A stretch of 64,000 nt of DNA from Escherichia phage vB_Eco_BCPEco_001. The stretch lies in sequence record PV295200.1. One strand, written 5' to 3'. The first letter of the stretch is position 1; every line of letters begins with the position of its first letter. The notes under the pieces were generated by a model. That model had not been told where the DNA came from. It saw only the letters and a program-made list of their open reading frames with translations, and searched no databases. This document shows positions 1-64,000 of the stretch, piece after piece. Both the position numbers and the translations under genes were made by a program.

Positions 1-2147
1 GCGCGACCAACTTCTGAATTTCCCCAATTGTTGATAGAGAATCGTTCAGAGCTATTATTCATCTGATTTAGGTATAATGTACCATCAGTGAATGTTTCGC
101 CAAAGAAACGAGTTTTAATTGCACCTGTCGCTAAAGTACGTTCAGTGGAAAAATGGGCGCCTTGACTATCTTCTAACTGGATGATGTTATCGCGCGCATT
201 ATTACTATCACCCCAATGGTTAAATTTAAAATAATCTCGTGATCCTAAACGTCCGGCATCAAAAGTCATCAAGCCTTTTATATTAATATCACCACCAAAA
301 AATGCGGTGAGAGAATCGCGTTTTAATTTTAAAACGTTAGCACCACTAGCACCACCCAAAGTAACATCACCAGTTCTTAATTCATAACGGAAAGGTCTAT
401 TTGTATTAAAGTTTCCATCTTGATCATCTTCGTCGGTGGAAAGAATATAAAGACTCTCTCCATCATTACGTAAAATTGTACCAAATTTTCCGCCATACAT
501 ACGGAATGCATTCAATGAGCGGAATTTAACTTCTGTTTTAAATGTGGTAGTGTTATTAAGGTTAACAGTAGAGTTAAAATTGGTAGGAGCACCGAAGTTA
601 ACAGCACCATTAAAATCTTGTTGAGCTGTCCATGTGTGGCGACCATCTTCAAGAACAACACGGCGGACTGTGCAAGTTCTATTTCCAGAATTACCGAACA
701 CACGAACGACAAAATAACGGTAGTTTGTCTGGGATACAGTACCGCGCCAAACCTGAACAGTACGCCCTGTGCCAGTGTGTTCGCTAGGACCAACGGAAAA
801 CATAACCAAGTTTCCGTCAATCGTCCCCCAATCCATATTTGCTGGCATATTCTTTATTTTGTTCAAAGGAACACTAAACATACTACCAGGAACAAAATCA
901 AATGTTTGCCAATCTAACTCCGCTAATTGAGCTTTAATACCACCCATACCCAAAGTAATTGGAAGAGAATAAGATGTATATACTTCGTTCCATGCACCCC
1001 ACGCACCACCAGTATATGCACGCTCAAAAATACGATCGCGAGTAGTTGCACCCGTTCCGGCAGTAGTAAATTTTTGGAAAATAGCACCACCAGAAGCACG
1101 CTGTTTAACTTCCAGCAAACCAACAATAACGGCTGGTAAACCTTCACCAGTAGGACAGTTAATAACGGCATCAGTGCCTAAAATGTTATATAACCCAGGA
1201 GTTTTAAAATCATTCAGATCTCCATCATAGAAAGTCGCTGGTGTGCCATGACCAACCTGCTTCCATTCCTCCCACTTAGGTGCACTAGCATCCCATGCAG
1301 CAGCGAGACAACGAGTATAAACCATACCCATGCGGGTAGTATAACGCTGCGTTCTTGCGTATAAACCACCTTCAAATATTTCTAAAAATCCTTGTGCGGC
1401 TGATCCTTCTTCTGGATAATGGCGATCAAATGATGCGATTGCGCTTGAACTGTTTCTCCATAAGCCACAATGTTCTAATTCTCCCAAGCTATCAAGGTCA
1501 ATCGTTTGTGAAAGTGGACGAGTTGACGCTTGAACATTACGCCACACACCCCATGGACCATCGACGCCATTCCATTTAGCAGATAAGGAACGAATATAGA
1601 CGTTACCAGATCTTACAGTATAACGCTGAGTGCCAGCAAATTGGCCGGCCACAAATACTTCTAGTACACCTACGGCATTTTCTTCTGGGAATTTATTTGC
1701 TGGTTGCGCATTTGTTGAAGTAGATTTCGACCAAACACCAAGATATTCTTCAATGGGCCCATACGTATCTAAATTAGCATCAGTAGGTAATTCGCCATTA
1801 TTTTTTATAAATGTTGTGCTATTGACATTTATGTCAGATGGAGTTAGCGTGATATCTTTTGACCCATCAAAAGATATACCATTAATTTTCCTAGGTGTTT
1901 GCAATTTAGTAGCTGTGCTAGAATTTCCAATTAAAGTTCCAGTTATATTTTCTGTAACCTCTAAAGACCCATTTATAGTTCCTCCATATTTTAAACCTAA
2001 TTCTATAACACTACCTGAGTCATCTTTTGTGAAAATTGTTTTATCTTTTAAGTTTATAGCCAATTCACCTTCGGCTAATACTGAAGCAGCAGGACGTTGA
2101 CCTGCGGTTTTGCTTCTTTTAAATTGTATTTGTTTTAAAGTAGCCAT
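1..2147 (-). CDS. 37: long tail fibre distal subunit gp37, N-terminal ~715 codons (3' end of gene lies beyond window start)
   Basis: Minus-strand ATG at 2147 gives [13 protein letters not shown]..., the gp37 N-terminus as recalled; frame checked open at both ends of the segment; follows gene 36 as in T4. Confidence 0.85.
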
Positions 2148-2155
2148 AAGTCCTC

Positions 2156-2806
2156 TTAATAATAGCCGAAATCTTGAACAGAATCCTTCATTACGATTTG
2201 GTCAAATCGTGGAACGTGTGAAGGTTGAGATGCAGGATTCTGCGAAAAAAGGTTTGGCGCAGTTAAATTTCCTGTCATAGTGTCTCCAGAGCGTAATACC
2301 CTAGAGTTTGCATTTGCTGTAACAGTATTTATTGCTCCATCAACATAATCTTTGCGAGTAACATCAGATGCTGCGGAAGGAGTAGATGTAACAGTTACAG
2401 ATGGAGCCGTTACAGCTTTGGTAAATGTTGTCAAACCTTCTGGCGTAATAGTAATTTGTCCAGTAGTGATTTCACTACCTGCAGGTCTAAAACTAATACC
2501 GCCGGAAGAGCCGCCAACTACAAGAGTATTACCGGTACCGCCACCAGAACGAATTCGAATGGGGGTTTCATTATTACTTAATTGAAGATAACTATTTACC
2601 CCGTAATTAATAGTAATTGGACCGGTGTAAGTACCACCATTAGCTTTAGAAACGAAATCGTTATCAGCTGCCTGTGGTTTATTATATTCTGAATATATTT
2701 TAAATGATTTGTAGAGTACATCGTCACCGGCTGAATTCAATGGAAAATTTCCTTGATGCCAAATGACAGATCCACCTACAGTTGAACCTACTTTTAAATC
2801 AGCCAT
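2156..2806 (-). CDS. 36: long tail fibre distal connector gp36
   Basis: 216-aa [15 protein letters not shown]...; size and position between 35 and 37 match T4 gp36. Confidence 0.9.
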
Positions 2807-2829
2807 TATATGCCCCTTTATTTTAATAT

Positions 2830-2837
2830 TATTTATA
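2830..2837 (-). promoter_or_regulatory. late promoter (TATAAATA) for gene 36
   Basis: Exact TATAAATA on minus strand ~24 nt upstream of gene 36 ATG, followed by AAGGGG. Confidence 0.6.
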
Positions 2838-2840
2838 AAG

Positions 2841-2863
2841 AAAAAGGGAACCCGAAGGCTCCC
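2841..2863 (-). terminator. hairpin plus U-run between genes 35 and 36
   Basis: Minus strand GGGAGCC-TTCG-GGTTCCC followed by TTTTT. Confidence 0.5.
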
Positions 2864-2868
2864 TCAGT

Positions 2869-3984
2869 TTAAACTTCTCTAAATTCTTGCCCAAACACTT
2901 TGCCAGTTTTAGAAGAGGCTTGTGTAGGAAGTACCATTATATCTGGAGGTGAAGCCGATTCGCAGACATAATTAACGCGAATACCGTTGACGCCAAATTC
3001 GGCAGGTTTTGAAATGCCGCCATTTCTTGATACTTCAGAAAAGCTTAAATTTCTCATGCCGCCTTGACCTGCTTGGGCAGTTCTTTGTGTGTATATCGTA
3101 AATCCTACTGCATTTTCAGGAACAACTACATAATCTTCTTTTAATTCCCAAGACCCAGCTTGCCCAGTAAACTCAGCTTGGGTAGAGGAAATATATCCAT
3201 TTGATGCATCATAAAAACGAATGGATATGTTTGTAGTTCCAAGATCAAGTAAATCAGCATCAGCATATAACTGTGCTTTAAGATAAAGAACATCACCAGG
3301 AATTAAATTATAGTCAGAAAGTTTACTTATAGCAGCTGAAGTTGGCAATCGCGCAATTTCGTTATTAGTTCCACCAACTGCTGACATGAATTGCTCTACA
3401 CTTTCATAAGTTCTTTTTGGAAATCCTGTCGCTCCGACGTCTTCTAAACTATCAAATACAACATCTAAAATAGTTTGATAATCATCTGTGCTTTTTCTAT
3501 TACTTAGTTTAACATGCTCTAATGCAATAGCTCTTTTAGAAGAAGTATAAAAAGCAGCATATGACACGTCAAATCTTGACAATACTGAATCTGATGGAAA
3601 AACTGAAGTTCCTGCTCCCCTTAACCAAGATACCACTTCAGGAGGAAAATTAACCTTTCCGCTAGTTAATATAGCAACAAGTCTATTGTTTGACAAAGAA
3701 TTCATGAAACTGACAAAAGTGGTAGATGTTGTATTGTTTGAAGCAGAAAAAGCATATGACTTACTATCAACTAATGCTCCCGTAGAAGGGTCAAAAACTC
3801 TTAAATGAAGACCTGCACTAAATGTTTGATTTCCAACGGGATTATCCTGAAATTTAACATATGGTCCCGCAGTAGAAAGCGGGCAAGAACCCGCTATGCT
3901 TATTTTATATCTTACTGAATTGCTTTCCGATAAAAATGGCGTTTGGACATATCCTTGTCCAAACTCTGCCATAAATTTTTCCAT
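2869..3984 (-). CDS. 35: long tail fibre hinge protein gp35
   Basis: 371-aa ORF MEKFMAEFGQGYVQTPF...; length and synteny match T4 gp35. Confidence 0.9.
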   Translation of the reverse strand: MEKFMAEFGQGYVQTPFLSESNSVRYKISIAGSCPLSTAGPYVKFQDNPVGNQTFSAGLHLRVFDPSTGALVDSKSYAFSASNNTTSTTFVSFMNSLSNNRLVAILTSGKVNFPPEVVSWLRGAGTSVFPSDSVLSRFDVSYAAFYTSSKRAIALEHVKLSNRKSTDDYQTILDVVFDSLEDVGATGFPKRTYESVEQFMSAVGGTNNEIARLPTSAAISKLSDYNLIPGDVLYLKAQLYADADLLDLGTTNISIRFYDASNGYISSTQAEFTGQAGSWELKEDYVVVPENAVGFTIYTQRTAQAGQGGMRNLSFSEVSRNGGISKPAEFGVNGIRVNYVCESASPPDIMVLPTQASSKTGKVFGQEFREV

Positions 3985-3992
3985 AATACCTC

Positions 3993-6900
3993 TTATTCAA
4001 CCCATTCAAATTTAACAGTTTTATTCACTGGGTCAGGAATAATGCGAACATTACCAATTCGTAAGAAATCACGAATAGTAAGATTACCTATTATTCCATT
4101 ATCAGATGGGATTGCTCCTATATCCGAAGGTTGAGGAGGGTTACCTCCGTCAAATACCTGAACAAAACTTGACCAAGAGTTTTTGGTTTTCTGCCATGTA
4201 CGTGTCCAGCGAGTGGTACGTGCTTCTGGAGTTGTTGGATAAGTAATCCAATCTTGATAAAGCGAATCAAGCGTGTTACCAAACTGAGTCAATGTACCAG
4301 GAGATTTAACCTCTTCGCCACGTTCTAAGTATGGAAGTCCAGTCACTTCATTAGTTTTTTCAACCATCTTAAAATAACCTGGGAACTGGTTATAAGTGGC
4401 TGAATCATTAATATCTATTGACCAGAATCCTACAGTATCAGATGTTGGCGCACGAGTATATAAATCAGAGGTTTTAGTACCCTGAGAACGAATTCTCGAG
4501 TTGACAGTTAAACCACCTGAATTTATAGTAGCACCTTTGGCGATGATTAAGCTTTCACCAATCGTTACTTGACCAGATGCATTATTGATAGCTAAAGGAC
4601 GCAATCCATTAAATCCACCAGTCTGATCACCCGATGCAGTAAGCATAAAATGCGTTACTGACCCACCATTGCGAATAAAGAATCCATAATCACCATTTAT
4701 TGCTCTAAAAGCATTCGACGATTTACTGATAATTTCACCAGTTGCAGTGACTGAATTACCAAATGTTGCTACGCCGTTTGCATTCAATGTTCCTGAAGCA
4801 TTAACATTTATCGGTGTTACTGTACCGTTAATATTAAATGTTATATTTCCAGCTTTATTACGCTGAGAATAAAAATGACTAGACGTTTCATCACTAACTT
4901 CAAATACGGTAGAACGTGTTGTGTCTGATTCCCCACTAAATTGATTACCCCACACTCTGACTGTCATCGTTTGAGCAGGGTTTGTTCCAGTTTGAGGTCC
5001 TTTCTCAAAAATCAGACGAGTTGCCGTTCCAGTATTAGAAATAGTTAATGTACTATTTGCTGAAACTGATCCACCGAATGTAGCAGTACTAGATGATACA
5101 AGAGGGGCACTCAGATTCGTTTGTTGGGTTAAGGTTAGTGAACCATTAACTGTTTGTGCAATGTCCCTACGAATGAACTGGAGCGAATCTAGACCATCTA
5201 ATAAATTACTATCTACAGCTTTTGCTTTTAATGGCAAATAATTTGCTAATACGCGATTTAATTCATATGGTGATACTGCATAACCATTTTTCTCATATGA
5301 TTCTAATGGCTGTGTTGAACCTACCGTATCATTACCAACGAATGTAATTGAACCAGATGAAGTTTTAACAAAGCCTCTTATTGCAGTAGTAGCTGCCCAA
5401 GTAGGTTCACTCTGCACAATCCATTTTAAATTTTTTGGAGATACAGCAGTATTTGCTGATGTTCCAGTCACAGTTTCAGACTGAGTTGCAACTTTAATAA
5501 CACCTTCCTGTGCTTCAGTAGATTTAGTACCTAAAAGCTTTTTAGGAGTTATTAAAACATTATCTAATGTTCCTGCAGCAGCTTCAACTTGTGTAGCTAC
5601 ACGAAGTGTACCACGCTGTGTCTCATTTGCTTCAAGAATATTAAGTGTATAATGGTCCCAGAGAGTTCCTGATTCAACTAATCCAGATAGAGCAACAACA
5701 GAAGTACGATCAGTACTATTAAATCTAGTTTTAATTTTTAATGGTGTAGAGATACGAGTATCGTCGACGCCTGCGTCGAATTCAACCTGTGTAGCAATTT
5801 CAGCTATACCACTTAAACTTTCAGTTGCTCTACGGTCATTTAAAGTTTTAGGAGTGACTGCACGAGTATAGTCAGTTCCTGTATTAACTTCACTTTGCGT
5901 AGCAATTTCAATTAAACCAATTCTTCCATCAGTTGATGTCTTTTTATGTAACGTTTCTGGCGTTACAACCGCATTTGCCCATCCTTCTTGGCTTTGTCCA
6001 GCAATTACTTCACTTTCAACTGCTAAAATTACTGCGCCTTGTTGCGTTGGAGTAGCTTTATACTGATCCAAAGCTTTAGGTGAAACAACTAAATTATTAG
6101 TGTTTTTATTATAAACATTCGTACCATTTAATTCACGGCTAGAAGCTGGAGTAGCTCCTGCAGTAGATACATAAGTTACAATACCAGATAATGATTCAGA
6201 ACCTTGGCGAGCTTGAAGCTTTTTAGGAGTGATGATTGTAGTATCATCAGTACCTGTATTAGTTTCCTGCTGCGTAGCAATTTCAGCGACACCTCTACGA
6301 GTTTCTGTAGCAGTTCTTTCATTCAGCTTTTTAGGAGTGATGATAAGGTCATCTGCAAAAGAGAATGTGGTGTTCTGATTCACTTGAGCAGTAGTTGCTA
6401 TTCTTGCAATACCTCTGCGAGTTTCTGTAGCAGTACGATTAGCTAACGTTTCTGGAGTAATTGCTAATTCTTTTTGTGGAGAATTTTCTAAATCAGCATT
6501 TGCTTGAGCTTGCGTAGCTAAAGCAATTACGCCTAATCTTGCTCTAGTAGAAGCATTTAAAGAGTCTACTCTTTCTACAGTTGGAACGTTTTGCTGTACA
6601 ACCCAGCATTTTCCATCAGAATCTTCTATATAAGCAAGTTGTAAAACTGGTACATAATTAGTTTCACCGTTAAAAACTAATTCTTGAACTGTTACCCATT
6701 CAGCTTCAGGCGGATATTCTGAACGTTTTGGGAATTGCAGCAATTGAACTGAAGAAGCAATTTTATCTTCACCAGCAGCTTTGATTTTAACTGTTTGTCC
6801 TTTTCTCATGTAATTCATGGAAATTTTAACAGTATCACCAACAGAAATATCAGTCGGAAGCTGAAGTTCAATTGTTTGGGTTGTTCCATTATTCGCGCCA

Positions 6901-7862
6901 AATACCATGACTTCTTCATTTGGACGAATATTTGAATTAGTTGTTATAATGCGTAAACGTGCTTTACTATCCCCGTCAAACAATCTCCACAATTTCTCAT
7001 TATCGTCAAACATCAAGAAACCGTCAATCGATGTACGGCCTTCAATGGAATGAGTTCCAACTTCTTGTACTGAAGTCGTTTCATCGTATGTAGTAACAAT
7101 TGTATGATAAAGTGGATTCAGTTTATCTAAATCAACGAAATTAATAATATCGCCATGATTAGCAAATCTCGGAAGTTTAACATTAATTGGCGCAGCAGAA
7201 GTAAATCTACGTACGATAAAATCATTAGATTGTGCTTGATATGCAGTCGATGGAGTAACAATCGCAGCTTCTCTGCTATAATCAGCAATATACATTTGCC
7301 ACAAACGATTATTAAAAATGAATACCATCTGTGACTTTGGATGAGTCATTAAAACTGAACGTACCTGTTCACCTCTAAAATTGACAATACTCTGATTTGA
7401 AGAATTTATTTTAACCTGATTTATGCCAGGTTTTCCACCGATATCTTGAATTATTACGGTTTCTCCATCAAGCGGAGAAGGTGGTAAAGTAAACTCAATG
7501 TCATTGCCAACTGATGTATCTACTGAAATTGCTTCTCCGGATTTTAATTGATATGGTCCAGATGATACGGTTGTATATACAGCATCAGTACGTAATGCTT
7601 TCCAACGAATTCTATTAAAATTTCCAGCAGGTTTTGGAATATTATCCGTTGCTGCCCAAAAACGATTATTATAAATGATTACAAAATCTTTTAAATATCC
7701 ACGAGTTGGATCATATTGCTGAACTGTGTTTTCTTGAATTAAGTAATCAACGTTAACACCGTCAGTTCCTACGGTACGATCAGCTAAAGCTACGTTGATT
7801 ATTTTATCGCCACCTGCGTCCAGACCATCTTCTGCTCTGAACTTTCTTTTAATCTCGGCCAT
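3993..7862 (-). CDS. 34: long tail fibre proximal subunit gp34
   Basis: 1289-aa ORF MAEIKRKFRAEDGLDAGGDKIINVALADR...; same length as T4 gp34. Confidence 0.95.
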   Translation of the reverse strand: MAEIKRKFRAEDGLDAGGDKIINVALADRTVGTDGVNVDYLIQENTVQQYDPTRGYLKDFVIIYNNRFWAATDNIPKPAGNFNRIRWKALRTDAVYTTVSSGPYQLKSGEAISVDTSVGNDIEFTLPPSPLDGETVIIQDIGGKPGINQVKINSSNQSIVNFRGEQVRSVLMTHPKSQMVFIFNNRLWQMYIADYSREAAIVTPSTAYQAQSNDFIVRRFTSAAPINVKLPRFANHGDIINFVDLDKLNPLYHTIVTTYDETTSVQEVGTHSIEGRTSIDGFLMFDDNEKLWRLFDGDSKARLRIITTNSNIRPNEEVMVFGANNGTTQTIELQLPTDISVGDTVKISMNYMRKGQTVKIKAAGEDKIASSVQLLQFPKRSEYPPEAEWVTVQELVFNGETNYVPVLQLAYIEDSDGKCWVVQQNVPTVERVDSLNASTRARLGVIALATQAQANADLENSPQKELAITPETLANRTATETRRGIARIATTAQVNQNTTFSFADDLIITPKKLNERTATETRRGVAEIATQQETNTGTDDTTIITPKKLQARQGSESLSGIVTYVSTAGATPASSRELNGTNVYNKNTNNLVVSPKALDQYKATPTQQGAVILAVESEVIAGQSQEGWANAVVTPETLHKKTSTDGRIGLIEIATQSEVNTGTDYTRAVTPKTLNDRRATESLSGIAEIATQVEFDAGVDDTRISTPLKIKTRFNSTDRTSVVALSGLVESGTLWDHYTLNILEANETQRGTLRVATQVEAAAGTLDNVLITPKKLLGTKSTEAQEGVIKVATQSETVTGTSANTAVSPKNLKWIVQSEPTWAATTAIRGFVKTSSGSITFVGNDTVGSTQPLESYEKNGYAVSPYELNRVLANYLPLKAKAVDSNLLDGLDSLQFIRRDIAQTVNGSLTLTQQTNLSAPLVSSSTATFGGSVSANSTLTISNTGTATRLIFEKGPQTGTNPAQTMTVRVWGNQFSGESDTTRSTVFEVSDETSSHFYSQRNKAGNITFNINGTVTPINVNASGTLNANGVATFGNSVTATGEIISKSSNAFRAINGDYGFFIRNGGSVTHFMLTASGDQTGGFNGLRPLAINNASGQVTIGESLIIAKGATINSGGLTVNSRIRSQGTKTSDLYTRAPTSDTVGFWSIDINDSATYNQFPGYFKMVEKTNEVTGLPYLERGEEVKSPGTLTQFGNTLDSLYQDWITYPTTPEARTTRWTRTWQKTKNSWSSFVQVFDGGNPPQPSDIGAIPSDNGIIGNLTIRDFLRIGNVRIIPDPVNKTVKFEWVE

Positions 7863-7896
7863 TCTCCCGGGCTCCTATTGTGTTTTCAATAATAAG

Positions 7897-7904
7897 TATT
7901 TATA
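7897..7904 (-). promoter_or_regulatory. late promoter (TATAAATA) for gene 34
   Basis: Exact TATAAATA on minus strand ~35 nt upstream of gene 34 ATG. Confidence 0.6.
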
Positions 7905-7907
7905 CCT

Positions 7908-7937
7908 GTTTACTTTAAGATTTAGATAGTATATAAT
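7908..7937 (+). promoter_or_regulatory. sigma70-type early promoter for rnh
   Basis: GTTTAC, 18-nt spacer, TATAAT, ending ~30 nt before rnh ATG. Confidence 0.4.
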
Positions 7938-7966
7938 AGAAATCTCACTAATTGAACGAGGTTCAT

Positions 7967-8884
7967 ATGGATTTAGAAATGATGCTGGATGAAGATTACA
8001 AAGAAGGAATTTGCTTTATTGACTTTAGTCAAATTGCTCTTTCAACTGCTCTGGTAAACTTCCCAGATAAAGAAAAAATTAATTTATCAATGGTTCGTCA
8101 TTTGATATTGAACTCAATTAAGTTTAATGTCAAAAAAGCAAAAACGCTTGGATACACTAAAATTGTGCTGTGTATTGATAACGCGAAATCTGGATACTGG
8201 CGTCGTGATTTCGCTTACTATTACAAGAAAAACCGTGGAAAAGCACGAGAAGAATCTACTTGGGACTGGGAAGGTTATTTTGAATCCAGCCATAAAGTTA
8301 TAGATGAATTGAAAGCTTATATGCCATACATTGTTATGGATATTGATAAGTATGAAGCGGATGACCACATTGCTGTTCTTGTTAAAAAGTTCTCTTTAGA
8401 AGGACACAAGATTTTAATCATTTCGTCGGATGGTGACTTTACACAGCTTCACAAATATCCAAATGTTAAGCAATGGTCACCGATGCATAAGAAATGGGTT
8501 AAAATTAAAAGCGGTTCTGCTGAAATTGACTGTATGACTAAAATCCTTAAAGGCGACAAAAAGGATAACGTTGCTTCAGTTAAAGTACGATCTGACTTTT
8601 GGTTTACCAGAGTTGAAGGTGAACGAACTCCTTCAATGAAAACTTCAATCGTTGAAGCTATTGCTAATGACCGTGAGCAAGCTAAGGTGCTTCTCTCAGA
8701 ATCTGAGTATAATCGTTATAAAGAAAATTTAGTTCTAATTGATTTTGATTATATTCCTGATAATATTGCTTCAAACATTGTGAATTACTATAATTCATAT
8801 AAATTACCACCGCGTGGCAAAATTTATTCATATTTTGTAAAAGCGGGTCTTTCTAAATTAACTAATAGCATTAATGAATTTTGA
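7967..8884 (+). CDS. rnh: RNase H (5'-3' exonuclease / flap endonuclease)
   Basis: MDLEMMLDEDYKEG... 305 aa from ATG 7967 with GAGG 6 nt upstream; ORF track start 7952 is an in-frame TTG. Confidence 0.93.
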   Translation: MDLEMMLDEDYKEGICFIDFSQIALSTALVNFPDKEKINLSMVRHLILNSIKFNVKKAKTLGYTKIVLCIDNAKSGYWRRDFAYYYKKNRGKAREESTWDWEGYFESSHKVIDELKAYMPYIVMDIDKYEADDHIAVLVKKFSLEGHKILIISSDGDFTQLHKYPNVKQWSPMHKKWVKIKSGSAEIDCMTKILKGDKKDNVASVKVRSDFWFTRVEGERTPSMKTSIVEAIANDREQAKVLLSESEYNRYKENLVLIDFDYIPDNIASNIVNYYNSYKLPPRGKIYSYFVKAGLSKLTNSINEF

Positions 8885-8892
8885 GGTGAATA

Positions 8893-9162
8893 ATGGCTAA
8901 AAAAGAAATGGTTGAATTTGATGAAGCTATCCATGGCGAAGACTTGGCTAAATTTATTAAAGAAGCATCTGATCATAAACTGAAAATTTCCGGTTATAAT
9001 GAATTGATTAAAGATATTCGAATTCGTGCCAAAGATGAACTTGGCGTTGATGGTAAGATGTTTAATCGTCTATTAGCTTTGTATCATAAAGATAACCGTG
9101 ATGTGTTTGAAGCTGAAACTGAAGAGGTAGTTGAACTTTATGACACAGTTTTCTCTAAATGA
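8893..9162 (+). CDS. dsbA: dsDNA-binding protein DsbA
   Basis: 89-aa ORF between rnh and gene 33, as in T4. Confidence 0.8.
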   Translation: MAKKEMVEFDEAIHGEDLAKFIKEASDHKLKISGYNELIKDIRIRAKDELGVDGKMFNRLLALYHKDNRDVFEAETEEVVELYDTVFSK

Positions 9163-9478
9163 CATTCGTCCGGTCGATGAGACCGGTCTTTCAGAAAAAG
9201 AACTTTCAATTAAGAAAGAAAAGGATGAAATTGCAAAGCTTCTTGACCGCCAAGAAAATGGATTTATTATTGAAAAAATGGTAGAAGAGTTTGGAATGAG
9301 TTATCTTGAAGCTACAACAGCATTCTTAGAAGAAAATTCTATTCCTGAAACTCAATTTGCTAAATTTATTCCTTCGGGTATAATTGAAAAAATTCAGTCA
9401 GAAGCTATTGACGAAAATCTTTTACGTCCTTCTGTTGTTCGTTGTGAAAAAACTAATACATTAGATTTTCTACTATGA
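9140..9478 (+). CDS. 33: late transcription accessory protein gp33
   Basis: MTQFSLNDIRPVDETG... 112 aa from ATG 9140 (GAGGTAG upstream); ORF track start 9131 is TTG. Confidence 0.85.
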   Translation: MTQFSLNDIRPVDETGLSEKELSIKKEKDEIAKLLDRQENGFIIEKMVEEFGMSYLEATTAFLEENSIPETQFAKFIPSGIIEKIQSEAIDENLLRPSVVRCEKTNTLDFLL

Positions 9479-10128
9479 TTAAACTCCGCATGCCTGCTGG
9501 TGGTGAAAGATACATTGATGGTAAATCAGTTTATAAATTATACTTAATGATAAAACAACATATGAATGGAAAGTATGATGTTATTAAGTATAATTGGTGC
9601 ATGCGGGTGTCTGATGCCGCTTATCAAAAGCGAAGGGATAAGTATTTTTTCCAGAAGTTATCAGAAAAATATAAATTAAAGGAACTTGCTTTAATTTTTA
9701 TAAGTAATTTGGTTGCTAACCAAGATGCTTGGATTGGTGACATCTCTGACGCTGATGCACTTGTGTTTTATCGTGAATATATCGGACGCTTAAAGCAAAT
9801 TAAATTTAAGTTTGAAGAAGATATTCGCAACATTTATTATTTTAGTAAAAAAGTTGAAGTTTCTGCTTTTAAAGAAATCTTTGAGTATAATCCAAAAGTC
9901 CAATCAAGTTATATTTTTAAACTACTTCAATCGAATATAATTTCGTTTGAAACGTTTATCTTGCTTGATTCGTTTTTAAATATAATTGATAAACACGATG
10001 AACAGACTGATAATTTAGTCTGGAATAATTATTCTATAAAGTTAAAGGCTTATAGAAAAATTTTAAATATTGATTCACAGAAAGCTAAAAGTGTTTTCAT
10101 TGAAACTGTGAAATCTTGTAAGTATTAA
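9475..10128 (+). CDS. 59: helicase loader gp59
   Basis: 217-aa ORF MIKLRMPAGGERYIDGKSVYKLYLMIKQHM...; length and synteny match T4 gp59. Confidence 0.9.
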   Translation: MIKLRMPAGGERYIDGKSVYKLYLMIKQHMNGKYDVIKYNWCMRVSDAAYQKRRDKYFFQKLSEKYKLKELALIFISNLVANQDAWIGDISDADALVFYREYIGRLKQIKFKFEEDIRNIYYFSKKVEVSAFKEIFEYNPKVQSSYIFKLLQSNIISFETFILLDSFLNIIDKHDEQTDNLVWNNYSIKLKAYRKILNIDSQKAKSVFIETVKSCKY

Positions 10129-10153
10129 TTGCTTATTATAAATAGATTATAAT
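10127..10153 (+). promoter_or_regulatory. MotA-type middle promoter for gene 32, with overlapping TATAAATA late promoter (10137-10144)
   Basis: TTGCTTA MotA box then TATAAT 11 nt downstream; exact TATAAATA in the spacer. Confidence 0.5.
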
Positions 10154-10160
10154 TATTTCA

Positions 10161-10227
10161 CTGACCAGCTATGAGGTCATACATCGTCATAGCACCAACT
10201 GTTAATTAAATTAAAAAGGAAATAAAA
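10161..10227 (+). promoter_or_regulatory. gene 32 translational operator (H-type pseudoknot plus A/U-rich gp32 binding tract)
   Basis: UGACC/GGUCA and GCUAUG/CAUAGC interleaved stems (10162-10193) followed by UUAAUUAAAUUAAAAAGGAAAUAAAA before the AUG. Confidence 0.75.
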
Positions 10228-11136
10228 ATGTTTAAACGTAAATCTACTGCTGAACTCGCTGCACAAATGGCTAAACTGGCTGGAAATAAAGGTGGTTTTT
10301 CTTCTGAAGATAAAGGCGAGTGGAAACTGAAACTCGACAATGCGGGTAACGGTCAAGCAGTAATTCGTTTTCTTCCGTCTAAAAATGATGAACAAGCACC
10401 ATTCGCAATTCTTGTAAATCACGGTTTCAAGAAAAATGGTAAATGGTATATTGAAACATGTTCATCTACTCACGGTGATTACGATTCTTGCCCAGTATGT
10501 CAATACATCAGTAAAAATGATCTGTACAACACTGACAATAAAGAGTACAGTCTTGTTAAACGTAAAACTTCTTACTGGGCTAACATTCTTGTTGTAAAAG
10601 ACCCAGCTGCTCCAGAAAACGAAGGTAAAGTATTTAAATACCGTTTCGGTAAGAAAATCTGGGATAAAATCAATGCAATGATTGCGGTTGATGTCGAAAT
10701 GGGTGAAACTCCGGTTGATGTAACTTGTCCGTGGGAAGGTGCTAACTTTGTACTGAAAGTTAAACAAGTTTCTGGATTTAGTAACTACGATGAATCTAAA
10801 TTCCTGAATCAATCTGCGATTCCAAACATTGACGATGAATCTTTCCAGAAAGAACTGTTCGAACAAATGGTTGACCTTTCTGAAATGACTTCTAAAGATA
10901 AATTCAAATCGTTTGAAGAACTGAGCACTAAGTTCAGTCAAGTTATGGGAACTGCTGCTATGGGTGGTGCCGCTGCAACTGCTGCTAAGAAAGCTGATAA
11001 AGTTGCTGATGATTTGGATGCATTCAATGTTGATGACTTCAATACAAAAACTGAAGATGATTTTATGAGCTCAAGCTCTGGCAGTTCATCTAGTGCTGAT
11101 GACACGGATCTGGATGACCTTTTAAATGACCTTTAA
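10228..11136 (+). CDS. 32: single-stranded DNA-binding protein gp32
   Basis: [17 protein letters not shown]... with zinc-binding Cys/His region and acidic Ser/Asp-rich C-terminus; preceded by the classic gene 32 translational operator. Confidence 0.95.
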
Positions 11137-11158
11137 TAAATTATATTACTAATTAATT

Positions 11159-11185
11159 GGGGACCCTAGAGGTCCCCTTTTTTAT
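11159..11185 (+). terminator. rho-independent terminator after gene 32
   Basis: GGGGACC-CTAGA-GGTCCCC followed by TTTTTTAT. Confidence 0.7.
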
Positions 11186-11209
11186 TTCAAAAATTTTTTC
11201 ACAAAACGG

Positions 11210-11238
11210 TTTACATCCTTGTCCTTCCATGGTACTAT
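11210..11238 (+). promoter_or_regulatory. sigma70-type early promoter
   Basis: TTTACA, 17-nt spacer, TACTAT upstream of ORF at 11282. Confidence 0.4.
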
Positions 11239-11281
11239 ACAACTATCAGCAATACTGCTAATAATTGAAGAGGAAAATAAT

Positions 11282-11509
11282 ATGGCTAAAGTTGATATTG
11301 ACATCGTTGATTTTGAATATATTGAAGAGATTATTCGTAATCGTTATCCTGAACTTAGTATTACAAGCGTGCAAGATTCTAAGTTTTGGAGTATTCAAAT
11401 CGTTATTGAAGGTCCTCTTGAAGACCTCACCCGCTTTATGGCTAATGAATATTGTGATGGCATGGATTCTGAAGACGCAGAATTTTACATGGGACTGATT
11501 GAACAATAA
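11282..11509 (+). CDS. hypothetical protein (frd.x-region small ORF)
   Basis: ATG 11282 preceded by GAGGAAA; ORF track start 11219 would overlap the predicted promoter. Confidence 0.5.
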
Positions 11510-11554
11510 TTATCAAGGGGCTATTAAGCCCCTATTAAAATGAGGAAAATCAAA

Positions 11555-11941
11555 ATGGAAATCGGCAAAAAATACGAGTTAAATCCACATCGTATTAAAT
11601 CTTTCATTGATATTAGTTCATCAAATGCTAATATGGTCGGCATCATTCAAGAAAATGGTGGTTGGTTTGAAGTTAAATCAATATCAAGTTTAGATGGCTT
11701 TGATTATGTAACCGAAATCATTTGTGCTAATGGTGAAATCTATAATGATGATGGTATGGGTGATGATTATTTTGAACTTAGTGAAGAAGAGTTTTATTGT
11801 TTCCGCGAATATAAAGAACCGACTTCTGAAGAAGATGAAGTCAAAGACAAGGTTTATGGCGTAACAAAAATTCACTGCATTGTAGACGAAAACAATGTAG
11901 ATGAAATCATTGAACTTTTGCGAAAAACTTTCAAAAAGTAG
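11555..11941 (+). CDS. hypothetical protein (frd.x-region ORF)
   Basis: MEIGKKYELNPH...; ATG 11555 follows GAGGA; ORF track start 11540 also possible. Confidence 0.5.
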   Translation: MEIGKKYELNPHRIKSFIDISSSNANMVGIIQENGGWFEVKSISSLDGFDYVTEIICANGEIYNDDGMGDDYFELSEEEFYCFREYKEPTSEEDEVKDKVYGVTKIHCIVDENNVDEIIELLRKTFKK

Positions 11942-11975
11942 TTTACAACAGGGTAGTAGTGTGATACTATTACCC
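11941..11975 (+). promoter_or_regulatory. early promoter embedded in inverted repeat (PeSL-like)
   Basis: GTTTACA, 17 nt, TACTAT; arms GGGTAGTAGT / ACTATTACCC flank the -10. Confidence 0.45.
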
Positions 11976-12000
11976 TATCAAAATTAATGGAGAAAAGAAA

Positions 12001-12069
12001 ATGTTCGCACCTTATATTATGGCAGCAGTTATGTTGGTCTGTTTATACCTTTTGATTAAAGCTTGCTAA
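12001..12069 (+). CDS. possible 22-aa hydrophobic micropeptide
   Basis: MFAPYIMAAVMLVCLYLLIKAC, preceded by GGAGAAAAG; below ORF-track size cutoff. Confidence 0.25.
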   Translation: MFAPYIMAAVMLVCLYLLIKAC

Positions 12070-12080
12070 GGAGAATAAAA

Positions 12081-12323
12081 ATGAGATTACAACGTCAGAG
12101 CATCAAAGATTCAGAAGTTAGAGGTAAATGGTATTTTAATATCATCGGTAAAGATTCTGAGCTTGTTGAAAAAGCTGAACACCTTTTACGTGATATGGGG
12201 TGGGAAGATGAATGTGATGGATGTCCTCTTTATGAAGACGGAGAAAGCGCAGGATTCTGGATTTACCATTCTGACGTCGAGCAGTTTAAAGCTGATTGGA
12301 AAATTGTGAAAAAGTCTGTTTAA
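12081..12323 (+). CDS. hypothetical protein (frd.x-region ORF)
   Basis: ATG 12081 preceded by AAGGAGA; ORF track start 12063 is TTG. Confidence 0.5.
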   Translation: MRLQRQSIKDSEVRGKWYFNIIGKDSELVEKAEHLLRDMGWEDECDGCPLYEDGESAGFWIYHSDVEQFKADWKIVKKSV

Positions 12324-12333
12324 GGAAAATAAT

Positions 12334-13160
<827 letters not shown>

Positions 13161-13180
13161 AATAACGCGTGGCGGAAAAT

Positions 13181-13528
13181 ATGAATTTTAATTATTACCC
13201 TATTCTATTAGAAAAAGACGTGAAACAACCTAAATGGCAGGGTCCTCAGTTTATTAAAGGTGTCTATCAATTAGTAGTTCCTAAAGACAAGATTTATAGC
13301 AGTTGTTTCACTGAATCTGCTTGCAGTATTTTCGGTAATAGTTCTCCGTATTGGAATTTTGACATAAAGCTGGATAGAAATATCGATATTTGGTTGAAAG
13401 CTATGGATATTGGTAATATTACGTTTGATGAGAATAATTATCATATTATTGGTCGCTTTTCCAAACGCGGTAAAGAATTGTATTTCACGCCTGAAATTGA
13501 AAGAAAATTTGATGCTAAACCGTATTGA
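13181..13528 (+). CDS. hypothetical protein; ORF occupying an frd-td intergenic insertion
   Basis: 115 aa from ATG 13181 (119 aa from GTG 13169); no recognisable motif; T4 frd and td overlap directly, so this ORF is extra. Confidence 0.45.
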   Translation: MNFNYYPILLEKDVKQPKWQGPQFIKGVYQLVVPKDKIYSSCFTESACSIFGNSSPYWNFDIKLDRNIDIWLKAMDIGNITFDENNYHIIGRFSKRGKELYFTPEIERKFDAKPY

Positions 13529-13573
13529 TTATTTAGCTTCATAAAATGTATTATAATTTATATAAGGTACTAA

Positions 13574-14122
13574 ATGAAACAATACCAATTTTTAATTAAA
13601 GATATCCTGGAAAATGGCTACGAAACCGATGACCGAACAGGCACAGGAACAATTGCTTTGTTCGGTACTAAATTACGCTGGGATTTAACTAAAGGTTTTC
13701 CTGCAGTAACAACTAAGAAGCTCGCCTGGAAAGCTTGCATTGCTGAGCTAATATGGTTTTTATCGGGAAGCACAAATGTCAATGATTTACGATTAATTCA
13801 GCATGATTCGTTAATCCAAGGCAAAACAGTCTGGGATGAAAATTACGAAAATCAAGCAAAAGATTTAGGATACCATAGCGGTGAACTTGGTCCAATTTAT
13901 GGAAAACAATGGCGCGATTTTGGCGGTGTAGACCAAATTATAGAAGTTGTTGATCGTATTAAAAAATTGCCAAATGATAGACGTCAAATTGTTTCAGCAT
14001 GGAATCCAGCTGAACTCAAGCAGATGGCATTACCGCCTTGTCATATGTTCTATCAGTTTAATGTGCGTAATGGCTATTTGGATTTGCAGTGGTATCAACG
14101 ATCAGTAGATGTTTTCTTGGGT
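13574..14122 (+). CDS. td: thymidylate synthase, exon 1
   Basis: MKQYQFLIKDILENGYETDDRTGTGT...QRSVDVFLG; in-frame TAA at 14123 is the first intron codon. Confidence 0.9.
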
Positions 14123-15138
14123 TAATTGAGGCCTGAGTATAAGGTGACTTATACTTGTAATCTATCTAAACGGGGAACCTCTCTAGTAGACAATCCCGTG
14201 CTAAATTGTAGGACTGCCCTTTAATAAATACTTCTATATTTAAAGAGGTATTTATGAAAAGCGGAATTTATCAGATTAAAAATACTTTAAACAATAAAGT
14301 ATATGTAGGAAGTGCTAAAGATTTTGAAAAGAGATGGAAGAGGCATTTTAAAGATTTAGAAAAAGGATGCCATTCTTCTATAAAGCTTCAGAGGTCTTTT
14401 AACAAACATGGTAATGTGTTTGAATGTTCTATTTTGGAAGAAATTCCATATGAGAAAGATTTGATTATTGAACGAGAAAATTTTTGGATTAAAGAGCTTA
14501 ATTCTAAAATTAATGGATACAATATTGCTGATGCAACGTTTGGTGATACATGTTCTACGCATCCATTAAAAGAAGAAATTATTAAGAAACGTTCTGAAAC
14601 TGTTAAAGCTAAGATGCTTAAACTTGGACCTGATGGTCGGAAAGCTCTTTACAGTAAACCCGGAAGTAAAAACGGGCGTTGGAATCCAGAAACCCATAAG
14701 TTTTGTAAGTGCGGTGTTCGCATACAAACTTCTGCTTATACTTGTAGTAAATGCAGAAATCGTTCAGGTGAAAATAATTCATTCTTTAATCATAAGCATT
14801 CAGACATAACTAAATCTAAAATATCAGAAAAGATGAAAGGTAAAAAGCCTAGTAATATTAAAAAGATTTCATGTGATGGGGTTATTTTTGATTGTGCAGC
14901 AGATGCAGCTAGACATTTTAAAATTTCGTCTGGATTAGTTACTTATCGTGTAAAATCTGATAAATGGAATTGGTTCTACATAAATGCCTAACGACTATCC
15001 CTTTGGGGAGTAGGGTCAAGTGACTCGAAACGATAGACAACTTGCTTTAACAAGTTGGAGATATAGTCTGATCTGCATGGTGACATGCAGCTGGATATAA
15101 TTCCGGGGTAAGATTAACGACCTTATCTGAACATAATG
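14123..15138 (+). mobile_element. group I self-splicing intron in td (1016 nt) carrying homing endonuclease I-TevI
   Basis: Exon ends ...TTGGGT; intron starts TAATTGAGGCCTGAG and ends ...ACATAATG (terminal G); contains conserved core blocks GTAGGGTCAAGTGACTCGAAA and ATATAGTCTGATCTGCATGGTGACATGCAGC. Confidence 0.9.
14254..14991 (+). CDS. I-TevI: intron-encoded GIY-YIG homing endonuclease I-TevI
   Basis: 245-aa ORF MKSGIYQIKNTLNNKVYVGSAKDFEKRWKRH... (GIY-YIG motif); located inside td intron. Confidence 0.9.
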   Translation: MKSGIYQIKNTLNNKVYVGSAKDFEKRWKRHFKDLEKGCHSSIKLQRSFNKHGNVFECSILEEIPYEKDLIIERENFWIKELNSKINGYNIADATFGDTCSTHPLKEEIIKKRSETVKAKMLKLGPDGRKALYSKPGSKNGRWNPETHKFCKCGVRIQTSAYTCSKCRNRSGENNSFFNHKHSDITKSKISEKMKGKKPSNIKKISCDGVIFDCAADAARHFKISSGLVTYRVKSDKWNWFYINA

Positions 15139-15450
15139 CTACCATTTAATATTGCATCATATGCTACGTTAGTTCATATTGTAGCTAAGATGTGTAATCT
15201 TATTCCAGGAGATTTGATATTTTCTGGTGGTAATACTCATATCTATATGAATCACGTAGAACAGTGTAAAGAAATTTTGAGGCGTGAACCTAAAGAGCTT
15301 TGTGAGCTGGTAATAAGTGGTCTACCTTATAAATTCCGATATCTTTCTACTAAAGAACAATTAAAATATGTTCTTAAACTTAGGCCTAAAGATTTCGTTC
15401 TTAACAACTATGTATCTCACCCGCCAATTAAAGGAAAGATGGCGGTATAA
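15139..15450 (+). CDS. td: thymidylate synthase, exon 2
   Basis: LPFNIASYATLVHIVAKMC... continues TS frame; exon1+exon2 = 286 aa as in T4 TS. Confidence 0.9.
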   Translation, partial: LPFNIASYATLVHIVAKMCNLIPGDLIFSGGNTHIYMNHVEQCKEILRREPKELCELVISGLPYKFRYLSTKEQLKYVLKLRPKDFVLNNYVSHPPIKGKMAV

Positions 15451-15461
15451 TTTTAATTTAA

Positions 15462-15737
15462 TTGAGAGGATATATGATTTTACGATTTAAAGATATTTCT
15501 GGTGCCATTCTTTTTACACTTCCTAACCCAAGCGAGTTAGAAGTTCCAGGACCAAATCAGCCTATTATCATTTATGGTAAAAAATATTATACTCATAAAA
15601 TGACCCGTGAGTATTTTGATAATAAAATTTCCACAGTTAAAACTTCTTCTGATTGTTACTATGATATTACTGTTTTAACGGAAAAACAATATGCCGAATT
15701 ATCACCGCGCGGGCCGTCTATGCCAGGTAGTGAATAA
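15462..15737 (+). CDS. hypothetical protein (nrdA.2-position ORF)
   Basis: 91-aa ORF between td and nrdA. Confidence 0.5.
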
Positions 15738-16017
15738 ATATAAATCCGACTTTGATGTTAATATTCACCGTGGTACATTTTGGGGAAATTACGTCGGTAA
15801 AGATGCTGGCAGCCGGGAGGCTGCCATTGAATTATTCAAAAAAGATTTTATACGTCGAATTAAATCCGGAGAAATAACTAAAGCACATTTAGAGCCTTTA
15901 CGTGGAATGAGGCTAGGATGCACATGTAAACCAAAGCCGTGTCATGGTGATATAATAGCTCATATAGTTAACCGACTGTTTAAAGACGATTTTCAAGTTG
16001 AGGACTTATGCAATTAA
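15691..16017 (+). CDS. hypothetical protein (nrdA.1-position ORF); start uncertain
   Basis: 108-aa ORF with Cys/His-rich C-terminus ([12 protein letters not shown]); overlaps previous ORF by 47 nt so the true start may be downstream. Confidence 0.45.
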
Positions 16018-18272
16018 TTAATGTTATCAAAAGTAGTGGTGTTTCTCAGAGCTTTGACCCGCAAAAAATTATTAAAGTTTTATCTTGGGCAGCTGAAGGA
16101 ACATCAGTAGATCCTTATGAATTATATGAAAATATTAAATCTTATCTCCGTGATGGAATGACAACTGATGATATTCAGACTATTGTCATTAAGGCCGCTG
16201 CGAATTCTATTTCGGTTGAAGAGCCTGATTATCAATATGTAGCTGCACGCTGTTTAATGTTCGCTCTTCGTAAGCATGTTTATGGGCAGTATGAACCACG
16301 TTCATTTATTGACCATATTTCTTACTGTGTAAATGAAGGTAAATACGACCCTGAATTGTTGTCAAAATATTCAGCAGAAGAAATTACATTTTTAGAATCA
16401 AAAATTAAGCACGAGCGGGATATGGAATTTACTTATTCCGGGGCGATGCAATTAAAAGAAAAATATCTAGTTAAAGATAAAACCACTGGTCAAATTTATG
16501 AAACTCCACAGTTTGCATTTATGACTATTGGAATGGCATTGCATCAAGATGAACCTGTTGATAGATTAAAACATGTTATTCGTTTTTATGAAGCAGTATC
16601 TACTCGACAGATTTCATTGCCAACTCCTATTATGGCTGGTTGTCGTACTCCAACTCGACAGTTTAGTTCATGCGTTGTTATTGAGGCAGGTGATTCATTA
16701 AAGTCTATCAATAAGGCTTCTGCTTCAATTGTTGAGTATATCTCCAAACGCGCTGGAATTGGTATTAACGTTGGTATGATTCGTGCCGAAGGTTCTAAGA
16801 TTGGCATGGGTGAAGTACGTCATACTGGTGTTATTCCTTTTTGGAAACATTTTCAGACTGCAGTTAAATCATGTTCACAGGGTGGAATTCGTGGCGGCGC
16901 TGCTACTGCTTATTATCCTATTTGGCATTTGGAAGTTGAAAATCTTCTCGTTTTGAAAAATAACAAAGGCGTAGAAGAAAACCGCATTCGTCATATGGAT
17001 TATGGCGTTCAACTGAATGATTTGATGATGGAACGTTTTGGAAAGAACGATTACATTACTTTGTTCAGTCCGCATGAAATGGGTGGCGAGCTTTATTATT
17101 CTTATTTTAAAGACCAAGACCGTTTCCGTGAATTATACGAAGCAGCAGAAAAAGACCCTAATATTCGTAAAAAGCGTATTAAAGCCCGTGAACTATTTGA
17201 ATTGCTCATGACTGAACGTTCAGGAACAGCAAGGATTTATGTACAGTTCATTGATAATACGAATAACTATACTCCGTTTATTCGTGAAAAGGCACCTATT
17301 CGTCAGAGTAACTTGTGCTGTGAAATTGCTATTCCAACAAATGATGTGAATAGTCCTGATGCTGAAATTGGATTGTGTACTCTCTCTGCATTCGTACTAG
17401 ATAATTTTGACTGGCAAGACCAAGATAAAATTAATGAATTGGCAGAAGTTCAAGTTCGTGCTCTTGATAATCTTTTGGATTACCAAGGATATCCAGTTCC
17501 TGAAGCAGAAAAAGCTAAAAAGCGTCGTAACCTCGGTGTAGGTGTTACAAACTATGCAGCTTGGCTGGCAAGTAACTTTGCTTCTTATGAAGATGCCAAC
17601 GATTTAACACATGAACTATTTGAGAGATTACAGTATGGACTCATTAAAGCATCCATTAAGCTCGCCAAAGAAAAAGGACCTTGCGAATATTATTCAGACA
17701 CTCGTTGGTCTCGAGGCGAATTACCTATCGACTGGTACAATAAAAAGATTGACCAAATCGCAGCTCCAAAATACGTTTGTGACTGGTCGTCGCTGCGGGA
17801 AGACCTTAAGCTCTTTGGCATCCGTAATAGCACATTATCAGCACTTATGCCATGTGAGTCATCTTCCCAAGTTTCTAACAGTACAAACGGTATCGAGCCT
17901 CCACGTGGACCAGTCTCTGTTAAAGAATCAAAAGAGGGCTCCTTTAATCAAGTCGTGCCCAATATTGAGCATAACATAGACCTTTACGACTATACATGGA
18001 AATTAGCTAAGAAAGGTAATAAACCTTATCTTACGCAGGTAGCTATTATGCTGAAATGGGTATGTCAATCAGCTTCAGCGAATACATACTATGACCCGCA
18101 GATTTTTCCAAAAGGAAAGGTTCCAATGTCAATAATGATTGATGACCTTTTGTATTTCTGGTATTTTGGCGGAAAAAATTTCTATTATCATAATACCCGT
18201 GATGGTTCTGGTACTGATGATTATGAAATAGAAACTCCAAAAGCTGAAGATTGTTCATCCTGTAAATTATGA
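16008..18272 (+). CDS. nrdA: ribonucleotide reductase large subunit
   Basis: 754-aa ORF, same length as T4 NrdA; class Ia RNR features. Confidence 0.95.
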   Translation: MQLINVIKSSGVSQSFDPQKIIKVLSWAAEGTSVDPYELYENIKSYLRDGMTTDDIQTIVIKAAANSISVEEPDYQYVAARCLMFALRKHVYGQYEPRSFIDHISYCVNEGKYDPELLSKYSAEEITFLESKIKHERDMEFTYSGAMQLKEKYLVKDKTTGQIYETPQFAFMTIGMALHQDEPVDRLKHVIRFYEAVSTRQISLPTPIMAGCRTPTRQFSSCVVIEAGDSLKSINKASASIVEYISKRAGIGINVGMIRAEGSKIGMGEVRHTGVIPFWKHFQTAVKSCSQGGIRGGAATAYYPIWHLEVENLLVLKNNKGVEENRIRHMDYGVQLNDLMMERFGKNDYITLFSPHEMGGELYYSYFKDQDRFRELYEAAEKDPNIRKKRIKARELFELLMTERSGTARIYVQFIDNTNNYTPFIREKAPIRQSNLCCEIAIPTNDVNSPDAEIGLCTLSAFVLDNFDWQDQDKINELAEVQVRALDNLLDYQGYPVPEAEKAKKRRNLGVGVTNYAAWLASNFASYEDANDLTHELFERLQYGLIKASIKLAKEKGPCEYYSDTRWSRGELPIDWYNKKIDQIAAPKYVCDWSSLREDLKLFGIRNSTLSALMPCESSSQVSNSTNGIEPPRGPVSVKESKEGSFNQVVPNIEHNIDLYDYTWKLAKKGNKPYLTQVAIMLKWVCQSASANTYYDPQIFPKGKVPMSIMIDDLLYFWYFGGKNFYYHNTRDGSGTDDYEIETPKAEDCSSCKL

Positions 18273-18323
18273 TATAATTTGACTCATGGACGAGTCACTA
18301 TCTATTAACTAAGTGGAAAATTT

Positions 18324-18999
18324 ATGAGCACAGTTTTTAATACAAACCCAGTTGATGTTTTAAAAGAACCTATGTTTTTTGGTTCAGGTCTTGGTATTGC
18401 GCGTTATGATATTCAACGGCATCGAGTATTTGAAGAACTTACTGAGAAATCTTTATCATTTTTCTGGCGTCCTGAAGAAGTAAACTTAATGATGGATGCT
18501 GCGCAATTTAATAAGCTTCCTCAATATCAGCAAAATATTTTTACTAACAACCTGAAGTATCAATCACTTTTGGATAGCATTCAGGGTCGTGCACCTTCTG
18601 CTGTACTTATGTCATTAATTTCAGACCCGAGTCTTGATACATGGGTTGCTACATGGACTTTTAGTGAAACTATTCACAGCCGTTCATATACACATATCAT
18701 GCGAAATCTTTATACTGATCCGTCAAAGGTATTTGATGAGATTGTATTAGATGAAGCTATTATGAAACGTGCTGAATCCATTGGACGCTATTATGATGAC
18801 GTTCTGATTAAAACCCGTGAATGGGAAAATGCTAAAGAATTTGTAGAACTAGCTAAAGAATCTCCTGATGCTGTCTTTCGTTTAAACCGAGCTATTAAAC
18901 AAGAAGCCGAAGCTAAACGTGCTTTAATGAAATCTCTTTACCTCTGTTTGCACGTTATTAATGCCTTAGAAGCAATTCGTTTTTATGTATCTTTTGCGT
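18324..18999 (+). CDS. nrdB: ribonucleotide reductase small subunit, exon 1
   Basis: MSTVFNTNPVDVLKEP...ALEAIRFYVSFA; 3' boundary inferred (exon ends in U; possible P1 pairing GCGU with intron GCGC); boundary +/- a few nt. Confidence 0.75.
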
Positions 19000-20089
19000 A
19001 AAATGCGCCTTTAAACGGTAACGTTTATCGAAAACTCCTTTAATTGCTGGAAAGTCCTTTATAGGAAAACTAGCAGCCAAGGTTTTGCTTGCACCTTTAA
19101 TTAGTATAATATAAATATGATTATACTTTTAAGAGGATGCACAATTGAACTATAGAAAAATTTGGATAGATGCTAACGGACCTATACCTAAAGATTCTGA
19201 TGGAAGAACATACGAAATCCATCATAAAGACGGTAACCGTGAAAATAATGATTTAGATAATTTGATGTGCCTTTCTATACAGGAACATTATGATATACAT
19301 TTAGCTCAAAAAGATTACCAGGCTTGTCATGCTATAAAGCTTAGAATGAAATATTCTCCTGAAGAAATTTCTGAATTAGCTTCTAAAGCCGCAAAATCTA
19401 GAGAAATCCAGATTTTTAATATCCCTGAAGTACGAGCTAAAAATATTGCCTCTATTAAATCTAAGATAGAAAATGGTACATTTCATCTTTTAGATGGTGA
19501 AATACAGCGTAAATCTAATTTAAATAGAGCTGCATTAGGTATACATAATTTTCAACAAGCTGAGCATATTGCAAAAGTTAAAGAACGCAATATTGCAGCT
19601 ATAAAAGAAGGTACTCATGTATTTTGCGGTGGTAAAATGCAGTCAGAAACTCAATCAAAACGGGTAAATGACGGTTCACATCATTTCTTATCAGAAGACC
19701 ATAAGAAAAGAACATCAGCAAAAACATTAGAAATGGTTAAGAACGGGACCCATCCTGCACAAAAAGAAATCACATGTGATTTCTGTGGTCACATTGGTAA
19801 AGGTCCTGGATTTTATCTAAAACATAATGACAGATGTAAATTAAATCCAAATAGAATTCAATTGAATTGTCCATATTGTGATAAGAAAGATTTATCACCA
19901 TCAACATATAAACGATGGCACGGCGACAATTGCAAAACAAGGTTCAACGACTAGTCTTCGGACGTAGGGTCAAGCGACTCGAAATGGGGAGAATCCCTCC
20001 GGGATTGTGATATAGTCTGGACTGCATGGTAACATGCAGCAGTTCATAAGAGAACGGGTTGAGAATTAGCGAGCTCAATCGAACATACG
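19000..20089 (+). mobile_element. group I self-splicing intron in nrdB (~1090 nt) carrying full-length HNH endonuclease I-TevIII
   Basis: Interrupts NrdB between ...YVSFA and (C)TFNFHKNMEIMEGNAKI; shares core blocks GTAGGGTCAAGCGACTCGAAA and ATATAGTCTGGACTGCATGGTAACATGCAGC with td intron. Confidence 0.8.
19145..19954 (+). CDS. I-TevIII: intron-encoded HNH homing endonuclease I-TevIII (full length)
   Basis: 269-aa ORF from TTG 19145 (AAGAGGA 7 nt upstream); HNH motif EIHHKDGNRENNDLDNLMCLSIQEH; C-terminal Cys clusters (CDFCGH, CPYCD). Confidence 0.8.
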   Translation: MNYRKIWIDANGPIPKDSDGRTYEIHHKDGNRENNDLDNLMCLSIQEHYDIHLAQKDYQACHAIKLRMKYSPEEISELASKAAKSREIQIFNIPEVRAKNIASIKSKIENGTFHLLDGEIQRKSNLNRAALGIHNFQQAEHIAKVKERNIAAIKEGTHVFCGGKMQSETQSKRVNDGSHHFLSEDHKKRTSAKTLEMVKNGTHPAQKEITCDFCGHIGKGPGFYLKHNDRCKLNPNRIQLNCPYCDKKDLSPSTYKRWHGDNCKTRFND

Positions 20090-20592
20090 GTACCTTTAAC
20101 TTCCATAAGAATATGGAAATTATGGAAGGTAATGCAAAGATTATGAAGTTCATTGCACGTGATGAGCAGCTTCATCTTAAAGGCACCCAATATATTATTC
20201 GTCAGCTTCAATCCGGTACTGATGGCGATGAATGGGTTAAAATTGCTCAAGAGTGTGAACAAGAAGCAGTTGATATTTTCATGGAAGTTAACCGCCAAGA
20301 AAAAGATTGGGCAGTTCATTTATTTAAAGATGGAGATGTTCCTGGATTAAATACAAATAGCATGTGGAGCTTTATTGATTACTTAACTGTATCTCGTATG
20401 AAGCAGTGTGGTCTTCCATGCCCAATTACCGATGCTCCGGTTAAACATCCATATCCTTGGATTCGTGAATATCTTAATTCTGATAATGTTCAATCTGCGC
20501 CACAAGAAGTAGAATTGTCATCTTACCTTGTTGCACAGATTGATAATGATGTTGATGATAAAGTTATGATGAGTTTTAAAAAATACTTTTAA
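20090..20592 (+). CDS. nrdB: ribonucleotide reductase small subunit, exon 2
   Basis: ...MEGNAKIMKFIARDEQLHLKGTQYI... continues RNR R2 frame to stop at 20592; 5' boundary inferred. Confidence 0.75.
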
Positions 20593-20596
20593 GGAG

Positions 20597-20612
20597 TGGG
20601 CCGCAAGGCCCA
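20597..20612 (+). promoter_or_regulatory. hairpin between Shine-Dalgarno and start codon of denA (split RBS); may also act as nrdB terminator
   Basis: AAGGAG, then GGGCC-GCAA-GGCCC hairpin, then TTTTATT-ATG(20620). Confidence 0.45.
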
Positions 20613-20619
20613 TTTTATT

Positions 20620-22207
<1,588 letters not shown>

Positions 22208-22210
22208 GCT

Positions 22211-22265
22211 GTTTACAAGTCCCTCATGTTGTGTTATAGTAGTCTTACTGACATAACATGAGGAC
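22211..22265 (+). repeat. promoter-early stem-loop (PeSL-like) cassette, copy 1
   Basis: GTTTACA-17 nt-TATAGT promoter inside inverted repeat CCTCATGTT...AACATGAGG; right arm contains the GAGGA Shine-Dalgarno of alc; 53/55 identical to copy at 36793. Confidence 0.6.
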
Positions 22266-22268
22266 TTT

Positions 22269-22775
22269 ATGATGGATTTACAACTTATTACTACTGAAAT
22301 GGTCGTTGAAGCATACGGTGATACTACAGATGGGATTTCTGTATTCAAAGGAAATCGTCGAGTTGGATATATCACCGATCTTAAGAAAGATTTAGCTAAG
22401 CAAGTCAAGCGGAAAACGACCATTAAAGAATATCGAAATCGTCGTCTTGAGCAAGCCCGTGATATGCTTCCTGATGCGGTTGAAGAGATGAAAGTCTTTT
22501 TAGAAAATCAACTTGCTAAGTATGATTGTGAAGTGTTCATTAATCAGACTCAACCTAATGTTCATATCAATAGTTGTAAATGCTATATCATCGTTAATCC
22601 TTTGACTGGAAAGCATCGTCTTGGAATTAGTAATCCAAATCGTAGTGCATCGGATATGGCAGAAGATGTTGAGGCATGCTTTAAAATTTCTAAATCTCCA
22701 GCTGAACATCATATTTTAATTAACGGTCTTTCTCAAGACGATATTGTAGAGGTTATTAAAACTTTATGCATGTAA
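22269..22775 (+). CDS. alc: Alc, inhibitor of host transcription
   Basis: MMDLQLITTEMVVEAYGDTTDG...; ~167 aa; start may be the second ATG (22272). Confidence 0.8.
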   Translation: MMDLQLITTEMVVEAYGDTTDGISVFKGNRRVGYITDLKKDLAKQVKRKTTIKEYRNRRLEQARDMLPDAVEEMKVFLENQLAKYDCEVFINQTQPNVHINSCKCYIIVNPLTGKHRLGISNPNRSASDMAEDVEACFKISKSPAEHHILINGLSQDDIVEVIKTLCM

Positions 22776-23119
22776 GTAATTTTACAGCTGGATTGCTATT
22801 ACTTGTAATAGCATTTGGCGGAACATCTATTATTTTAAAAAATAAGGTAGAAAGATTAGAAACATCAGTTACTGAAATTACAAAAACGGCCAATGAAAAC
22901 GCCTTAGCATTAAATAATTTGCGAATTCAGTATAATTATATTGATGCGATGAATAATAAAAATCGTGAGGCAATTGCTGCTATTGAGCGTGAAAATGAAA
23001 AACTGCGCAAAGATGCAAAGAAGGCGGATGTGGTGGCTCATAAGCCAGGATTGGTTGAAAAACAAATCAACAACTCCTTCAACAAGTTCGCAGAAGACAT
23101 CCAGGACCTTTCTAAATGA
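22766..23119 (+). CDS. pseT.3: i-spanin (inner-membrane spanin subunit)
   Basis: 117 aa with N-terminal transmembrane helix (FTAGLLLLVIAFGGTSIIL) then coiled-coil-like region; immediately precedes a lipoprotein ORF. Confidence 0.7.
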   Translation: MHVSNFTAGLLLLVIAFGGTSIILKNKVERLETSVTEITKTANENALALNNLRIQYNYIDAMNNKNREAIAAIERENEKLRKDAKKADVVAHKPGLVEKQINNSFNKFAEDIQDLSK

Positions 23120-23415
23120 TTAAACTATCAGCAGTAATATTATCTATTGGTCTTCTAGTTGGTTGTTCGACAAAGCCTCTAGAAGTAAAGAAAGAAACAG
23201 TTCATCCTAATTGGCCTGTGCAAATAAAGTCATATGATGAAGCTAAACTATCTTGGCAAGTTAAAGTTATCGATGGTAAAGCTTGGGTAGGTATGCCATT
23301 TGAAGATTCCCAGGAATTTCGTATTTGGCTTAATGATGTAAAACGATATGTACATGACCAAAAAACTATGATATGTTATTATCGTCAAGAGCTAAAAGAG
23401 GATAAATGTAAATGA
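23116..23415 (+). CDS. pseT.2: o-spanin (outer-membrane lipoprotein spanin subunit)
   Basis: 99 aa; signal peptide with lipobox LLVGC (MIKLSAVILSIGLLVGCSTKP). Confidence 0.7.
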   Translation: MIKLSAVILSIGLLVGCSTKPLEVKKETVHPNWPVQIKSYDEAKLSWQVKVIDGKAWVGMPFEDSQEFRIWLNDVKRYVHDQKTMICYYRQELKEDKCK

Positions 23416-23638
23416 TTTCATGTCATCAATTTGAACATCTCAAAGGATTGATTTATGAATCTGAGATGGCTGCAATGATTTATGGACGCCAGATTCAACG
23501 ATTAGAATCTTTGCCTCCAACTAATGATGTTTTATTAGCTCAATCTCGGGCTAATCTTAAAAATGAATACCAAAATAAGTGGGGTAAAGCATCTAAAGAC
23601 CTGCATGATTATATTCAATCATTGGTTGAGAAAAATAA

Positions 23639-23642
<4 letters not shown>
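23412..23642 (+). CDS. hypothetical protein
   Basis: 76-aa ORF translationally coupled to neighbours. Confidence 0.5.
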
Positions 23643-24864
<1,222 letters not shown>

Positions 24865-24928
24865 TGGCTTTGCACCATGAAACTTGGGATATTATTAATT
24901 GGCTTGAAGAAAATTATGTGAGGTAAAT

Positions 24929-25204
24929 ATGTTTCCGACTTACTCTAAAATCGTAGAAGTAGTGTTTAGCCAAATTATCGCTAATAATATGTTTGAAAAG
25001 CTTGATAACGCAGCCGAGCTTCGAATCCATGCTCAAGTGACTCATGTATTGAATACTTTGCTTCCAGACCAGGTGGATTCTGTTGCCATCACGTTGTATC
25101 CAGGTTCCGCGCATATCATTGTCGTATTTGGTCTTGATGCTGAGCTAGTCATCAAAGGCGATATTCGCTTTGAATCACAGACATCAGAATTCAAAGCAAT
25201 TTAA
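24929..25204 (+). CDS. hypothetical protein
   Basis: 91-aa ORF. Confidence 0.45.
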   Translation: MFPTYSKIVEVVFSQIIANNMFEKLDNAAELRIHAQVTHVLNTLLPDQVDSVAITLYPGSAHIIVVFGLDAELVIKGDIRFESQTSEFKAI

Positions 25205-25206
25205 TA

Positions 25207-25245
25207 GTTTACTTTACGGTAGAGTTGTGATATTATAGCTCTACC
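25207..25245 (+). promoter_or_regulatory. early promoter embedded in inverted repeat (PeSL-like)
   Basis: GTTTAC, spacer, TATTAT; arms GGTAGAG / CTCTACC flank the -10. Confidence 0.45.
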
Positions 25246-25266
25246 AAAACAAATGAGGAAATTGAA

Positions 25267-25797
25267 ATGAGCGAATGGTTTGAAGAAGATAAGGTTTATC
25301 GCTTTAAAGCTGGATATAAAGATATTTTTAATGAAACTTGCGGGGCTAATAAACGAATTGCCCAGTTTATTGGGGAAAATTCATTTAAAGTAAAAATTGA
25401 CCCTGCAAAGAATGTTATTAGCATTAAACGCGAAATTGATGACTGCTGGTATAAAGCTATTGATGTAATGGGCGAATCCTATAAAGATAGCCCGTTATTT
25501 TCAATTGCTTATATGTTAGAATATTCTTTTTTCGAAGAAGTTCAAAAAGATGATTCTGTCAGTAAATTTGAAATTAAAGCTGATAAAGAAATTAAGTGGA
25601 AAGTAGTAGGTATTACTGGTTGTATGTTTTATATCTATGCTCAAACTGATACGAAGGAAGAAGCTAAAAAGAAAGCTCTAGAATATCTTGAAGAGTATGA
25701 AGAAGGTCCGGTAATGATTACTCAAGATGCTGAATTAGTTTCTGTCAAATTAGTTAAAAACGTTGAAAGTAAGGAGCTGGGATCAACATGCTACTAA
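25267..25797 (+). CDS. hypothetical protein
   Basis: 176-aa ORF with GAGGA upstream, downstream of an early promoter-like element. Confidence 0.5.
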   Translation: MSEWFEEDKVYRFKAGYKDIFNETCGANKRIAQFIGENSFKVKIDPAKNVISIKREIDDCWYKAIDVMGESYKDSPLFSIAYMLEYSFFEEVQKDDSVSKFEIKADKEIKWKVVGITGCMFYIYAQTDTKEEAKKKALEYLEEYEEGPVMITQDAELVSVKLVKNVESKELGSTCY

Positions 25798-26027
25798 GTG
25801 AAAAACCAATCACTGTTAAAGAATTCCAAGAAAAAGTTAAACTATTTGCACAGGAATTAGTAAATAAGGTTTCTGAACGATTTCCTGAAACATCGGTTCG
25901 TGTTATTACCGAAACTCCTCGTTCAGTATTAGTAATTGTGAATCCAGGTGATGGCGATCAAATATCGCATCTTAAACTGGATTTTGATGGATTAGTTGAA
26001 GCACAAAGGGTGTATGGCGTACTATGA
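25788..26027 (+). CDS. hypothetical protein
   Basis: 79-aa ORF. Confidence 0.5.
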   Translation: MLLSEKPITVKEFQEKVKLFAQELVNKVSERFPETSVRVITETPRSVLVIVNPGDGDQISHLKLDFDGLVEAQRVYGVL

Positions 26028-26362
26028 TGAATTTAACTGATATAATTGATAATTGTCTTGAAAATGATACTGGCGATCATAGAGCGCTTGATTCTGAAAC
26101 AGCAAAGTTCATTAGAATAACTTTAATGAATGATACTCTGGTGAATAGTATTCATCCTTCTGTGTATGATGCTATTATTGTGACGAAGTATCCAGTTGAG
26201 CTTCACAAAAAGATGACTGGCGCAGTTTTTATTGATAAGAAAAACCGCTTTAAAGATGGGCAGAATATAATTAGTTCTGTTATTAAAAGTATAACTAAAC
26301 TTCGTCACGAAATTTATCGTGTTGAAACTGCTAAATCTGCTTATCTGGTGATTATGAAATGA
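26024..26362 (+). CDS. hypothetical protein
   Basis: 112-aa ORF. Confidence 0.5.
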   Translation: MMNLTDIIDNCLENDTGDHRALDSETAKFIRITLMNDTLVNSIHPSVYDAIIVTKYPVELHKKMTGAVFIDKKNRFKDGQNIISSVIKSITKLRHEIYRVETAKSAYLVIMK

Positions 26363-26940
26363 AAGCGAGTACAGTACTTCAAATTGCATATTTAGTATCG
26401 CAGGAATCAAAATGTTGCTCCTGGAAGGTAGGAGCAGTAATTGAAAAGAATGGACGTATTATTTCTACTGGGTATAATGGTTCACCCGCAGGGGGTGTGA
26501 ACTGTTGTGATTATGCTGCTGAGCAAGGTTGGTTGTTGAATAAGCCTAAACATACTATCATTCAAGGTCATAAGCCTGAATTCGTATCATTTGGTTCAAC
26601 TGATCGTTTTGTCTTGGCGAAAGAACATCGTAATGCTCACTCAGAATGGTCATCTAAAAATGAAATTCATGCTGAACTAAATGCAATTTTGTTTGCTGCA
26701 CGAAATGGTTCTTCTATTGAAGGTGCTACTATGTATGTAACACTTTCTCCTTGTCCAGATTGTGCAAAAGCGATAGCTCAATCTGGAATTAAAAAACTGG
26801 TTTATTGCGAAACATATGATAAGAATAAACCTGGCTGGGATGATATTCTGCGAAATGCAGGTATTGAAGTGTTCAATGTTCCTAAGAAAAACTTGAATAA
26901 GTTAAACTGGGAAAATATCAACGAATTCTGTGGTGAATAA
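26359..26940 (+). CDS. cd: dCMP deaminase
   Basis: 193 aa; cytidine/deoxycytidylate deaminase zinc motifs HAELNA and SPCPDCAKAI. Confidence 0.9.
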   Translation: MKASTVLQIAYLVSQESKCCSWKVGAVIEKNGRIISTGYNGSPAGGVNCCDYAAEQGWLLNKPKHTIIQGHKPEFVSFGSTDRFVLAKEHRNAHSEWSSKNEIHAELNAILFAARNGSSIEGATMYVTLSPCPDCAKAIAQSGIKKLVYCETYDKNKPGWDDILRNAGIEVFNVPKKNLNKLNWENINEFCGE

Positions 26941-27176
26941 TGAAATTTCGTTTGGTAAAGCTCACAGCAATTAGTTCTTATTCTAACGAGAACATCTCAT
27001 TTGCTGTAGAGTATAAGAAATATTTTTTCTCTAAATGGAAACAGTATTATAAAACTGATTGGACTAGTATTGATAGACCATATAGTTGGAAATCTGATTT
27101 AGAAAAATGCCAAAAATTACTTTCCACCCTTAAAGAACGTGGAACAACTCATATTAAAACTGTAATAGGTAAATAA
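26940..27176 (+). CDS. hypothetical protein
   Basis: 78-aa ORF. Confidence 0.5.
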   Translation: MKFRLVKLTAISSYSNENISFAVEYKKYFFSKWKQYYKTDWTSIDRPYSWKSDLEKCQKLLSTLKERGTTHIKTVIGK

Positions 27177-27485
27177 ATGAAACTGACAACTGAGCAGAAA
27201 GTAGCAATTCGTGAAATTTTGAAAACTAAATTGTCCATGGGTGTTTCAAACATAGTTTTCGAAAAGTCTGATGGTACTATTCGTACTATGAAAGGTACTC
27301 GTGATGCAGACTTTATGCCAACCATGCAAACCGGTAAATTGACTGAATCTACTCGGAAAGAATCTACTGACATGATTCCAGTATTTGATGTTGAACTTGG
27401 TGCATGGCGAGGTTTTTCTATTGACAAATTAATTTCTGTTAATGGTATGAAAGTTGAGCATTTACTCCAATTTATTGGTAAATAA
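27177..27485 (+). CDS. hypothetical protein
   Basis: 102-aa ORF. Confidence 0.5.
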   Translation: MKLTTEQKVAIREILKTKLSMGVSNIVFEKSDGTIRTMKGTRDADFMPTMQTGKLTESTRKESTDMIPVFDVELGAWRGFSIDKLISVNGMKVEHLLQFIGK

Positions 27486-27511
27486 ATGCTTTAAGAATTA
27501 TTTGTTATTAT
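27484..27511 (+). promoter_or_regulatory. MotA-type middle promoter for gene 31
   Basis: AAATGCTTTA box, 12-nt gap, TATTAT, ~30 nt before ATG. Confidence 0.5.
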
Positions 27512-27541
27512 TAATTCATCTGTTAACAAAAAGGAAAAACG

Positions 27542-27877
27542 ATGTCTGAAGTACAACAGCTACCAATTCGTGCTGTCGGTGAATATGTTATTTTAGTTTC
27601 TGAACCTGCACAAGCCGGTGATGAAGAAGTTACAGAATCAGGACTTATTATTGGTAAACGTGTTCAAGGTGAAGTTCCTGAACTGTGTGTAGTTCACTCT
27701 GTCGGTCCTGATGTTCCTGAAGGTTTCTGCGAAGTTGGCGATTTGACTTCTCTTCCAGTTGGTCAAATTCGAAATGTTCCGCATCCTTTTGTAGCTCTGG
27801 GTCTTAAGCAGCCAAAAGAAATTAAACAAAAATTCGTTACTTGTCACTATAAAGCTATTCCATGTCTTTATAAGTGA
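27542..27877 (+). CDS. 31: head assembly co-chaperonin (GroES analogue) gp31
   Basis: 111-aa [27 protein letters not shown]...; same length as T4 gp31. Confidence 0.9.
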
Positions 27878-27885
27878 TATAAATA
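27878..27885 (+). promoter_or_regulatory. late promoter motif (TATAAATA) upstream of rIII
   Basis: Exact TATAAATA immediately after gene 31 stop. Confidence 0.4.
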
Positions 27886-28025
27886 ATAATATGAATTAGG
27901 TGTCGGAATAATAAGTTAACCGAACAATTCTATGTGGTAGTCTACAACTGAGAGATCTGTCGAAAGAAGATGAAATTCAGAAGAACGTGACTACCGAGTT
28001 TTAATCTCTAACGAGAATTTTTTAA

Positions 28026-28274
28026 ATGATTAAACAATTACAACACGCTCTTGAACTGCAACGAAACGCATGGAATAATGGTCACGAAAACTATGGCGCA
28101 TCTATTGATGTTGAAGCCGAAGCTCTTGAAATCCTGCGTTATTTCAAACATCTGAATCCTGCTCAAACTGCATTAGCTGCTGAGCTTCAGGAAAAAGATG
28201 AACTTAAATATGCTAAGCCTTTGGCTTCTGCTGCACGAAAAGCAGTTCGTCACTTTGTGGTAACACTGAAGTAA
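28026..28274 (+). CDS. rIII: rIII lysis inhibition accessory protein
   Basis: 82-aa ORF MIKQLQHALELQRNAWNNGHENYG...; same length and position as T4 rIII. Confidence 0.8.
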   Translation: MIKQLQHALELQRNAWNNGHENYGASIDVEAEALEILRYFKHLNPAQTALAAELQEKDELKYAKPLASAARKAVRHFVVTLK

Positions 28275-28393
28275 TTATGTTGACGAGGTTTATGGTTATC
28301 CTGTCGGTAAATATTCAAAACCTAAGTACCCCTTGAGGGCTTGCGCAGGCAATGCCAATAAGTCCTGCATTTTCATTTAAAAGAGAATTTATA

Positions 28394-28570
28394 ATGGCAA
28401 AACAAGCTAAAGCAAAGAAAGCAGTTGAAAAGAAAGTTGGTGATTCTAAACGCGCTGGTTACAAGCGTGGGTCTAACTCTCGTATCAATCAAACTGTTGA
28501 GAAGATCATGCGCCGAGCACGTGCGGTTCTTCGAGATGATGCTTCTCGTTTTGGTAAGCAGAAAGCATAA
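28394..28570 (+). CDS. hypothetical small basic protein
   Basis: MAKQAKAKKAVEKKVGDSKRAGYKRG...; ORF track start 28352 also possible; followed by a terminator. Confidence 0.4.
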   Translation: MAKQAKAKKAVEKKVGDSKRAGYKRGSNSRINQTVEKIMRRARAVLRDDASRFGKQKA

Positions 28571-28575
28571 GTTGA

Positions 28576-28604
28576 GGACTCCTTCGGGAGTCCTTTTTTA
28601 TTTT
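28576..28604 (+). terminator. rho-independent terminator
   Basis: GGACTCC-TTCG-GGAGTCC followed by TTTTTTATTTT. Confidence 0.7.
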
Positions 28605-28623
28605 CCAAAGATTGCACAAAGTT

Positions 28624-28656
28624 GTTTACAGTACGATTTCTTTGTGATAGTATTAT
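28624..28656 (+). promoter_or_regulatory. sigma70-type early promoter
   Basis: GTTTACA, spacer, TGATAGTATTAT; followed by GGGC-TTCG-GCCC hairpin and GAGGAAA. Confidence 0.45.
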
Positions 28657-28705
28657 CTTATACAAACAAAAGAAAAGGGCTTCGGCCCCTATTGAGGAAA
28701 ATGTT

Positions 28706-28993
28706 ATGTTTATGACTACTTATTTTGATACCCGCAAAAATTTCTGTGAAGTGGTTTTCTCAAAGGCACCTAAAGACCTTCCTGCACATTTGCAACCTAC
28801 TAGCGAATCGATTAAAAACTACGTTGATGTGGTTTGTCCTTTAGAGTTTCGTACTGTAAATGGGCGCGATACTTTAGCTATCACTAAACTCAATCGCGAA
28901 ATTGACATTGACCCTTTAATTGCGCGCGAAATTAATAGTTCTGATATTAATGGCGGTAACGTTAAATCGCACGGTTTTCAGATGAGGTTCTAA
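28706..28993 (+). CDS. hypothetical protein
   Basis: ATG 28706 after GAGGAAA; ORF track start 28622 would overlap the predicted promoter. Confidence 0.45.
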   Translation: MFMTTYFDTRKNFCEVVFSKAPKDLPAHLQPTSESIKNYVDVVCPLEFRTVNGRDTLAITKLNREIDIDPLIAREINSSDINGGNVKSHGFQMRF

Positions 28994-29190
28994 TGAAATT
29001 CTTTTTAGGTCAAACTGTTGAATTAAAGGGAGTTGGTATACCTGGATTAATTTCTAAGGTTCTACCTCCATTTAAATGGAGTGGTATTCAAATAAAAGAG
29101 GCTTATATTGTTTCCTGGGTAGATGGAAATGAAGACCTTCGTATGGGTGATGAATTATCTCCTATTTACGGATTAAAGGAATTAGTATGA
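28993..29190 (+). CDS. hypothetical protein
   Basis: 65-aa ORF. Confidence 0.45.
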   Translation: MKFFLGQTVELKGVGIPGLISKVLPPFKWSGIQIKEAYIVSWVDGNEDLRMGDELSPIYGLKELV

Positions 29191-29393
29191 ATATAATTAA
29201 TAAGATTTTTGGAATTCAGTACATTAAGGTTACATATAAAGTAACAGATAAAAATCCGTATACCGATGAACACGAAGAACCACAAGTTAAGTCTATTATA
29301 TTAGAAAAAGGCAGTGACTGGCCAGTTGAATTTCGTCTTCCTTGCTATGGTCATTGGGCTGATGTTGAAATTATAAGCATTGAAAATGTCTGA
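29187..29393 (+). CDS. hypothetical protein
   Basis: 68-aa ORF. Confidence 0.45.
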   Translation: MNIINKIFGIQYIKVTYKVTDKNPYTDEHEEPQVKSIILEKGSDWPVEFRLPCYGHWADVEIISIENV

Positions 29394-29844
29394 GTTAGAG
29401 ATTAGAAGCAATTTTAGGTGGCCATCATGCGCATTAAGTAATTTCGCCCATTGGCCTTTCGTCATGGATGGTATTCAATTTGGAGGTCTCGAAGGATTCC
29501 TCCAAGGATGTAAGGTGAAAAATGTTGAACAACAACGTCGTATATTTGGGTTATCCGGGCTTGCCGCCCAACAAGCTGGAAGGTCTTATGCTAGAGCTCA
29601 GGACCGTGGGACCCTCTTCTGGCTTGGAGTTCCGTTTTCAAGATACTCCCCGGCGTGGAAAGAATTATACACAAATGCATATTTTGAAGCAGCGATCCAA
29701 AACAAGGGCTTTCGTGATGCATTACAAGCCTCGAAAGGAAAAGTTTTGAAGCATAGCATGGCTAGTGGTCTAACAAAAGATGATACAATACTAACCGAAG
29801 CTGAATTTATTGATGTGTTAAACCTATTAAGAGACTCTCTATGA
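29380..29844 (+). CDS. NADAR/YbiA-like domain protein (DUF1768-like)
   Basis: 154 aa; CALSNFAHWPFVMDGIQFGGLEGFLQGCKVK resembles the NADAR signature LSNF..PF..dG..F.s.E..fQ..K. Confidence 0.5.
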   Translation: MKMSELEIRSNFRWPSCALSNFAHWPFVMDGIQFGGLEGFLQGCKVKNVEQQRRIFGLSGLAAQQAGRSYARAQDRGTLFWLGVPFSRYSPAWKELYTNAYFEAAIQNKGFRDALQASKGKVLKHSMASGLTKDDTILTEAEFIDVLNLLRDSL

Positions 29845-30677
29845 AGCCTACTATTTTAACTGATATTGATGGAGTATGTTTAAGCTGGCAATCAGGCCTT
29901 CCTTATTTTGCTCAGAAATATAATCTTCCGTTAGAACATATTTTAAAAATGATCCAAGATGAAAAATTTATTTCACCTGGTAAACTCTTTAATTGTGATG
30001 AAGAACTTGGCGTTAAGCTAATTGAAAAATACAATCGATCAGATTTTATTCGTTACTTGTCTCCATATAAAGATGCTCTGTGTGTAATTAACAAATTAAA
30101 AGAAGATTATAATTTTGTAGCTGTTACAGCATTGGGTGATTCTATTGACGCTCTGTTGAATCGTCAATTTAATTTGAATGCTCTTTTTCCTGGTGCCTTC
30201 TCAGAAGTAATGATGTGTGGTCATGATTCTTCAAAAGAAGAGTTGTTCAAAAAGGCAAAAGAGAAATATAACGTAATTTGTTATATTGACGATCTCGCTC
30301 ACCACTGCGATCATGCGAGTGAAATATTACGTGTTCCTGTGTATTGGATGGCTCGAGGGGAACGTGACAGTATTCCAAAAACTGCTCAGCGAGTTTATAC
30401 ATGGAATGATGTAGAAAATAAGCTTTTTTCACCGAAGGAAAATAAAGAAAGTTTTGATAGTGAAAAAGCTATAAAAGATGCAATCGAGAAGATGATTAAA
30501 AACGATTCTTTTCCTTGGAACACTACCTGGAGAACTCCTGGATTTAATCCTTATAATCTATATCATCCATATCAGACGCATCCGTTTCAGACATGGAACT
30601 ATATTAAACCTGGCGGCATAGAGTATTTGTATAATAGACCTACTTGTGGTGATAATATTTTCCAAGGAGCATTCTAA
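29841..30677 (+). CDS. HAD-superfamily hydrolase-like protein (5'(3')-deoxyribonucleotidase-like)
   Basis: N-terminal ILTDIDGVC (DxDG motif I) and later YIDDLAHH (DD motif) typical of HAD phosphatases. Confidence 0.5.
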   Translation: MKPTILTDIDGVCLSWQSGLPYFAQKYNLPLEHILKMIQDEKFISPGKLFNCDEELGVKLIEKYNRSDFIRYLSPYKDALCVINKLKEDYNFVAVTALGDSIDALLNRQFNLNALFPGAFSEVMMCGHDSSKEELFKKAKEKYNVICYIDDLAHHCDHASEILRVPVYWMARGERDSIPKTAQRVYTWNDVENKLFSPKENKESFDSEKAIKDAIEKMIKNDSFPWNTTWRTPGFNPYNLYHPYQTHPFQTWNYIKPGGIEYLYNRPTCGDNIFQGAF

Positions 30678-30946
30678 TGTTTGTTGTTCACACTATTTAT
30701 GAAAATGAAGGTAATACTACACGTGATTACGGTCACGTAAATCAATTTTTTAGATGCAATCCAGAATTCCGAGCTCAAAAAGACGAACGAATTTTTAAAA
30801 AATGTGTAGAGCAAGGTTTCATTTACGTCAAGCATTGGATGCAAGGAAATAAAGTTAGAACCACGTACCACAGGTCTTTGACTGAGCTTAATGATGAATT
30901 GATTTATAATAGAGCTGTAAACCAAACTCTAAAGGATGAACAATGA
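30677..30946 (+). CDS. hypothetical protein
   Basis: 89-aa ORF immediately upstream of DNA ligase. Confidence 0.5.
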   Translation: MFVVHTIYENEGNTTRDYGHVNQFFRCNPEFRAQKDERIFKKCVEQGFIYVKHWMQGNKVRTTYHRSLTELNDELIYNRAVNQTLKDEQ

Positions 30947-32406
30947 TTCTTAAAATTCTGAACGAAATAGCATCTATTGGTTCAACTAAACAGAAGCAAG
31001 CAATTCTTGAAAAGAATAAAGATAATGAATTGCTTAAACGAGTATATCGTCTGACTTATTCTCGTGGGTTGCAGTATTATATCAAGAAATGGCCTAAACC
31101 TGGTATTGCTACCCAGAGTTTTGGAATGTTGACTCTTACCGATATGCTTGACTTCATTGAATTCACATTAGCTACTCGGAAATTGACTGGAAATGCGGCA
31201 ATTGAAGAATTAACTGGATATATCACCGATGGTAAAAAAGATGATGTTGAAGTTTTGCGTCGAGTGATGATGCGAGACCTTGAATGTGGTGCTTCAGTAT
31301 CTATTGCAAACAAAGTTTGGCCAGGTTTAATTCCTGAACAACCTCAAATGCTTGCAAGTTCTTATGATGAAAAAGGCATTAATAAGAATATCAAATTTCC
31401 AGCTTTTGCCCAGTTAAAAGCTGATGGAGCTCGGTGCTTTGCCGAAGTCAGAGGTGATGAATTAGATGATGTTCGTCTTTTATCACGAGCCGGTAATGAA
31501 TATCTAGGATTAGATCTTCTTAAGGAAGAGTTAATCAAAATGACCGCTGAAGCCCGCCAGATTCATCCAGAAGGTGTGTTGATTGATGGCGAATTGGTAT
31601 ACCATGAGCAAGTTAAAAAGGAGCCAGAAGGCCTAGATTTTCTTTTTGATGCTCATCCTGAAAACAGTAAAGTTAAAGAATTCGCCGAAGTAGCTGAATC
31701 ACGTACTGCATCTAATGGAATCGCCAATAAATCTTTAAAGGGAACTATTTCAGAAAAAGAAGCACAATGCATGAAGTTTCAGGTCTGGGATTATGTCCCG
31801 TTGGTAGAAATATATGGTCTTCCAGCATTTCGTTTGAAGTATGATGTACGTTTTTCTAAACTAGAACAAATGACATCAGGCTATGATAAAGTAATTTTAA
31901 TTGAAAACCAGGTAGTAAATAACCTAGATGAAGCTAAGGTAATTTATAAAAAGTATATTGACCAAGGTCTTGAAGGTATTATTCTCAAAAATATCGATGG
32001 ATTATGGGAAAATGCTCGTTCAAAAAATCTCTATAAATTTAAAGAAGTAATTGATGTTGATTTAAAAATTGTAGGAATTTATCCTCACCGTAAAGACCCT
32101 ACTAAAGCAGGTGGATTTATTCTTGAGTCAGAGTGTGGAAAAATTAAGGTAAATGCTGGTTCAGGCTTAAAAGATAAAGCCGGTGTAAAATCACATGAAC
32201 TTGACCGTACTCGCATTATGGAAAACCAAAATTATTATATTGGAAAAATTCTAGAGTGCGAATGCAACGGTTGGTTAAAATCCGATGGCCGCACTGATTA
32301 CGTTAAATTATTTCTTCCGATTGCGATTCGTTTACGCGAAGATAAAACTAAAGCTAATACGTTCGAAGATGTATTTGGTGATTTTCATGAGGTAACTGGT
32401 TTATGA
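30943..32406 (+). CDS. 30: ATP-dependent DNA ligase
   Basis: 487 aa, same length as T4 ligase; adenylation motif region FAQLKADGARCF. Confidence 0.95.
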   Translation: MILKILNEIASIGSTKQKQAILEKNKDNELLKRVYRLTYSRGLQYYIKKWPKPGIATQSFGMLTLTDMLDFIEFTLATRKLTGNAAIEELTGYITDGKKDDVEVLRRVMMRDLECGASVSIANKVWPGLIPEQPQMLASSYDEKGINKNIKFPAFAQLKADGARCFAEVRGDELDDVRLLSRAGNEYLGLDLLKEELIKMTAEARQIHPEGVLIDGELVYHEQVKKEPEGLDFLFDAHPENSKVKEFAEVAESRTASNGIANKSLKGTISEKEAQCMKFQVWDYVPLVEIYGLPAFRLKYDVRFSKLEQMTSGYDKVILIENQVVNNLDEAKVIYKKYIDQGLEGIILKNIDGLWENARSKNLYKFKEVIDVDLKIVGIYPHRKDPTKAGGFILESECGKIKVNAGSGLKDKAGVKSHELDRTRIMENQNYYIGKILECECNGWLKSDGRTDYVKLFLPIAIRLREDKTKANTFEDVFGDFHEVTGL

Positions 32407-32591
32407 AAGCTTACTTAGAAACAATTGTCGTGGCTCAAAAAGAAGGTGGAGATGTTTCTACTTCTGTATCACAAATCATGATTGAATTTATCGATGCATA
32501 TGCTTATAATAAATTCACAGAAACTTTTGATGCTTATGAAAAAGGTCCAAAGTTTGAAATATATCGTACTCTCTTACCTATAGATTATTAA
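32403..32591 (+). CDS. hypothetical protein
   Basis: 62-aa ORF overlapping ligase stop; followed by hairpin terminator. Confidence 0.4.
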   Translation: MKAYLETIVVAQKEGGDVSTSVSQIMIEFIDAYAYNKFTETFDAYEKGPKFEIYRTLLPIDY

Positions 32592-32607
32592 AGGCCTTCG
32601 GGCCTTT
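32590..32607 (+). terminator. hairpin terminator after gene 30 operon
   Basis: AAAGGCC-TTCG-GGCCTTT followed by AATTTTA. Confidence 0.55.
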
Positions 32608-32612
32608 AATTT

Positions 32613-32620
32613 TATAAATA
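32613..32620 (+). promoter_or_regulatory. late promoter (TATAAATA) for alt
   Basis: Exact TATAAATA 20 nt upstream of alt ATG, followed by AGAGAGGA. Confidence 0.65.
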
Positions 32621-32643
32621 GAATAAACACTAGAGAGGATATG

Positions 32644-34731
32644 ATGGAACTCATTACAGAATTATTTGACGAAGATACTACTCTTCCGATTACAAACTTA
32701 AATCCAAAGAAGAAAATACCACAAATTTTTTCAGTTCATGTTGATGATGCAATTGAACAACCAGGCTTTCGTTTATGTACCTATACATCTGGAGGTGATA
32801 CTAATCGCGATTTAAAGATGGGCGATAAAATGATGCATATTGTTCCTTTTACATTAACTGCTAAAGGTTCAATTGCTAAATTGAAAGGTCTTGGTCCAAG
32901 CCCAATTAATTATATCAATTCAGTTTTTACTGTTGCAATGCAAACAATGCGTCAATATAAAATTGATGCCTGTATGCTCCGTATTCTTAAGTCTAAAACC
33001 GCTGGTCAAGCTCGACAAATTCAAGTTATTGCTGATAGACTTATCCGTAGTCGTTCAGGTGGCAGATACGTCCTTCTTAAGGAACTCTGGGATTATGATA
33101 AAAAGTATGCATATATTCTTATACATCGCAAAAATGTATCACTAGAAGACATTCCAGGAGTTCCGGAAATTAGTACTGAGCTCTTTACTAAAGTTGAATC
33201 GAAGGTCGGTGATGTTTATATCAATAAAGATACTGGAGCTCAAGTAACTAAAAATGAGGCAATTGCAGCATCTATTGCACAAGAAAATGATAAACGTTCT
33301 GACCAAGCTGTAATTGTTAAAGTTAAAATTTCACGTAGAGCAATTGCGCAAAGTCAATCGTTAGAGTCTTCTAGATTTGAAAGTGAATTATTCCAGAAGT
33401 ATGAATCTACCGCAGCTAATTTCAATAAACCTGCTACCGCTCCTTTAATTCCCGAAGCAGAAGAAATGAAGCTTGGAATTAATTCATTAGCTTCTAAAAC
33501 TAAGGCAGCAAAAATTATTGCCGAAGGAACTGCGAATGAACTTCACTATGACTATAAATTCTTTTCAAAAAGTGAGGTTGATGAAGTTTCTGAAAAAATT
33601 AAAGATGTAATTCTTAACGCAATCAAAAATGAACCAACTACTTCAATAAAATGTTTAGAGAAATACGCAGCAGCTGTTAATAAATTCTTTGAAGAATATA
33701 AAGATAATTGGCTTGATAAACATAATAAAACTCGTAAAGGGCAACCAGATGAAGTCTGGGGAGAAATAACTAAAAATGCCTGGAATGCAGCAAAAACTAA
33801 ATTCCTCAAACGAATGATTTATAGTTTTTCTGGAATTGGTGCTGGTCCAATGATTGATATTACTATTGCCCGTGATGGTTCTAAATATACTCCATCACAA
33901 AAGCGCGGCATTAGAGAATATTGTGGCTCAGGATATACAGACATTAATAATCTTCTTTTAGGTCGTTACAATCCAGAACGATATGATGTAATGAGTGAAA
34001 AAGAAATTGAATCTGCTATAAATAATTTAGATTCAGCTTTTGAAAATGGTGACCGTATACCGGAAGGCATTACAGTTTATCGTGCTCAAAGTATGACTGC
34101 TCCTATATACGAAGCACTAGTTAAAAATAAAGTGTTCTATTTCAGAAATTTTGTATCTACTTCTTTAACTCCTATCATTTTTGGACGTTTTGGAATTACA
34201 CATGCTGGTATTGGTCTTTTAGAACCAGAAGCTCGCAATGAATTAACAGTTGATAAAAATGAAGAAGGAATAACTATTAATCCAAACGAAATAAGAGCGT
34301 ATAAAGAAAATCCTGAATACGTTAAAGTTCAAATAGGATGGGCAATTGATGGAGCTCATAAAGTTAATGTTGTATATCCAGGAAGTCTCGGAATAGCAAC
34401 AGAAGCTGAAGTTATTCTACCGCGCGGATTAATGGTTAAAGTTAATAAAATAACTGATGCTTCTAATAATGACGGAACAACATCTAATAATACAAAACTC
34501 ATTCAAGCTGAAGTTATGACCACAGAAGAACTCACCGAATCGGTAATCTATGACGGAGACCATTTAATGGAAACTGGTGAATTGGTTACAATGACAGGTG
34601 ATATAGAAGATAGAGTTGACTTTGCATCATTTGTTTCATCAAATGTTAAACAGAAAGTAGAATCATCTCTTGGAATTATTGCGTCTTGCATAGATATTAC
34701 AAACATGCCTTACAAGTTCGTTCAAGGATAA
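32644..34731 (+). CDS. alt: Alt-family mono-ADP-ribosyltransferase (head-packaged, copy 1)
   Basis: MELITELFDEDTTLPITNL...; C-terminal ART triad: VYRAQ (Arg), FVSTSL (Ser-Thr-Ser), ATEAEVILPRG (Glu-x-Glu); late promoter TATAAATA upstream; ORF track start 32641. Confidence 0.85.
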   Translation: MELITELFDEDTTLPITNLNPKKKIPQIFSVHVDDAIEQPGFRLCTYTSGGDTNRDLKMGDKMMHIVPFTLTAKGSIAKLKGLGPSPINYINSVFTVAMQTMRQYKIDACMLRILKSKTAGQARQIQVIADRLIRSRSGGRYVLLKELWDYDKKYAYILIHRKNVSLEDIPGVPEISTELFTKVESKVGDVYINKDTGAQVTKNEAIAASIAQENDKRSDQAVIVKVKISRRAIAQSQSLESSRFESELFQKYESTAANFNKPATAPLIPEAEEMKLGINSLASKTKAAKIIAEGTANELHYDYKFFSKSEVDEVSEKIKDVILNAIKNEPTTSIKCLEKYAAAVNKFFEEYKDNWLDKHNKTRKGQPDEVWGEITKNAWNAAKTKFLKRMIYSFSGIGAGPMIDITIARDGSKYTPSQKRGIREYCGSGYTDINNLLLGRYNPERYDVMSEKEIESAINNLDSAFENGDRIPEGITVYRAQSMTAPIYEALVKNKVFYFRNFVSTSLTPIIFGRFGITHAGIGLLEPEARNELTVDKNEEGITINPNEIRAYKENPEYVKVQIGWAIDGAHKVNVVYPGSLGIATEAEVILPRGLMVKVNKITDASNNDGTTSNNTKLIQAEVMTTEELTESVIYDGDHLMETGELVTMTGDIEDRVDFASFVSSNVKQKVESSLGIIASCIDITNMPYKFVQG

Positions 34732-34734
34732 ATC

Positions 34735-36792
34735 ATGGAACTTATTACAGAATTATTTGACGGCGCTTCGGCGCCGGTTGTTAACTTAAATCCTAAGCAT
34801 AAAATACCACAAATTTTTGCTATCCAAACCGGCGAAGAAAGCGTGCTTCCTGGATTTAGATTTTGTACATACACCTCTGGTGGTGATACGAATAAAAACG
34901 TTAAGCCAGGCGATAAAATGATGCATATCGTAATGATAGGTGTCAACGAGAAATTATCGCTGGTTAAGCTTAGAAACTTGGGTGGAAATCCAATTGGCGT
35001 CATTAATGCTGTTTTTGATACTGCTCTTCAAACAATGAAGCAGTATAAAATCGACGCATGCTTATTCCGCGTACTAAAAAGTAAAACAAATGGCGCAGCT
35101 CGTCAAATGCAAGTTATTGCTGACCGTTTAGTACGTACTAAAGGAGCAGGTCGATATGTTCTTTTAAAGGAAATCTGGGACTATGATAAAAAGTATGCAT
35201 ATATTATGGTTTACCGTAAAAATGCCAATTTAGAAGACATTCCAGGTGTACCTCCTATTTCAACTGAGTTATTCACAAAAGTTGAATCAAAGGTCGGTGA
35301 TGTTTATGTAGATGTTAAAACAGGTGATGCTGTTCCTAAAGCTGTCGCTGTTGCTGCTTCTATTGCTTTAGAAAATGATAAGCGCACGGATCAAGCTGTT
35401 ATTCAGAAAACTAAAATTAGTCGTCGATTAGCAGCACAAGCTCAATATTCTACTGTTGATGCTTCACTTCAGGGTGATAGCTTCGCTGCTAAGAAATATC
35501 AAGAGTTTGAATCTAAAGTTCCGGTATATAAAGCAGAAGGACCAATGAACTCTGGCGTTATTCAGATTGGTTCAAACTTCAACAAAGGAGCTATCGGTGG
35601 TATGAGAAGTGCTTCTCGTTTTAAATCTAGCGATTATGAACTAGAAAACTTCCGAAATCATATTGCATTAGCCCATGCACGTTTACGTGATCCATCTATC
35701 AAGTTGCAGAGCGATATAACATATCAAGGTTCTCAAGAATATTTAAAGAATAAAGAATTCTTTGATTATAAAACTGATAAAATTTTAAGCGATCTTGCTG
35801 ACATTAATATTTCTAATAGCTTTGATGTTATTAAGAAAATTATCAATGATTTGGTTAAAGGTTCTAATGCTACGCCAGATGAAAAGACAGCTATTATTCA
35901 ATTTGTCATGAATGGCATTTATAAATTGATTAATGAATCTGCTGCTCAGGCATATGAATATGCAAGTACTGAAGTAACTCCAAAAGGACTGACTCAGGCT
36001 GAGTCTGATGTAATTGAAGATTATTGTGCAGATTCATATGTTGAAATGAACTCGTTCCTTTTGGGTAAACCAGATTCTACCCGTGAAGAATATATGGAAC
36101 GAGCTATTAAGCACATCGAGACGTTGGATTCTGCCTTTGCCAAAGGATCAGTTCTTCCTCCAGGAACTACACTTTACCGTGGACAAGAAGTTACCTTTAA
36201 AACTTTGCGTCATAACATTGAAAACAAAATGTTCTATTTCAAGAACTTCGTATCCACATCGCTTAAACCAAATATCTTCGGTGAGCATGGTAAAAACTAT
36301 ATGGCTCTAGATGATTCCGGCGCAGTATTTTCTGGTGAAGGAGAAGGTTCCGTTGATGCAGAAGATTTGATGCATATGGGTAGTCATTCTACATATGCTA
36401 ATGAAGATGCTGAAACTAGCGTGGGTATGGTAATTAAAGGAGCTGAGCGAATCAAAGTTATCGTTCCAGGTCATTTATCAGGATTTCCATCAGAAGCTGA
36501 AGTTATTCTACCGCGTGGAATTTTACTGAAGATTAATAAAGTAAGTACGTACTTTATGAAAGAAACTGCTTATAACAAGTATCTAATCGAAGGTACAATC
36601 GTTCCTCCTTCTGAACAATTAGAAGAATCAGTATATGATGGCGACCATCTAATGGAAACTGGTGAAGTTCGTCCAATGGTTGGATTTAATCAATTCCTTG
36701 TAGAAGAATCAAAAGAAGAGGAAAACGAAGTTTCTCAAATCTTGGCTTCTTTGGTTAACATCAACGGAATGTCTAAAAAGTTCAAAATGTAG
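34735..36792 (+). CDS. Alt-family mono-ADP-ribosyltransferase paralog (copy 2)
   Basis: 685 aa MELITELFDGASAPVVNL...; homologous to copy 1 throughout; ART motifs LYRGQ, FVSTSL, PSEAEVILPRG retained; divergent central region. Confidence 0.8.
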   Translation: MELITELFDGASAPVVNLNPKHKIPQIFAIQTGEESVLPGFRFCTYTSGGDTNKNVKPGDKMMHIVMIGVNEKLSLVKLRNLGGNPIGVINAVFDTALQTMKQYKIDACLFRVLKSKTNGAARQMQVIADRLVRTKGAGRYVLLKEIWDYDKKYAYIMVYRKNANLEDIPGVPPISTELFTKVESKVGDVYVDVKTGDAVPKAVAVAASIALENDKRTDQAVIQKTKISRRLAAQAQYSTVDASLQGDSFAAKKYQEFESKVPVYKAEGPMNSGVIQIGSNFNKGAIGGMRSASRFKSSDYELENFRNHIALAHARLRDPSIKLQSDITYQGSQEYLKNKEFFDYKTDKILSDLADINISNSFDVIKKIINDLVKGSNATPDEKTAIIQFVMNGIYKLINESAAQAYEYASTEVTPKGLTQAESDVIEDYCADSYVEMNSFLLGKPDSTREEYMERAIKHIETLDSAFAKGSVLPPGTTLYRGQEVTFKTLRHNIENKMFYFKNFVSTSLKPNIFGEHGKNYMALDDSGAVFSGEGEGSVDAEDLMHMGSHSTYANEDAETSVGMVIKGAERIKVIVPGHLSGFPSEAEVILPRGILLKINKVSTYFMKETAYNKYLIEGTIVPPSEQLEESVYDGDHLMETGEVRPMVGFNQFLVEESKEEENEVSQILASLVNINGMSKKFKM

Positions 36793-36847
36793 TTTACAAG
36801 TTCCTTATGTTGTGTTATAGTAGTCTTACTGACATAACATGAGGAAC
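36793..36847 (+). repeat. promoter-early stem-loop (PeSL-like) cassette, copy 2
   Basis: Same 55-bp element as 22211-22265 with 2 substitutions; right arm again supplies GAGGA for the downstream ORF. Confidence 0.6.
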
Positions 36848-36852
36848 ACAAA

Positions 36853-37143
36853 ATGAAATCTTCTTTGCGCTTTTTAGGTCAAGAACTTGTAGTTGAAGGC
36901 GTTATTCCTGCTGATAACGTTTTTAATGAAGCAGTTTACGATGAATTTATCAAAATTTTTGGAACAGATAAAAAGTTCGGAATTTTTCCTTCTGAAAATT
37001 TTTCAAAGCCAGAACAGACTGAAAGTATTTTTCAGGGTGTAGTAACAGGTAAATTTGAGTCAGAAGCTCCGGTAAAAATTGAAGTTTATATTGAAGACAG
37101 TTTAGTTGCTTCAGTTGCTGCTTTCATTTCATTCCGTAAATAA
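36853..37143 (+). CDS. hypothetical protein
   Basis: 96-aa ORF downstream of second PeSL-like cassette; GAGGA 8 nt upstream of ATG; followed by bidirectional terminator. Confidence 0.5.
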   Translation: MKSSLRFLGQELVVEGVIPADNVFNEAVYDEFIKIFGTDKKFGIFPSENFSKPEQTESIFQGVVTGKFESEAPVKIEVYIEDSLVASVAAFISFRK

Positions 37144-37149
37144 AAATAT

Positions 37150-37167
37150 GGGGACCGAAAGGTCCCC
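37150..37167. terminator. bidirectional hairpin terminator between convergent ORF 36853-37143 and gene 54
   Basis: GGGGACC-GAAA-GGTCCCC with T-rich tracts on both strands. Confidence 0.65.
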
Positions 37168-37171
37168 ATTG

Positions 37172-38137
37172 TTATATTGCTCCTAATATTTTACTCTGCG
37201 AATTGACAATTCCTGTCATAGTATTAATGTTTGAAATGCTTCCTGCAGTTCCCCCTAATCTACTGAGTCGTGAAAGCGAATTAGATAGTCCAGTAACACC
37301 TCCACTATTTCCGAGAACGCTTTGAATACCATTTATAGCAGCAGATTCAAGCCATTCAAGCGCAGCTTGTCTATCAACTGCTCCAGCCTGCATGACTCTA
37401 TACGCAAAAGTAACATCAAATGTAGTTATTTGGTTATCTCCATCATATGATAATTCAGGAGCGCTCACTGACACTGGAATGCATCCGATGAACATTACCG
37501 CAGTATGAGGTAATCCATTGCGAGAATGAAGATTAACCTGAATATCTGCCTCGACATCTTGCGGCAAAGCACGCAATCCAGTTACTGGGTCTTGAACAGA
37601 GTTAACCCAGTCTTGCATTGCACGATAGTTACAAGCTTCTGAATCCATTCTAAATGAAATAACCAAAGGGTCTAATTCTCTTCCGGTTATACGAATATTA
37701 GGAGAATTATAGTTCCAGTCAGTTTCATAGGATAATCTATTCTCTGGCATTTTTACAGAATATATCATCAATCCAGATGAGTTATATGCCATGTTAAAGA
37801 AGTCAATTAAATATGTACCAACTGTAAATGAGCCCAATAAACTTTGAACTGTACGTTGACTCATGGCACCAATAAGATATTTACTAACCCCTGATTTTCT
37901 TATCAGTTTTTGTGTGCCAGCTGTAATTAGCGTGGTAATTCCCTGATTAATATCACCTTGAGTTAATCCTAGCCAATCTGAATTTAGGCCCAAGTTATTA
38001 TAAGAAAAGTTGCTAATTGAACTTATCAACGAAGAGCTTTTAGTTGATGGAGTTGTTGCAAAAACGCAGCTAAACATATTATTACGTTGGAAATCTGCGT
38101 TTATTGCTTGATTATTAAATTCCTCTAAAGAATACAT
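37172..38137 (-). CDS. 54: baseplate tail tube initiator gp54
   Basis: 321-aa ORF; length and synteny (next to 48, 29) as in T4. Confidence 0.88.
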   Translation of the reverse strand: MYSLEEFNNQAINADFQRNNMFSCVFATTPSTKSSSLISSISNFSYNNLGLNSDWLGLTQGDINQGITTLITAGTQKLIRKSGVSKYLIGAMSQRTVQSLLGSFTVGTYLIDFFNMAYNSSGLMIYSVKMPENRLSYETDWNYNSPNIRITGRELDPLVISFRMDSEACNYRAMQDWVNSVQDPVTGLRALPQDVEADIQVNLHSRNGLPHTAVMFIGCIPVSVSAPELSYDGDNQITTFDVTFAYRVMQAGAVDRQAALEWLESAAINGIQSVLGNSGGVTGLSNSLSRLSRLGGTAGSISNINTMTGIVNSQSKILGAI

Positions 38138-39231
38138 TAAAAAGTCCCCGCATATAAAGAAGCACGGTTTAACGTGATAATTTCTCTCATAGTAATCTCG
38201 AGAGTAAATGTACTAGGGAGGTTTGGAGCAATAGCTAATCCGTTAAAGTTACCATTAGGTGTTTTATCAAATCTGATGCTTTGTATTTGGCATGGGCCAA
38301 ATATTTCCGTTTTTCCATCAAACTTAGATGTTGCACCAAAGTTTTTCACCATCCAAATTGTCGGGTTTGAAACTACTAGAACGTTAGTTAAACTCGATGT
38401 CATTTTCTCAAATAGTGTTTTATTTTTAGCTGCGTCTTCTGGAGATAAAGGTTCAATTAACGTAGAACGATACCAATCATCTAAATACCCCTTTATTTCA
38501 GCAGCATATTGAGATTTACCCGTTTCACCATAAGAAAAATAGTTAAAATATTGATAGATATTAATAATAGCCATTAAATCTTCTGTTGAACGTGGAGTCA
38601 AATCCCATGTAAACACTTTAGTTCTATTTTCAGCACCACCATACATACTTCTGGCTGTCGTATAAATCTGTTCATTATTATCAGCCATTATACCTTGTGT
38701 TATACTTTCCAGTGCCCCAAATACTGCGGTTGAAGCAATATTACTTAGCACACCAGTAGCAGTACCTCCGCCTCTGCTGATAAGACTTTCTTGAACATCA
38801 TTAAATCTATGTGATGATGTATCAACATCAGATTTAGATCTCGGTAAAAGAATGTTTGCGACAGGAGCTTTACTTATTGTTCCTGAATTATTGTTTGATA
38901 TTAATCCATTTGATAGTTTTGATACTGTACTACTAATAGTGTTTCTTGCTGTACTTAAAATACTCGAAGATGAAGAAGAGTAGTTAGATCTCATCGATCT
39001 AAGACTTCCAGAATCCCTAGATGACATATTGTATGCAGTAAATAATAATCCATTCTTATACAGATCTGTTACCTGGAAGTCCCCTGTAGTGTCATTACCA
39101 CTAGCACGCCCAGTTGGAAACTGGGCTGTGTATGTTTTAGTTCCTACTTCTGATTTAGTACTCTGTCCGGCTGAAATTTTCTCACCGGACTTTTTAATTA
39201 AATCAGCAGTTATTTCTTTAACAATTGCCAT
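38137..39231 (-). CDS. 48: baseplate tail tube cap gp48
   Basis: 364-aa ORF, same length as T4 gp48. Confidence 0.88.
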   Translation of the reverse strand: MAIVKEITADLIKKSGEKISAGQSTKSEVGTKTYTAQFPTGRASGNDTTGDFQVTDLYKNGLLFTAYNMSSRDSGSLRSMRSNYSSSSSSILSTARNTISSTVSKLSNGLISNNNSGTISKAPVANILLPRSKSDVDTSSHRFNDVQESLISRGGGTATGVLSNIASTAVFGALESITQGIMADNNEQIYTTARSMYGGAENRTKVFTWDLTPRSTEDLMAIINIYQYFNYFSYGETGKSQYAAEIKGYLDDWYRSTLIEPLSPEDAAKNKTLFEKMTSSLTNVLVVSNPTIWMVKNFGATSKFDGKTEIFGPCQIQSIRFDKTPNGNFNGLAIAPNLPSTFTLEITMREIITLNRASLYAGTF

Positions 39232-39239
39232 ATTATTCC

Positions 39240-41012
39240 TTAATTAACTCCAGTCGCATCAAATACACCAGGAGCAGTCGTGCTCGTTACGGGTGTCATA
39301 TTATGAACGACAGTATTTTTCTTAATAACATTATTAGTATTATTGATCGAAGGAGATGCTTGTTGAACAGGAGCTTGCTGTGCTTTATTCTTTTCTATTA
39401 CCTGGACTTGTTTTGCTTCTGGTGATTTAGCAGAAGTTTCAGGTTTGGCATTAGGCTGATTTTTCTTGAGCTCTTGATAAGTAGCATCAATTTTAGAAAA
39501 TCTAGCAGCAAGTTCTTTTTTAACTGCTGGTGAATTATTTAAATCCGGGTCATCCATCCGTTTTTTAAGGTCTTCATAGGCAGATTCAACTGATTTAACT
39601 GTTGAGTCTTTACTCATATCAGCTGAATCGGCATATTTTTCAAAACGAATCATCGCGGCACGTGCTTCATTAGCCTTCATTAAAGCATTTTTTCTTTCTT
39701 CAGGTGAAAGCTGCTTTAATTTTTCTTCTTCTGCTGCACGTTCTTCGTCGGTAGTTAGTGCTTCTTTATTATCAACGCCACGAATCCAGTTAGATGCACG
39801 AGTTTTCCAATTAGCAATTTTATCTAATCCTTTTGCTATCGGACCAAGGTCTCCATTCATTCGTTTATCTTGATAATTTGCAACTTTTTCCTGGTCTTCT
39901 TTATTGAGAGATGCTCCAGTAGAATTTTGGAAATTTTCCAGCGCTCTTCCTTCTACTTCATCAGCGGTATCCTTCATACCAGGAATGACTCGAAGAATTG
40001 CAGCAGATAATTTAGCCATACCTAATTGAATAAGCTCTCCTAAATTAAAAAGAACACTTCCGAGTCCTTCTACGATAGCTGCTGTCAATCCACCCCAATC
40101 TCCCGCTTCCCAAAGTTGTTTAATTTTATCAATAGAATCAAAGATGCTCTGTAATAAAGGACCCCAAGTTCCGGTTTCGCTAGAGAATTTAGTAAAGTCA
40201 GTATTAAATAAATCCCAGGCTTTTGAAAATTTATCTGACCAATATTTAAAGTGAACCATCAGCAGATCTATTCCAACAACAACAGCCAATATCATTGCAG
40301 TCATTTTAGCGGCTTCAATAGCAGCACTGATGGTGTACTTAAATAACATGCTTGATATTTTATCACTAATTGAAATGGATTTCTTAAATCCAAAATCAAC
40401 AGTCTTTGTTAATTTATCTAAAGCTTGAGATAATTTTAAGTTAAATGCTTCTTTTTTCTGTTTTTCTTCTGGTGATTCTTGTTTGGGTTCAACTGGCTGA
40501 GGGGTAGGGAAAAAATCAGCGTCAGGATCATTATTAACTGCTTCAGGAGCTGGTAATAAAGGACCCACAGATTCAGCAGTATCATCCTCAACGACTTTAA
40601 CAGGAATAGCGCTTTCAACAGTGGCTAAACTAGTTCCAGTCTGTTGAATTCCAGCTGTCTGGATTTTTTGCTCTAATAAACTTGTTAATTTATCTAATTT
40701 GCTTCCGAGCGATTCACCGATTTCTTTATTAATATTATTGCCAATTTCGACAGTTTCAGCAATTAACTCAGAACCAGCAGTAGTATCACTCACTGCACTT
40801 TCTACATTGTCAATTGCTCCAATTATTTCATTCGATTTTTCTTCGACAGTTTGAGCTATTAATTCAGAAGCAGCTTGAGCATCATCCAATTTCGTAGATA
40901 TATCATTAAGTCCAGATAAAGTGTTAGAAGCGGATTTAGCCGCTTCCTGTGTTGGTTTATTATCTGAAATAACTTTTCTACGCATCGTTTGCATTTCTTG
41001 TGGCTTTTTCAT
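39240..41012 (-). CDS. 29: baseplate hub subunit / tail length tape measure gp29
   Basis: 590-aa ORF, same length as T4 gp29. Confidence 0.9.
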   Translation of the reverse strand: MKKPQEMQTMRRKVISDNKPTQEAAKSASNTLSGLNDISTKLDDAQAASELIAQTVEEKSNEIIGAIDNVESAVSDTTAGSELIAETVEIGNNINKEIGESLGSKLDKLTSLLEQKIQTAGIQQTGTSLATVESAIPVKVVEDDTAESVGPLLPAPEAVNNDPDADFFPTPQPVEPKQESPEEKQKKEAFNLKLSQALDKLTKTVDFGFKKSISISDKISSMLFKYTISAAIEAAKMTAMILAVVVGIDLLMVHFKYWSDKFSKAWDLFNTDFTKFSSETGTWGPLLQSIFDSIDKIKQLWEAGDWGGLTAAIVEGLGSVLFNLGELIQLGMAKLSAAILRVIPGMKDTADEVEGRALENFQNSTGASLNKEDQEKVANYQDKRMNGDLGPIAKGLDKIANWKTRASNWIRGVDNKEALTTDEERAAEEEKLKQLSPEERKNALMKANEARAAMIRFEKYADSADMSKDSTVKSVESAYEDLKKRMDDPDLNNSPAVKKELAARFSKIDATYQELKKNQPNAKPETSAKSPEAKQVQVIEKNKAQQAPVQQASPSINNTNNVIKKNTVVHNMTPVTSTTAPGVFDATGVN

Positions 41013-41542
41013 TCAAATAATCCAATAATATTGCCAATTCCAGTTATTGGACCATTAGGGCCAGGAATTGCTAAAGTTGTAAAAATATCATTTGCCCATT
41101 TTAAAACGAATGCTGGCATCTCAAGAAAATTAATTTCTTTAACTTCATCGTTGACCTTAAGCAAGCATTTAGATAACATATCGCTCACCGTTAAAAATTG
41201 TTCAAATTTTCCAGGAGGTCTAAAATAAAATGTATTTCCTTGGTATTGAAATTCTAATCTTTGGCATACATAAACATCATTAATGTCATAAGTATAGCCA
41301 TCTATTTCTTTACGAGATTTAATCTTTCCATTAAATTCCAATAAATGAATAGAAACGAAATCAACTTCTGCCGGTGACAAATTCGGACAAATAGAATCAA
41401 TAAGAAGTTTTAAATTTTCATCAGGGCCTTTAACATCTTTTAAAATGTTATAATGTTTAAGACCCATTTTAGGAATAGAAACTTCTTTATTGCTTATTGG
41501 AAGAACTACTTTCTTCAGTGGTAGTATCAGATTTAAATTCAT
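41009..41542 (-). CDS. 28: baseplate hub distal subunit gp28
   Basis: 177-aa ORF, same length as T4 gp28; overlaps gene 27 end. Confidence 0.85.
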
Positions 41543-42662
41543 TTTTAACCTTAACTGGGTCTATTGTTTCCAGTTTCGTTGCATTAGTGAACATATATAG
41601 ATGAGTTACTGAATTATTATTGGATAATTCATGGATAACTTCATCAACGTAAAATTCTGTTTTAAATTGGTTTTTACTATCATTAAAAATAATTTTAACA
41701 CCAGGAGTCAAGTTAAAATTACCGACAGTAGAACATTTAGCATAGCCGTCATATTGTGCCATAGTTTGAAGACGAATAGCTTCTTCATATCCATTCCTAT
41801 AAGTCATTTCAGAATAAGCACCTGACCTTGACACTACAATAGAGTTTTCACCCTTTCCTGTAGTAATCATTGGCAATGAAGAATCTAAAAATGAATGCGC
41901 ATAGATAGTAGCGTTTTTCATTGGGTCACGTTTGTGAGGATTCGATTTAGTCAACCAAACAAAATCATATGCTAATGGATATTTTAATTCTTGGACAAAT
42001 TGACCTATTAAAGATGGCTCACCGACAATCATTGGATATGGTTCTTGATTTATCATCATATCATAGTCCATCATGTTAACTCCCATGATGTCTTGCCATA
42101 CAAATACAAATTTGTCGCTTCCTACAGCTAGAGCAACTTCTCTTACATAGGACAAATAGTTTTCAAATGTGCTAGTCCATGGAATATCAGGAACATAAGC
42201 ATTTATAGCATTTATCGCTGGAGTTAATAATGTACGGTCTTGATAAATGACGCCAAGCATTTCTTTTATAGATTCACCTGCATCAGGGAAAAATGGTCTA
42301 CCAAATTTAAGATTTTCTATAGAATGAATAGTTCCCAATTCAATAGCAATGATGTTATCGCCTTTTGAATCTACTGACACGGAAAAATGCTTGCATCCAT
42401 AAATTCGTGTTTTAACATTATTAATATCGTTTGCATTAGCTACAGAAATTTGAATTATTTCATTTCCATCCATTTTTGTGTGGATATTTTTAGAATCATA
42501 AAACTGCAGCATTCCTTCATTTCGACCATAAAGAGAGTCACGCATAGTTAATGTGGTAATAGTAGCAGCTAATTCAACAAATCTATTATTACTCCAAGCG
42601 TCATAACTCTCAAATAATTTAACGCTGAGATTTGGATATCCAGGACGTTGTAACATACTCAT
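41487..42662 (-). CDS. 27: baseplate hub subunit gp27
   Basis: 391-aa ORF, same length as T4 gp27. Confidence 0.9.
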
Positions 42663-43411
42663 TGATGTTTATCCTTCTCAATCAGTTTTAATACGAATCC
42701 GCGCTCGGCAGGAATCATTTTCATTATTGAATTTAAGCTATAATTACTTTTTACAAGCGTGTGATTAATTTGATAAAAAGTAAATATCTCATCTGGATTA
42801 ACTAATAGCTTAAACACATCTACTATATCAGTGTATTTTTTAATGTACTTATCACAACACGACATGTGCAATGTTAAATTAATAGGATTCATTGCATCGA
42901 GAATTTTTTCTAATGTTTCTATCTCGATGGCGTCAACTAGTTCTATTTGACTGGACTCGCTAATTTCCTTCCAATCATACCATATTTCATCTACTTGAAC
43001 AGAATGAATATTTTCAGTAATCATCTTTGCTTTATTTTCATAAAACTCAGAAGGAAACTTTAATTTAATTTTAACATTAGCTACATCAAAAACAGGTTCC
43101 TTTAGTTCTTTTTGATATATTTCAAATGGAACTGTCTTTTCTTTTTTACATTTTGGACATACAAATGTGACCGGTACTTTAGTTTTACCTATTGAACCTA
43201 CAAATACCTGCAAAAATATAAATGGTTGCCAAGTCTTCGGATAGTCTCCAAAATAATCATCAATTAAATCAGTAATTATTTCTTTTTGTTCTTGTGGTGA
43301 CCGATGTTCTATATCGTTTCGAACTAACAAAAAATCTCGATAATCTTCTACCGTAAATGGTTTAAAACGATGAACACCATCTGGTAATTTACAACGAATA
43401 ATGTTTGCCAT
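42659..43411 (-). CDS. 51: baseplate hub assembly catalyst gp51
   Basis: 250-aa ORF with Cys pairs (CPKCKK...); late promoter upstream. Confidence 0.85.
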
Positions 43412-43428
43412 AGATGCTCCTTTTATTC

Positions 43429-43440
43429 TATTTATAAATA
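43429..43440. promoter_or_regulatory. overlapping divergent late promoters for gene 51 (minus) and gene 26 (plus)
   Basis: TATTTATAAATA contains TATAAATA on both strands, between divergent genes 51 and 26. Confidence 0.6.
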
Positions 43441-43461
43441 TGATAAATAAAGGAGCTAAAT

Positions 43462-44088
43462 ATGTATGAATACAAATTTGATGTGAGAGTTGGTTCTAAA
43501 ATAATCAATTGTCGCGCATTCACGCTTAAAGAATATCTAGAACTTATTACTGCCAAAAATAATGGTTCAGTAGAAGTAGTTGTTAAAAAGCTAATCAAAG
43601 ACTGCACAAATGCAAAAGATTTAAACCGCCAAGAATCAGAACTATTGTTGATTCATTTATGGGCACATTCTCTCGGTGAAGTTAATCACGAAAACTCCTG
43701 GAAGTGCACCTGTGGAACTGAAATACCAACCCATATAAATCTATTACATACGCAAATAGATGCACCAGAAGACCTCTGGTATACACTGGGTGACATTAAA
43801 ATTAAGTTCCATTACCCCAAAATTTTTGATGATAAAAATATAGCCCACATGATAGTATCATGTATAGAAACGATTCATGCTAACGGGGAAAGCATTCCAA
43901 TTGAAGACTTGAATGAAAAAGAGTTGGAAGATTTATATTCTATCATCACAGAGTCAGATATTGTAGCTATAAAAGATATGCTTTTAAAGCCTACTGTTTA
44001 TTTGGCTGTTCCAATTAAGTGTCCAGAGTGTGGAAAAACCCATGCTCACGTAATAAGAGGACTCAAAGAATTCTTTGAGCTATTGTAA
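43462..44088 (+). CDS. 26: baseplate hub subunit gp26
   Basis: 208-aa ORF, same length as T4 gp26; divergent from gene 51. Confidence 0.85.
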
Positions 44089-44486
44089 TGGCAAATATTA
44101 ATAAGCTTTATTCTGATATTGACCCAGAGATGAAAATGGATTGGAACAAAGACGTTTCAAGATCACTTGGATTAAGGTCAATTAAAAATAGTCTTTTAGG
44201 AATTATTACAACAAGAAAAGGTTCAAGACCGTTTGACCCTGAATTTGGATGCGATTTATCTGACCAACTTTTTGAGAATATGACTCCTCTTACTGCTGAC
44301 ACGGTTGAGCGTAATATCGAAAGCGCAGTAAGAAACTATGAGCCACGTATTGATAAATTAGCAGTTAATGTAATACCGGTTTATGATGATTATACTTTGA
44401 TAGTAGAAATACGCTTTTCAGTCATCGATAACCCTGATGATATTGAGCAGATAAAACTACAACTGGCTTCCAGTAATAGAGTATAA
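44088..44486 (+). CDS. 25: baseplate wedge subunit gp25
   Basis: 132-aa [31 protein letters not shown]..., same length as T4 gp25. Confidence 0.9.
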   Translation: MANINKLYSDIDPEMKMDWNKDVSRSLGLRSIKNSLLGIITTRKGSRPFDPEFGCDLSDQLFENMTPLTADTVERNIESAVRNYEPRIDKLAVNVIPVYDDYTLIVEIRFSVIDNPDDIEQIKLQLASSNRV

Positions 44487-44512
44487 TGCTTCACGTATAA
44501 ACGTGGTATAAT
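44484..44512 (+). promoter_or_regulatory. MotA-type middle promoter for uvsY
   Basis: TAATGCTTCA box, 13-nt gap, TATAAT, ~40 nt upstream of ATG. Confidence 0.55.
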
Positions 44513-44552
44513 GAATCTAAGTCCATCCAATAACAATTGAATAGAGAACAAT

Positions 44553-44966
44553 ATGAGATTAGAAGATCTTCAAGAAGAATTGAAGAAAGATGTGTTTATA
44601 GATTCGACTAAATTACAGTATGAAGCAGCTAATAATGTGATGTTATATAGTAAATGGCTTAATAAGCATTCAAGTATTAAAAAGGAAATGCTTAGAATTG
44701 ATGCACAGAAAAAAGTTGCTCTTAAAGCTAAATTAGACTACTACTCGGGACGAGGAGATGGTGATGAATTTAGTATGGATCGTTACGAGAAATCAGAAAT
44801 GAAGACAGTTCTATCAGCTGATAAGGATGTTTTAAAGGTTGATACCTCGTTACAGTATTGGGGGATTTTATTAGATTTCTGTAGCGGAGCTCTTGATGCT
44901 ATTAAATCACGTGGATTTGCTATTAAGCATATTCAAGACATGCGAGCATTTGAGGCTGGAAAATAA
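44553..44966 (+). CDS. uvsY: recombination mediator protein UvsY
   Basis: 137-aa ORF, same length as T4 UvsY; MotA-type middle promoter upstream. Confidence 0.9.
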   Translation: MRLEDLQEELKKDVFIDSTKLQYEAANNVMLYSKWLNKHSSIKKEMLRIDAQKKVALKAKLDYYSGRGDGDEFSMDRYEKSEMKTVLSADKDVLKVDTSLQYWGILLDFCSGALDAIKSRGFAIKHIQDMRAFEAGK

Positions 44967-45190
44967 TGAGATATAACATTGATGATGCTTTTAATTATGA
45001 AGAAGAATTTGAAACGGAAATTCAATTCTTAATGAAAAAGCATAATCTTAAGCGTCAGGATATTTGTATCCTGGCCGACCACCCGTGTGGTGAAGATGTC
45101 CTTTATATTAAAGGAAAATTTGCCGGATATCTTGATGAATATTTTTATTCTAAAGATATGGGCATTGATATGCATATGAGAGTTGTATAA
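44966..45190 (+). CDS. hypothetical protein (uvsY.-1 position)
   Basis: 74-aa ORF overlapping uvsY stop. Confidence 0.5.
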   Translation: MRYNIDDAFNYEEEFETEIQFLMKKHNLKRQDICILADHPCGEDVLYIKGKFAGYLDEYFYSKDMGIDMHMRVV

Positions 45191-45193
45191 ATA
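45186..45193 (+). promoter_or_regulatory. late promoter (TATAAATA) upstream of 55-aa ORF
   Basis: Exact TATAAATA overlapping stop of preceding ORF. Confidence 0.45.
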
Positions 45194-45218
45194 GATATAT
45201 AATTCAGAGGAGACAATC

Positions 45219-45386
45219 ATGTCAGATAAGATTTGTGTTGTCTGTAAAACTCCAATCGATTCTGCATTGGTTGTTGAAACAGACAAAGGTCCTGTACATC
45301 CTGGGCCTTGCTATAATTACATTAAAGAACTACCAGTTTCAGAAAGTTCGGAAGAACAATTAAATGAAACACAACTTTTGCTATAG
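45219..45386 (+). CDS. hypothetical small Cys-containing protein (uvsY.-2 position)
   Basis: 55 aa MSDKICVVCKTPIDS...HPGPCYNY (CxxC...C); TATAAATA 26 nt upstream; below ORF-track cutoff. Confidence 0.4.
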   Translation: MSDKICVVCKTPIDSALVVETDKGPVHPGPCYNYIKELPVSESSEEQLNETQLLL

Positions 45387-45409
45387 TGTGACCTTTAGTC
45401 TATAGTTTT

Positions 45410-45438
45410 GGCCCTTCCTTTTTGGTTGGGCCTTTTTT
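45410..45438 (+). terminator. rho-independent terminator ending the uvsY operon
   Basis: GGCCC-13 nt loop-GGGCC followed by TTTTTT. Confidence 0.55.
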
Positions 45439-45441
45439 AAT

Positions 45442-45684
45442 TTAAAAGCTTTCTTCTACTTCATCATCTGAATCTTCTAATTCAGCTCTTTTTCCTGCCA
45501 AAGCATCTCTCACAGAGATGTCATCAGTATCTTTTAATTCAGTTTCTTTGACTCTTTTCTTATAATAAGCTTCAAGTTCTTCTAAACCTTCTAATGTTTG
45601 ACAAGAGGCAATTTTACCCATAAATTCATCAATAGAAGCTTCATAAAGAAATTGTTTAAATTCTAGTAACATCTTTTTCTCCAA
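45442..45684 (-). CDS. hypothetical protein (uvsW.1 position)
   Basis: 80-aa acidic ORF immediately downstream of uvsW. Confidence 0.6.
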   Translation of the reverse strand: MEKKMLLEFKQFLYEASIDEFMGKIASCQTLEGLEELEAYYKKRVKETELKDTDDISVRDALAGKRAELEDSDDEVEESF

Positions 45685-45697
45685 AGGGCCGAAGCCC

Positions 45698-47209
45698 TTA
45701 TAAATTAACTGTTTTCATTACGTAATTAAATTTTTCATCTGCGTAGCGCTGAATACGATCAATGCCGTGTTTTAAAAGATAGTTCAAATGAACATATTTC
45801 TTTTTTGTATTAGCAGATTTTGGCTTAACACCGCAATCATCTATGAGGTCCCAGACTGTTGCTATTGTCTTAGAACCATGCTTACGTAATACACGACCGA
45901 TTGTTTGCAATACAATGATTTTTGATTTAACACCGTGCGCTAAAACAACGTGATGCAGATTTTTAACTGAAATACCAGTAGAAAATACACCATAACTAGC
46001 TACTATAATTATTCCTTTACCATTTTCAGCTAAGGTTTTCATTATATTGCGGGTTTCGGTATCAACTTCCCCTGATACGTAATAAACTTTATCGTATTCA
46101 TTTTTAATTAAATCGAAAATAGCTTTACCGTGCGATACATGTTTAAACATGACAAAAGCGTTTTCATCTTTTTGCGCAAGCTTAATAGCTAATTTAGCGA
46201 TCCATTTATTTCTTTTACTAAGCCCAGTAATAATTTTTATTTCTTCTTGGTAAGTTTTTCCCTTTAATTTAGTAGTGAACTCATCGGGATAGCGAAGAAA
46301 AATACTATTAATTTTTAGCTCAGTTACTTGTCCATCTTCCATTAATTTAGAAGTCGTTACTGGCTTAAATATTTCACCAAACATTCCAACATACTGCATG
46401 ATATTGGCTTTGCCATCACGTAATGAACCTGATAGACCAAATTTAAACATACAGTTATTTAATCCTGATATGATAGATGAAATACTTTTTCCTGTAGCAA
46501 GATGGCATTCATCATTCATCATCATTCCAAACTGTGAGAACCATTCTTTTGGTTGTTTAACTACAGTTTGCCATGTACCAACGACGACTGGTGCATCATT
46601 TTTATATTTATCATCTTTTGATGCTCCGCCACCGATTTTCTTTATCATTGCATGACTGAATAAACGATAATCAACAAAGTCATCAGCCATCTGAGTTGTC
46701 AGAGCAGTTGTTGGAACAATGATAAGAATTTTACCTTCATAATTTTCCAAATAATATCGCGCAAGCAAAGCTTGAATTAAAGATTTACCCGCAGATGTTG
46801 GAAGATTAAGAATTCTACGACGATTAACTAATCCTTCGAACACTGCATCTTTTTGATACCAGTGTGGTTCAATTCTTTTATTTCCTGAATAGATTTCTAA
46901 TTTAGAAAGCCATTCATCAAAATCTTTTCTTGATAATTCTTCTTTTTCGTTAATTTGCGGGTCAATCCAGGCTTTATAGCCAAAATTATCACAGAACTTT
47001 TTAATTTGCCCGACTAAGCCGAATGGAAGAAGACGATTATAATCTAAAAGACGGATTCGTCCATCCCAGTTGCCATATCTGAAGCGAGGATTAAACCTAT
47101 ATCCATCAGCTTCAAAGCTAAAGAAATCACGGAGTTCATGAAATGTACTTTCTTCACAATCAATTCTCACGTGACTAAAATCATAAAAATGTACTTTAAT
47201 GTCAGTCAT
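45698..47209 (-). CDS. uvsW: UvsW RNA-DNA / DNA helicase
   Basis: 503 aa; SF2 helicase motifs (Walker A PTSAGKS, DECH box NDECHLA). Confidence 0.9.
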   Translation of the reverse strand: MTDIKVHFYDFSHVRIDCEESTFHELRDFFSFEADGYRFNPRFRYGNWDGRIRLLDYNRLLPFGLVGQIKKFCDNFGYKAWIDPQINEKEELSRKDFDEWLSKLEIYSGNKRIEPHWYQKDAVFEGLVNRRRILNLPTSAGKSLIQALLARYYLENYEGKILIIVPTTALTTQMADDFVDYRLFSHAMIKKIGGGASKDDKYKNDAPVVVGTWQTVVKQPKEWFSQFGMMMNDECHLATGKSISSIISGLNNCMFKFGLSGSLRDGKANIMQYVGMFGEIFKPVTTSKLMEDGQVTELKINSIFLRYPDEFTTKLKGKTYQEEIKIITGLSKRNKWIAKLAIKLAQKDENAFVMFKHVSHGKAIFDLIKNEYDKVYYVSGEVDTETRNIMKTLAENGKGIIIVASYGVFSTGISVKNLHHVVLAHGVKSKIIVLQTIGRVLRKHGSKTIATVWDLIDDCGVKPKSANTKKKYVHLNYLLKHGIDRIQRYADEKFNYVMKTVNL

Positions 47210-47238
47210 GTCTAAATACCATGTAATAAATATATCTA

Positions 47239-47246
47239 TATTTATA
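47239..47246 (-). promoter_or_regulatory. late promoter (TATAAATA) for uvsW
   Basis: Exact TATAAATA on minus strand ~30 nt upstream of uvsW ATG. Confidence 0.55.
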
Positions 47247-47259
47247 CTGAGGAAATATT

Positions 47260-47940
47260 ATGATAGATAAAGATTATATTGCAGAGCTGAAGGCTCTTGA
47301 TGATAACAAAGAAGCTAAAGCTAAATTAGCTGAATATGCTGAACAGTTTGGTATAAAGGTCAAAAAGAATAAATCTTTTGATAATATCGTTGTTGATATT
47401 GAAGAAGCCCTCCAGAAGCTCGCTAGTGAACCTATGCCGGAGACTGATGGGTTATCTATTAAAGACTTAATTGATGCTGCTGATGCTGCAGAGGGGTTAA
47501 AATATGACGATGAAGAAGTCAATCCAGAAGCAGCACTTCTGATTGATTCTCCGGTTAAATCTGACATTAAAATTGAAGTAGTAAAAACGGATAAAATTCC
47601 TGAAAATACCTCAGTTTTGATTGAAGATACTCCTTTTGTTGAAGAAAAATTCGAACAGGCTGTAGCTGAGATTATTGAATCTGAAAAGCCGTCTGTATTT
47701 ACTCTTCCGGAAAACTTTAGCCCAAATCTTCAGCTGATTGGAAAAAATCCAGGATTCTGTACTGTTCCTTGGTGGATTTATCAATGGATTGCTGAAACTC
47801 CGGATTGGAAATCTCACCCAACTAGTTTTGAACATGCGTCAGCACACCAAACTTTATTTAGCTTAATTTATTACATTAACCGTGACGGATCAGTTTTAAT
47901 TCGTGAAACACGCAACTCTTCTTTCGTAACATTAAAATAA
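47260..47940 (+). CDS. inh: Inh, inhibitor of prohead protease
   Basis: 226-aa ORF directly upstream of hoc, as in T4. Confidence 0.8.
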   Translation: MIDKDYIAELKALDDNKEAKAKLAEYAEQFGIKVKKNKSFDNIVVDIEEALQKLASEPMPETDGLSIKDLIDAADAAEGLKYDDEEVNPEAALLIDSPVKSDIKIEVVKTDKIPENTSVLIEDTPFVEEKFEQAVAEIIESEKPSVFTLPENFSPNLQLIGKNPGFCTVPWWIYQWIAETPDWKSHPTSFEHASAHQTLFSLIYYINRDGSVLIRETRNSSFVTLK

Positions 47941-47949
47941 GGATAACTT

Positions 47950-49370
47950 ATGACTTTTACAGTTGATATAACTCCTAAAACACCGACAGGGGGTTATTGA
48001 TGAAACTAAGCAGTTTACTGCTACACCCAGTGGTGAAACTGGAGGCGGAACTATTACATATGCTTGGACTGTAGATGATGCTCCACAAGATGGAGCTGAA
48101 GCAACTTTTGATTATGTATTAAAAGGACCTGCTGGACAAAAGACTATTAAAGTAGTTGCAACAAATACAGTTCCAGATACTGATGCTGAAACAGCAGAAG
48201 CTACTACAACTATCACAGTTCAAAATAAGACACAAACGACTACCTTAGCTGTAACTCCTAATAGTCCTCCGGAAGGAGTAATCGGAACAGCTGTTGAATT
48301 TACCGCTGCCTTAGATTCGCAGCCACCTGGCGCATCTGCTACGTATCAATGGCACGTTGACGGTTCTCCTGCGGGCGAAGCAACTTCTGCTACATTCAAT
48401 TACACTCCTACCACAAGCGGAGTTAAAACAATTAAGTGTGTGGCTCAAGTAACCGCAACAGATTATGATGCAAAAGAAGTTACTTCTAATGAAGTGTCAC
48501 TGACTGTTAATAAAAAGACACAGACAACTACCTTAGCCGTAACTCCTGATAGTCCTTCAGCTGGAGTAATTGGAACCCCCAGTTCAATTTACTGCTGCCT
48601 TAGCTTCTCAACCAGTTGGAGCGTCTGCTACGTATCAGTGGTATGTAGATGATTCACAAGTTGGTGGAGAAACTAACTCTACATTTAGCTATACTCCAAC
48701 TACAAGTGGAGTAAAAAGAATTAAATGCGTAGCCCAAGTAACTGCTGAAAATTACAATGAAAAGGAAGTTACTTCTAATGAAGTATCATTAACGGTTAAT
48801 AAGAAGACAATGAATCCACAGGTTACATTGACTCCTCCTTCTATTAACGTGCAGCAAGATGCTTTGGCTACATTTACCGCTAATGTCACTGATGCTCCAG
48901 AAGAAGCGCAAATTGCGTATTCATGGAAGAAAGATTCTTCTCCTGTAGAAGGGTCAACTAATGTATATACCGTTGATACCTCATCTATTGGAAGTCAAAC
49001 TATTGAAGTTACTGCAACTGTTACTGCTGCTGATTATGATAGCAAAACTATTACGGCAGAAGGTCAAGTTCAGGTAACTGATAAAGTTGCTCCGGAACCA
49101 GAAGGTGAATTACCTTATGTTCATCCTCTTCCACACCGTAGCTCAGCTTACATCTGGTGTGGTTGGTGGGTTATGGATGAAATCCAAAAAATGACTGAAG
49201 AAGGTAAAGATTGGAAAACTGAAGATCCAGATAGTAAATACTACCTGCATCGTTACACTCTTCAGAAGATGATGAAAGACTATCCAGAAGTTGATGTCCA
49301 AGAATCACGTAATGGATACATCATTCATAAAACTGCTTTAGAAACTGGTATCATCTATACCTATCCATAA
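47950..49370 (+). pseudogene. hoc: hoc (highly immunogenic outer capsid protein) interrupted by two +1 frameshifts; also carries an extra Ig-like domain
   Basis: ATG 47950 gives MTFTVDITPKTPTGG then stop at 47998; frame continues in +1 after a G5 run (47989-47993) and again in +1 after a C5 run (48576-48580); C-terminus ...GIIYTYP. Confidence 0.8.
48227..48803 (+). repeat. tandem duplication (2 x ~288 bp) inside hoc encoding two Ig-like domains
   Basis: Copies start AAGACACAAACGACTACCTTAGC (48227) and AAGACACAGACAACTACCTTAGC (48515); encoded 96-aa units ~78% identical. Confidence 0.8.
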
Positions 49371-49374
49371 TCGT

Positions 49375-49399
49375 AAGGGGCTTCGGCCCCTTTCTTCAT
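49375..49399 (+). terminator. rho-independent terminator after hoc
   Basis: AAGGGGC-TTCG-GCCCCTT followed by TCTTCATTTT. Confidence 0.65.
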
Positions 49400-49459
49400 T
49401 TTGAAAGCATACAAAACACAACTTGAGATTGATGTATATAATGGCACCAACTCGATAAC

Positions 49460-49675
49460 ATGAGATTGATTATGAGAACTGAGGTTGTGGTGTTTACTCT
49501 TCATGAGTCTGGAAAGTCATTCATTGAAATTGCTCGTGAATTAAACTTACAGGCAAAGGAAGTGGCTGTATTATGGGCTCGAGCTATGACTGCTAAGAAT
49601 AAATTTGAAACTCGAGAAAAAGTTGTCTATAGAAAAAGACATATCAATAAAAAGGTGAAAAATGGAACAGTATGA
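49460..49675 (+). CDS. hypothetical protein, possible helix-turn-helix (24.3 position)
   Basis: 71-aa ORF; GKSFIEIARELNLQAKEVAVLWARA looks like an HTH. Confidence 0.45.
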   Translation: MRLIMRTEVVVFTLHESGKSFIEIARELNLQAKEVAVLWARAMTAKNKFETREKVVYRKRHINKKVKNGTV

Positions 49676-49940
49676 TCTTTATGAAAATGAATCTTTTGCT
49701 AATCAATTACGCGAAAAAGCATTCAAAAGTAAACAGTTTAAGCTAGAGTGTTTTATTAAAGATTTTTCAGAACTTGCTAATAAAGCAGCTGAACAAGGTA
49801 AAACATATTTTAGTTATTATTGTACTGCTCGCGATAAATTGATTACTGAAGAAATTGGTGATTGGTTGAGAAAAGAAGGATTTAATTTTAAAGTCAATAG
49901 TGATCAGCGTGATGGTGATTGGTTAGAAATTACATTTTGA
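49662..49940 (+). CDS. hypothetical protein (24.2 position)
   Basis: 92-aa ORF. Confidence 0.5.
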   Translation: MEQYDLYENESFANQLREKAFKSKQFKLECFIKDFSELANKAAEQGKTYFSYYCTARDKLITEEIGDWLRKEGFNFKVNSDQRDGDWLEITF

Positions 49941-49949
49941 GGATTAATT

Positions 49950-50954
49950 ATGTTTAAAAAGTATAGCAGTCTTGAAAATCATTACAACTCTAAATTTATT
50001 GAAAAACTTTATAGCTTGGGATTGACTGGTGGGGAGTGGGTAGCTCGTGAAAAGATTCACGGCACAAATTTCTCATTGATTATTGAGCGTGATAAAGTAA
50101 CTTGCGCTAAACGTACTGGACCGATTCTTCCTGCTGAAGATTTCTTTGGGTATGAAATTATTCTAAAGAATTACGAAGATTCTATTAAAGCAGTACAAGA
50201 TATTATGGAAACCTCAGCGGTTGTATCTTATCAAGTCTTTGGCGAATTCGCTGGACCTGGCATTCAGAAGAATGTCGATTATGGCGATAAAGATTTTTAT
50301 GTATTTGACATTATTGTCACTACAGAAAGTGGTGATGTGACTTATGTCGATGATTATATGATGGAATCATTTTGTAATACATTTAAATTTAAAATGGCTC
50401 CACTTTTAGGTCGCGGTAAATTTGAAGAGCTTATTAAATTGCCAAATGATTTAGATTCTGTCGTCCAAGATTATAATTTTACAGTAGACCATGCCGGATT
50501 AGTTGATGCAAATAAATGCATTTGGAATGCCGAAGCAAAAGGCGAAGTATTTACCGCTGAAGGATATGTATTGAAACCTTGTTATCCTTCTTGGCTTCAT
50601 AATGGAAATCGTGTAGCCATCAAATGCAAGAATTCCAAATTTAGTGAAAAGAAAAAGTCTGATAAGCCTATTAAAGCTAAAGTTGAACTATCAGAAGCTG
50701 ATAACAAATTGGTGGGAATTTTAGCTTGCTACGTTACACTGAACCGAGTAAATAACGTTATTTCTAAAATTGGTGAAATTGGTCCGAAGGATTTTGGAAA
50801 GGTGATGGGACTAACTGTTCAAGATATTTTGGAAGAAACTTCTCGTGAAGGTATTACTCTAACTCAAGCAGATAATCCTTCTTTGGTTAAAAAGGAATTA
50901 GTTAAAATGGTACAAGATGTACTTCGTCCGGCTTGGATTGAATTGGTAAGTTAA
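49950..50954 (+). CDS. rnlB: RNA ligase 2
   Basis: 334 aa; nucleotidyltransferase lysine motif KIHGTN; same length as T4 Rnl2. Confidence 0.9.
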
Positions 50955-50957
50955 ATA

Positions 50958-50988
50958 AAAAGGGACCGAAAGGTCCCTTTGTTTTATT
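50958..50988. terminator. bidirectional terminator between convergent rnlB and gene 24
   Basis: AAAGGGACC-GAA-AGGTCCCTTT followed by GTTTTATT. Confidence 0.65.
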
Positions 50989-52267
50989 CATCAACGATAA
51001 TTTTTGGTAGCTTAACACCTAATAAAACAGACAAATCTGAACGACCCGCCATTTTATCCATGTCTCCACCATCAATTACTCTTGCTTCTTTTTCATCTTT
51101 TGCTACGGTGTAAGGATTTGCAGATAAAGCATATCTAACTAATAAACCGATAGATGGCTGCAAACTTTCTGGGTCAACTACAACTTTAAATGCACCTACA
51201 TGTTCAGGGTCATCTAAGTCAAGACCTTCTGTATACGGAGCATAGAAAATTGACCCAACAATTTCTTTTTCACCGATATTTTCTACTACGCCAACGATTA
51301 CATAATCTAATGGGCTGTTAGTATCGCAATAAAGCGGTAAACCATTAGCTAAGAACCCGTAGGCATTTTGTGAAAGATACTTATCATCTTCTGGTTTATG
51401 TTTTAACCAACCAGATGCAGCAAGAATCGCAGCGGCACGAGCTGAAGCAACACAGAACGTTGCCGTATAAGTTGATTCTTTTTGGATATGCGAAACCATT
51501 TCACATACCATTCGGTATAATGAACGACCAGCTTCAGGTGCAGATGCATAACTCAAATCAATGAATCCAGTATCAGTAATTCCTGTAACTTTATAACGTT
51601 TTGATACTGTAATCAAAGACTGCAGAATATCTTTATTGATTTCATCTGCCATTTCAGTTGCAAGCAAATCTTCCAAGAAATTAGGAGCATCGAATCCATT
51701 TGCTTCTAAATCTTGCGCTAATTCAACTGTGATACCAGTTTTAAGTTTACGAGATTTAACTGCGGTTTGCCATTTATTAATCTGGAATCTAGCATCCGCA
51801 ATTTCACTATCAGAGCTTTCAAATTTGCTTGTTGACGCTGCGTCAGAAAATAGACGAACCTTTAAAAGAACAATTGCAATCTGAAGAGCTAATTCTAAAT
51901 CGCTTTCTTCAATATCAGCAAATGGTGTATCTTCTAATACTTTATAAACGATATTATTATATTTGAATAAATCGCCCTTATTGAGAGTTAATTTAGACTC
52001 TTCTGTTAATTCTGTGATTTGTTCTCGGTCTACATATCCAGCTTCGCCAGCGTAAGTAGCACCAGTTTTAAATGTAAATTCGTTGTCTGGGTTAAGGTAT
52101 TTGATACCATAAAAAGCAGCAACAGGTTGATTAGTTCTTTGCGTTGCTACAATGTCAGAATATATTAATTTAGTGGTAGCGCGAGTCAAAGCAACGAGAT
52201 TTGGGCGACCGATTGAGTTGCTATTCGTTGTGGTTGATTCGCGCAGAAGTTCGTTGATTTTAGCCAT
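50984..52267 (-). CDS. 24: head vertex protein gp24
   Basis: 427-aa ORF, capsid-protein paralog; same length as T4 gp24. Confidence 0.9.
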   Translation of the reverse strand: MAKINELLRESTTTNSNSIGRPNLVALTRATTKLIYSDIVATQRTNQPVAAFYGIKYLNPDNEFTFKTGATYAGEAGYVDREQITELTEESKLTLNKGDLFKYNNIVYKVLEDTPFADIEESDLELALQIAIVLLKVRLFSDAASTSKFESSDSEIADARFQINKWQTAVKSRKLKTGITVELAQDLEANGFDAPNFLEDLLATEMADEINKDILQSLITVSKRYKVTGITDTGFIDLSYASAPEAGRSLYRMVCEMVSHIQKESTYTATFCVASARAAAILAASGWLKHKPEDDKYLSQNAYGFLANGLPLYCDTNSPLDYVIVGVVENIGEKEIVGSIFYAPYTEGLDLDDPEHVGAFKVVVDPESLQPSIGLLVRYALSANPYTVAKDEKEARVIDGGDMDKMAGRSDLSVLLGVKLPKIIVDE

Positions 52268-52294
52268 TGTATTTTCCTTGTTGAAATATAATAC

Positions 52295-52302
52295 TATTTA
52301 TA
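52295..52302 (-). promoter_or_regulatory. late promoter (TATAAATA) for gene 24
   Basis: Exact TATAAATA on minus strand ~28 nt upstream of gene 24 ATG. Confidence 0.6.
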
Positions 52303-52308
52303 AAGTTA

Positions 52309-52337
52309 TTTACAAGACCAAAGTAATATGATATTAT
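52309..52337 (+). promoter_or_regulatory. sigma70-type early promoter for segD
   Basis: TTTACA, 17-nt spacer, TATTAT. Confidence 0.4.
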
Positions 52338-52365
52338 ATTCATATACAAATGGAGTAGTGTTTAA

Positions 52366-53029
52366 AATGAAATATTTAATATATCAAATTACTAATATCA
52401 TCAATGGAAAAATTTACATCGGAGCTCATGCTACTCTTGACGAAAACGATGGTTATATGGGTTCTGGCGTAAACATCAAAAAATCCATCAAAAAATATGG
52501 TATTCATAACTTTAAAAAAGAAATTCTTTATTCTTTCTCCTCATCTGAGGAGATGTATAAAATGGAAGCTTTACTAGTCAATGAGGAATTCGTTATGAGA
52601 ACTGATACTTATAATGCTGCTATTGGTGGTAGAGGAAATCCAGTTATAGTTCATTTGCAAGATCCTTCATATCGTAATATGTTATCAATGCGAACAAAAG
52701 AAGGAATGACTGCGGAAGCTAAACGAAAAATATCAAAGGCAAAAACAGGCGTTAAGCAATCTGATGAAACTATTACGAAGCGAGTTAAAGGGCGCAATGA
52801 ATATTATAAAACACATGTTCATCCACGAAAAAATAAACCTATATCGATTTCACATCGTAAAGCTATTTCTGAAAAACTTGGTGGTATTAAAAAATTTATT
52901 CCAATATGTATAAAGGGCGTTAAATTTGATAATCCTGATTACGCAGCGGAGCATTTTAAAGTTAGTCCTAAAACTATTCGCAATTGGATAAATGCGGATG
53001 ATATGCCTGATTGCTATCGTATAAAATAG
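52366..53029 (+). CDS. segD: free-standing GIY-YIG homing endonuclease (SegD-like)
   Basis: MKYLIYQITNIINGKIYIGAH... GIY-YIG motif; inserted between genes 24 and 23 on the opposite strand; ORF track start 52328 also possible. Confidence 0.75.
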
Positions 53030-53034
53030 AAAAA

Positions 53035-53052
53035 GGGAACCCGAAGGTTCCC
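53035..53052. terminator. bidirectional hairpin between convergent segD and gene 23
   Basis: GGGAACC-CGAA-GGTTCCC flanked by A/T tracts. Confidence 0.6.
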
Positions 53053-53078
53053 TAAAATTGTGTTTCTATCGTTAGAGA

Positions 53079-54644
53079 TTAGATACCTTTAACATATACA
53101 CGTCTAAAGTAAGCGTTTTTACCAAGGCTATTCAGAATAGAAGGCATACCGCTCTGGATGCGAGAAGCCGGAGCCTGAGCAGCGGATTCTGCAAATGGGT
53201 TGATACCGATACCGTAACGAGTTTTGAATCCCATTACCGGTTGGAAGTTCTTCGGATCGGAACCACGCAGCGGAGTCAGAGCTACATATGGAGCATAGTA
53301 AATACCAGCATCCATTTCGTTCGGACCTTTATAACCTACAGTGAAATAATCCTGTTTAGCATACTGGTCGATATATACACGGTATTTACCACCCAGAACA
53401 CCAGCAAATACTGACTTGGTAGTATCAGTGTTGAAGCCAGTAGCCAGACCCTGTGCAGCATAAGAAATGCCGGTATCAACTGAAGCCAGAACGTTAACTA
53501 CGTTACGGGAAGCGATAATGAAGTTACCTTCACCACGACCAGTCTGACGAGCAATTTCAACTGCTTCTTTGTCAATCTGGAACAACAGAGCTTTAAAGGA
53601 TTCACCTGCCCAGCGAGCACCACGAATATCGATTGGGTCTTGGAAGTCAAATACACCAGCTTTAGAACCCGGAGTCAGGGTCATACCAGATTTACCAACC
53701 TGAGCTGAGTAGTTAATCCAATCAACAACTTCACGGTTGATTTCCAGCATAATTTCTGTAGCCAGAATACCAGACAGTTCAGCATCAGCATCCATACCGT
53801 GAACAGCGCGGAGGTCTTGTGCTAATTCGATAGAGTAAGCAGCTTTCAGCTGACGAGATTTAGCTTCGATAACTTGTTTATCGATACGGAAGCCCATTTC
53901 ATTCCATGGGTTATCGGTAGAACCGTTGAAACCTTCCTGAAGTTCAGCGATAGAAGTAGCCATACCTTCAGCGATTTCTACCAGTACACCAGCTTCCATT
54001 TGTTTCTTAACTTCGGCATCTAATTTAGCAGCATCAGTCGCACCAGCATCGATTGTTACTACAGCGGAAGCTTGCAGATACACGGTACCAGTTTCCTGGA
54101 AGAAGTGAGTATAGATATCACCTACAACGGTTTGTGTGCTAGCAGCCAGAGCTGGGAATTTCTTAGCAGCACCCTGACCAGAGAACATTGCATCTGGACC
54201 ATACATCGGATGGAATGCTTCTTTAGCACCGGAAGCGATTGGATCTTTACCATATACTGCGCGCAGTGCGAATACCTGGCCAGTCGGGCTGTTCATCGGC
54301 TGAACACCACAAATATCGAAAGCAATCAGGTTAGGAATAGCACGACGTACCATACCCATAACAGCTGGGCCAATCTGAGTCACTGCGCCAGAAGTCTGAC
54401 CAGCAGCGATGTTAGTAGCATTGTAACCGTGGTCACCACCGATTTCAGCTTCTGTTAAGAAAGAACCGAATGCCTGAGCAATTTTTTCGTCTTTATATTC
54501 CGGAGCTGTCTGGAAATCTTTTTCCTGGTTTTCAAAGATTTTAGCGATAATCGCTTGTTTGCTATTAGCAATTTCCGGTAAACCTTCACCTTCCAGTAAT
54601 GGCTTCCATTTGTTCAAAAGTTCAGCTTTAGTTTTGATAGTCAT
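53079..54644 (-). CDS. 23: major capsid protein gp23
   Basis: 521-aa ORF MTIKTKAELLNKWKPLLEGEGLPEIANSKQ...; matches T4 gp23. Confidence 0.97.
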   Translation of the reverse strand: MTIKTKAELLNKWKPLLEGEGLPEIANSKQAIIAKIFENQEKDFQTAPEYKDEKIAQAFGSFLTEAEIGGDHGYNATNIAAGQTSGAVTQIGPAVMGMVRRAIPNLIAFDICGVQPMNSPTGQVFALRAVYGKDPIASGAKEAFHPMYGPDAMFSGQGAAKKFPALAASTQTVVGDIYTHFFQETGTVYLQASAVVTIDAGATDAAKLDAEVKKQMEAGVLVEIAEGMATSIAELQEGFNGSTDNPWNEMGFRIDKQVIEAKSRQLKAAYSIELAQDLRAVHGMDADAELSGILATEIMLEINREVVDWINYSAQVGKSGMTLTPGSKAGVFDFQDPIDIRGARWAGESFKALLFQIDKEAVEIARQTGRGEGNFIIASRNVVNVLASVDTGISYAAQGLATGFNTDTTKSVFAGVLGGKYRVYIDQYAKQDYFTVGYKGPNEMDAGIYYAPYVALTPLRGSDPKNFQPVMGFKTRYGIGINPFAESAAQAPASRIQSGMPSILNSLGKNAYFRRVYVKGI

Positions 54645-54662
54645 TTGTGTTAACCTTTAAAA

Positions 54663-55472
54663 TTAGAAACGAGATGCGACTTTCGCATATACACTTACAA
54701 TATCTTCTGCACCCTGTGCAGCTTTATCTTCTACAGCTTCAGTGACGAAATTCAGTCCGGCTGCTTCAGTATCAGGAGTATTTATACTCTCAGTAATAGT
54801 GCTTTCATCTTTATTAGATTTCTTCACCATTTCTACGATTGCACTCAATTTACTTGAGAATGCATCTGAATAATCCATACCTTCGACCAGAGCAGAGACT
54901 TTTTCTTTTTGAGACTCAGTCAGATCTTTAGTACTTTCGCTCAATGCCACTTCACGCTGCACATAATTGATATATGCGTCACGCTTATTGAGTTCTTCGA
55001 ACAGACGAGCTGATTCTTCTTTATGTTCTTGCAGCTCTTCTTCCATTTCAGCTACAACATCAACTGATTCTTCTGGAACAACAACGTTGTGTTCAACAAA
55101 GAGCTCTTTTAATCCACCAAGCATGGATTCAAACAGTTCGGCTTTGATACCTTTATCAACTGCTAATTTATTTTCAGCGAGCCATTCTTTCGCAAGATGG
55201 TCAAGGAATTTAGAAGCTTGCTCAGCGATTTTCTTCTCAGCTTTTTCTTCGGCTTCTTCTTTATTTTTTTCTACTTCTTCTTCTGCTTTTTCAGCAATTT
55301 TAGCGATATGAGATTCAGCTAATTTAACGGCGTGCTGCTTGACGGTAGCTTCGAATACAGTGCCGAAAGTTTCTTTTGCTTCCGGAGAAATATTAACTGA
55401 TTCGAAAATACTATCAAGAGCAACGGAAGCATCAATTTTCTGCGCTTCGGCAATCAGTTGTTCTTTAAGCAT
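54663..55472 (-). CDS. 22: prohead core scaffold protein gp22
   Basis: 269-aa highly acidic coiled-coil-like ORF MLKEQLIAEAQKID... Confidence 0.9.
   Translation of the reverse strand: MLKEQLIAEAQKIDASVALDSIFESVNISPEAKETFGTVFEATVKQHAVKLAESHIAKIAEKAEEEVEKNKEEAEEKAEKKIAEQASKFLDHLAKEWLAENKLAVDKGIKAELFESMLGGLKELFVEHNVVVPEESVDVVAEMEEELQEHKEESARLFEELNKRDAYINYVQREVALSESTKDLTESQKEKVSALVEGMDYSDAFSSKLSAIVEMVKKSNKDESTITESINTPDTEAAGLNFVTEAVEDKAAQGAEDIVSVYAKVASRF
54779..54786 (-). promoter_or_regulatory. candidate late promoter (TATAAATA) for gene 23, inside gene 22 3' end
   Basis: Exact TATAAATA on minus strand ~135 nt upstream of gene 23 ATG; coordinates +/-1. Confidence 0.35.
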
Positions 55473-55502
55473 TTTGTAGTCCTGTTGTTTAGATAATAAT
55501 AT

Positions 55503-56141
55503 TTATAACGCTTTTTTCATGGCCTCTGCGAGAGCCATATAGGCGTCATCGGCACTTGTATCGGCTTCCGCCGTCTGTGATTCGGTAATTTCCTTAGGAG
55601 TTACCCATGCATCTGGAGCACTTGGACCCCATACTGCATCAACACCTACAGTTAATTTGAATCCTTCGTTTACGATACGATAACCTTTATTTGTGTCAGT
55701 CAATGAACCTAATCCACGAGAAGAAACTCCTGGAATCCATCCGGCACGAATATTAGCTGCTAATTTATCTCCAGGACCGTGGTCACCTTCAATAACACGA
55801 GCTCGTCCGTATACGTCATTTCCTTTCCACCACATATCTTCTATAATGATAGCGGCTTGCATCGGGTCAACATTAGCGCGTGGAGGATGATTTAATTCTC
55901 CGAGAGCTTGTTTAGTTAAAACTTGCTCATTAATATAGTCTTTTACCGCTTTTTCTAATATACGTTTTGGATAAAGACGTTTATTTCTATTGACGACTTC
56001 CGCTTGCATGAATATTCCTTCGATGTATAAACCCGGTTTTAAACCTAAGTCTTTTCCATCATGAGATTCAAGCATTGGTACGCCATCAATAATTTCGCCA
56101 GGTTGACCCCAAGTTTCAATTAGTAATTGGGGTTCATTCAT
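55503..56141 (-). CDS. 21: prohead core protease gp21
   Basis: 212-aa ORF, same length as T4 gp21. Confidence 0.9.
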   Translation of the reverse strand: MNEPQLLIETWGQPGEIIDGVPMLESHDGKDLGLKPGLYIEGIFMQAEVVNRNKRLYPKRILEKAVKDYINEQVLTKQALGELNHPPRANVDPMQAAIIIEDMWWKGNDVYGRARVIEGDHGPGDKLAANIRAGWIPGVSSRGLGSLTDTNKGYRIVNEGFKLTVGVDAVWGPSAPDAWVTPKEITESQTAEADTSADDAYMALAEAMKKAL

Positions 56142-56566
56142 TAGCTTAATCCTAATGCTTTACGGCGTTTAAGAGCTTTTTTACGCTTACGCTGAGCACG
56201 AGATTGACCTGCTGGATTGGCAATCTTCGTTTTGGTAGCTTTACGAGCAATTTGTCTACGTTTTGCTTTAGACAACCCGGTAGTTTGAAATGCATTACGT
56301 TCGCGGGTTTTGCGATCTTTAGTGCGAGTAATTTCACCACGGGCAGAAACATGTTTAACGATAAATTCATTTAACGGCATATTTTCATTAATAGAAGCTA
56401 ATGCAACCGCTAAATCAGTTTCATCATCAAGCATATTCTCGACAATTGTATTTATATCGTCTTTATTTAAAGCAGAAGACAATTCGTCAAAGCGACCCTG
56501 TGCTTCAGGAATAAGTGCTTCGACATTCTCGAGAACTAATTCATGAGTTTCAGGGATCAGAAGCAT
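56141..56566 (-). CDS. 68: prohead core protein gp68
   Basis: 141-aa ORF between 21 and 67. Confidence 0.8.
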
Positions 56567-56798
56567 TATTCATCATCCTCGTCTTCGTCAGAGTCTTTGT
56601 CTTTTTTGTCGTCTTTATCATCACTATCTTCGTCATCATCCTCGTCATCAGGTTCTTCACCTTCGATTAAGAAATTACGAGCGATAGCGATTTTTTCTTC
56701 TTTAATTAAATCAGTCGTTCTTGCAGCCATGGCTTCAGCAAATAATTTACGAGCGGCTACGAGGTCGTTTGATTTAATAGCTTCAATTAAACCTTCCA

Positions 56799-56799
<1 letters not shown>
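56566..56799 (-). CDS. 67: prohead core protein gp67
   Basis: 77-aa ORF with poly-acidic C-terminus ([17 protein letters not shown]...). Confidence 0.8.
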
Positions 56800-58424
<1,625 letters not shown>

Positions 58425-58432
58425 TTAAGCAG

Positions 58433-58449
58433 GATGGGGATTTCTCCCC
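58433..58449 (-). terminator. hairpin downstream of gene 19
   Basis: GGGGA-GAAA-TCCCC on minus strand just after gene 19 stop. Confidence 0.4.
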
Positions 58450-58456
58450 ATTCATT

Positions 58457-58948
58457 TTATTCCCAATAATCGAGAGCGAGAGTTACTTCAAAGGTTTGGA
58501 TTTCATTGTTTGAATCCCAATCTAATTGAAGTTCACCCACGTTAGTAGGCCACAGACCTTTAATTTCAATTTCTTTTGTTACTGTTTTAGCGTCACGAGC
58601 ATATTGACGAACGATAGCGCTCTTTTTATACTCTGCAGGTTTTCCACCAGTAATTTCGTTTCCTTGACCAGCAGCAATGCTTTGCCAATCAACAAACTTC
58701 TGGCGAGCATCATGAGCTTCATCGTTCATTACTGTAACAGTCCAGTCATCGAATGTACGATCGCCTGCTACGTTAATTTTACGGTTCATAAATCCGACTG
58801 GAATTTTTTCTACAATACCAGCTGGTAAAGCAGTGGCTTTACATTGGAATGTAAAATTTTGTCCAAGATAAGAAATTTCTACTTGGAATAAGTTAGGTCG
58901 AGCAAAATCACCAGATTCAAACGCTCGTGTTACATCATCTACAAACAT
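58457..58948 (-). CDS. 19: tail tube protein gp19
   Basis: 163-aa ORF, same length as T4 gp19. Confidence 0.9.
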   Translation of the reverse strand: MFVDDVTRAFESGDFARPNLFQVEISYLGQNFTFQCKATALPAGIVEKIPVGFMNRKINVAGDRTFDDWTVTVMNDEAHDARQKFVDWQSIAAGQGNEITGGKPAEYKKSAIVRQYARDAKTVTKEIEIKGLWPTNVGELQLDWDSNNEIQTFEVTLALDYWE

Positions 58949-58962
58949 ATTAGCCTCTGTAG

Positions 58963-58970
58963 TATTTATA
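58963..58970 (-). promoter_or_regulatory. late promoter (TATAAATA) proximal to gene 19
   Basis: Exact TATAAATA on minus strand 14 nt upstream of ATG, GAGG between; a second exact copy lies at 59022-59029. Confidence 0.5.
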
Positions 58971-59030
58971 TCCCTATGTTTAACCTAGGGCATATAGAAT
59001 TAAAGAATTAAGGATATAGTGTATTTATAT

Positions 59031-59048
59031 GGCCTGCCGAAACAGGCC
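59031..59048 (-). terminator. hairpin downstream of gene 18
   Basis: GGCCTG-TTTCGG-CAGGCC on minus strand after gene 18 stop. Confidence 0.45.
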
Positions 59049-59064
59049 TTTAGAATGCACCATA

Positions 59065-61044
59065 TTAACCAGCAAGACCAGTTAACTCATCGAAATCTGC
59101 ACCAGTAGCAGTCGCAACGAAGTTAAGCTGGATATAATTTATACTGCGCGCCGGTTGGATGTAGAATGTTGCAACAAACTCATTTCTATCAATTACTGAC
59201 GGAGTGTTATTTGTTGTATCGCAAACTACACGATATTCATAAATTCCGCCAAGAGCTTTAATTCCTTGCAAGTACTGAGCAGTTTCTGTACGGAATGAAG
59301 AACGAGTAAACGCATTGTTTAATTCGAACAAACGATATTTTGAACTACGTCCGATATTCGTTTTCAACATATTAAACAGACGACGAACGTTAATACGATC
59401 AAACGGAGAAGGAACAGAAGTAGCTGTTTTATCACCATACAATACGTAACCATCACCACCTGTACCAGTTACCGGGTTGATAGCTTCTTGGTATAAACGG
59501 TCGCGCTGAGCCTGGCGAGTTTCAATAGCCAGTTTAATAACGTTCAAAATTTGGCCACGATTATAACCAGCTGGAGACATCCAAGTCTGAGATACGTTAT
59601 CAGTTCTTGCGCATAAACCAGCAATATCAGCTGCTAATGGAACCCAACGATTCACATCATTATATTTGTCATACTGATATTTGTAGTTACCATCAATTGC
59701 TGCGTAGGTTGAACTAATATTAAAGTTATTATCAGTATATGAACCTGTGGCAGTTCTCCAATTGACTAAGTTATCAACAGCACGGGTTACAGGAATTCCA
59801 ACTACAGTTTCACGCGGAGGAGAGCACAATACTAAGCAATCTTGGCGAGCATCCCCAATTGAAACGACGTGTTTTTGGACAGTAGATGCTGTTTCTAAAG
59901 ATTCACCGGCACAAGAACCCGCAATAAACAGTTGAACATCAACAGATTCACGGTCAGCAAAGAAGTCCCAAGCTTCCATCAAATCTCCTGCTGTAACTTC
60001 AGCATTTGATGATAATCCACCAGAAAGAGTTAAAATTCCAGAGAATCCTTCTGGCCAGTTTTGTGCAGTTGCAAAAATATATTCTGAACCACCTTTTGCG
60101 AAAAAGTCATCGATATAGATGTTACTATCGTAAATATCTTTTTCACCACGCTTAGTTGAAAGAACAACGCTTTGAACAATAGCATCATTTCGACGAACTA
60201 TAATAGCGTACTGTGAGTCAGTCTGCGGCCCATATCCAAATACTGCCTTGGCAGTAGATGCACGAGTACCACCACCTGGATAAATTGGCAGTAATGCAGA
60301 AGCGCCTTTCGCATAGTCAGCTTTAGATACGATTTCAATTTCAATTTTATCGCCTAATTCGCCTGGATAGAGAGCTACTACTCCTGGAATTCCATATTTT
60401 TCAAGATTTGCCTGAAAATCAACTGCTGTCATAGCAGTTTCAGCGCTCTCGATTTCAGCTAATAAAATACCGGAATCAGTAATAATTTTTCCAAGAGTTA
60501 TTACTGCAGCTAAACCGGAAGAAGATGAAGAAATTTCTGCAGTCCAGTTAGAACCTAATGTTGGGTATTCGCCAACTTCTTTAGCTTTAGCAATAATTTT
60601 TGCAGTAGGAATATTAATTTTCTTAATTTTTCCATCAGCATCTACTTCGGTAATTTTACCTTCTGTTTCAACATCTTCTGAAACATATTTGACCGTGATT
60701 TTATCTCCAACCGCGTAGTTACTACCTGGGGTAGAAATTGTGTATTCAATATTACCAGCAATCGGAGATGAGTTTTTAGCGGTATCTCTATCGACAGCGC
60801 GCACAACTCGCAAATCATTTCCATATTGTAAGAAATTCATTGCAGACATAAAATAGTCAGCAGTTTCAGCTGTAGGTTGACCAAAAGTATTAACTAAATC
60901 TACTTCGTTTGTAACCTGTTTAATCTGAAAAGCAGGACCCCACTGGAATTTACCGGCCAAAGCTGCTGTACCAGTAGAGTTATTAACCACGGTGCTTTGA
61001 ACCGTAGTTTCTTTGAGCTCAATGCCCGGAGATAATAAAGTCAT
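59065..61044 (-). CDS. 18: tail sheath protein gp18
   Basis: 659-aa ORF, same length as T4 gp18. Confidence 0.95.
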   Translation of the reverse strand: MTLLSPGIELKETTVQSTVVNNSTGTAALAGKFQWGPAFQIKQVTNEVDLVNTFGQPTAETADYFMSAMNFLQYGNDLRVVRAVDRDTAKNSSPIAGNIEYTISTPGSNYAVGDKITVKYVSEDVETEGKITEVDADGKIKKINIPTAKIIAKAKEVGEYPTLGSNWTAEISSSSSGLAAVITLGKIITDSGILLAEIESAETAMTAVDFQANLEKYGIPGVVALYPGELGDKIEIEIVSKADYAKGASALLPIYPGGGTRASTAKAVFGYGPQTDSQYAIIVRRNDAIVQSVVLSTKRGEKDIYDSNIYIDDFFAKGGSEYIFATAQNWPEGFSGILTLSGGLSSNAEVTAGDLMEAWDFFADRESVDVQLFIAGSCAGESLETASTVQKHVVSIGDARQDCLVLCSPPRETVVGIPVTRAVDNLVNWRTATGSYTDNNFNISSTYAAIDGNYKYQYDKYNDVNRWVPLAADIAGLCARTDNVSQTWMSPAGYNRGQILNVIKLAIETRQAQRDRLYQEAINPVTGTGGDGYVLYGDKTATSVPSPFDRINVRRLFNMLKTNIGRSSKYRLFELNNAFTRSSFRTETAQYLQGIKALGGIYEYRVVCDTTNNTPSVIDRNEFVATFYIQPARSINYIQLNFVATATGADFDELTGLAG

Positions 61045-61072
61045 TTTTAATCCTCTTTAATATGCTTTAATA

Positions 61073-64000
<2,928 letters not shown>

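Follow-up and report, generated by a model that had tools for sequence, protein, structure and literature searches.

A C(UUCG)G hairpin with a putative role inside the 5′ coding region of the second alt paralog of a T2-like phage

The second of two tandem alt paralogs of Escherichia phage vB_Eco_BCPEco_001 carries a perfect C(UUCG)G hairpin of the T4 type within its reading frame. The hairpin stands in the sense orientation, is written with improbable codons, and is widely distributed among phages; a terminator, an initiation mask, a recoding site, and a junction between paralogs were each excluded as its identity on sequence and predicted structure. Tentatively, and at less than even confidence, we read it as a selected T4-type mRNA hairpin that may form a local roadblock early in the second paralog (copy 2), where both the selection and the roadblock mechanism are what we infer from the sequence. 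The hairpin is genuine but dispensable, its role is putative, and it is a minor curiosity. Its sequence has stood in the T4 genome record for decades, and it is an oddly placed addition to a well-known class.

The window, that is, the whole stretch of DNA analyzed, comprises 64,000 nucleotides (36% G+C) of sequence record PV295200.1. The source region is that of a T2-like Tequatrovirus, with 99.9% identity to Shigella phage vB_Shso_BCPShso_001 and 97.8% to T2. The genes and signals around the alt paralogs are as follows.

30943-32406, plus strand: gene 30 ligase
32403-32591, plus strand: alt.1
32613-32620, plus strand: TATAAATA, the T4 late-promoter consensus, 20 nt upstream of the copy 1 start
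32641-34731, plus strand: alt (copy 1), the upstream gene, cotranscribed with copy 2
34724-34728, plus strand: Shine-Dalgarno (SD) sequence AAGGA of copy 2, inside the last copy 1 codons and 6 nt upstream of the AUG
34735-36792, plus strand: full-length Alt-like ADP-ribosyltransferase paralog (copy 2), with its ATG at 34735
36853-37143, plus strand: alt.-3
37148-37169: terminator hairpin 3′ of alt.-3
3′ of alt.-3, minus strand: genes 54, 48, and 29

Copy 2, whose start was set by homology (MELITELF), is named alt.-2 in the RB32 and RB51 records. The TAA stop codon of copy 1 occupies 34729-34731 and the duplication junction 34732-34734, and copy 2 begins 3 nt after the alt stop. In T4, copy 2 has decayed: alt.-1 and alt.-2 correspond to copy 2 nt 1-348 fused to its last 20 nt, and the T4 annotation and PMC1524935 describe these open reading frames (ORFs) as a partial alt duplication. 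No T4 late-promoter motif was found between 34025 and the copy 2 AUG, and copy 2 is therefore read from the copy 1 transcript. Because the two genes share a transcript and copy 2, though equipped with an SD, lacks a separate promoter, any differential control of copy 2 must be post-transcriptional.

A preliminary description of this DNA had reported a 6-bp G/C hairpin with a UUCG loop in codons 9 to 14 of copy 2; its sequence and coordinates proved exact.

34761-34776, plus strand: perfect hairpin CGGCGC-UUCG-GCGCCG, with a C(UUCG)G tetraloop and a 6-bp all-G/C stem, from sequence and folding
34761-34766 and 34771-34776, plus strand: arms of the hairpin, with the loop at 34767-34770

The hairpin covers nt +27 to +42 of copy 2, namely, the last base of codon 9 (GAC) and codons 10 to 14 (GGC GCT TCG GCG CCG, encoding G A S A P). 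It was the predicted minimum free energy and centroid structure in all contexts folded. In a 28-nt context it folds at -12.8 kcal/mol (z = -2.46), a stability that none of about 169 same-size windows of the copy 2 gene matched. When the 64-kb window was scanned for perfect 6-bp stems with loops of 3 to 8 nt, this was the sole such stem made of G/C alone. A stem of at least 6 bp accompanies 6 of the 32 CUUCGG motifs on both strands of the window, this hairpin among them, and the other long-stem C(UUCG)G hairpins are listed here.

28575-28594, plus strand
32587-32610, plus strand: 10-bp C(UUCG)G hairpin, intergenic, 3′ of alt.1, the nearest canonical example
49375-49392, plus strand
45684-45699, minus strand
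53034-53053, minus strand

The KAW1E185 record annotates a terminator at the position equivalent to 32587-32610, and compact hairpins of comparable stability in the window are overwhelmingly intergenic. The TTCG loop at 34767-34770 is flanked by C and G on the plus strand, the one on which the alt genes are encoded. The likeness to the intergenic hairpins of the window that had been drawn earlier holds, as they are of the same C(UUCG)G type, on the sense strand. An apparent excess of in-ORF hairpins near ORF starts was distrusted, since longest-ORF calls may swallow upstream intergenic terminators.

The choice of codons was evaluated with a synonymous-encoding test of the peptide DGASAP under the codon usage of this genome. 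The peptide forces four of the six pairs, because its Gly/Pro and Ala/Ala codons are mutually complementary; the remaining two pairs and the loop are set by wobble choices with rare codons. Given DGASAP, the probability is 0.126 for six Watson-Crick pairs, 0.026 for a UUCG loop, and 5.7e-4 for an all-G/C stem. The rare codons in the hairpin are GGC (0.15), TCG (0.05), GCG (0.08), and CCG (0.15). An encoding at least as stable as the native one has a probability of 0.0013; with only 0.13% of synonymous encodings equally stable, the structure is therefore a nucleotide-level feature, and the hairpin is nucleotide-first rather than peptide-first.

Alt N termini from about 15 Straboviridae genera have one common layout of motif, linker, and motif. 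A conserved (Q)LNE-VF-D/E motif, which we take to be the capsid-targeting and gp21-cleavage region, is followed by a variable linker of 4 to 15 residues and a conserved P-V-x-N-L-x-P-K-x-K-x-P-Q motif. Across genera, no other N-terminal part of Alt varies as much as this linker, which holds residues of any kind. The linkers of the two paralogs are as follows.

34762-34773, plus strand: copy 2 linker GGC GCT TCG GCG (G10 A11 S12 A13), between MELITELFD and PVxNLxPK
32671-32686, plus strand: weak 5-bp hairpin GAAGA-UACUAC-UCUUC in the equivalent copy 1 linker, -3.8 kcal/mol

From copy 1 to copy 2, the 15 nt GAA GAT ACT ACT CTT (EDTTL) become the 12 nt GGC GCT TCG GCG (GASA), and the stem is completed by the preexisting C of GAC and by the CCG Pro codon. 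Copy 1 had been described as lacking such a structure; it has no comparable hairpin, but its linker does form the weak 5-bp stem listed above, which is nonsignificant (P_syn of ~0.1). Within codons 1 to 30 of the paralogs, 19 of 21 codons for shared residues are identical, and about half are farther downstream. Codons 1 to 9 and codons 15 to 30 match almost completely between the copies, so the hairpin forms an island rather than a boundary.

Phages with a single, chimeric alt lack the hairpin. In PST, alt follows copy 1 to about nt 300-305 and is copy-2-like thereafter; in KAW1E185, it follows copy 1 to about nt 1800 and then has the copy 2 tail. The hairpin is therefore dispensable, and T4 retains it in a dead gene remnant. 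A past recombination junction at the hairpin, proposed in the preliminary description, was rejected: both flanks are near-identical, the similarity of copy 1 to copy 2 does not change across the site, and the mapped crossovers lie elsewhere, at about nt 300 (PST) and nt 1800 (KAW1E185).

A 40-nt query centered on the hairpin matched 487 phage records, of which at most about 26 have an internal mismatch to it. The UUCG loop is in the sense orientation in 483 of the 487, and the same 16-mer is present in T4 itself, in the alt.-1 remnant (L012:3072-3087). A flipped-loop query, for which exactly 90% identity corresponds to the standard 40-mer with four loop mismatches, returned 429 records at 90 to 95% identity, 55 with at least one extra difference, and 3 exact matches. 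The 16-mer was identical in each of the IMG/VR and metagenome relatives retrieved, as was the hairpin in all loci (5 metagenome and 4 IMG/VR) found by flank-anchored pattern scans. Relatives encoding the same peptide with varied codons, a case raised in advance as one that would speak against the hairpin, were absent: the stem was unaltered in all sequences inspected, with the element present in 487 records, and the hairpin variants seen were loop changes only.

ESh16 and L003/L051: change beyond the hairpin, in the 3′ flank
sb1: loop TTCG to TTCA, synonymous
REP2, REP3, and CT01: loop TTCG to CGAA, its exact reverse complement, changing Ser to Glu with the arms intact

REP2 and CT01 are 96.3% identical over 2 kb and are mutually no closer than either is to the window; the loop flip may have arisen once or twice. 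Among 14 distinct sequences, 0 of 12 stem positions vary, versus about 0.9 expected from the surrounding conserved block, which spans about -130 to +70 and is flanked by mosaic sequence. These 14 sequences speak neither for nor against stem-specific purifying selection, the stem being no more strongly conserved than the -130 to +70 block, and conservation by itself therefore proves nothing. No description of this hairpin was found in the literature.

The linker was also examined in other alt lineages, with 25 genes initially and then 73 unique alt genes. Relatives were gathered by subgroup alignments, a broad 18-sequence alignment being too diverse, and the tested segment began one codon ahead of the conserved D and extended two codons beyond the conserved P. 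In L006-8 (ADSEML), a structure exactly over the linker (-11.4 kcal/mol) ranks first, or close to first, in local stability. The same ranking applies to the linker structures of phiR1-RT and Kc304 (SDSEKNY), F48 (SDSDKNY), L060, L082, L068, and the Entb45 group. These stems differ in sequence, and several lie in alt genes present as one copy, an indication that any role is connected with the alt 5′ coding region. Among the same 73 genes, no linker structure was found in the EGKERL, EDKLDL, KSDKKNY, and TEGNNY lineages or in the copies of Aeromonas phage AhFM11. Clustering at 90% identity yields 30 clusters, 8 of them no higher than the 5th percentile (P of ~8e-5); with 75% single-linkage clustering, this holds for only 1 of 15, and the enrichment vanishes. 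Recurrence of linker hairpins across alt lineages is thus patchy, and it is suggestive rather than established. A broader proposal, which we consider doubtful, is that an mRNA hairpin following the targeting and cleavage motif is a recurrent, selected regulatory feature of Straboviridae alt genes; it would set the translation pace or mRNA lifetime of a packaged, injected effector, each lineage would build it anew with other codons, and its most extreme form would be the C(UUCG)G hairpin of Tequatrovirus copy 2.

Several known systems were compared with the hairpin. Structure in the 5′ coding region reportedly affects bacterial translation mainly by occluding the SD or AUG, as Kudla et al. in 2009 and Goodman et al. 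in 2013 are said to have found. The copy 2 hairpin is similar in occupying the first ~40 nt of the ORF, but it is self-contained, and the predicted accessibility of the SD and AUG is the same with or without the stem. By partition function, the unpaired probability of the SD is 0.49 in the native sequence versus 0.43 to 0.55 in four hairpin-free or altered variants, and that of the AUG is 0.65 versus 0.66 to 0.74 in hairpin-free recodings. An initiation mask was rejected on these grounds. The earlier suggestion that the hairpin throttles translation thus finds no support at the level of initiation; a putative early-elongation effect is what remains of it.

Promoter-early stem-loop (PeSL) cassettes of RB49-type phages, reportedly described by Arbiol et al. 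in 2010, resemble this element in that a stem-loop is directly followed by a sigma-70-like match. Here, TTGTTA-16-TAAAAT at 34778-34805 directly follows the hairpin and matches at 9/12 positions, but such matches are at chance level in the window (16 found versus 18.7 expected), and the element lies inside a gene rather than at a module boundary; a PeSL-like combination of hairpin and promoter was rejected.

Like Rho-independent terminators, the element lies 3′ of a stop codon and is a stem-loop rich in G+C whose size and stability are typical of that class. It differs from them in lying within a translated region and in having no U-tract: the tail 3′ of the stem is GTTGTTAA (RNA, GUUGUUAA), with 4 T (U) in 8. 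It was not called by the consensus scan that found the terminator hairpin 3′ of alt.-3, and an intrinsic terminator was rejected. Searches of the literature found no T4 or T2 Term-seq or RNA 3′-end maps and no transcript or ribosome data. Rfam 15 covariance models applied to 34500-35000 gave a single hit, to a snoRNA on the other strand and at chance level (E = 9.9).

The closest likeness is to the C(UUCG)G hairpins that, according to PMC4371310, were first described in T4 mRNA (Tuerk et al. 1988). Loop, closing pair, G+C-rich stem, sense strand, and T4-type genome are shared; the canonical examples in the window are intergenic, whereas the copy 2 hairpin, which has no U-tract, lies 26 nt inside a confidently called ORF and encodes G-A-S-A-P. 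In T4 gene 60 (PMC5462505), the take-off hairpin likewise lies within coding sequence and has a short C-G stem capped by UUCG. Gene 60, however, has a stop beside the take-off codon, a coding gap, and a matched landing codon; the copy 2 hairpin has none of these, and its frame is continuous. A recoding site was rejected because the reading frame is intact, with homology to Alt proteins on both sides and no stop in or beside the stem.

With initiation masking and termination excluded, a local roadblock is the remaining mechanism. A C(UUCG)G hairpin would have been written in frame into the tolerant linker of the copy 2 N terminus and would act in cis: some 25 nt into the gene, it would form a small roadblock that is self-contained. 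It could delay the first ribosome translocations, with a pause some 4 to 6 codons in, or the passage of an RNase, and the output or stability of copy 2 might thereby be trimmed relative to the cotranscribed alt. We favor a selected, cis-acting hairpin because its codons are improbable, its canonical C(UUCG)G signature is on the sense strand, and hairpins recur in other alt genes. If functional, it would be a compact, natural T4-style "designed" hairpin, set in frame and fixing the relative output of adjacent cotranscribed paralogs, with the GASAP peptide as a by-product of RNA selection. It would also be an easy test bed, thanks to the tractability of T2 and T4 and a naturally occurring loop-flip allele.

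Some observations weigh on the other side. A 6-bp stem is a small barrier for an elongating ribosome, which counts against a roadblock. On the same side stand the absence of the hairpin from copy 1, PST, KAW1E185, and many alt lineages, its retention in the dead T4 remnant, the viability of phages that carry the UUCG-to-CGAA flip, a stem invariance not above background, the unchanged predicted accessibility of the SD and AUG, and the loss of the cross-lineage enrichment when clusters are coarse.

Nearly as likely as the roadblock is that the hairpin is a tolerated relic that does nothing at present. In this reading, a short palindrome was either captured from an intergenic hairpin or made, or brought to perfection, by inverted-repeat template switching, and it persists because the junction block as a whole is young or conserved. 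Inverted-repeat template switching homogenizes arms and inverts spacers, as outlined in PMC8604942, and the spacer inversion with intact arms in REP2, REP3, and CT01 is its diagnostic multinucleotide change. By that signature, the exact loop inversion shows template switching acting on the palindrome. Such a process accounts for the variation of the hairpin and possibly for the perfection of its arms, but not for a function. A linker that accepts almost any residues at lengths of 4 to 15 across genera, a stem conserved to the same degree as its surroundings, and the dispensability of a hairpin that T4 keeps in a pseudogene remnant all agree with a relic. Template switching copies an arm only, however, and the 5′ arm and loop (GAC GGC GCT TCG) would still need rare codons, at an estimated ~1e-3; moreover, 483 of 487 records have precisely the extra-stable UUCG as their loop, read in the sense direction, and independent hairpins occur at the same place in other alt lineages. 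If not functional, the hairpin is a clean case of template switching writing or rewriting short palindromes inside phage genes, and with or without a function it alters nothing fundamental in T4 biology.

Three further readings compete less well with a roadblock. It is unlikely that the hairpin serves the alt message instead, as a protective 3′-end structure that blocks 3′-to-5′ exonucleases or as a weak attenuator that ends some transcripts and leaves alt in excess of copy 2; on that account it would sit 30 nt past the alt stop, inside copy 2, because there is no intercistronic space. The hairpins that end neighboring genes are of the same type (32587-32610 after alt.1 and 37148-37169 after alt.-3), the start 30 nt past the alt stop is estimated to be clear of a terminating ribosome, and in T4, with copy 2 dead, the hairpin is effectively in the alt 3′ untranslated region. 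Yet it is not terminator-like, with a tail of 4 U in 8 and no call by the scan, and it would be melted by ribosomes as they translate copy 2. Copy 2 itself has no hairpin after it, nor does the single alt of PST or KAW1E185, and the tandem alt arrays of KIT01 have none at their 3-nt junctions. The strongest analogous hairpins, furthermore, are in single-copy alt genes, where the upstream gene has its own terminator. Still less probable is a DNA-level recombination feature: either a scar left where the duplication was joined, or a heterology or hotspot that influences how the tandem paralogs exchange sequence. The paralogs do recombine, as PST, KAW1E185, and T4 are chimeras of copies 1 and 2 or deletions; the hairpin breaks an otherwise near-identical 90-nt tract common to both copies, and the block around it is conserved with mosaic sequence outside. 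Against this, the flanks are equally similar between the copies with no boundary, the duplication junction is at 34732-34734 and not at +27, and the crossovers at about nt 300 and nt 1800 are away from the hairpin. A recoding signal, whether a gene-60-like bypass or a programmed frameshift stimulated by the hairpin, has the coding-region C-G stem with a UUCG loop at the T4 gene 60 take-off site (PMC5462505) as its precedent and is effectively refuted: the ORF is open with Alt homology in one frame on both sides, no stop codon lies in or beside the stem, no slippery heptamer stands at a suitable spacing, and by inspection the only GGC-to-GGC hop meets a stop.

The hairpin in the 5′ coding region of copy 2, the Alt-like paralog that follows alt (copy 1), occurs with other loops among relatives, whose retrieved loci (L-numbers) carry their own coordinates. 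In three phages (REP2, REP3, and CT01), the hairpin reads CGGCGC-CGAA-GCGCCG, in which the 4-nt loop is the exact reverse complement of the window's TTCG, the stem is unbroken, and the peptide changes from GASAP to GAEAP. Shigella phage sb1, with a copy 2 open reading frame (ORF) shortened to 534 nt, has the loop TTCA, a synonymous change from TCG to TCA that also leaves the stem unbroken.

Loop variants of the copy 2 hairpin
L052:2613-2628, CGAA loop, REP2 (OQ174501.1)
L055:1013-1028, CGAA loop, CT01 (OK018184.1)
OQ174502.1, CGAA loop, REP3
L054:1013-1028, TTCA loop, sb1 (PQ666539.1)

The CGAA flip is a textbook spacer inversion via inverted-repeat template switching. Because REP2 and CT01 share just 96.3% identity across 2 kb, the flip may have had more than one origin or may have been spread by recombination.

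The final ~130 nt of copy 1 and the initial ~70 nt of copy 2 form a block that is tightly conserved among relatives, whereas the 3′ portion of copy 1 lying more than ~140 nt before the copy 2 start codon is hypervariable, with mosaic alleles (window positions 34600-34800 versus ~34485-34600). Directly 3′ of the hairpin, the T4 reference (NC_000866.4, L012:3090-3095) reads GTTACATTA (Thr-Leu), and other T4 records (H164, H167, and H207) and all relatives read GTTAACTTA (Asn-Leu); the discrepancy among T4 records comes either from variation between strains or from an early sequencing mistake.

In several unrelated alt lineages, single-copy genes included, the most stable local RNA structure lies exactly on the variable linker that follows the conserved D codon, and is made from differing sequences, with statistical support that varies with the way in which lineages are clustered. 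Many other alt lineages have no comparable linker structure.

Alt genes with linker structure
L006-L008, L030, L033, L042, L056-L062, L068, L082, and others; approximately the first 60 nt of each ORF

Single alt genes in Tequatrovirus are chimeras of copies 1 and 2, and the tandem paralogs seem often to undergo unequal exchange.

Rearranged alt genes
L013:3009-5069, PST single alt; chimera with crossover at ~nt 305, in the QTM(K/R)QYKIDAC codons
L014:3009-5066, KAW1E185 single alt; chimera with crossover at ~nt 1800
L012:3046-3431, T4 alt.-1/alt.-2; copy 2 with internal ~nt 349-2038 deleted

Tandem amplification of alt is recurrent across genera: Escherichia phage KIT01 (Dhakavirus) has three tandem paralogs spaced by only 3 nt each (L031:910-6699), and two are present in each of 44RR2.8t and AhFM11. 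One alt N terminus (MRFLTRDSEML..., L009:2983) seems to be frameshifted, and one copy 2 (L011:3001-5123) is broken into two ORFs, one of 392 codons and one of 315; these are either faults of assembly or copies in decay.

Promoter-like motifs also lie within copy 1 and just after copy 2.

Promoter-like motifs
36793-36821 (+), strong sigma-70-like match TTTACA-17-TATAGT with extended TG; directly after the copy 2 stop, upstream of alt.-3
34017-34024 (+), late-promoter consensus TATAAATA; within copy 1, with copy 2 starting 710 nt downstream

The sigma-70-like match, kept in PST and KAW1E185, is probably a real early promoter. The late-promoter match could be due to chance or could be an internal late promoter that also feeds copy 2.

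Further fairly stable sense-strand hairpins lie 39 to 105 nt into well-supported ORFs. The seeming concentration of in-ORF hairpins close to 5′ ends may partly be an artifact of longest-ORF gene calls.

In-ORF hairpins
36892-36927 (+), alt.-3
40926-40947 (−), gene 29
39108-39126 (−), gene 48
63323-63345 (−), ORF 62892-63386

Two C(UUCG)G hairpins 100 nt apart (28575-28594 and 28677-28688, plus strand) fall within a doubtful 59-codon ORF (28536-28715), in a stretch that is probably noncoding.

Follow-up and report, generated by a model that had tools for sequence, protein, structure and literature searches.

The hoc gene in the analysed stretch of phage DNA (64,000 nt, hereafter the window) is very probably a genuine, inherited null allele of a non-essential decoration gene of the Tequatrovirus (T4-like) phages that has decayed in two steps. 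It is better regarded as an inherited dead gene than as a sequencing error because the same broken allele recurs in independently generated Illumina data as well as in several phages related to this one. Hoc (head outer capsid protein) is defined by a string of Ig domains and a C-terminal capsid-binding domain and is non-essential in the laboratory (PMC10385173). As hoc is known to be dispensable, its loss is unsurprising, and for the same reason current understanding is not overturned. The doubly frameshifted hoc is another case of a known pattern of broken hoc genes that includes T6.

Identity of hoc and its three reading frames

The complete hoc pseudogene occupies positions 47950–49370 on the + strand (1421 nt, i.e., 1419 nt plus two inserted bases) and was delimited by its frames, tblastn and synteny. 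It lies on the same strand as inh (47260–47940) on one side and is followed by homologues of 24.3, 24.2 and rnlB on the other. This order is conserved according to the ORF list of the window, the annotated genomes of SHFML-11, PST, T6, RB18 and a48, and the Pfam labels of the neighbours on a Logan contig. Over the window as a whole, the best GenBank matches share 99.0% identity. A Shine-Dalgarno (SD) motif, AAGGA (47939–47943, +), precedes the ATG by 6 nt, and its anti-SD duplex energy (-6.0 kcal/mol) lies within the values obtained for starts of long ORFs in the window; the predicted initiation signals of hoc are intact.

Removal of one G and one C in silico restores a 1419-nt ORF encoding a 472-aa Hoc. 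By tblastn, 57 of the 60 top-ranking phage records match this repaired protein in a single piece over residues 1–472 (93.4–96.0% identity), and many of them carry a hoc/Hoc annotation. Such single-piece, full-length matches place the homology far above chance. The translation contains four repeat units forming an Ig-like/PKD-like string ahead of the C-terminal domain; with the Pfam PKD model it scores 31.5 bits, above the cut-off of 23.5, while Ig_3 and other PKD models give scores under their own cut-offs. The intact 472-aa, four-Ig Hoc proteins of Pu-Krd-SF5, a48, VEc74 and PP01 are encoded at the same locus, share 93–96% identity with the repaired Hoc and have the same Ig/PKD-like repeats and C-terminal domain. 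Whereas each of these genes is read in one 1419-nt frame, the gene in the window has gained one base at a G run and one at a C run and is spread over three frames.

The first-pass annotation had placed the start at ATG 47950, a first stop at 47998, a second frame open to 48652 and the two lesions at a G5 and a C5 run; each of these coordinates is verified in the sequence. From ATG 47950, frame 0 reads MTFTVDITPKTPTGGY and ends at TGA 47998–48000, with a second TGA right behind. The residual ORF (47950–48000, +) thus has 16 codons (MTFTVDITPKTPTG plus GY, then TGA), and no product other than this peptide is expected from initiation at the native start. The first +1 insertion is the G5 run (47989–47993, +), which has four bases in the other aligned sequences except the carriers described below. 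The second frame (47993–48652, +, from the ORF list) covers Hoc residues 15 to ~209, which comprise the first two Ig-like domains and the beginning of the third, and reads ...GVIDETKQFTATPSG... The second +1 insertion follows at the C5 run (48576–48580, +), which is C4 in every GenBank relative according to alignment and exact matching; behind it, this frame is out of register with Hoc until its stop at 48650–48652. The third frame encodes the remainder of Hoc and ends at TAA 49368–49370. The gene therefore carries two disabling +1 insertions when compared with its aligned relatives and with no fewer than 57 intact records, and stops at 47998 and 48650 interrupt any single Hoc frame. A derived T at 48865 (+), which co-occurs with C5, turns a TCG codon into TTG and replaces with Leu a Ser that all 11 other aligned hoc genes encode.

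The region at 49080–49367 (+) is homologous to the capsid-binding domain of T4 Hoc (T4 residues 281–376; domain limits from PMC10385173), and the C-terminal 290 nt differ from 11 relatives at 0–14 nt. This homologue is intact in sequence, yet it would be unreachable from the native start. Directly after hoc, a putative intrinsic terminator hairpin (49375–49392, +; AAGGGGCTTCGGCCCCTT) is followed by a T-rich tail. Hence, no polar effect of lost hoc translation is expected downstream.

Recurrence of the insertions in other genomes and assemblies

Both lesions are single-base homopolymer gains and belong to the classic class of sequencing errors, which is why an artefact that conceals G4, C4 and an intact hoc in the true genome has to be weighed. 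We consider such an artefact hardly credible, given that four further phages, which come from different laboratories, also have G5. An exact 63-nt stretch containing G5 is present in 6 of 142 matching GenBank records, the other 136 being inexact matches, and these six records represent Shigella phage SHFML-11 (KX130861 / NC_030953), Salmonella phage vB_Sen_BCPSen_003 (PV368562), vB_Shso_BCPShso_001 (PV295201) and Yersinia phage PST (KF208315). Every non-carrier in an alignment of 12 hoc sequences has four bases at the G run.

The carriers are not copies of one genome. BCPSen_003 is a distinct genome, as its rnlB departs from the window sequence. BCPShso_001 is identical to the window in inh (0/681 differences) and domain 1 (0/291), but the remainder of its hoc is of another type, with three Ig domains, a best full-length match to RB18 and one additional 1-nt deletion close to the stop; recombination must therefore have followed the origin of G5. 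PST also has G5 at the same position and, like BCPShso_001, a truncated annotation and no C5. Its inh, Ig domain 4 and C-terminal segments are T6-like, and domains 2–4 differ by 2–9% from the window. In total, G5 occurs on at least two flanking haplotypes (PST versus the SHFML-11 group) and in three different hoc bodies (SHFML-11 group, BCPShso_001, PST). G5 in PST may reflect either a single origin with recombinational spread or an independent origin. Domain 1 itself is nearly invariant across many phages; besides the G, a48 and the window show 0/290 differences, so that G4 and G5 both exist on an identical domain-1 haplotype.

C5 was found in none of the 333 GenBank records that match its site, which on its own would favour an artefact. 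Yet four Logan contigs, assembled from runs SRR8771457, ERR15500946, ERR15500949 and ERR15500950 (two accession series), encode exactly the 266-aa product in which the N-terminal residues MEPPVQF span C5. C5 and T48865 are present on all four contigs, and G5 on all three that reach the G run. The full combination is thus seen for SRR8771457, ERR15500946 and ERR15500950, while the short ERR15500949 contig, with C5 and T48865, stops before the G run. SRR8771457 is an Illumina MiSeq 2x250 run of a pooled phage index from a different laboratory (PMC6856289). Over 20.8 kb, the contig from this run shows 192 differences to the window (98.94% identity), none of them within ~44000–51000, a shared block of ~7 kb. 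Logan contigs are de Bruijn assemblies in which mixed samples can produce chimeras, although k-mers over both runs still must occur in the reads.

The reality of the lesion is therefore documented both by independent data and by inheritance, in four GenBank phages, in the Logan contigs and in a genome diverged by ~1%. Initially, pseudogenisation had been rated at least as likely as error, with G4 and C4 in other reads named as the outcome that would make hoc intact; the public assemblies, as far as they allow, instead have G5 and C5 and, together with the four phages, favour genuine mutation. Exact-pattern scans of IMG/VR gave 0 matches for G5, 0 for C5, 2 for G4 and 1 for C4, too few such phages being in that collection. 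Scans of JGI metagenomes gave 0 matches for G5 and G4 alike and a scan of GTDB genomes 0 for G5, neither having any power.

The distribution of indels also argues against an artefact. Neither an indel census nor tblastn with ORFs revealed another homopolymer frameshift in the 64 kb, and the census, made against SHFML-11, found just one isolated single-base homopolymer indel within otherwise identical sequence, namely C5. Of 18 homopolymer runs in hoc, only the sole G4 and the sole C4 are hit, and the 16 A/T runs, including A5 and A6, are unaltered. Furthermore, stop-to-stop ORFs from T6, SHFML-11 and one Logan contig, searched against the window by tblastn, give multi-frame matches only in hoc, apart from nrdB, which lies in two halves ~1.1 kb apart at 18324–20589. 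The earlier statement that the other genes have intact frames thus stands. Systematic error at G/C runs caused by modified cytosine was considered as well and rejected, since hundreds of related records have four bases at these sites and the window contains no second frameshifted gene.

Possible routes to a Hoc product

Could a functional Hoc still be made from the frameshifted gene? Ribosomal +1 frameshifting at G_GGG_G and C_CCC_C could in principle yield the full-length protein, or the G run could act as a reversible phase-variation switch. A +1 slip of the GGG-decoding tRNA (tRNA-Gly) in G5 would restore exactly ...PTGVIDE..., and the frame downstream is fully open in SHFML-11, BCPSen_003 and PST and, in BCPShso_001, open to the late 1-nt deletion. 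The occurrence of G5 on at least two haplotypes and in three hoc bodies also speaks for this reading, and non-programmed frameshift suppression of ~1–5% is documented in E. coli (PMC10861913). G5 moreover creates the hexamer AGGGGG. The same hexamer is the SD-like element that stimulates the prfB frameshift, where it is spaced 3 nt from the slip site.

Several observations nevertheless make such recoding or switching very improbable. The sites are not conserved (G5 in 6/142 and C5 in 0/333 records), and intact single-frame genes predominate. The A-site codon after GGG is GGU, and because this codon is common, no pause is expected at G5. In the window, two corrections would be needed, so that the yield would be the product of two small probabilities. 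As for a contingency locus, runs of 4–5 nt are far below the typical tract length, and the second frameshift and the missense change at a conserved Ser resemble decay. Recoding of the prfB type, with AGGGGG acting upstream of UAU UGA, was ruled out by codon re-pairing and lack of conservation: the codon before UGA is UAU and the +1 codon AUU, which makes re-pairing impossible, and AGGGGG is only 1 nt from UAU.

Re-initiation close to the first stop was likewise discarded. Behind the AGGGGG made by G5, a short ORF (47997–48074, +) can start at TTG 47997 or ATG 48000, the latter overlapping the stop as TGATG and having a very strong SD. It could not rescue Hoc because it lies outside the Hoc frame, and from ATG 48000 only a 24-aa junk peptide would result. 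Further downstream, the Hoc frame contains no ATG, GTG or TTG after G5 until GTG 48440, which has a weak SD (-2.2 kcal/mol). An exact look-up of the 70-aa ORF that it opens (48440–48652) found none on record.

A short Hoc from an internal start, either TTG 48570 (266 aa) or ATG 48810 (186 aa), could form a stubby capsid decoration. The 266-aa third-frame ORF (48570–49370, +; GGAG 3 nt upstream of TTG) is a gene-caller prediction and was called on all four contigs; it is open, and its TTG, out of frame in the C4 allele, is brought by C5 into the frame of the downstream Hoc domains (Ig domain 3 in part, Ig domain 4 and the capsid-binding domain). The anti-SD energy at this TTG (-5.9 kcal/mol) compares well with the long-ORF median (-5.6), and only 5% of random start-like triplets reach it. 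Short Hoc proteins in which one or two Ig domains are combined with the C-terminal domain also occur naturally in other phages (PMC10385173). Still, we regard a short Hoc as unlikely. TTG is a weak start, and the SD spacing of only 3 nt lies below the optimum of ~5–9 nt. The site lies inside coding sequence that is conserved for other reasons, and the SD-like GGAG is hence accounted for by Ala-Gly-Val codons. In addition, Ig domain 3 would be missing its first strand, and a comparative signal of selection for the 266-aa ORF is absent. At ATG 48810 the SD is weak (-2.4 kcal/mol). What the start-site scoring as such speaks against is efficient internal initiation at two sites only, GTG 48440 and ATG 48810.

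Proposed order of decay and its expected consequences

The reading as an inherited null allele also accommodates the distribution of the two lesions, which do not appear to be equivalent. G5 would be the older lesion, common to several genomes, and C5 the later one, arising within one sub-lineage. SHFML-11 and BCPSen_003 have a hoc identical to that of the window, G5 included, except for C4 and the ancestral C of the Ser codon at 48865; the SHFML-11 flanks are identical to those of the window over 4.5 kb. These phages, in which hoc is annotated solely as a 309-aa 3' ORF, would represent the one-hit stage and the window the two-hit stage. In the first step, we propose, a +1 slippage in the only G4 of the gene produced G5 at codon 15, whereupon the ribosome would stop after 16 codons, and the G5 allele then came to circulate among several related phages. 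In one sub-lineage, the untranslated hoc would subsequently have gained a base in its only C4 and acquired the Ser-to-Leu change. Relaxed constraint may show in the only two differences within a block of 7,384 nt (43996–51379) common to the window and SHFML-11, as both fall in the 1,421 nt of hoc (p = 0.037 if differences were uniformly distributed, a value that rests on two events only). One is the frameshift and the other the Ser-to-Leu change at a codon conserved in 11/11 relatives.

Alternatively, Hoc loss could be a recurrent, selected or switchable state in human-propagated T4-like phages rather than neutral decay. This is permitted by the presence of G5 on several haplotypes and hoc bodies, by the restriction of hits to G4 and C4, and by the origin of several carriers from production, biocontrol-series or long-propagated stocks, but we judge it improbable. 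In a variant of this scenario, C5 may re-create an expressible 266-aa short Hoc behind the GGAG-TTG signal.

Other hoc genes are broken too. T6 hoc (NC_054907 / AP018814, MH550421) has a homopolymer +1 lesion that is reproduced in two independent records; it lies at a different site, an A run at the SGVK motif in the second Ig domain of a three-Ig gene, and, unlike in the window, is single. UPWr_E2 and PM105 provide further examples, and among ~50 spread-sampled full-length hoc records, 4–5 also look disrupted. A literature search on hoc frameshifts and pseudogenes in T4-like phages and on the Hoc status of T6 and T2 found no paper on these lesions.

Since a full-length Hoc would require two independent frame corrections, the virions should have bare hexamer centres like those of laboratory hoc-minus T4, and would thus lack Hoc. 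Models for the expected phenotype are the engineered, viable T4 hoc deletions (PMC10385173) and HAP1, a viable T4 hoc null that arose by a spontaneous point lesion (C496T, ochre; PMC10580926). HAP1 carries one laboratory-selected nonsense substitution, whereas the window has two frameshift insertions and an allele spread over natural and production phages. Plaque-forming ability should be unaffected, and traits that depend on the Ig domains, such as surface or mucus adherence, immunogenicity and virion dispersion, should be lost.

Hoc is credited in the literature with immunogenicity, adherence and virion dispersion. Thus, Hoc-null production phages could differ in their pharmacology from Hoc-positive relatives. 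The window and its relatives document a naturally circulating Hoc-null allele seen at two stages of decay. For annotation, hoc should be marked as a pseudogene, rather than as a 266- or 309-aa "capsid and scaffold protein" or as a silently repaired gene. The allele is unusable for Hoc-fusion display from the phage's own gene, although vacant Hoc sites for display in vitro should be available on the capsids. A commercial anti-Shigella preparation contains a member of the phage group in which the allele circulates, and relatives stem from therapeutic or biocontrol products (PMC13600099, PMC13650296). Several of the carriers are found among production, biocontrol-series or long-propagated stocks, namely SHFML-11 (ShigaShield), the BCP series and PST, as is T6 with its own lesion.

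Architecture and lesions of the hoc locus

In this segment of a Tequatrovirus (T4-like) genome, hoc is preceded by uvsW (45698-47209, minus strand, assigned from the ORF list and synteny) and, directly before the hoc region, by inh (47260-47940), and homologues of 24.3 and 24.2 lie between hoc and rnlB (49950-50954). The hoc start codon, ATG 47950, has an AAGGA Shine-Dalgarno sequence in front of it. From it, frame 0 encodes MTFTVDITPKTPTGGY up to TGA 47998-48000; a GGGGG run (G5, 47989-47993) lies in this stretch, and the second frame, which continues as GVIDETKQFTATPSG..., is open until 48650-48652. The rest of the Hoc sequence, beyond a CCCCC run (C5, 48576-48580), is found in a third frame that extends to TAA 49368-49370. 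Deletion of one G and one C restores a 1419-nt ORF of 472 aa with four Ig/PKD-like repeats and a C-terminal domain. Because this repaired Hoc aligns in one piece (tblastn, residues 1-472) to 57 phage records among the best 60, at identities of 93-96%, neither the homology of the gene nor the status of G5 and C5 as its sole defects is in doubt at the sequence level. The starts, runs, stops and frames assigned to hoc in the first-pass annotation all proved correct when the window sequence was re-read.

Each lesion adds one base (+1) to a short mononucleotide run. Gains of this type are a textbook outcome of replication slippage (the Streisinger model, originally worked out with T4), and G5 and C5 would have arisen in this way. 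Of the 18 homopolymer runs of at least 4 nt in repaired hoc, 16 consist of A or T, two A5 and one A6 among them. The insertions struck the sole G4 and the sole C4, for which the chance is 1 in 153 if all runs are assumed to be equally mutable, and this hints at an insertion bias towards G:C runs in these phages.

Recurrence of G5 and C5 and integrity of other genes

A 63-nt query centred on the G run matched exactly in six records, which represent four other phages: the Shigella phages SHFML-11 and vB_Shso_BCPShso_001, the Salmonella phage vB_Sen_BCPSen_003 and Yersinia phage PST. None of the other 136 matching records was exact, and every non-carrier in the alignment has four bases at the G run. 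The carriers are distinct genomes, as BCPSen_003 diverges from the window in rnlB, BCPShso_001 has three Ig domains and PST has T6-like flanks. Their hoc annotation is reduced to a 930-nt 3' ORF in SHFML-11, BCPSen_003 and PST and to a 744-nt ORF in BCPShso_001.

C5 was present in none of the 333 GenBank records matching that site. ORF 48570-49370, however, has a 266-aa product with an N-terminus, MEPPVQF, encoded across the C5 run, and this product was matched exactly on four Logan contigs assembled from public sequencing runs (SRR8771457, ERR15500946, ERR15500949 and ERR15500950). All four carry C5 together with T at 48865, and G5 is present on each of the three that reach the G run. The 49-kb SRR8771457 contig has 192 differences from the window in 20.8 kb, yet is identical from about 44000 to 51000, and the ERR contigs differ by about 12 substitutions in gene 24. 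Since these contigs carry the lesions but differ from the window, the doubly frameshifted allele is present in three or more genomes that vary slightly from one another and belong to two accession series. With G5 in four other phages and C5, plus G5 where reached, in differing genomes, a sequencing or assembly artefact behind either run is barely conceivable and effectively excluded. The recurrence supports the earlier reading that genuine pseudogenisation explains the locus at least as well as sequencing error.

The first-pass annotation had also described the other genes as intact, and this holds. When the window was searched by tblastn with all stop-to-stop ORFs taken from the homologous regions of T6, of SHFML-11 and of a related Logan contig, only nrdB, besides hoc, matched in more than one frame. 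Its halves (18324-20589) are separated by about 1.1 kb and occupy different frames, and SHFML-11 has a homing-endonuclease gene annotated between its two corresponding nrdB CDSs. The split probably reflects the intron/endonuclease organisation known from T-even phages, not a defect. Moreover, a base-by-base census against SHFML-11 found the C at 48576-48580 to be the only isolated single-base homopolymer indel in otherwise identical context; the remaining indels fall inside patches of divergence or could not be assigned to any gene. The window assembly shows no general homopolymer noise. The gp35 homologue (proximal tail-fibre connector; 2869-3984, minus strand) forms an intact ORF of 371 aa in the window and has a length of 1116 nt in T6; its SHFML-11 counterpart (13536-14651 of the retrieved sequence L005) is annotated over only 699 nt, which may reflect a lesion or a mis-annotation.

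Expected consequences for Hoc synthesis

Translation from the native start stops after 16 codons. In the window ORF scan, no ATG, GTG or TTG occurs in the Hoc frame before GTG 48440, which has a weak anti-SD match (-2.2 kcal/mol versus a median of -5.6 for 45 long-ORF starts in the window) and whose ORF is likewise broken by C5. Within 47988-48074, G5 also gives rise to an AGGGGG that lies 6 nt before ATG 48000 and whose anti-SD match (-10 kcal/mol) is stronger than those of all 45 long-ORF starts; this ATG overlaps the TGA at 47998 as TGATG. Restart here was rejected as a rescue of Hoc, as it is out of the Hoc frame and yields only a 24-25-aa peptide.

The same AGGGGG is prfB-like, and a tRNA that decodes GGG could slip and re-pair in the +1 frame inside G5, so that hoc might stay expressed by +1 frameshifting. 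However, the codon after GGG is the common GGU, the UAU preceding the stop is unable to re-pair, and the arrangement is not conserved among homologues. As the runs are short and an additional lesion in the window lineage resembles decay, such recoding, or phase variation, is highly improbable. A short Hoc could instead start at TTG 48570, which C5 places in frame with part of Ig domain 3, Ig domain 4 and the capsid-binding domain. GGAG (-5.9 kcal/mol) lies 3 nt upstream and natural short Hoc proteins occur in other phages, but TTG at this spacing is a poor start and comparative data give no support for selection on the ORF, making this product unlikely.

Full-length Hoc requires two frame corrections, and non-programmed frameshift suppression reaches about 1-5% per favourable site (PMC10861913); hence the joint yield would be negligible and capsids without Hoc are expected. 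Hoc is non-essential; it forms a fibre of Ig domains, present in 155 copies and bound to the hexamer centre by its C-terminal domain (PMC10385173). Laboratory mutants of hoc that remain viable, HAP1 for example (PMC10580926), provide a model for capsids lacking it. An intrinsic terminator immediately 3' of hoc (49375-49392) means that no polar effect is expected. Taken as sequence, the locus supports a heritable null allele with two lesions.

Broken hoc genes and mosaicism among relatives

Broken hoc genes appear not to be very unusual among relatives, and the window hoc is probably a further case of a known process in which a dispensable decoration gene is inactivated by homopolymer slippage. 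T6 hoc is similarly frameshifted by an extra A in an A run of the Ig domain 2 SGVK motif, GGAGTTAAAAAGAATT. Its 1132-nt sequence is identical in two independent records (L006 16704-17835, NC_054907, minus strand; L025 290-1549, MH550421), annotated as two CDSs in RefSeq and not at all in MH550421. A 2026 reporter-phage paper uses KMB99_gp220, one of these two CDSs, as insertion site and does not mention the frameshift. Two further GenBank Tequatrovirus records also have a hoc split by indels at A runs of SGVK motifs: UPWr_E2 (L020 852-2269) lost a base beside the domain-2 run, and PM105 (L021 852-2270) gained a base at the domain-2 motif and lost one at the domain-3 run (window-equivalent 48422-48429 and 48718). 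The domain-2 motif, struck in all three phages, may be a recurrent slippage or error hotspot.

Furthermore, the 90%-identity Hoc protein cluster has truncated 278- and 281-aa members from UFV05, UFV09 and EH2. Among about 50 full-length nucleotide matches chosen as a spread sample, 4 or 5 looked disrupted (BCPSen_003, ZCEC14, UFV09, SCS4 and BCPShso_001), in that their span is not divisible by three or their annotation is split; some of these cases may be errors. ZCEC14 (span 1418 nt), UFV09 and SCS4 (both split) are candidate additional broken genes. A commercial Shigella phage preparation contains SHFML-11, and the Sextaphag cocktail is a source of close relatives (PMC13600099). Illumina MiSeq was used to sequence at least one BCP-series phage (PMC13650296). 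Selected or switchable Hoc loss in propagated phages, or a re-created short Hoc, is quite unlikely.

The window and SHFML-11 have a 7,384-nt block in common (43996-51379) with two differences, the C insertion and a C-to-T change at 48865 that turns a Ser codon kept in 11 of 11 aligned relatives into Leu. Both lie in hoc (probability 0.037 under uniform spread across the block, from two changes only). In the simplest order of events, an ancestor with G4 and C4 would have gained G5, the stage seen in SHFML-11 and BCPSen_003, and then C5 and the S-to-L change, as in the window and the Logan contigs. The block runs from uvsW to the start of gene 24, is flanked by 1-3% divergence on either side and is also common to the SRR8771457 contig, and it clearly illustrates mosaic exchange between such phages.

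Segment-wise comparison showed the hoc region to be strongly mosaic. inh and Ig domain 1 with G5 are identical across the window, SHFML-11, BCPSen_003 and BCPShso_001. In PST, G5 occurs together with inh, domain 4 and a C-terminus that are all T6-like. Recombination may have brought the same G5 insertion into PST, or PST may have been hit independently, and the data fit either because Ig domain 1 is nearly invariant across many phages (intact a48 has 0/290 differences from the window besides the G). Past Ig domain 1, BCPShso_001 has a different three-Ig-domain body, with RB18 as its closest full-length GenBank match. Its hoc lacks one base near the stop (L012 about 3140-3155; window-equivalent 49362), replacing the last residues ...TYP* by the read-through extension TIHNHKGLRPLSSF*, a second example of a further lesion on a G5 allele.

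Follow-up and report, generated by a model that had tools for sequence, protein, structure and literature searches.

The window, that is, the whole 64,000-nucleotide stretch of Escherichia phage vB_Eco_BCPEco_001 DNA that was analysed, carries on its forward strand, at positions 47950-49370, the hoc gene (highly immunogenic outer capsid protein) of a T4-like phage (Tequatrovirus). The fibre formed by Hoc, which is not essential to the phage, stands at the centre of the capsid hexamers. The gene is 1421 nt long, running in the three-frame translation from an ATG at 47950 to a TAA that ends at 49370, and it lies where hoc is expected, in the order uvsW-inh-hoc-24.3-24.2-rnlB, with the window ORFs in agreement with the annotation of SHFML-11, PST and T4. 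Its frame is broken by two +1 frameshifts, one in a run of five G (G5, 47989-47993) and one in a run of five C (C5, 48576-48580). Removal of one G and one C yields a 1419-nt ORF of 472 aa, which is the approximate length that a first-pass annotation of this DNA had proposed for the frame-corrected protein.

A phmmer search of the PDB with the corrected Hoc returned T4 Hoc (PDB: 5vf3, chain Z, 376 aa) with an E-value of 2e-218, residues 189-472 of the query aligning with residues 93-376 of T4 Hoc. The gene opens with an Ig-like domain 1 (47950-48226, aa 1-92), which holds the G5 run. It is followed by two tandem repeat units (48227-48514 and 48515-48803), an Ig-like domain equivalent to T4 Hoc domain 3 (48804-49082, including a T at 48865 that specifies Leu), and a C-terminal domain for capsid binding with the stop codon (49083-49370), all on the forward strand. 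The capsid-binding domain is homologous to T4 Hoc residues 281-376 and aligns to the T4 C-terminus; its C-terminal 92 codons have a dN of 0.004 against T4 and are nearly invariant in 28 homologues.

Tandem units and domain architecture

With Tandem Repeats Finder, one array was detected, at 48227-48809 (period 289, 2.0 copies, 77% matches, score 700), and a second repeat search recovered the same pair of units at a spacing of 288/289. Unit 1 has 288 nt and encodes 96 aa forming a complete Ig-like (PKD-type) domain, which is extra with respect to T4. Unit 2 has 289 nt, including the one extra C, and encodes the Ig-like orthologue of domain 2 of T4 Hoc. With the extra C removed, the two are identical at 222 of 288 nt (77%) and 75 of 96 aa (78%), and the period is then exactly 96 codons and in phase with the domains, as in an in-frame tandem domain duplication. 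For comparison, 2000 mononucleotide shuffles of unit 2 had a mean identity to unit 1 of 26% and never exceeded 36%. The first-pass annotation had placed adjacent units of about 288 bp from about 48227 and 48515, encoding 96-aa segments about 78% identical; the repeat detection and the identity counts bear this out, and the translations are exactly those that it quoted.

The similarity between the units is of another order than that among the Ig-like domains in general. They share 75 of 96 residues, whereas each matches domain 1 or domain 3 at only 33 to 36 of about 91 positions (domain 1 has 36/91 identities to unit 1 and 33/91 to unit 2). Judged by sequence, units 1 and 2 are paralogues derived from a duplication of domain 2. 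T4 hoc (1131 nt, 376 aa, the protein length that the first-pass annotation had given) has a single unit, which is 92% identical in nucleotide sequence to unit 2 (100% in the central part) and 78% identical to unit 1, and therefore unit 1 (aa 93-188) is the extra domain. It had been allowed that T4 Hoc might itself contain both units, in which case nothing would have been added here; it contains one.

An AlphaFold2 model was made for P0009, a 472-aa homologue with 97% identity, as a stand-in for the corrected window protein. It shows four beta-sandwiches, with strands at residues 3-91, 98-187, 194-283 and 290-376, and a pLDDT of mostly about 86-96 over residues 1-370 (about 90 for domain 1), the C-terminal domain being poorly modelled. 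The best PDB matches of the model in Foldseek are strings of four Ig domains, e.g. Dscam1 Ig1-4 and ICAM-5 D1-D4. In Pfam, PKD is matched by unit 1 (E = 0.002) and unit 2 (E = 3e-5), with a PKD score of 31.5 bits versus a cut-off of 23.5, and Ig_3 is matched as well; of the four Ig domains, Pfam scores only one or two above threshold, and the domain count rests on the repeats together with the AlphaFold2 model. The model, Foldseek and Pfam agree on a string of Ig-like domains.

The repeat boundaries also agree with the modelled domains, units 1 and 2 covering aa 93-188 and 189-284 and the corresponding model domains 98-187 and 194-283. The span of unit 1 further coincides with the published limits of Hoc domain 2 in PNJ-6 (Q95-T185; PMC11150434) and PNJ-9 (N92-N187; PMC11853027). 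The frame-corrected Hoc is thus modelled as four Ig-like domains followed by a capsid-binding domain, compared with three Ig-like domains in T4. The check that had been suggested, alignment of the corrected protein to T4 Hoc with a count of domains, gives one more than T4 (472 versus 376 aa), as had been claimed.

Distribution, age and copy-number change

A megablast search with hoc against 50,697 GenBank phage records found 682 matches, and all 40 of the 40 best-ranked carry the long form. Sampling the ranking at 60 evenly spaced rows gave 20 long forms (about 1415-1418 bp, in one piece) and 30 short, T4-like ones (about 1127-1130 bp, in two pieces); the other 10 were partial matches or of another kind. 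Lengths of 376, 472 and 568 aa occur in the ratio 81:31:8 among the 120 best protein clusters, i.e., one, two and three units of exactly 96 aa, and intact 472-aa clusters have up to 167 members (P0009). The 472-aa form is common and widespread, being found in about a third of the relatives sampled.

This distribution bears directly on the reading that the second unit is an assembly artefact, produced for example by expansion of the repeat or by fusion of two hoc alleles that were assembled together. The window apparently comes from automated short-read (Logan) assemblies and its hoc has frame problems, both of which would be in keeping with such an origin. Against it, Shigella phage SHFML-11 (NC_030953, YP_009277552.1) and Salmonella phage BCPSen_003 have the same arrangement at 99.9% identity over the whole gene, with both units and with G5; the gene is found in one piece in the 40 best-ranked rows and in a third of the evenly spaced ones, and intact 472-aa ORFs are many; and the identical sequence was obtained from two separate runs. 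In addition, no exact match between the two units is longer than 20 nt, which is not enough to mislead an assembler that works at k=31 or at read length; a wrong copy number from assembly is therefore unlikely. Taken together, we give an artefact a negligible probability and treat both units as real.

SHFML-11 and BCPSen_003 differ from the window by its extra C (C5) and by a C-to-T change at 48865, and the rest of their genomes is only about 98.4% identical to it. The intact 472-aa Hoc proteins (the P0009 cluster; phages BF15, G10400, ESh33, KMB23 and WilhelmHis) have the same four-Ig organization at 88-97% identity and differ in having G4 and C4 and open ORFs.

The wording of the first-pass annotation implied a fresh internal duplication, and one could suppose that a recent tandem duplication in this phage lineage, starting from a T4-like three-Ig ancestor, made the extra domain. 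The units do adjoin, are in frame and are clearly homologous, and the reference phage T4 has a single unit. The divergence between them, on the other hand, is large. By the Nei-Gojobori method dS is 1.07, dN 0.126 and omega 0.12, with the dS taken from only 72 synonymous sites and near saturation. This is about four times the dS of 0.25 between the non-unit part of hoc and T4 hoc, a comparison that places the duplication before the split from T4 on the assumption of vertical descent of hoc, while phage genes are mosaic. Nucleotide differences between the units amount to 23%, and the identical unit types occur in the identical order in about a third of related genomes. Identity between the two units is at most 85% in every two-unit protein sampled (n=31), which gives no indication of new duplications, and unit types are largely position-specific in multi-unit proteins. 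A recent, lineage-specific origin is hence very improbable, and that part of the earlier reading does not stand. To judge from the substitution rates, the duplication is ancient and both copies are held under purifying selection, which would have acted on them for far longer than the sampled Tequatrovirus hoc alleles have diverged.

The number of units is not constant. Shorter proteins were compared with longer ones from which 96 residues had been deleted at any register, and 12 of 82 one-unit proteins lie within 2 mismatches of such a deletion derivative. For nine of the one-unit proteins, taking 96 aa out of a two-unit protein reproduces the repeat region with 0 mismatches, and the flanks are almost the same. 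Eight of the derivatives are true chimeras that join the N-terminal part of unit 1 to the C-terminal part of unit 2, with crossover intervals at unit residues 15-21, 17-21, 23-33, 34-45, 43-47, 63-67 and 69-77, of which at least six are different. Because the parental units are about 23% diverged, chimeras of this kind arise only by deletion from a two-unit gene and not in the reverse direction. The same is seen at the DNA level: deletion of 288 bp from ESh33 hoc gives SHBML-50-1 hoc, whose unit shows no mismatch and whose informative sites change cleanly and only once, at unit nt 45-62, from the unit-1 to the unit-2 state. Some two-unit alleles are likewise linked to three-unit ones as three-to-two derivatives. 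This is the pattern of a repeat whose copy number varies by unequal homologous recombination, and at the level of the sequences compared, recurrent contraction by in-register exchange between the units is demonstrated.

Three-unit alleles could also be rebuilt from two sampled two-unit alleles, with 2 mismatches for P0003 and P0007 and 8-19 for the others, and expansion from two to three units by the reciprocal event may tentatively be called plausible. The T4 unit has 5 mismatches to the best deletion chimera. As many as 54 of the 82 one-unit proteins differ from every sampled parent by 6 mismatches or more, and for this reason many of the short alleles may belong to an old lineage of their own.

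In this allele, then, the domain-2 cassette of 96 codons exists as two tandem paralogues, with unit 2 as the orthologue of T4 domain 2. Across relatives the cassette is found in one, two or three copies, giving proteins of 376, 472 or 568 aa, and its number changes by unequal homologous recombination between the diverged units, as demonstrated for contraction and inferred for expansion. By analogy with T4, the fibre of roughly 180 Å would become about one quarter longer with the extra domain. The domain-2 surface would then be present twice, and with it the SLT motif, which is reported to bind MUC2 in phage PNJ-9.

The G5 and C5 frameshifts

The G5 run causes a +1 frameshift after codon 14. 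Beyond it the ATG frame meets TGA TGA two codons on, and translation would stop after 16 codons. Nearly all relatives have G4 here. A 51-nt megablast of the exact G5 context against GenBank phages matched 526 records in all. Among the matches listed, only SHFML-11, BCPSen_003, BCPShso_001 and PST have G5 (6 full-length rows, including RefSeq duplicates), and in the other 54 listed records the match covers 50 nt instead of 51, corresponding to G4. An exact-pattern scan of IMG/VR gave 0 matches to the G5 context and only 2 to the G4 context, too few to inform. A single Ig1 haplotype, with 0-2 differences over 277 nt, is common to all the G5 alleles, and their downstream contexts are of several types: two-unit of the SHFML type, two-unit of the PST type (roughly 95% identical), and one-unit in BCPShso_001. 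One domain-1 haplotype joined to differing downstream contexts favours a real heritable G5 mutation that would have been recombined into different backgrounds, and independent sequencing errors appear less likely.

The C5 run lies inside unit 2, where SHFML-11 and BCPSen_003 have C4, and causes the second +1 frameshift. It is found only in the window among the records compared. The 266-aa ORF that results from it is present on four Logan contigs; contigs from runs ERR15500949 and ERR15500950 are both 100% identical to the window and both have C5; one of the two extends to the G run, and it has G5 as well. Over window positions 34408-64000 (about 30 kb), C5 is the sole isolated homopolymer-run indel with respect to SHFML-11, the remaining indels being located in divergent patches or multiples of 3. 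The T at 48865, read as Leu, replaces a C (Ser) of the closest relatives at a nearly invariant position.

These observations have to be weighed against the possibility that both frameshifts are homopolymer sequencing or consensus errors and that the real phage encodes an uninterrupted four-Ig Hoc of 472 aa. Each is a gain of one base in a short mononucleotide run, which is the classic type of error, and the frame downstream is otherwise fully open and conserved. PST, moreover, was deposited in 2013, when homopolymer-error-prone platforms were common. Errors would nevertheless have to produce the same G5 in four deposited phages from at least three unrelated naming series, always on the one Ig1 haplotype while the others listed have G4, and the same C5 in contigs from at least two runs, without leaving any further isolated homopolymer indel in the region compared with SHFML-11. 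The Ser-to-Leu change at 48865 in turn fits relaxed constraint. We therefore consider errors unlikely, though with an appreciable chance of being the explanation.

A different account would make G5 a recoding site, at which a +1 slip of tRNA-Gly on GGG-G gives full-length Hoc at a reduced, tunable level; in a variant of this, UAU-UGA would be the slip site, lying downstream of the Shine-Dalgarno-like AGGGGG in an arrangement that recalls prfB. The exact T4 sequence TPTGVIDE would indeed be regained by a +1 slip on the G run, and PST, SHFML-11 and BCPShso_001 keep an open downstream frame although they are about 5% diverged. The motif AGGGGG-U-UAU-UGA also superficially resembles the prfB site, AGGGGG-UAU-CUU-UGA. 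The rarity of G5 speaks against recoding: with exact matches in 4 distinct phages only, G4 in the other listed records and none in IMG/VR, it is rare among records with the same context and so not a conserved feature of hoc. Nor do the details of the site suit it, as GGU, the A-site codon in the 0 frame, is a common one, AUU does not allow tRNA-Tyr to re-pair, and the Shine-Dalgarno-like element is spaced by 1 nt, not 3. The second frameshift of the window would in any case be beyond rescue by such a mechanism. The conserved shift site and stimulators of a prfB-like programmed +1 frameshift are thus not found at G5, and we regard recoding, in the two forms taken together, as highly improbable.

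With neither errors nor recoding preferred, the hoc gene of the window, which has no intact reading frame, is most likely an allele that is naturally null for hoc or in decay. As far as the DNA can tell, full-length Hoc is probably not made and this phage would be Hoc null. Internal re-initiation was considered at GTG 48440 and TTG 48570, and direct reading found no convincing Shine-Dalgarno sequence before either.

The suggestion in the first-pass annotation that the long direct repeat promoted the indels or assembly problems does not fit what was found. Both indels are +1 homopolymer expansions, and G5 lies within domain 1, 234 nt upstream of the repeat. As for assembly, both indels recur in independent assemblies, and the exact match between the units is as short as stated above.

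Related Hoc proteins and significance

The closest characterized system is T4 Hoc (376 aa; PDB: 5vf3, 8t1x; PMC10385173). It has in common with the window the inh-hoc-24.3 locus, the N-terminal Ig domain, a domain 2 orthologous to unit 2, domain 3 and the capsid-binding C-terminus. It differs in lacking unit 1, the extra 96-aa Ig-like domain that the window has between T4 domains 1 and 2, and in that the window copy is frameshifted twice. Longer and shorter forms are known. The 568-aa Hoc of Escherichia phages UGKSEcP1 and UGKSEcP2 has three copies of the 96-aa unit and the conserved capsid-binding domain, and the Hoc of Serratia phage Muldoon carries up to 10 Ig domains on a conserved capsid-binding domain (PMC10385173). 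PNJ-9 Hoc has two Ig domains; it lacks domain 3, so that domain 2 is not the one that varies there (PMC11853027).

That Hoc consists of a conserved capsid-binding domain and a string of Ig-like domains was described by Fokine et al. in 2023, with a domain number that varies across 650 Hoc homologues and reaches 10 in Muldoon (PMC10385173), and Fu et al. characterized a natural variant without domain 3 in 2024 (PMC11853027). The window allele is therefore already known both as a sequence (SHFML-11, 2016, 99.9%) and as a principle, and many four-Ig Hoc proteins are present in GenBank. For this window, what has been gained is a clean explanation and not a discovery, the allele being an ordinary one that is already deposited. 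In the searchable literature, we found no explicit description of a four-Ig, 472-aa Tequatrovirus Hoc, of a series of one, two and three domain-2 copies within Tequatrovirus, of recurrent recombinational contraction of hoc, or of a circulating G5 null haplotype. The copy series, the recurrent contraction and the G5 null haplotype are modest additions of specialist interest.

The best overall explanation, in which we have considerable confidence, is that the window carries an ancient two-unit, four-Ig hoc allele whose unit number varies by recombination and which is here probably null by frameshifts. A broader proposition joins three elements: a recombination-driven Hoc length polymorphism of one, two or three units, a T4 three-Ig Hoc that is itself a contracted form, and a G5 null haplotype spread across unit backgrounds. 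As a whole we hold it to be somewhat more probable than its opposite. If it is true, capsid fibres would be shortened time and again in phage populations, perhaps lengthened as well, and the glycan-binding surface would be shuffled anew.

The model of bacteriophage adherence to mucus is built on Hoc as the Ig-domain fibre, and Hoc also serves widely as a display scaffold in T4 nanoparticle vaccines. Natural relatives have three, four or five Ig domains at the hoc locus, with the extras always domain-2 paralogues that exchange by recombination. This may be of use in picking natural length variants for mucin-binding or display experiments, in the interpretation of hoc-null field isolates and in better annotation of hoc. 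Many records name the gene "PKD domain protein" or "endonuclease", or give it as a shortened 309-aa CDS, which in SHFML-11-type records starts from an internal GTG because of the G5 frameshift.

Frameshifts and substitutions within hoc

The first frameshift of the head-decoration gene hoc (window 47950-49370, plus strand), a G5 run located after codon 14 at 47989-47993, is common to the window, SHFML-11, BCPSen_003, Shigella phage BCPShso_001 and Yersinia phage PST. A single domain-1 haplotype underlies all G5 alleles, and the contexts of the 96-aa Ig-like units downstream of it differ. The T4 peptide TPTGVIDE would be regained if a +1 slip occurred on the G run, and the surrounding AGGGGG-U-UAU-UGA bears a loose likeness to the prfB frameshift site.

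The second frameshift, C5 at 48576-48580, is matched exactly in Logan contigs (L011 and L012) from runs ERR15500949 and ERR15500950. The window was probably drawn from that sequencing project, and the indel is no artefact confined to a single assembly. We also noticed that the one-unit G5 allele of BCPShso_001 (PV295201) reads "...IIYTIHNHKGLRPLSSF" before its stop codon instead of "...IIYTYP", and this altered C-terminal reading suggests an additional indel adjoining the stop codon, which, if present, would be another mark of decay, or of record error.

At position 48865 the window carries T, giving leucine (DALATF); SHFML-11, BCPSen_003 and almost all homologues carry C, giving serine (DASATF). 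The substitution is non-synonymous and hits a residue that is close to invariant, and the gene around it already carries frameshifts.

Divergent units and annotation of Hoc homologs

In some two- and three-unit Hoc proteins (clusters P0084 and P0093 of the protein search) the middle units are much more divergent, for example "AVAVTPASPAPVEIGTATTFTANVSNQP...", and this strong divergence suggests that Ig cassettes have been exchanged with Hoc lineages further removed. A 2-aa insertion in domain 1 is present in variants of 474, 570 and 378 aa. Several database records are oddly annotated. The 472-aa cluster P0010 is labelled "endonuclease [Shigella sonnei]", and other Hoc clusters are labelled "PKD domain-containing protein [Escherichia coli]". 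A T4-like hoc with 92% identity is found in the record of "Staphylococcus phage SAJK-IND" (MG010123), which is probably due to mislabelling or contamination.

Regions flanking hoc

Directly 3' of the hoc stop codon, at 49371-49405, a GC-rich hairpin (aaggggcttcggcccctt) and the T run behind it together look like an intrinsic terminator; the fPS-90 record has a terminator annotated at the equivalent position. On the upstream side, uvsW is a single 503-aa ORF in the window (45698-47209), whereas the PST copy, which also lies 5' of inh, is split by the homing endonuclease gene segE.
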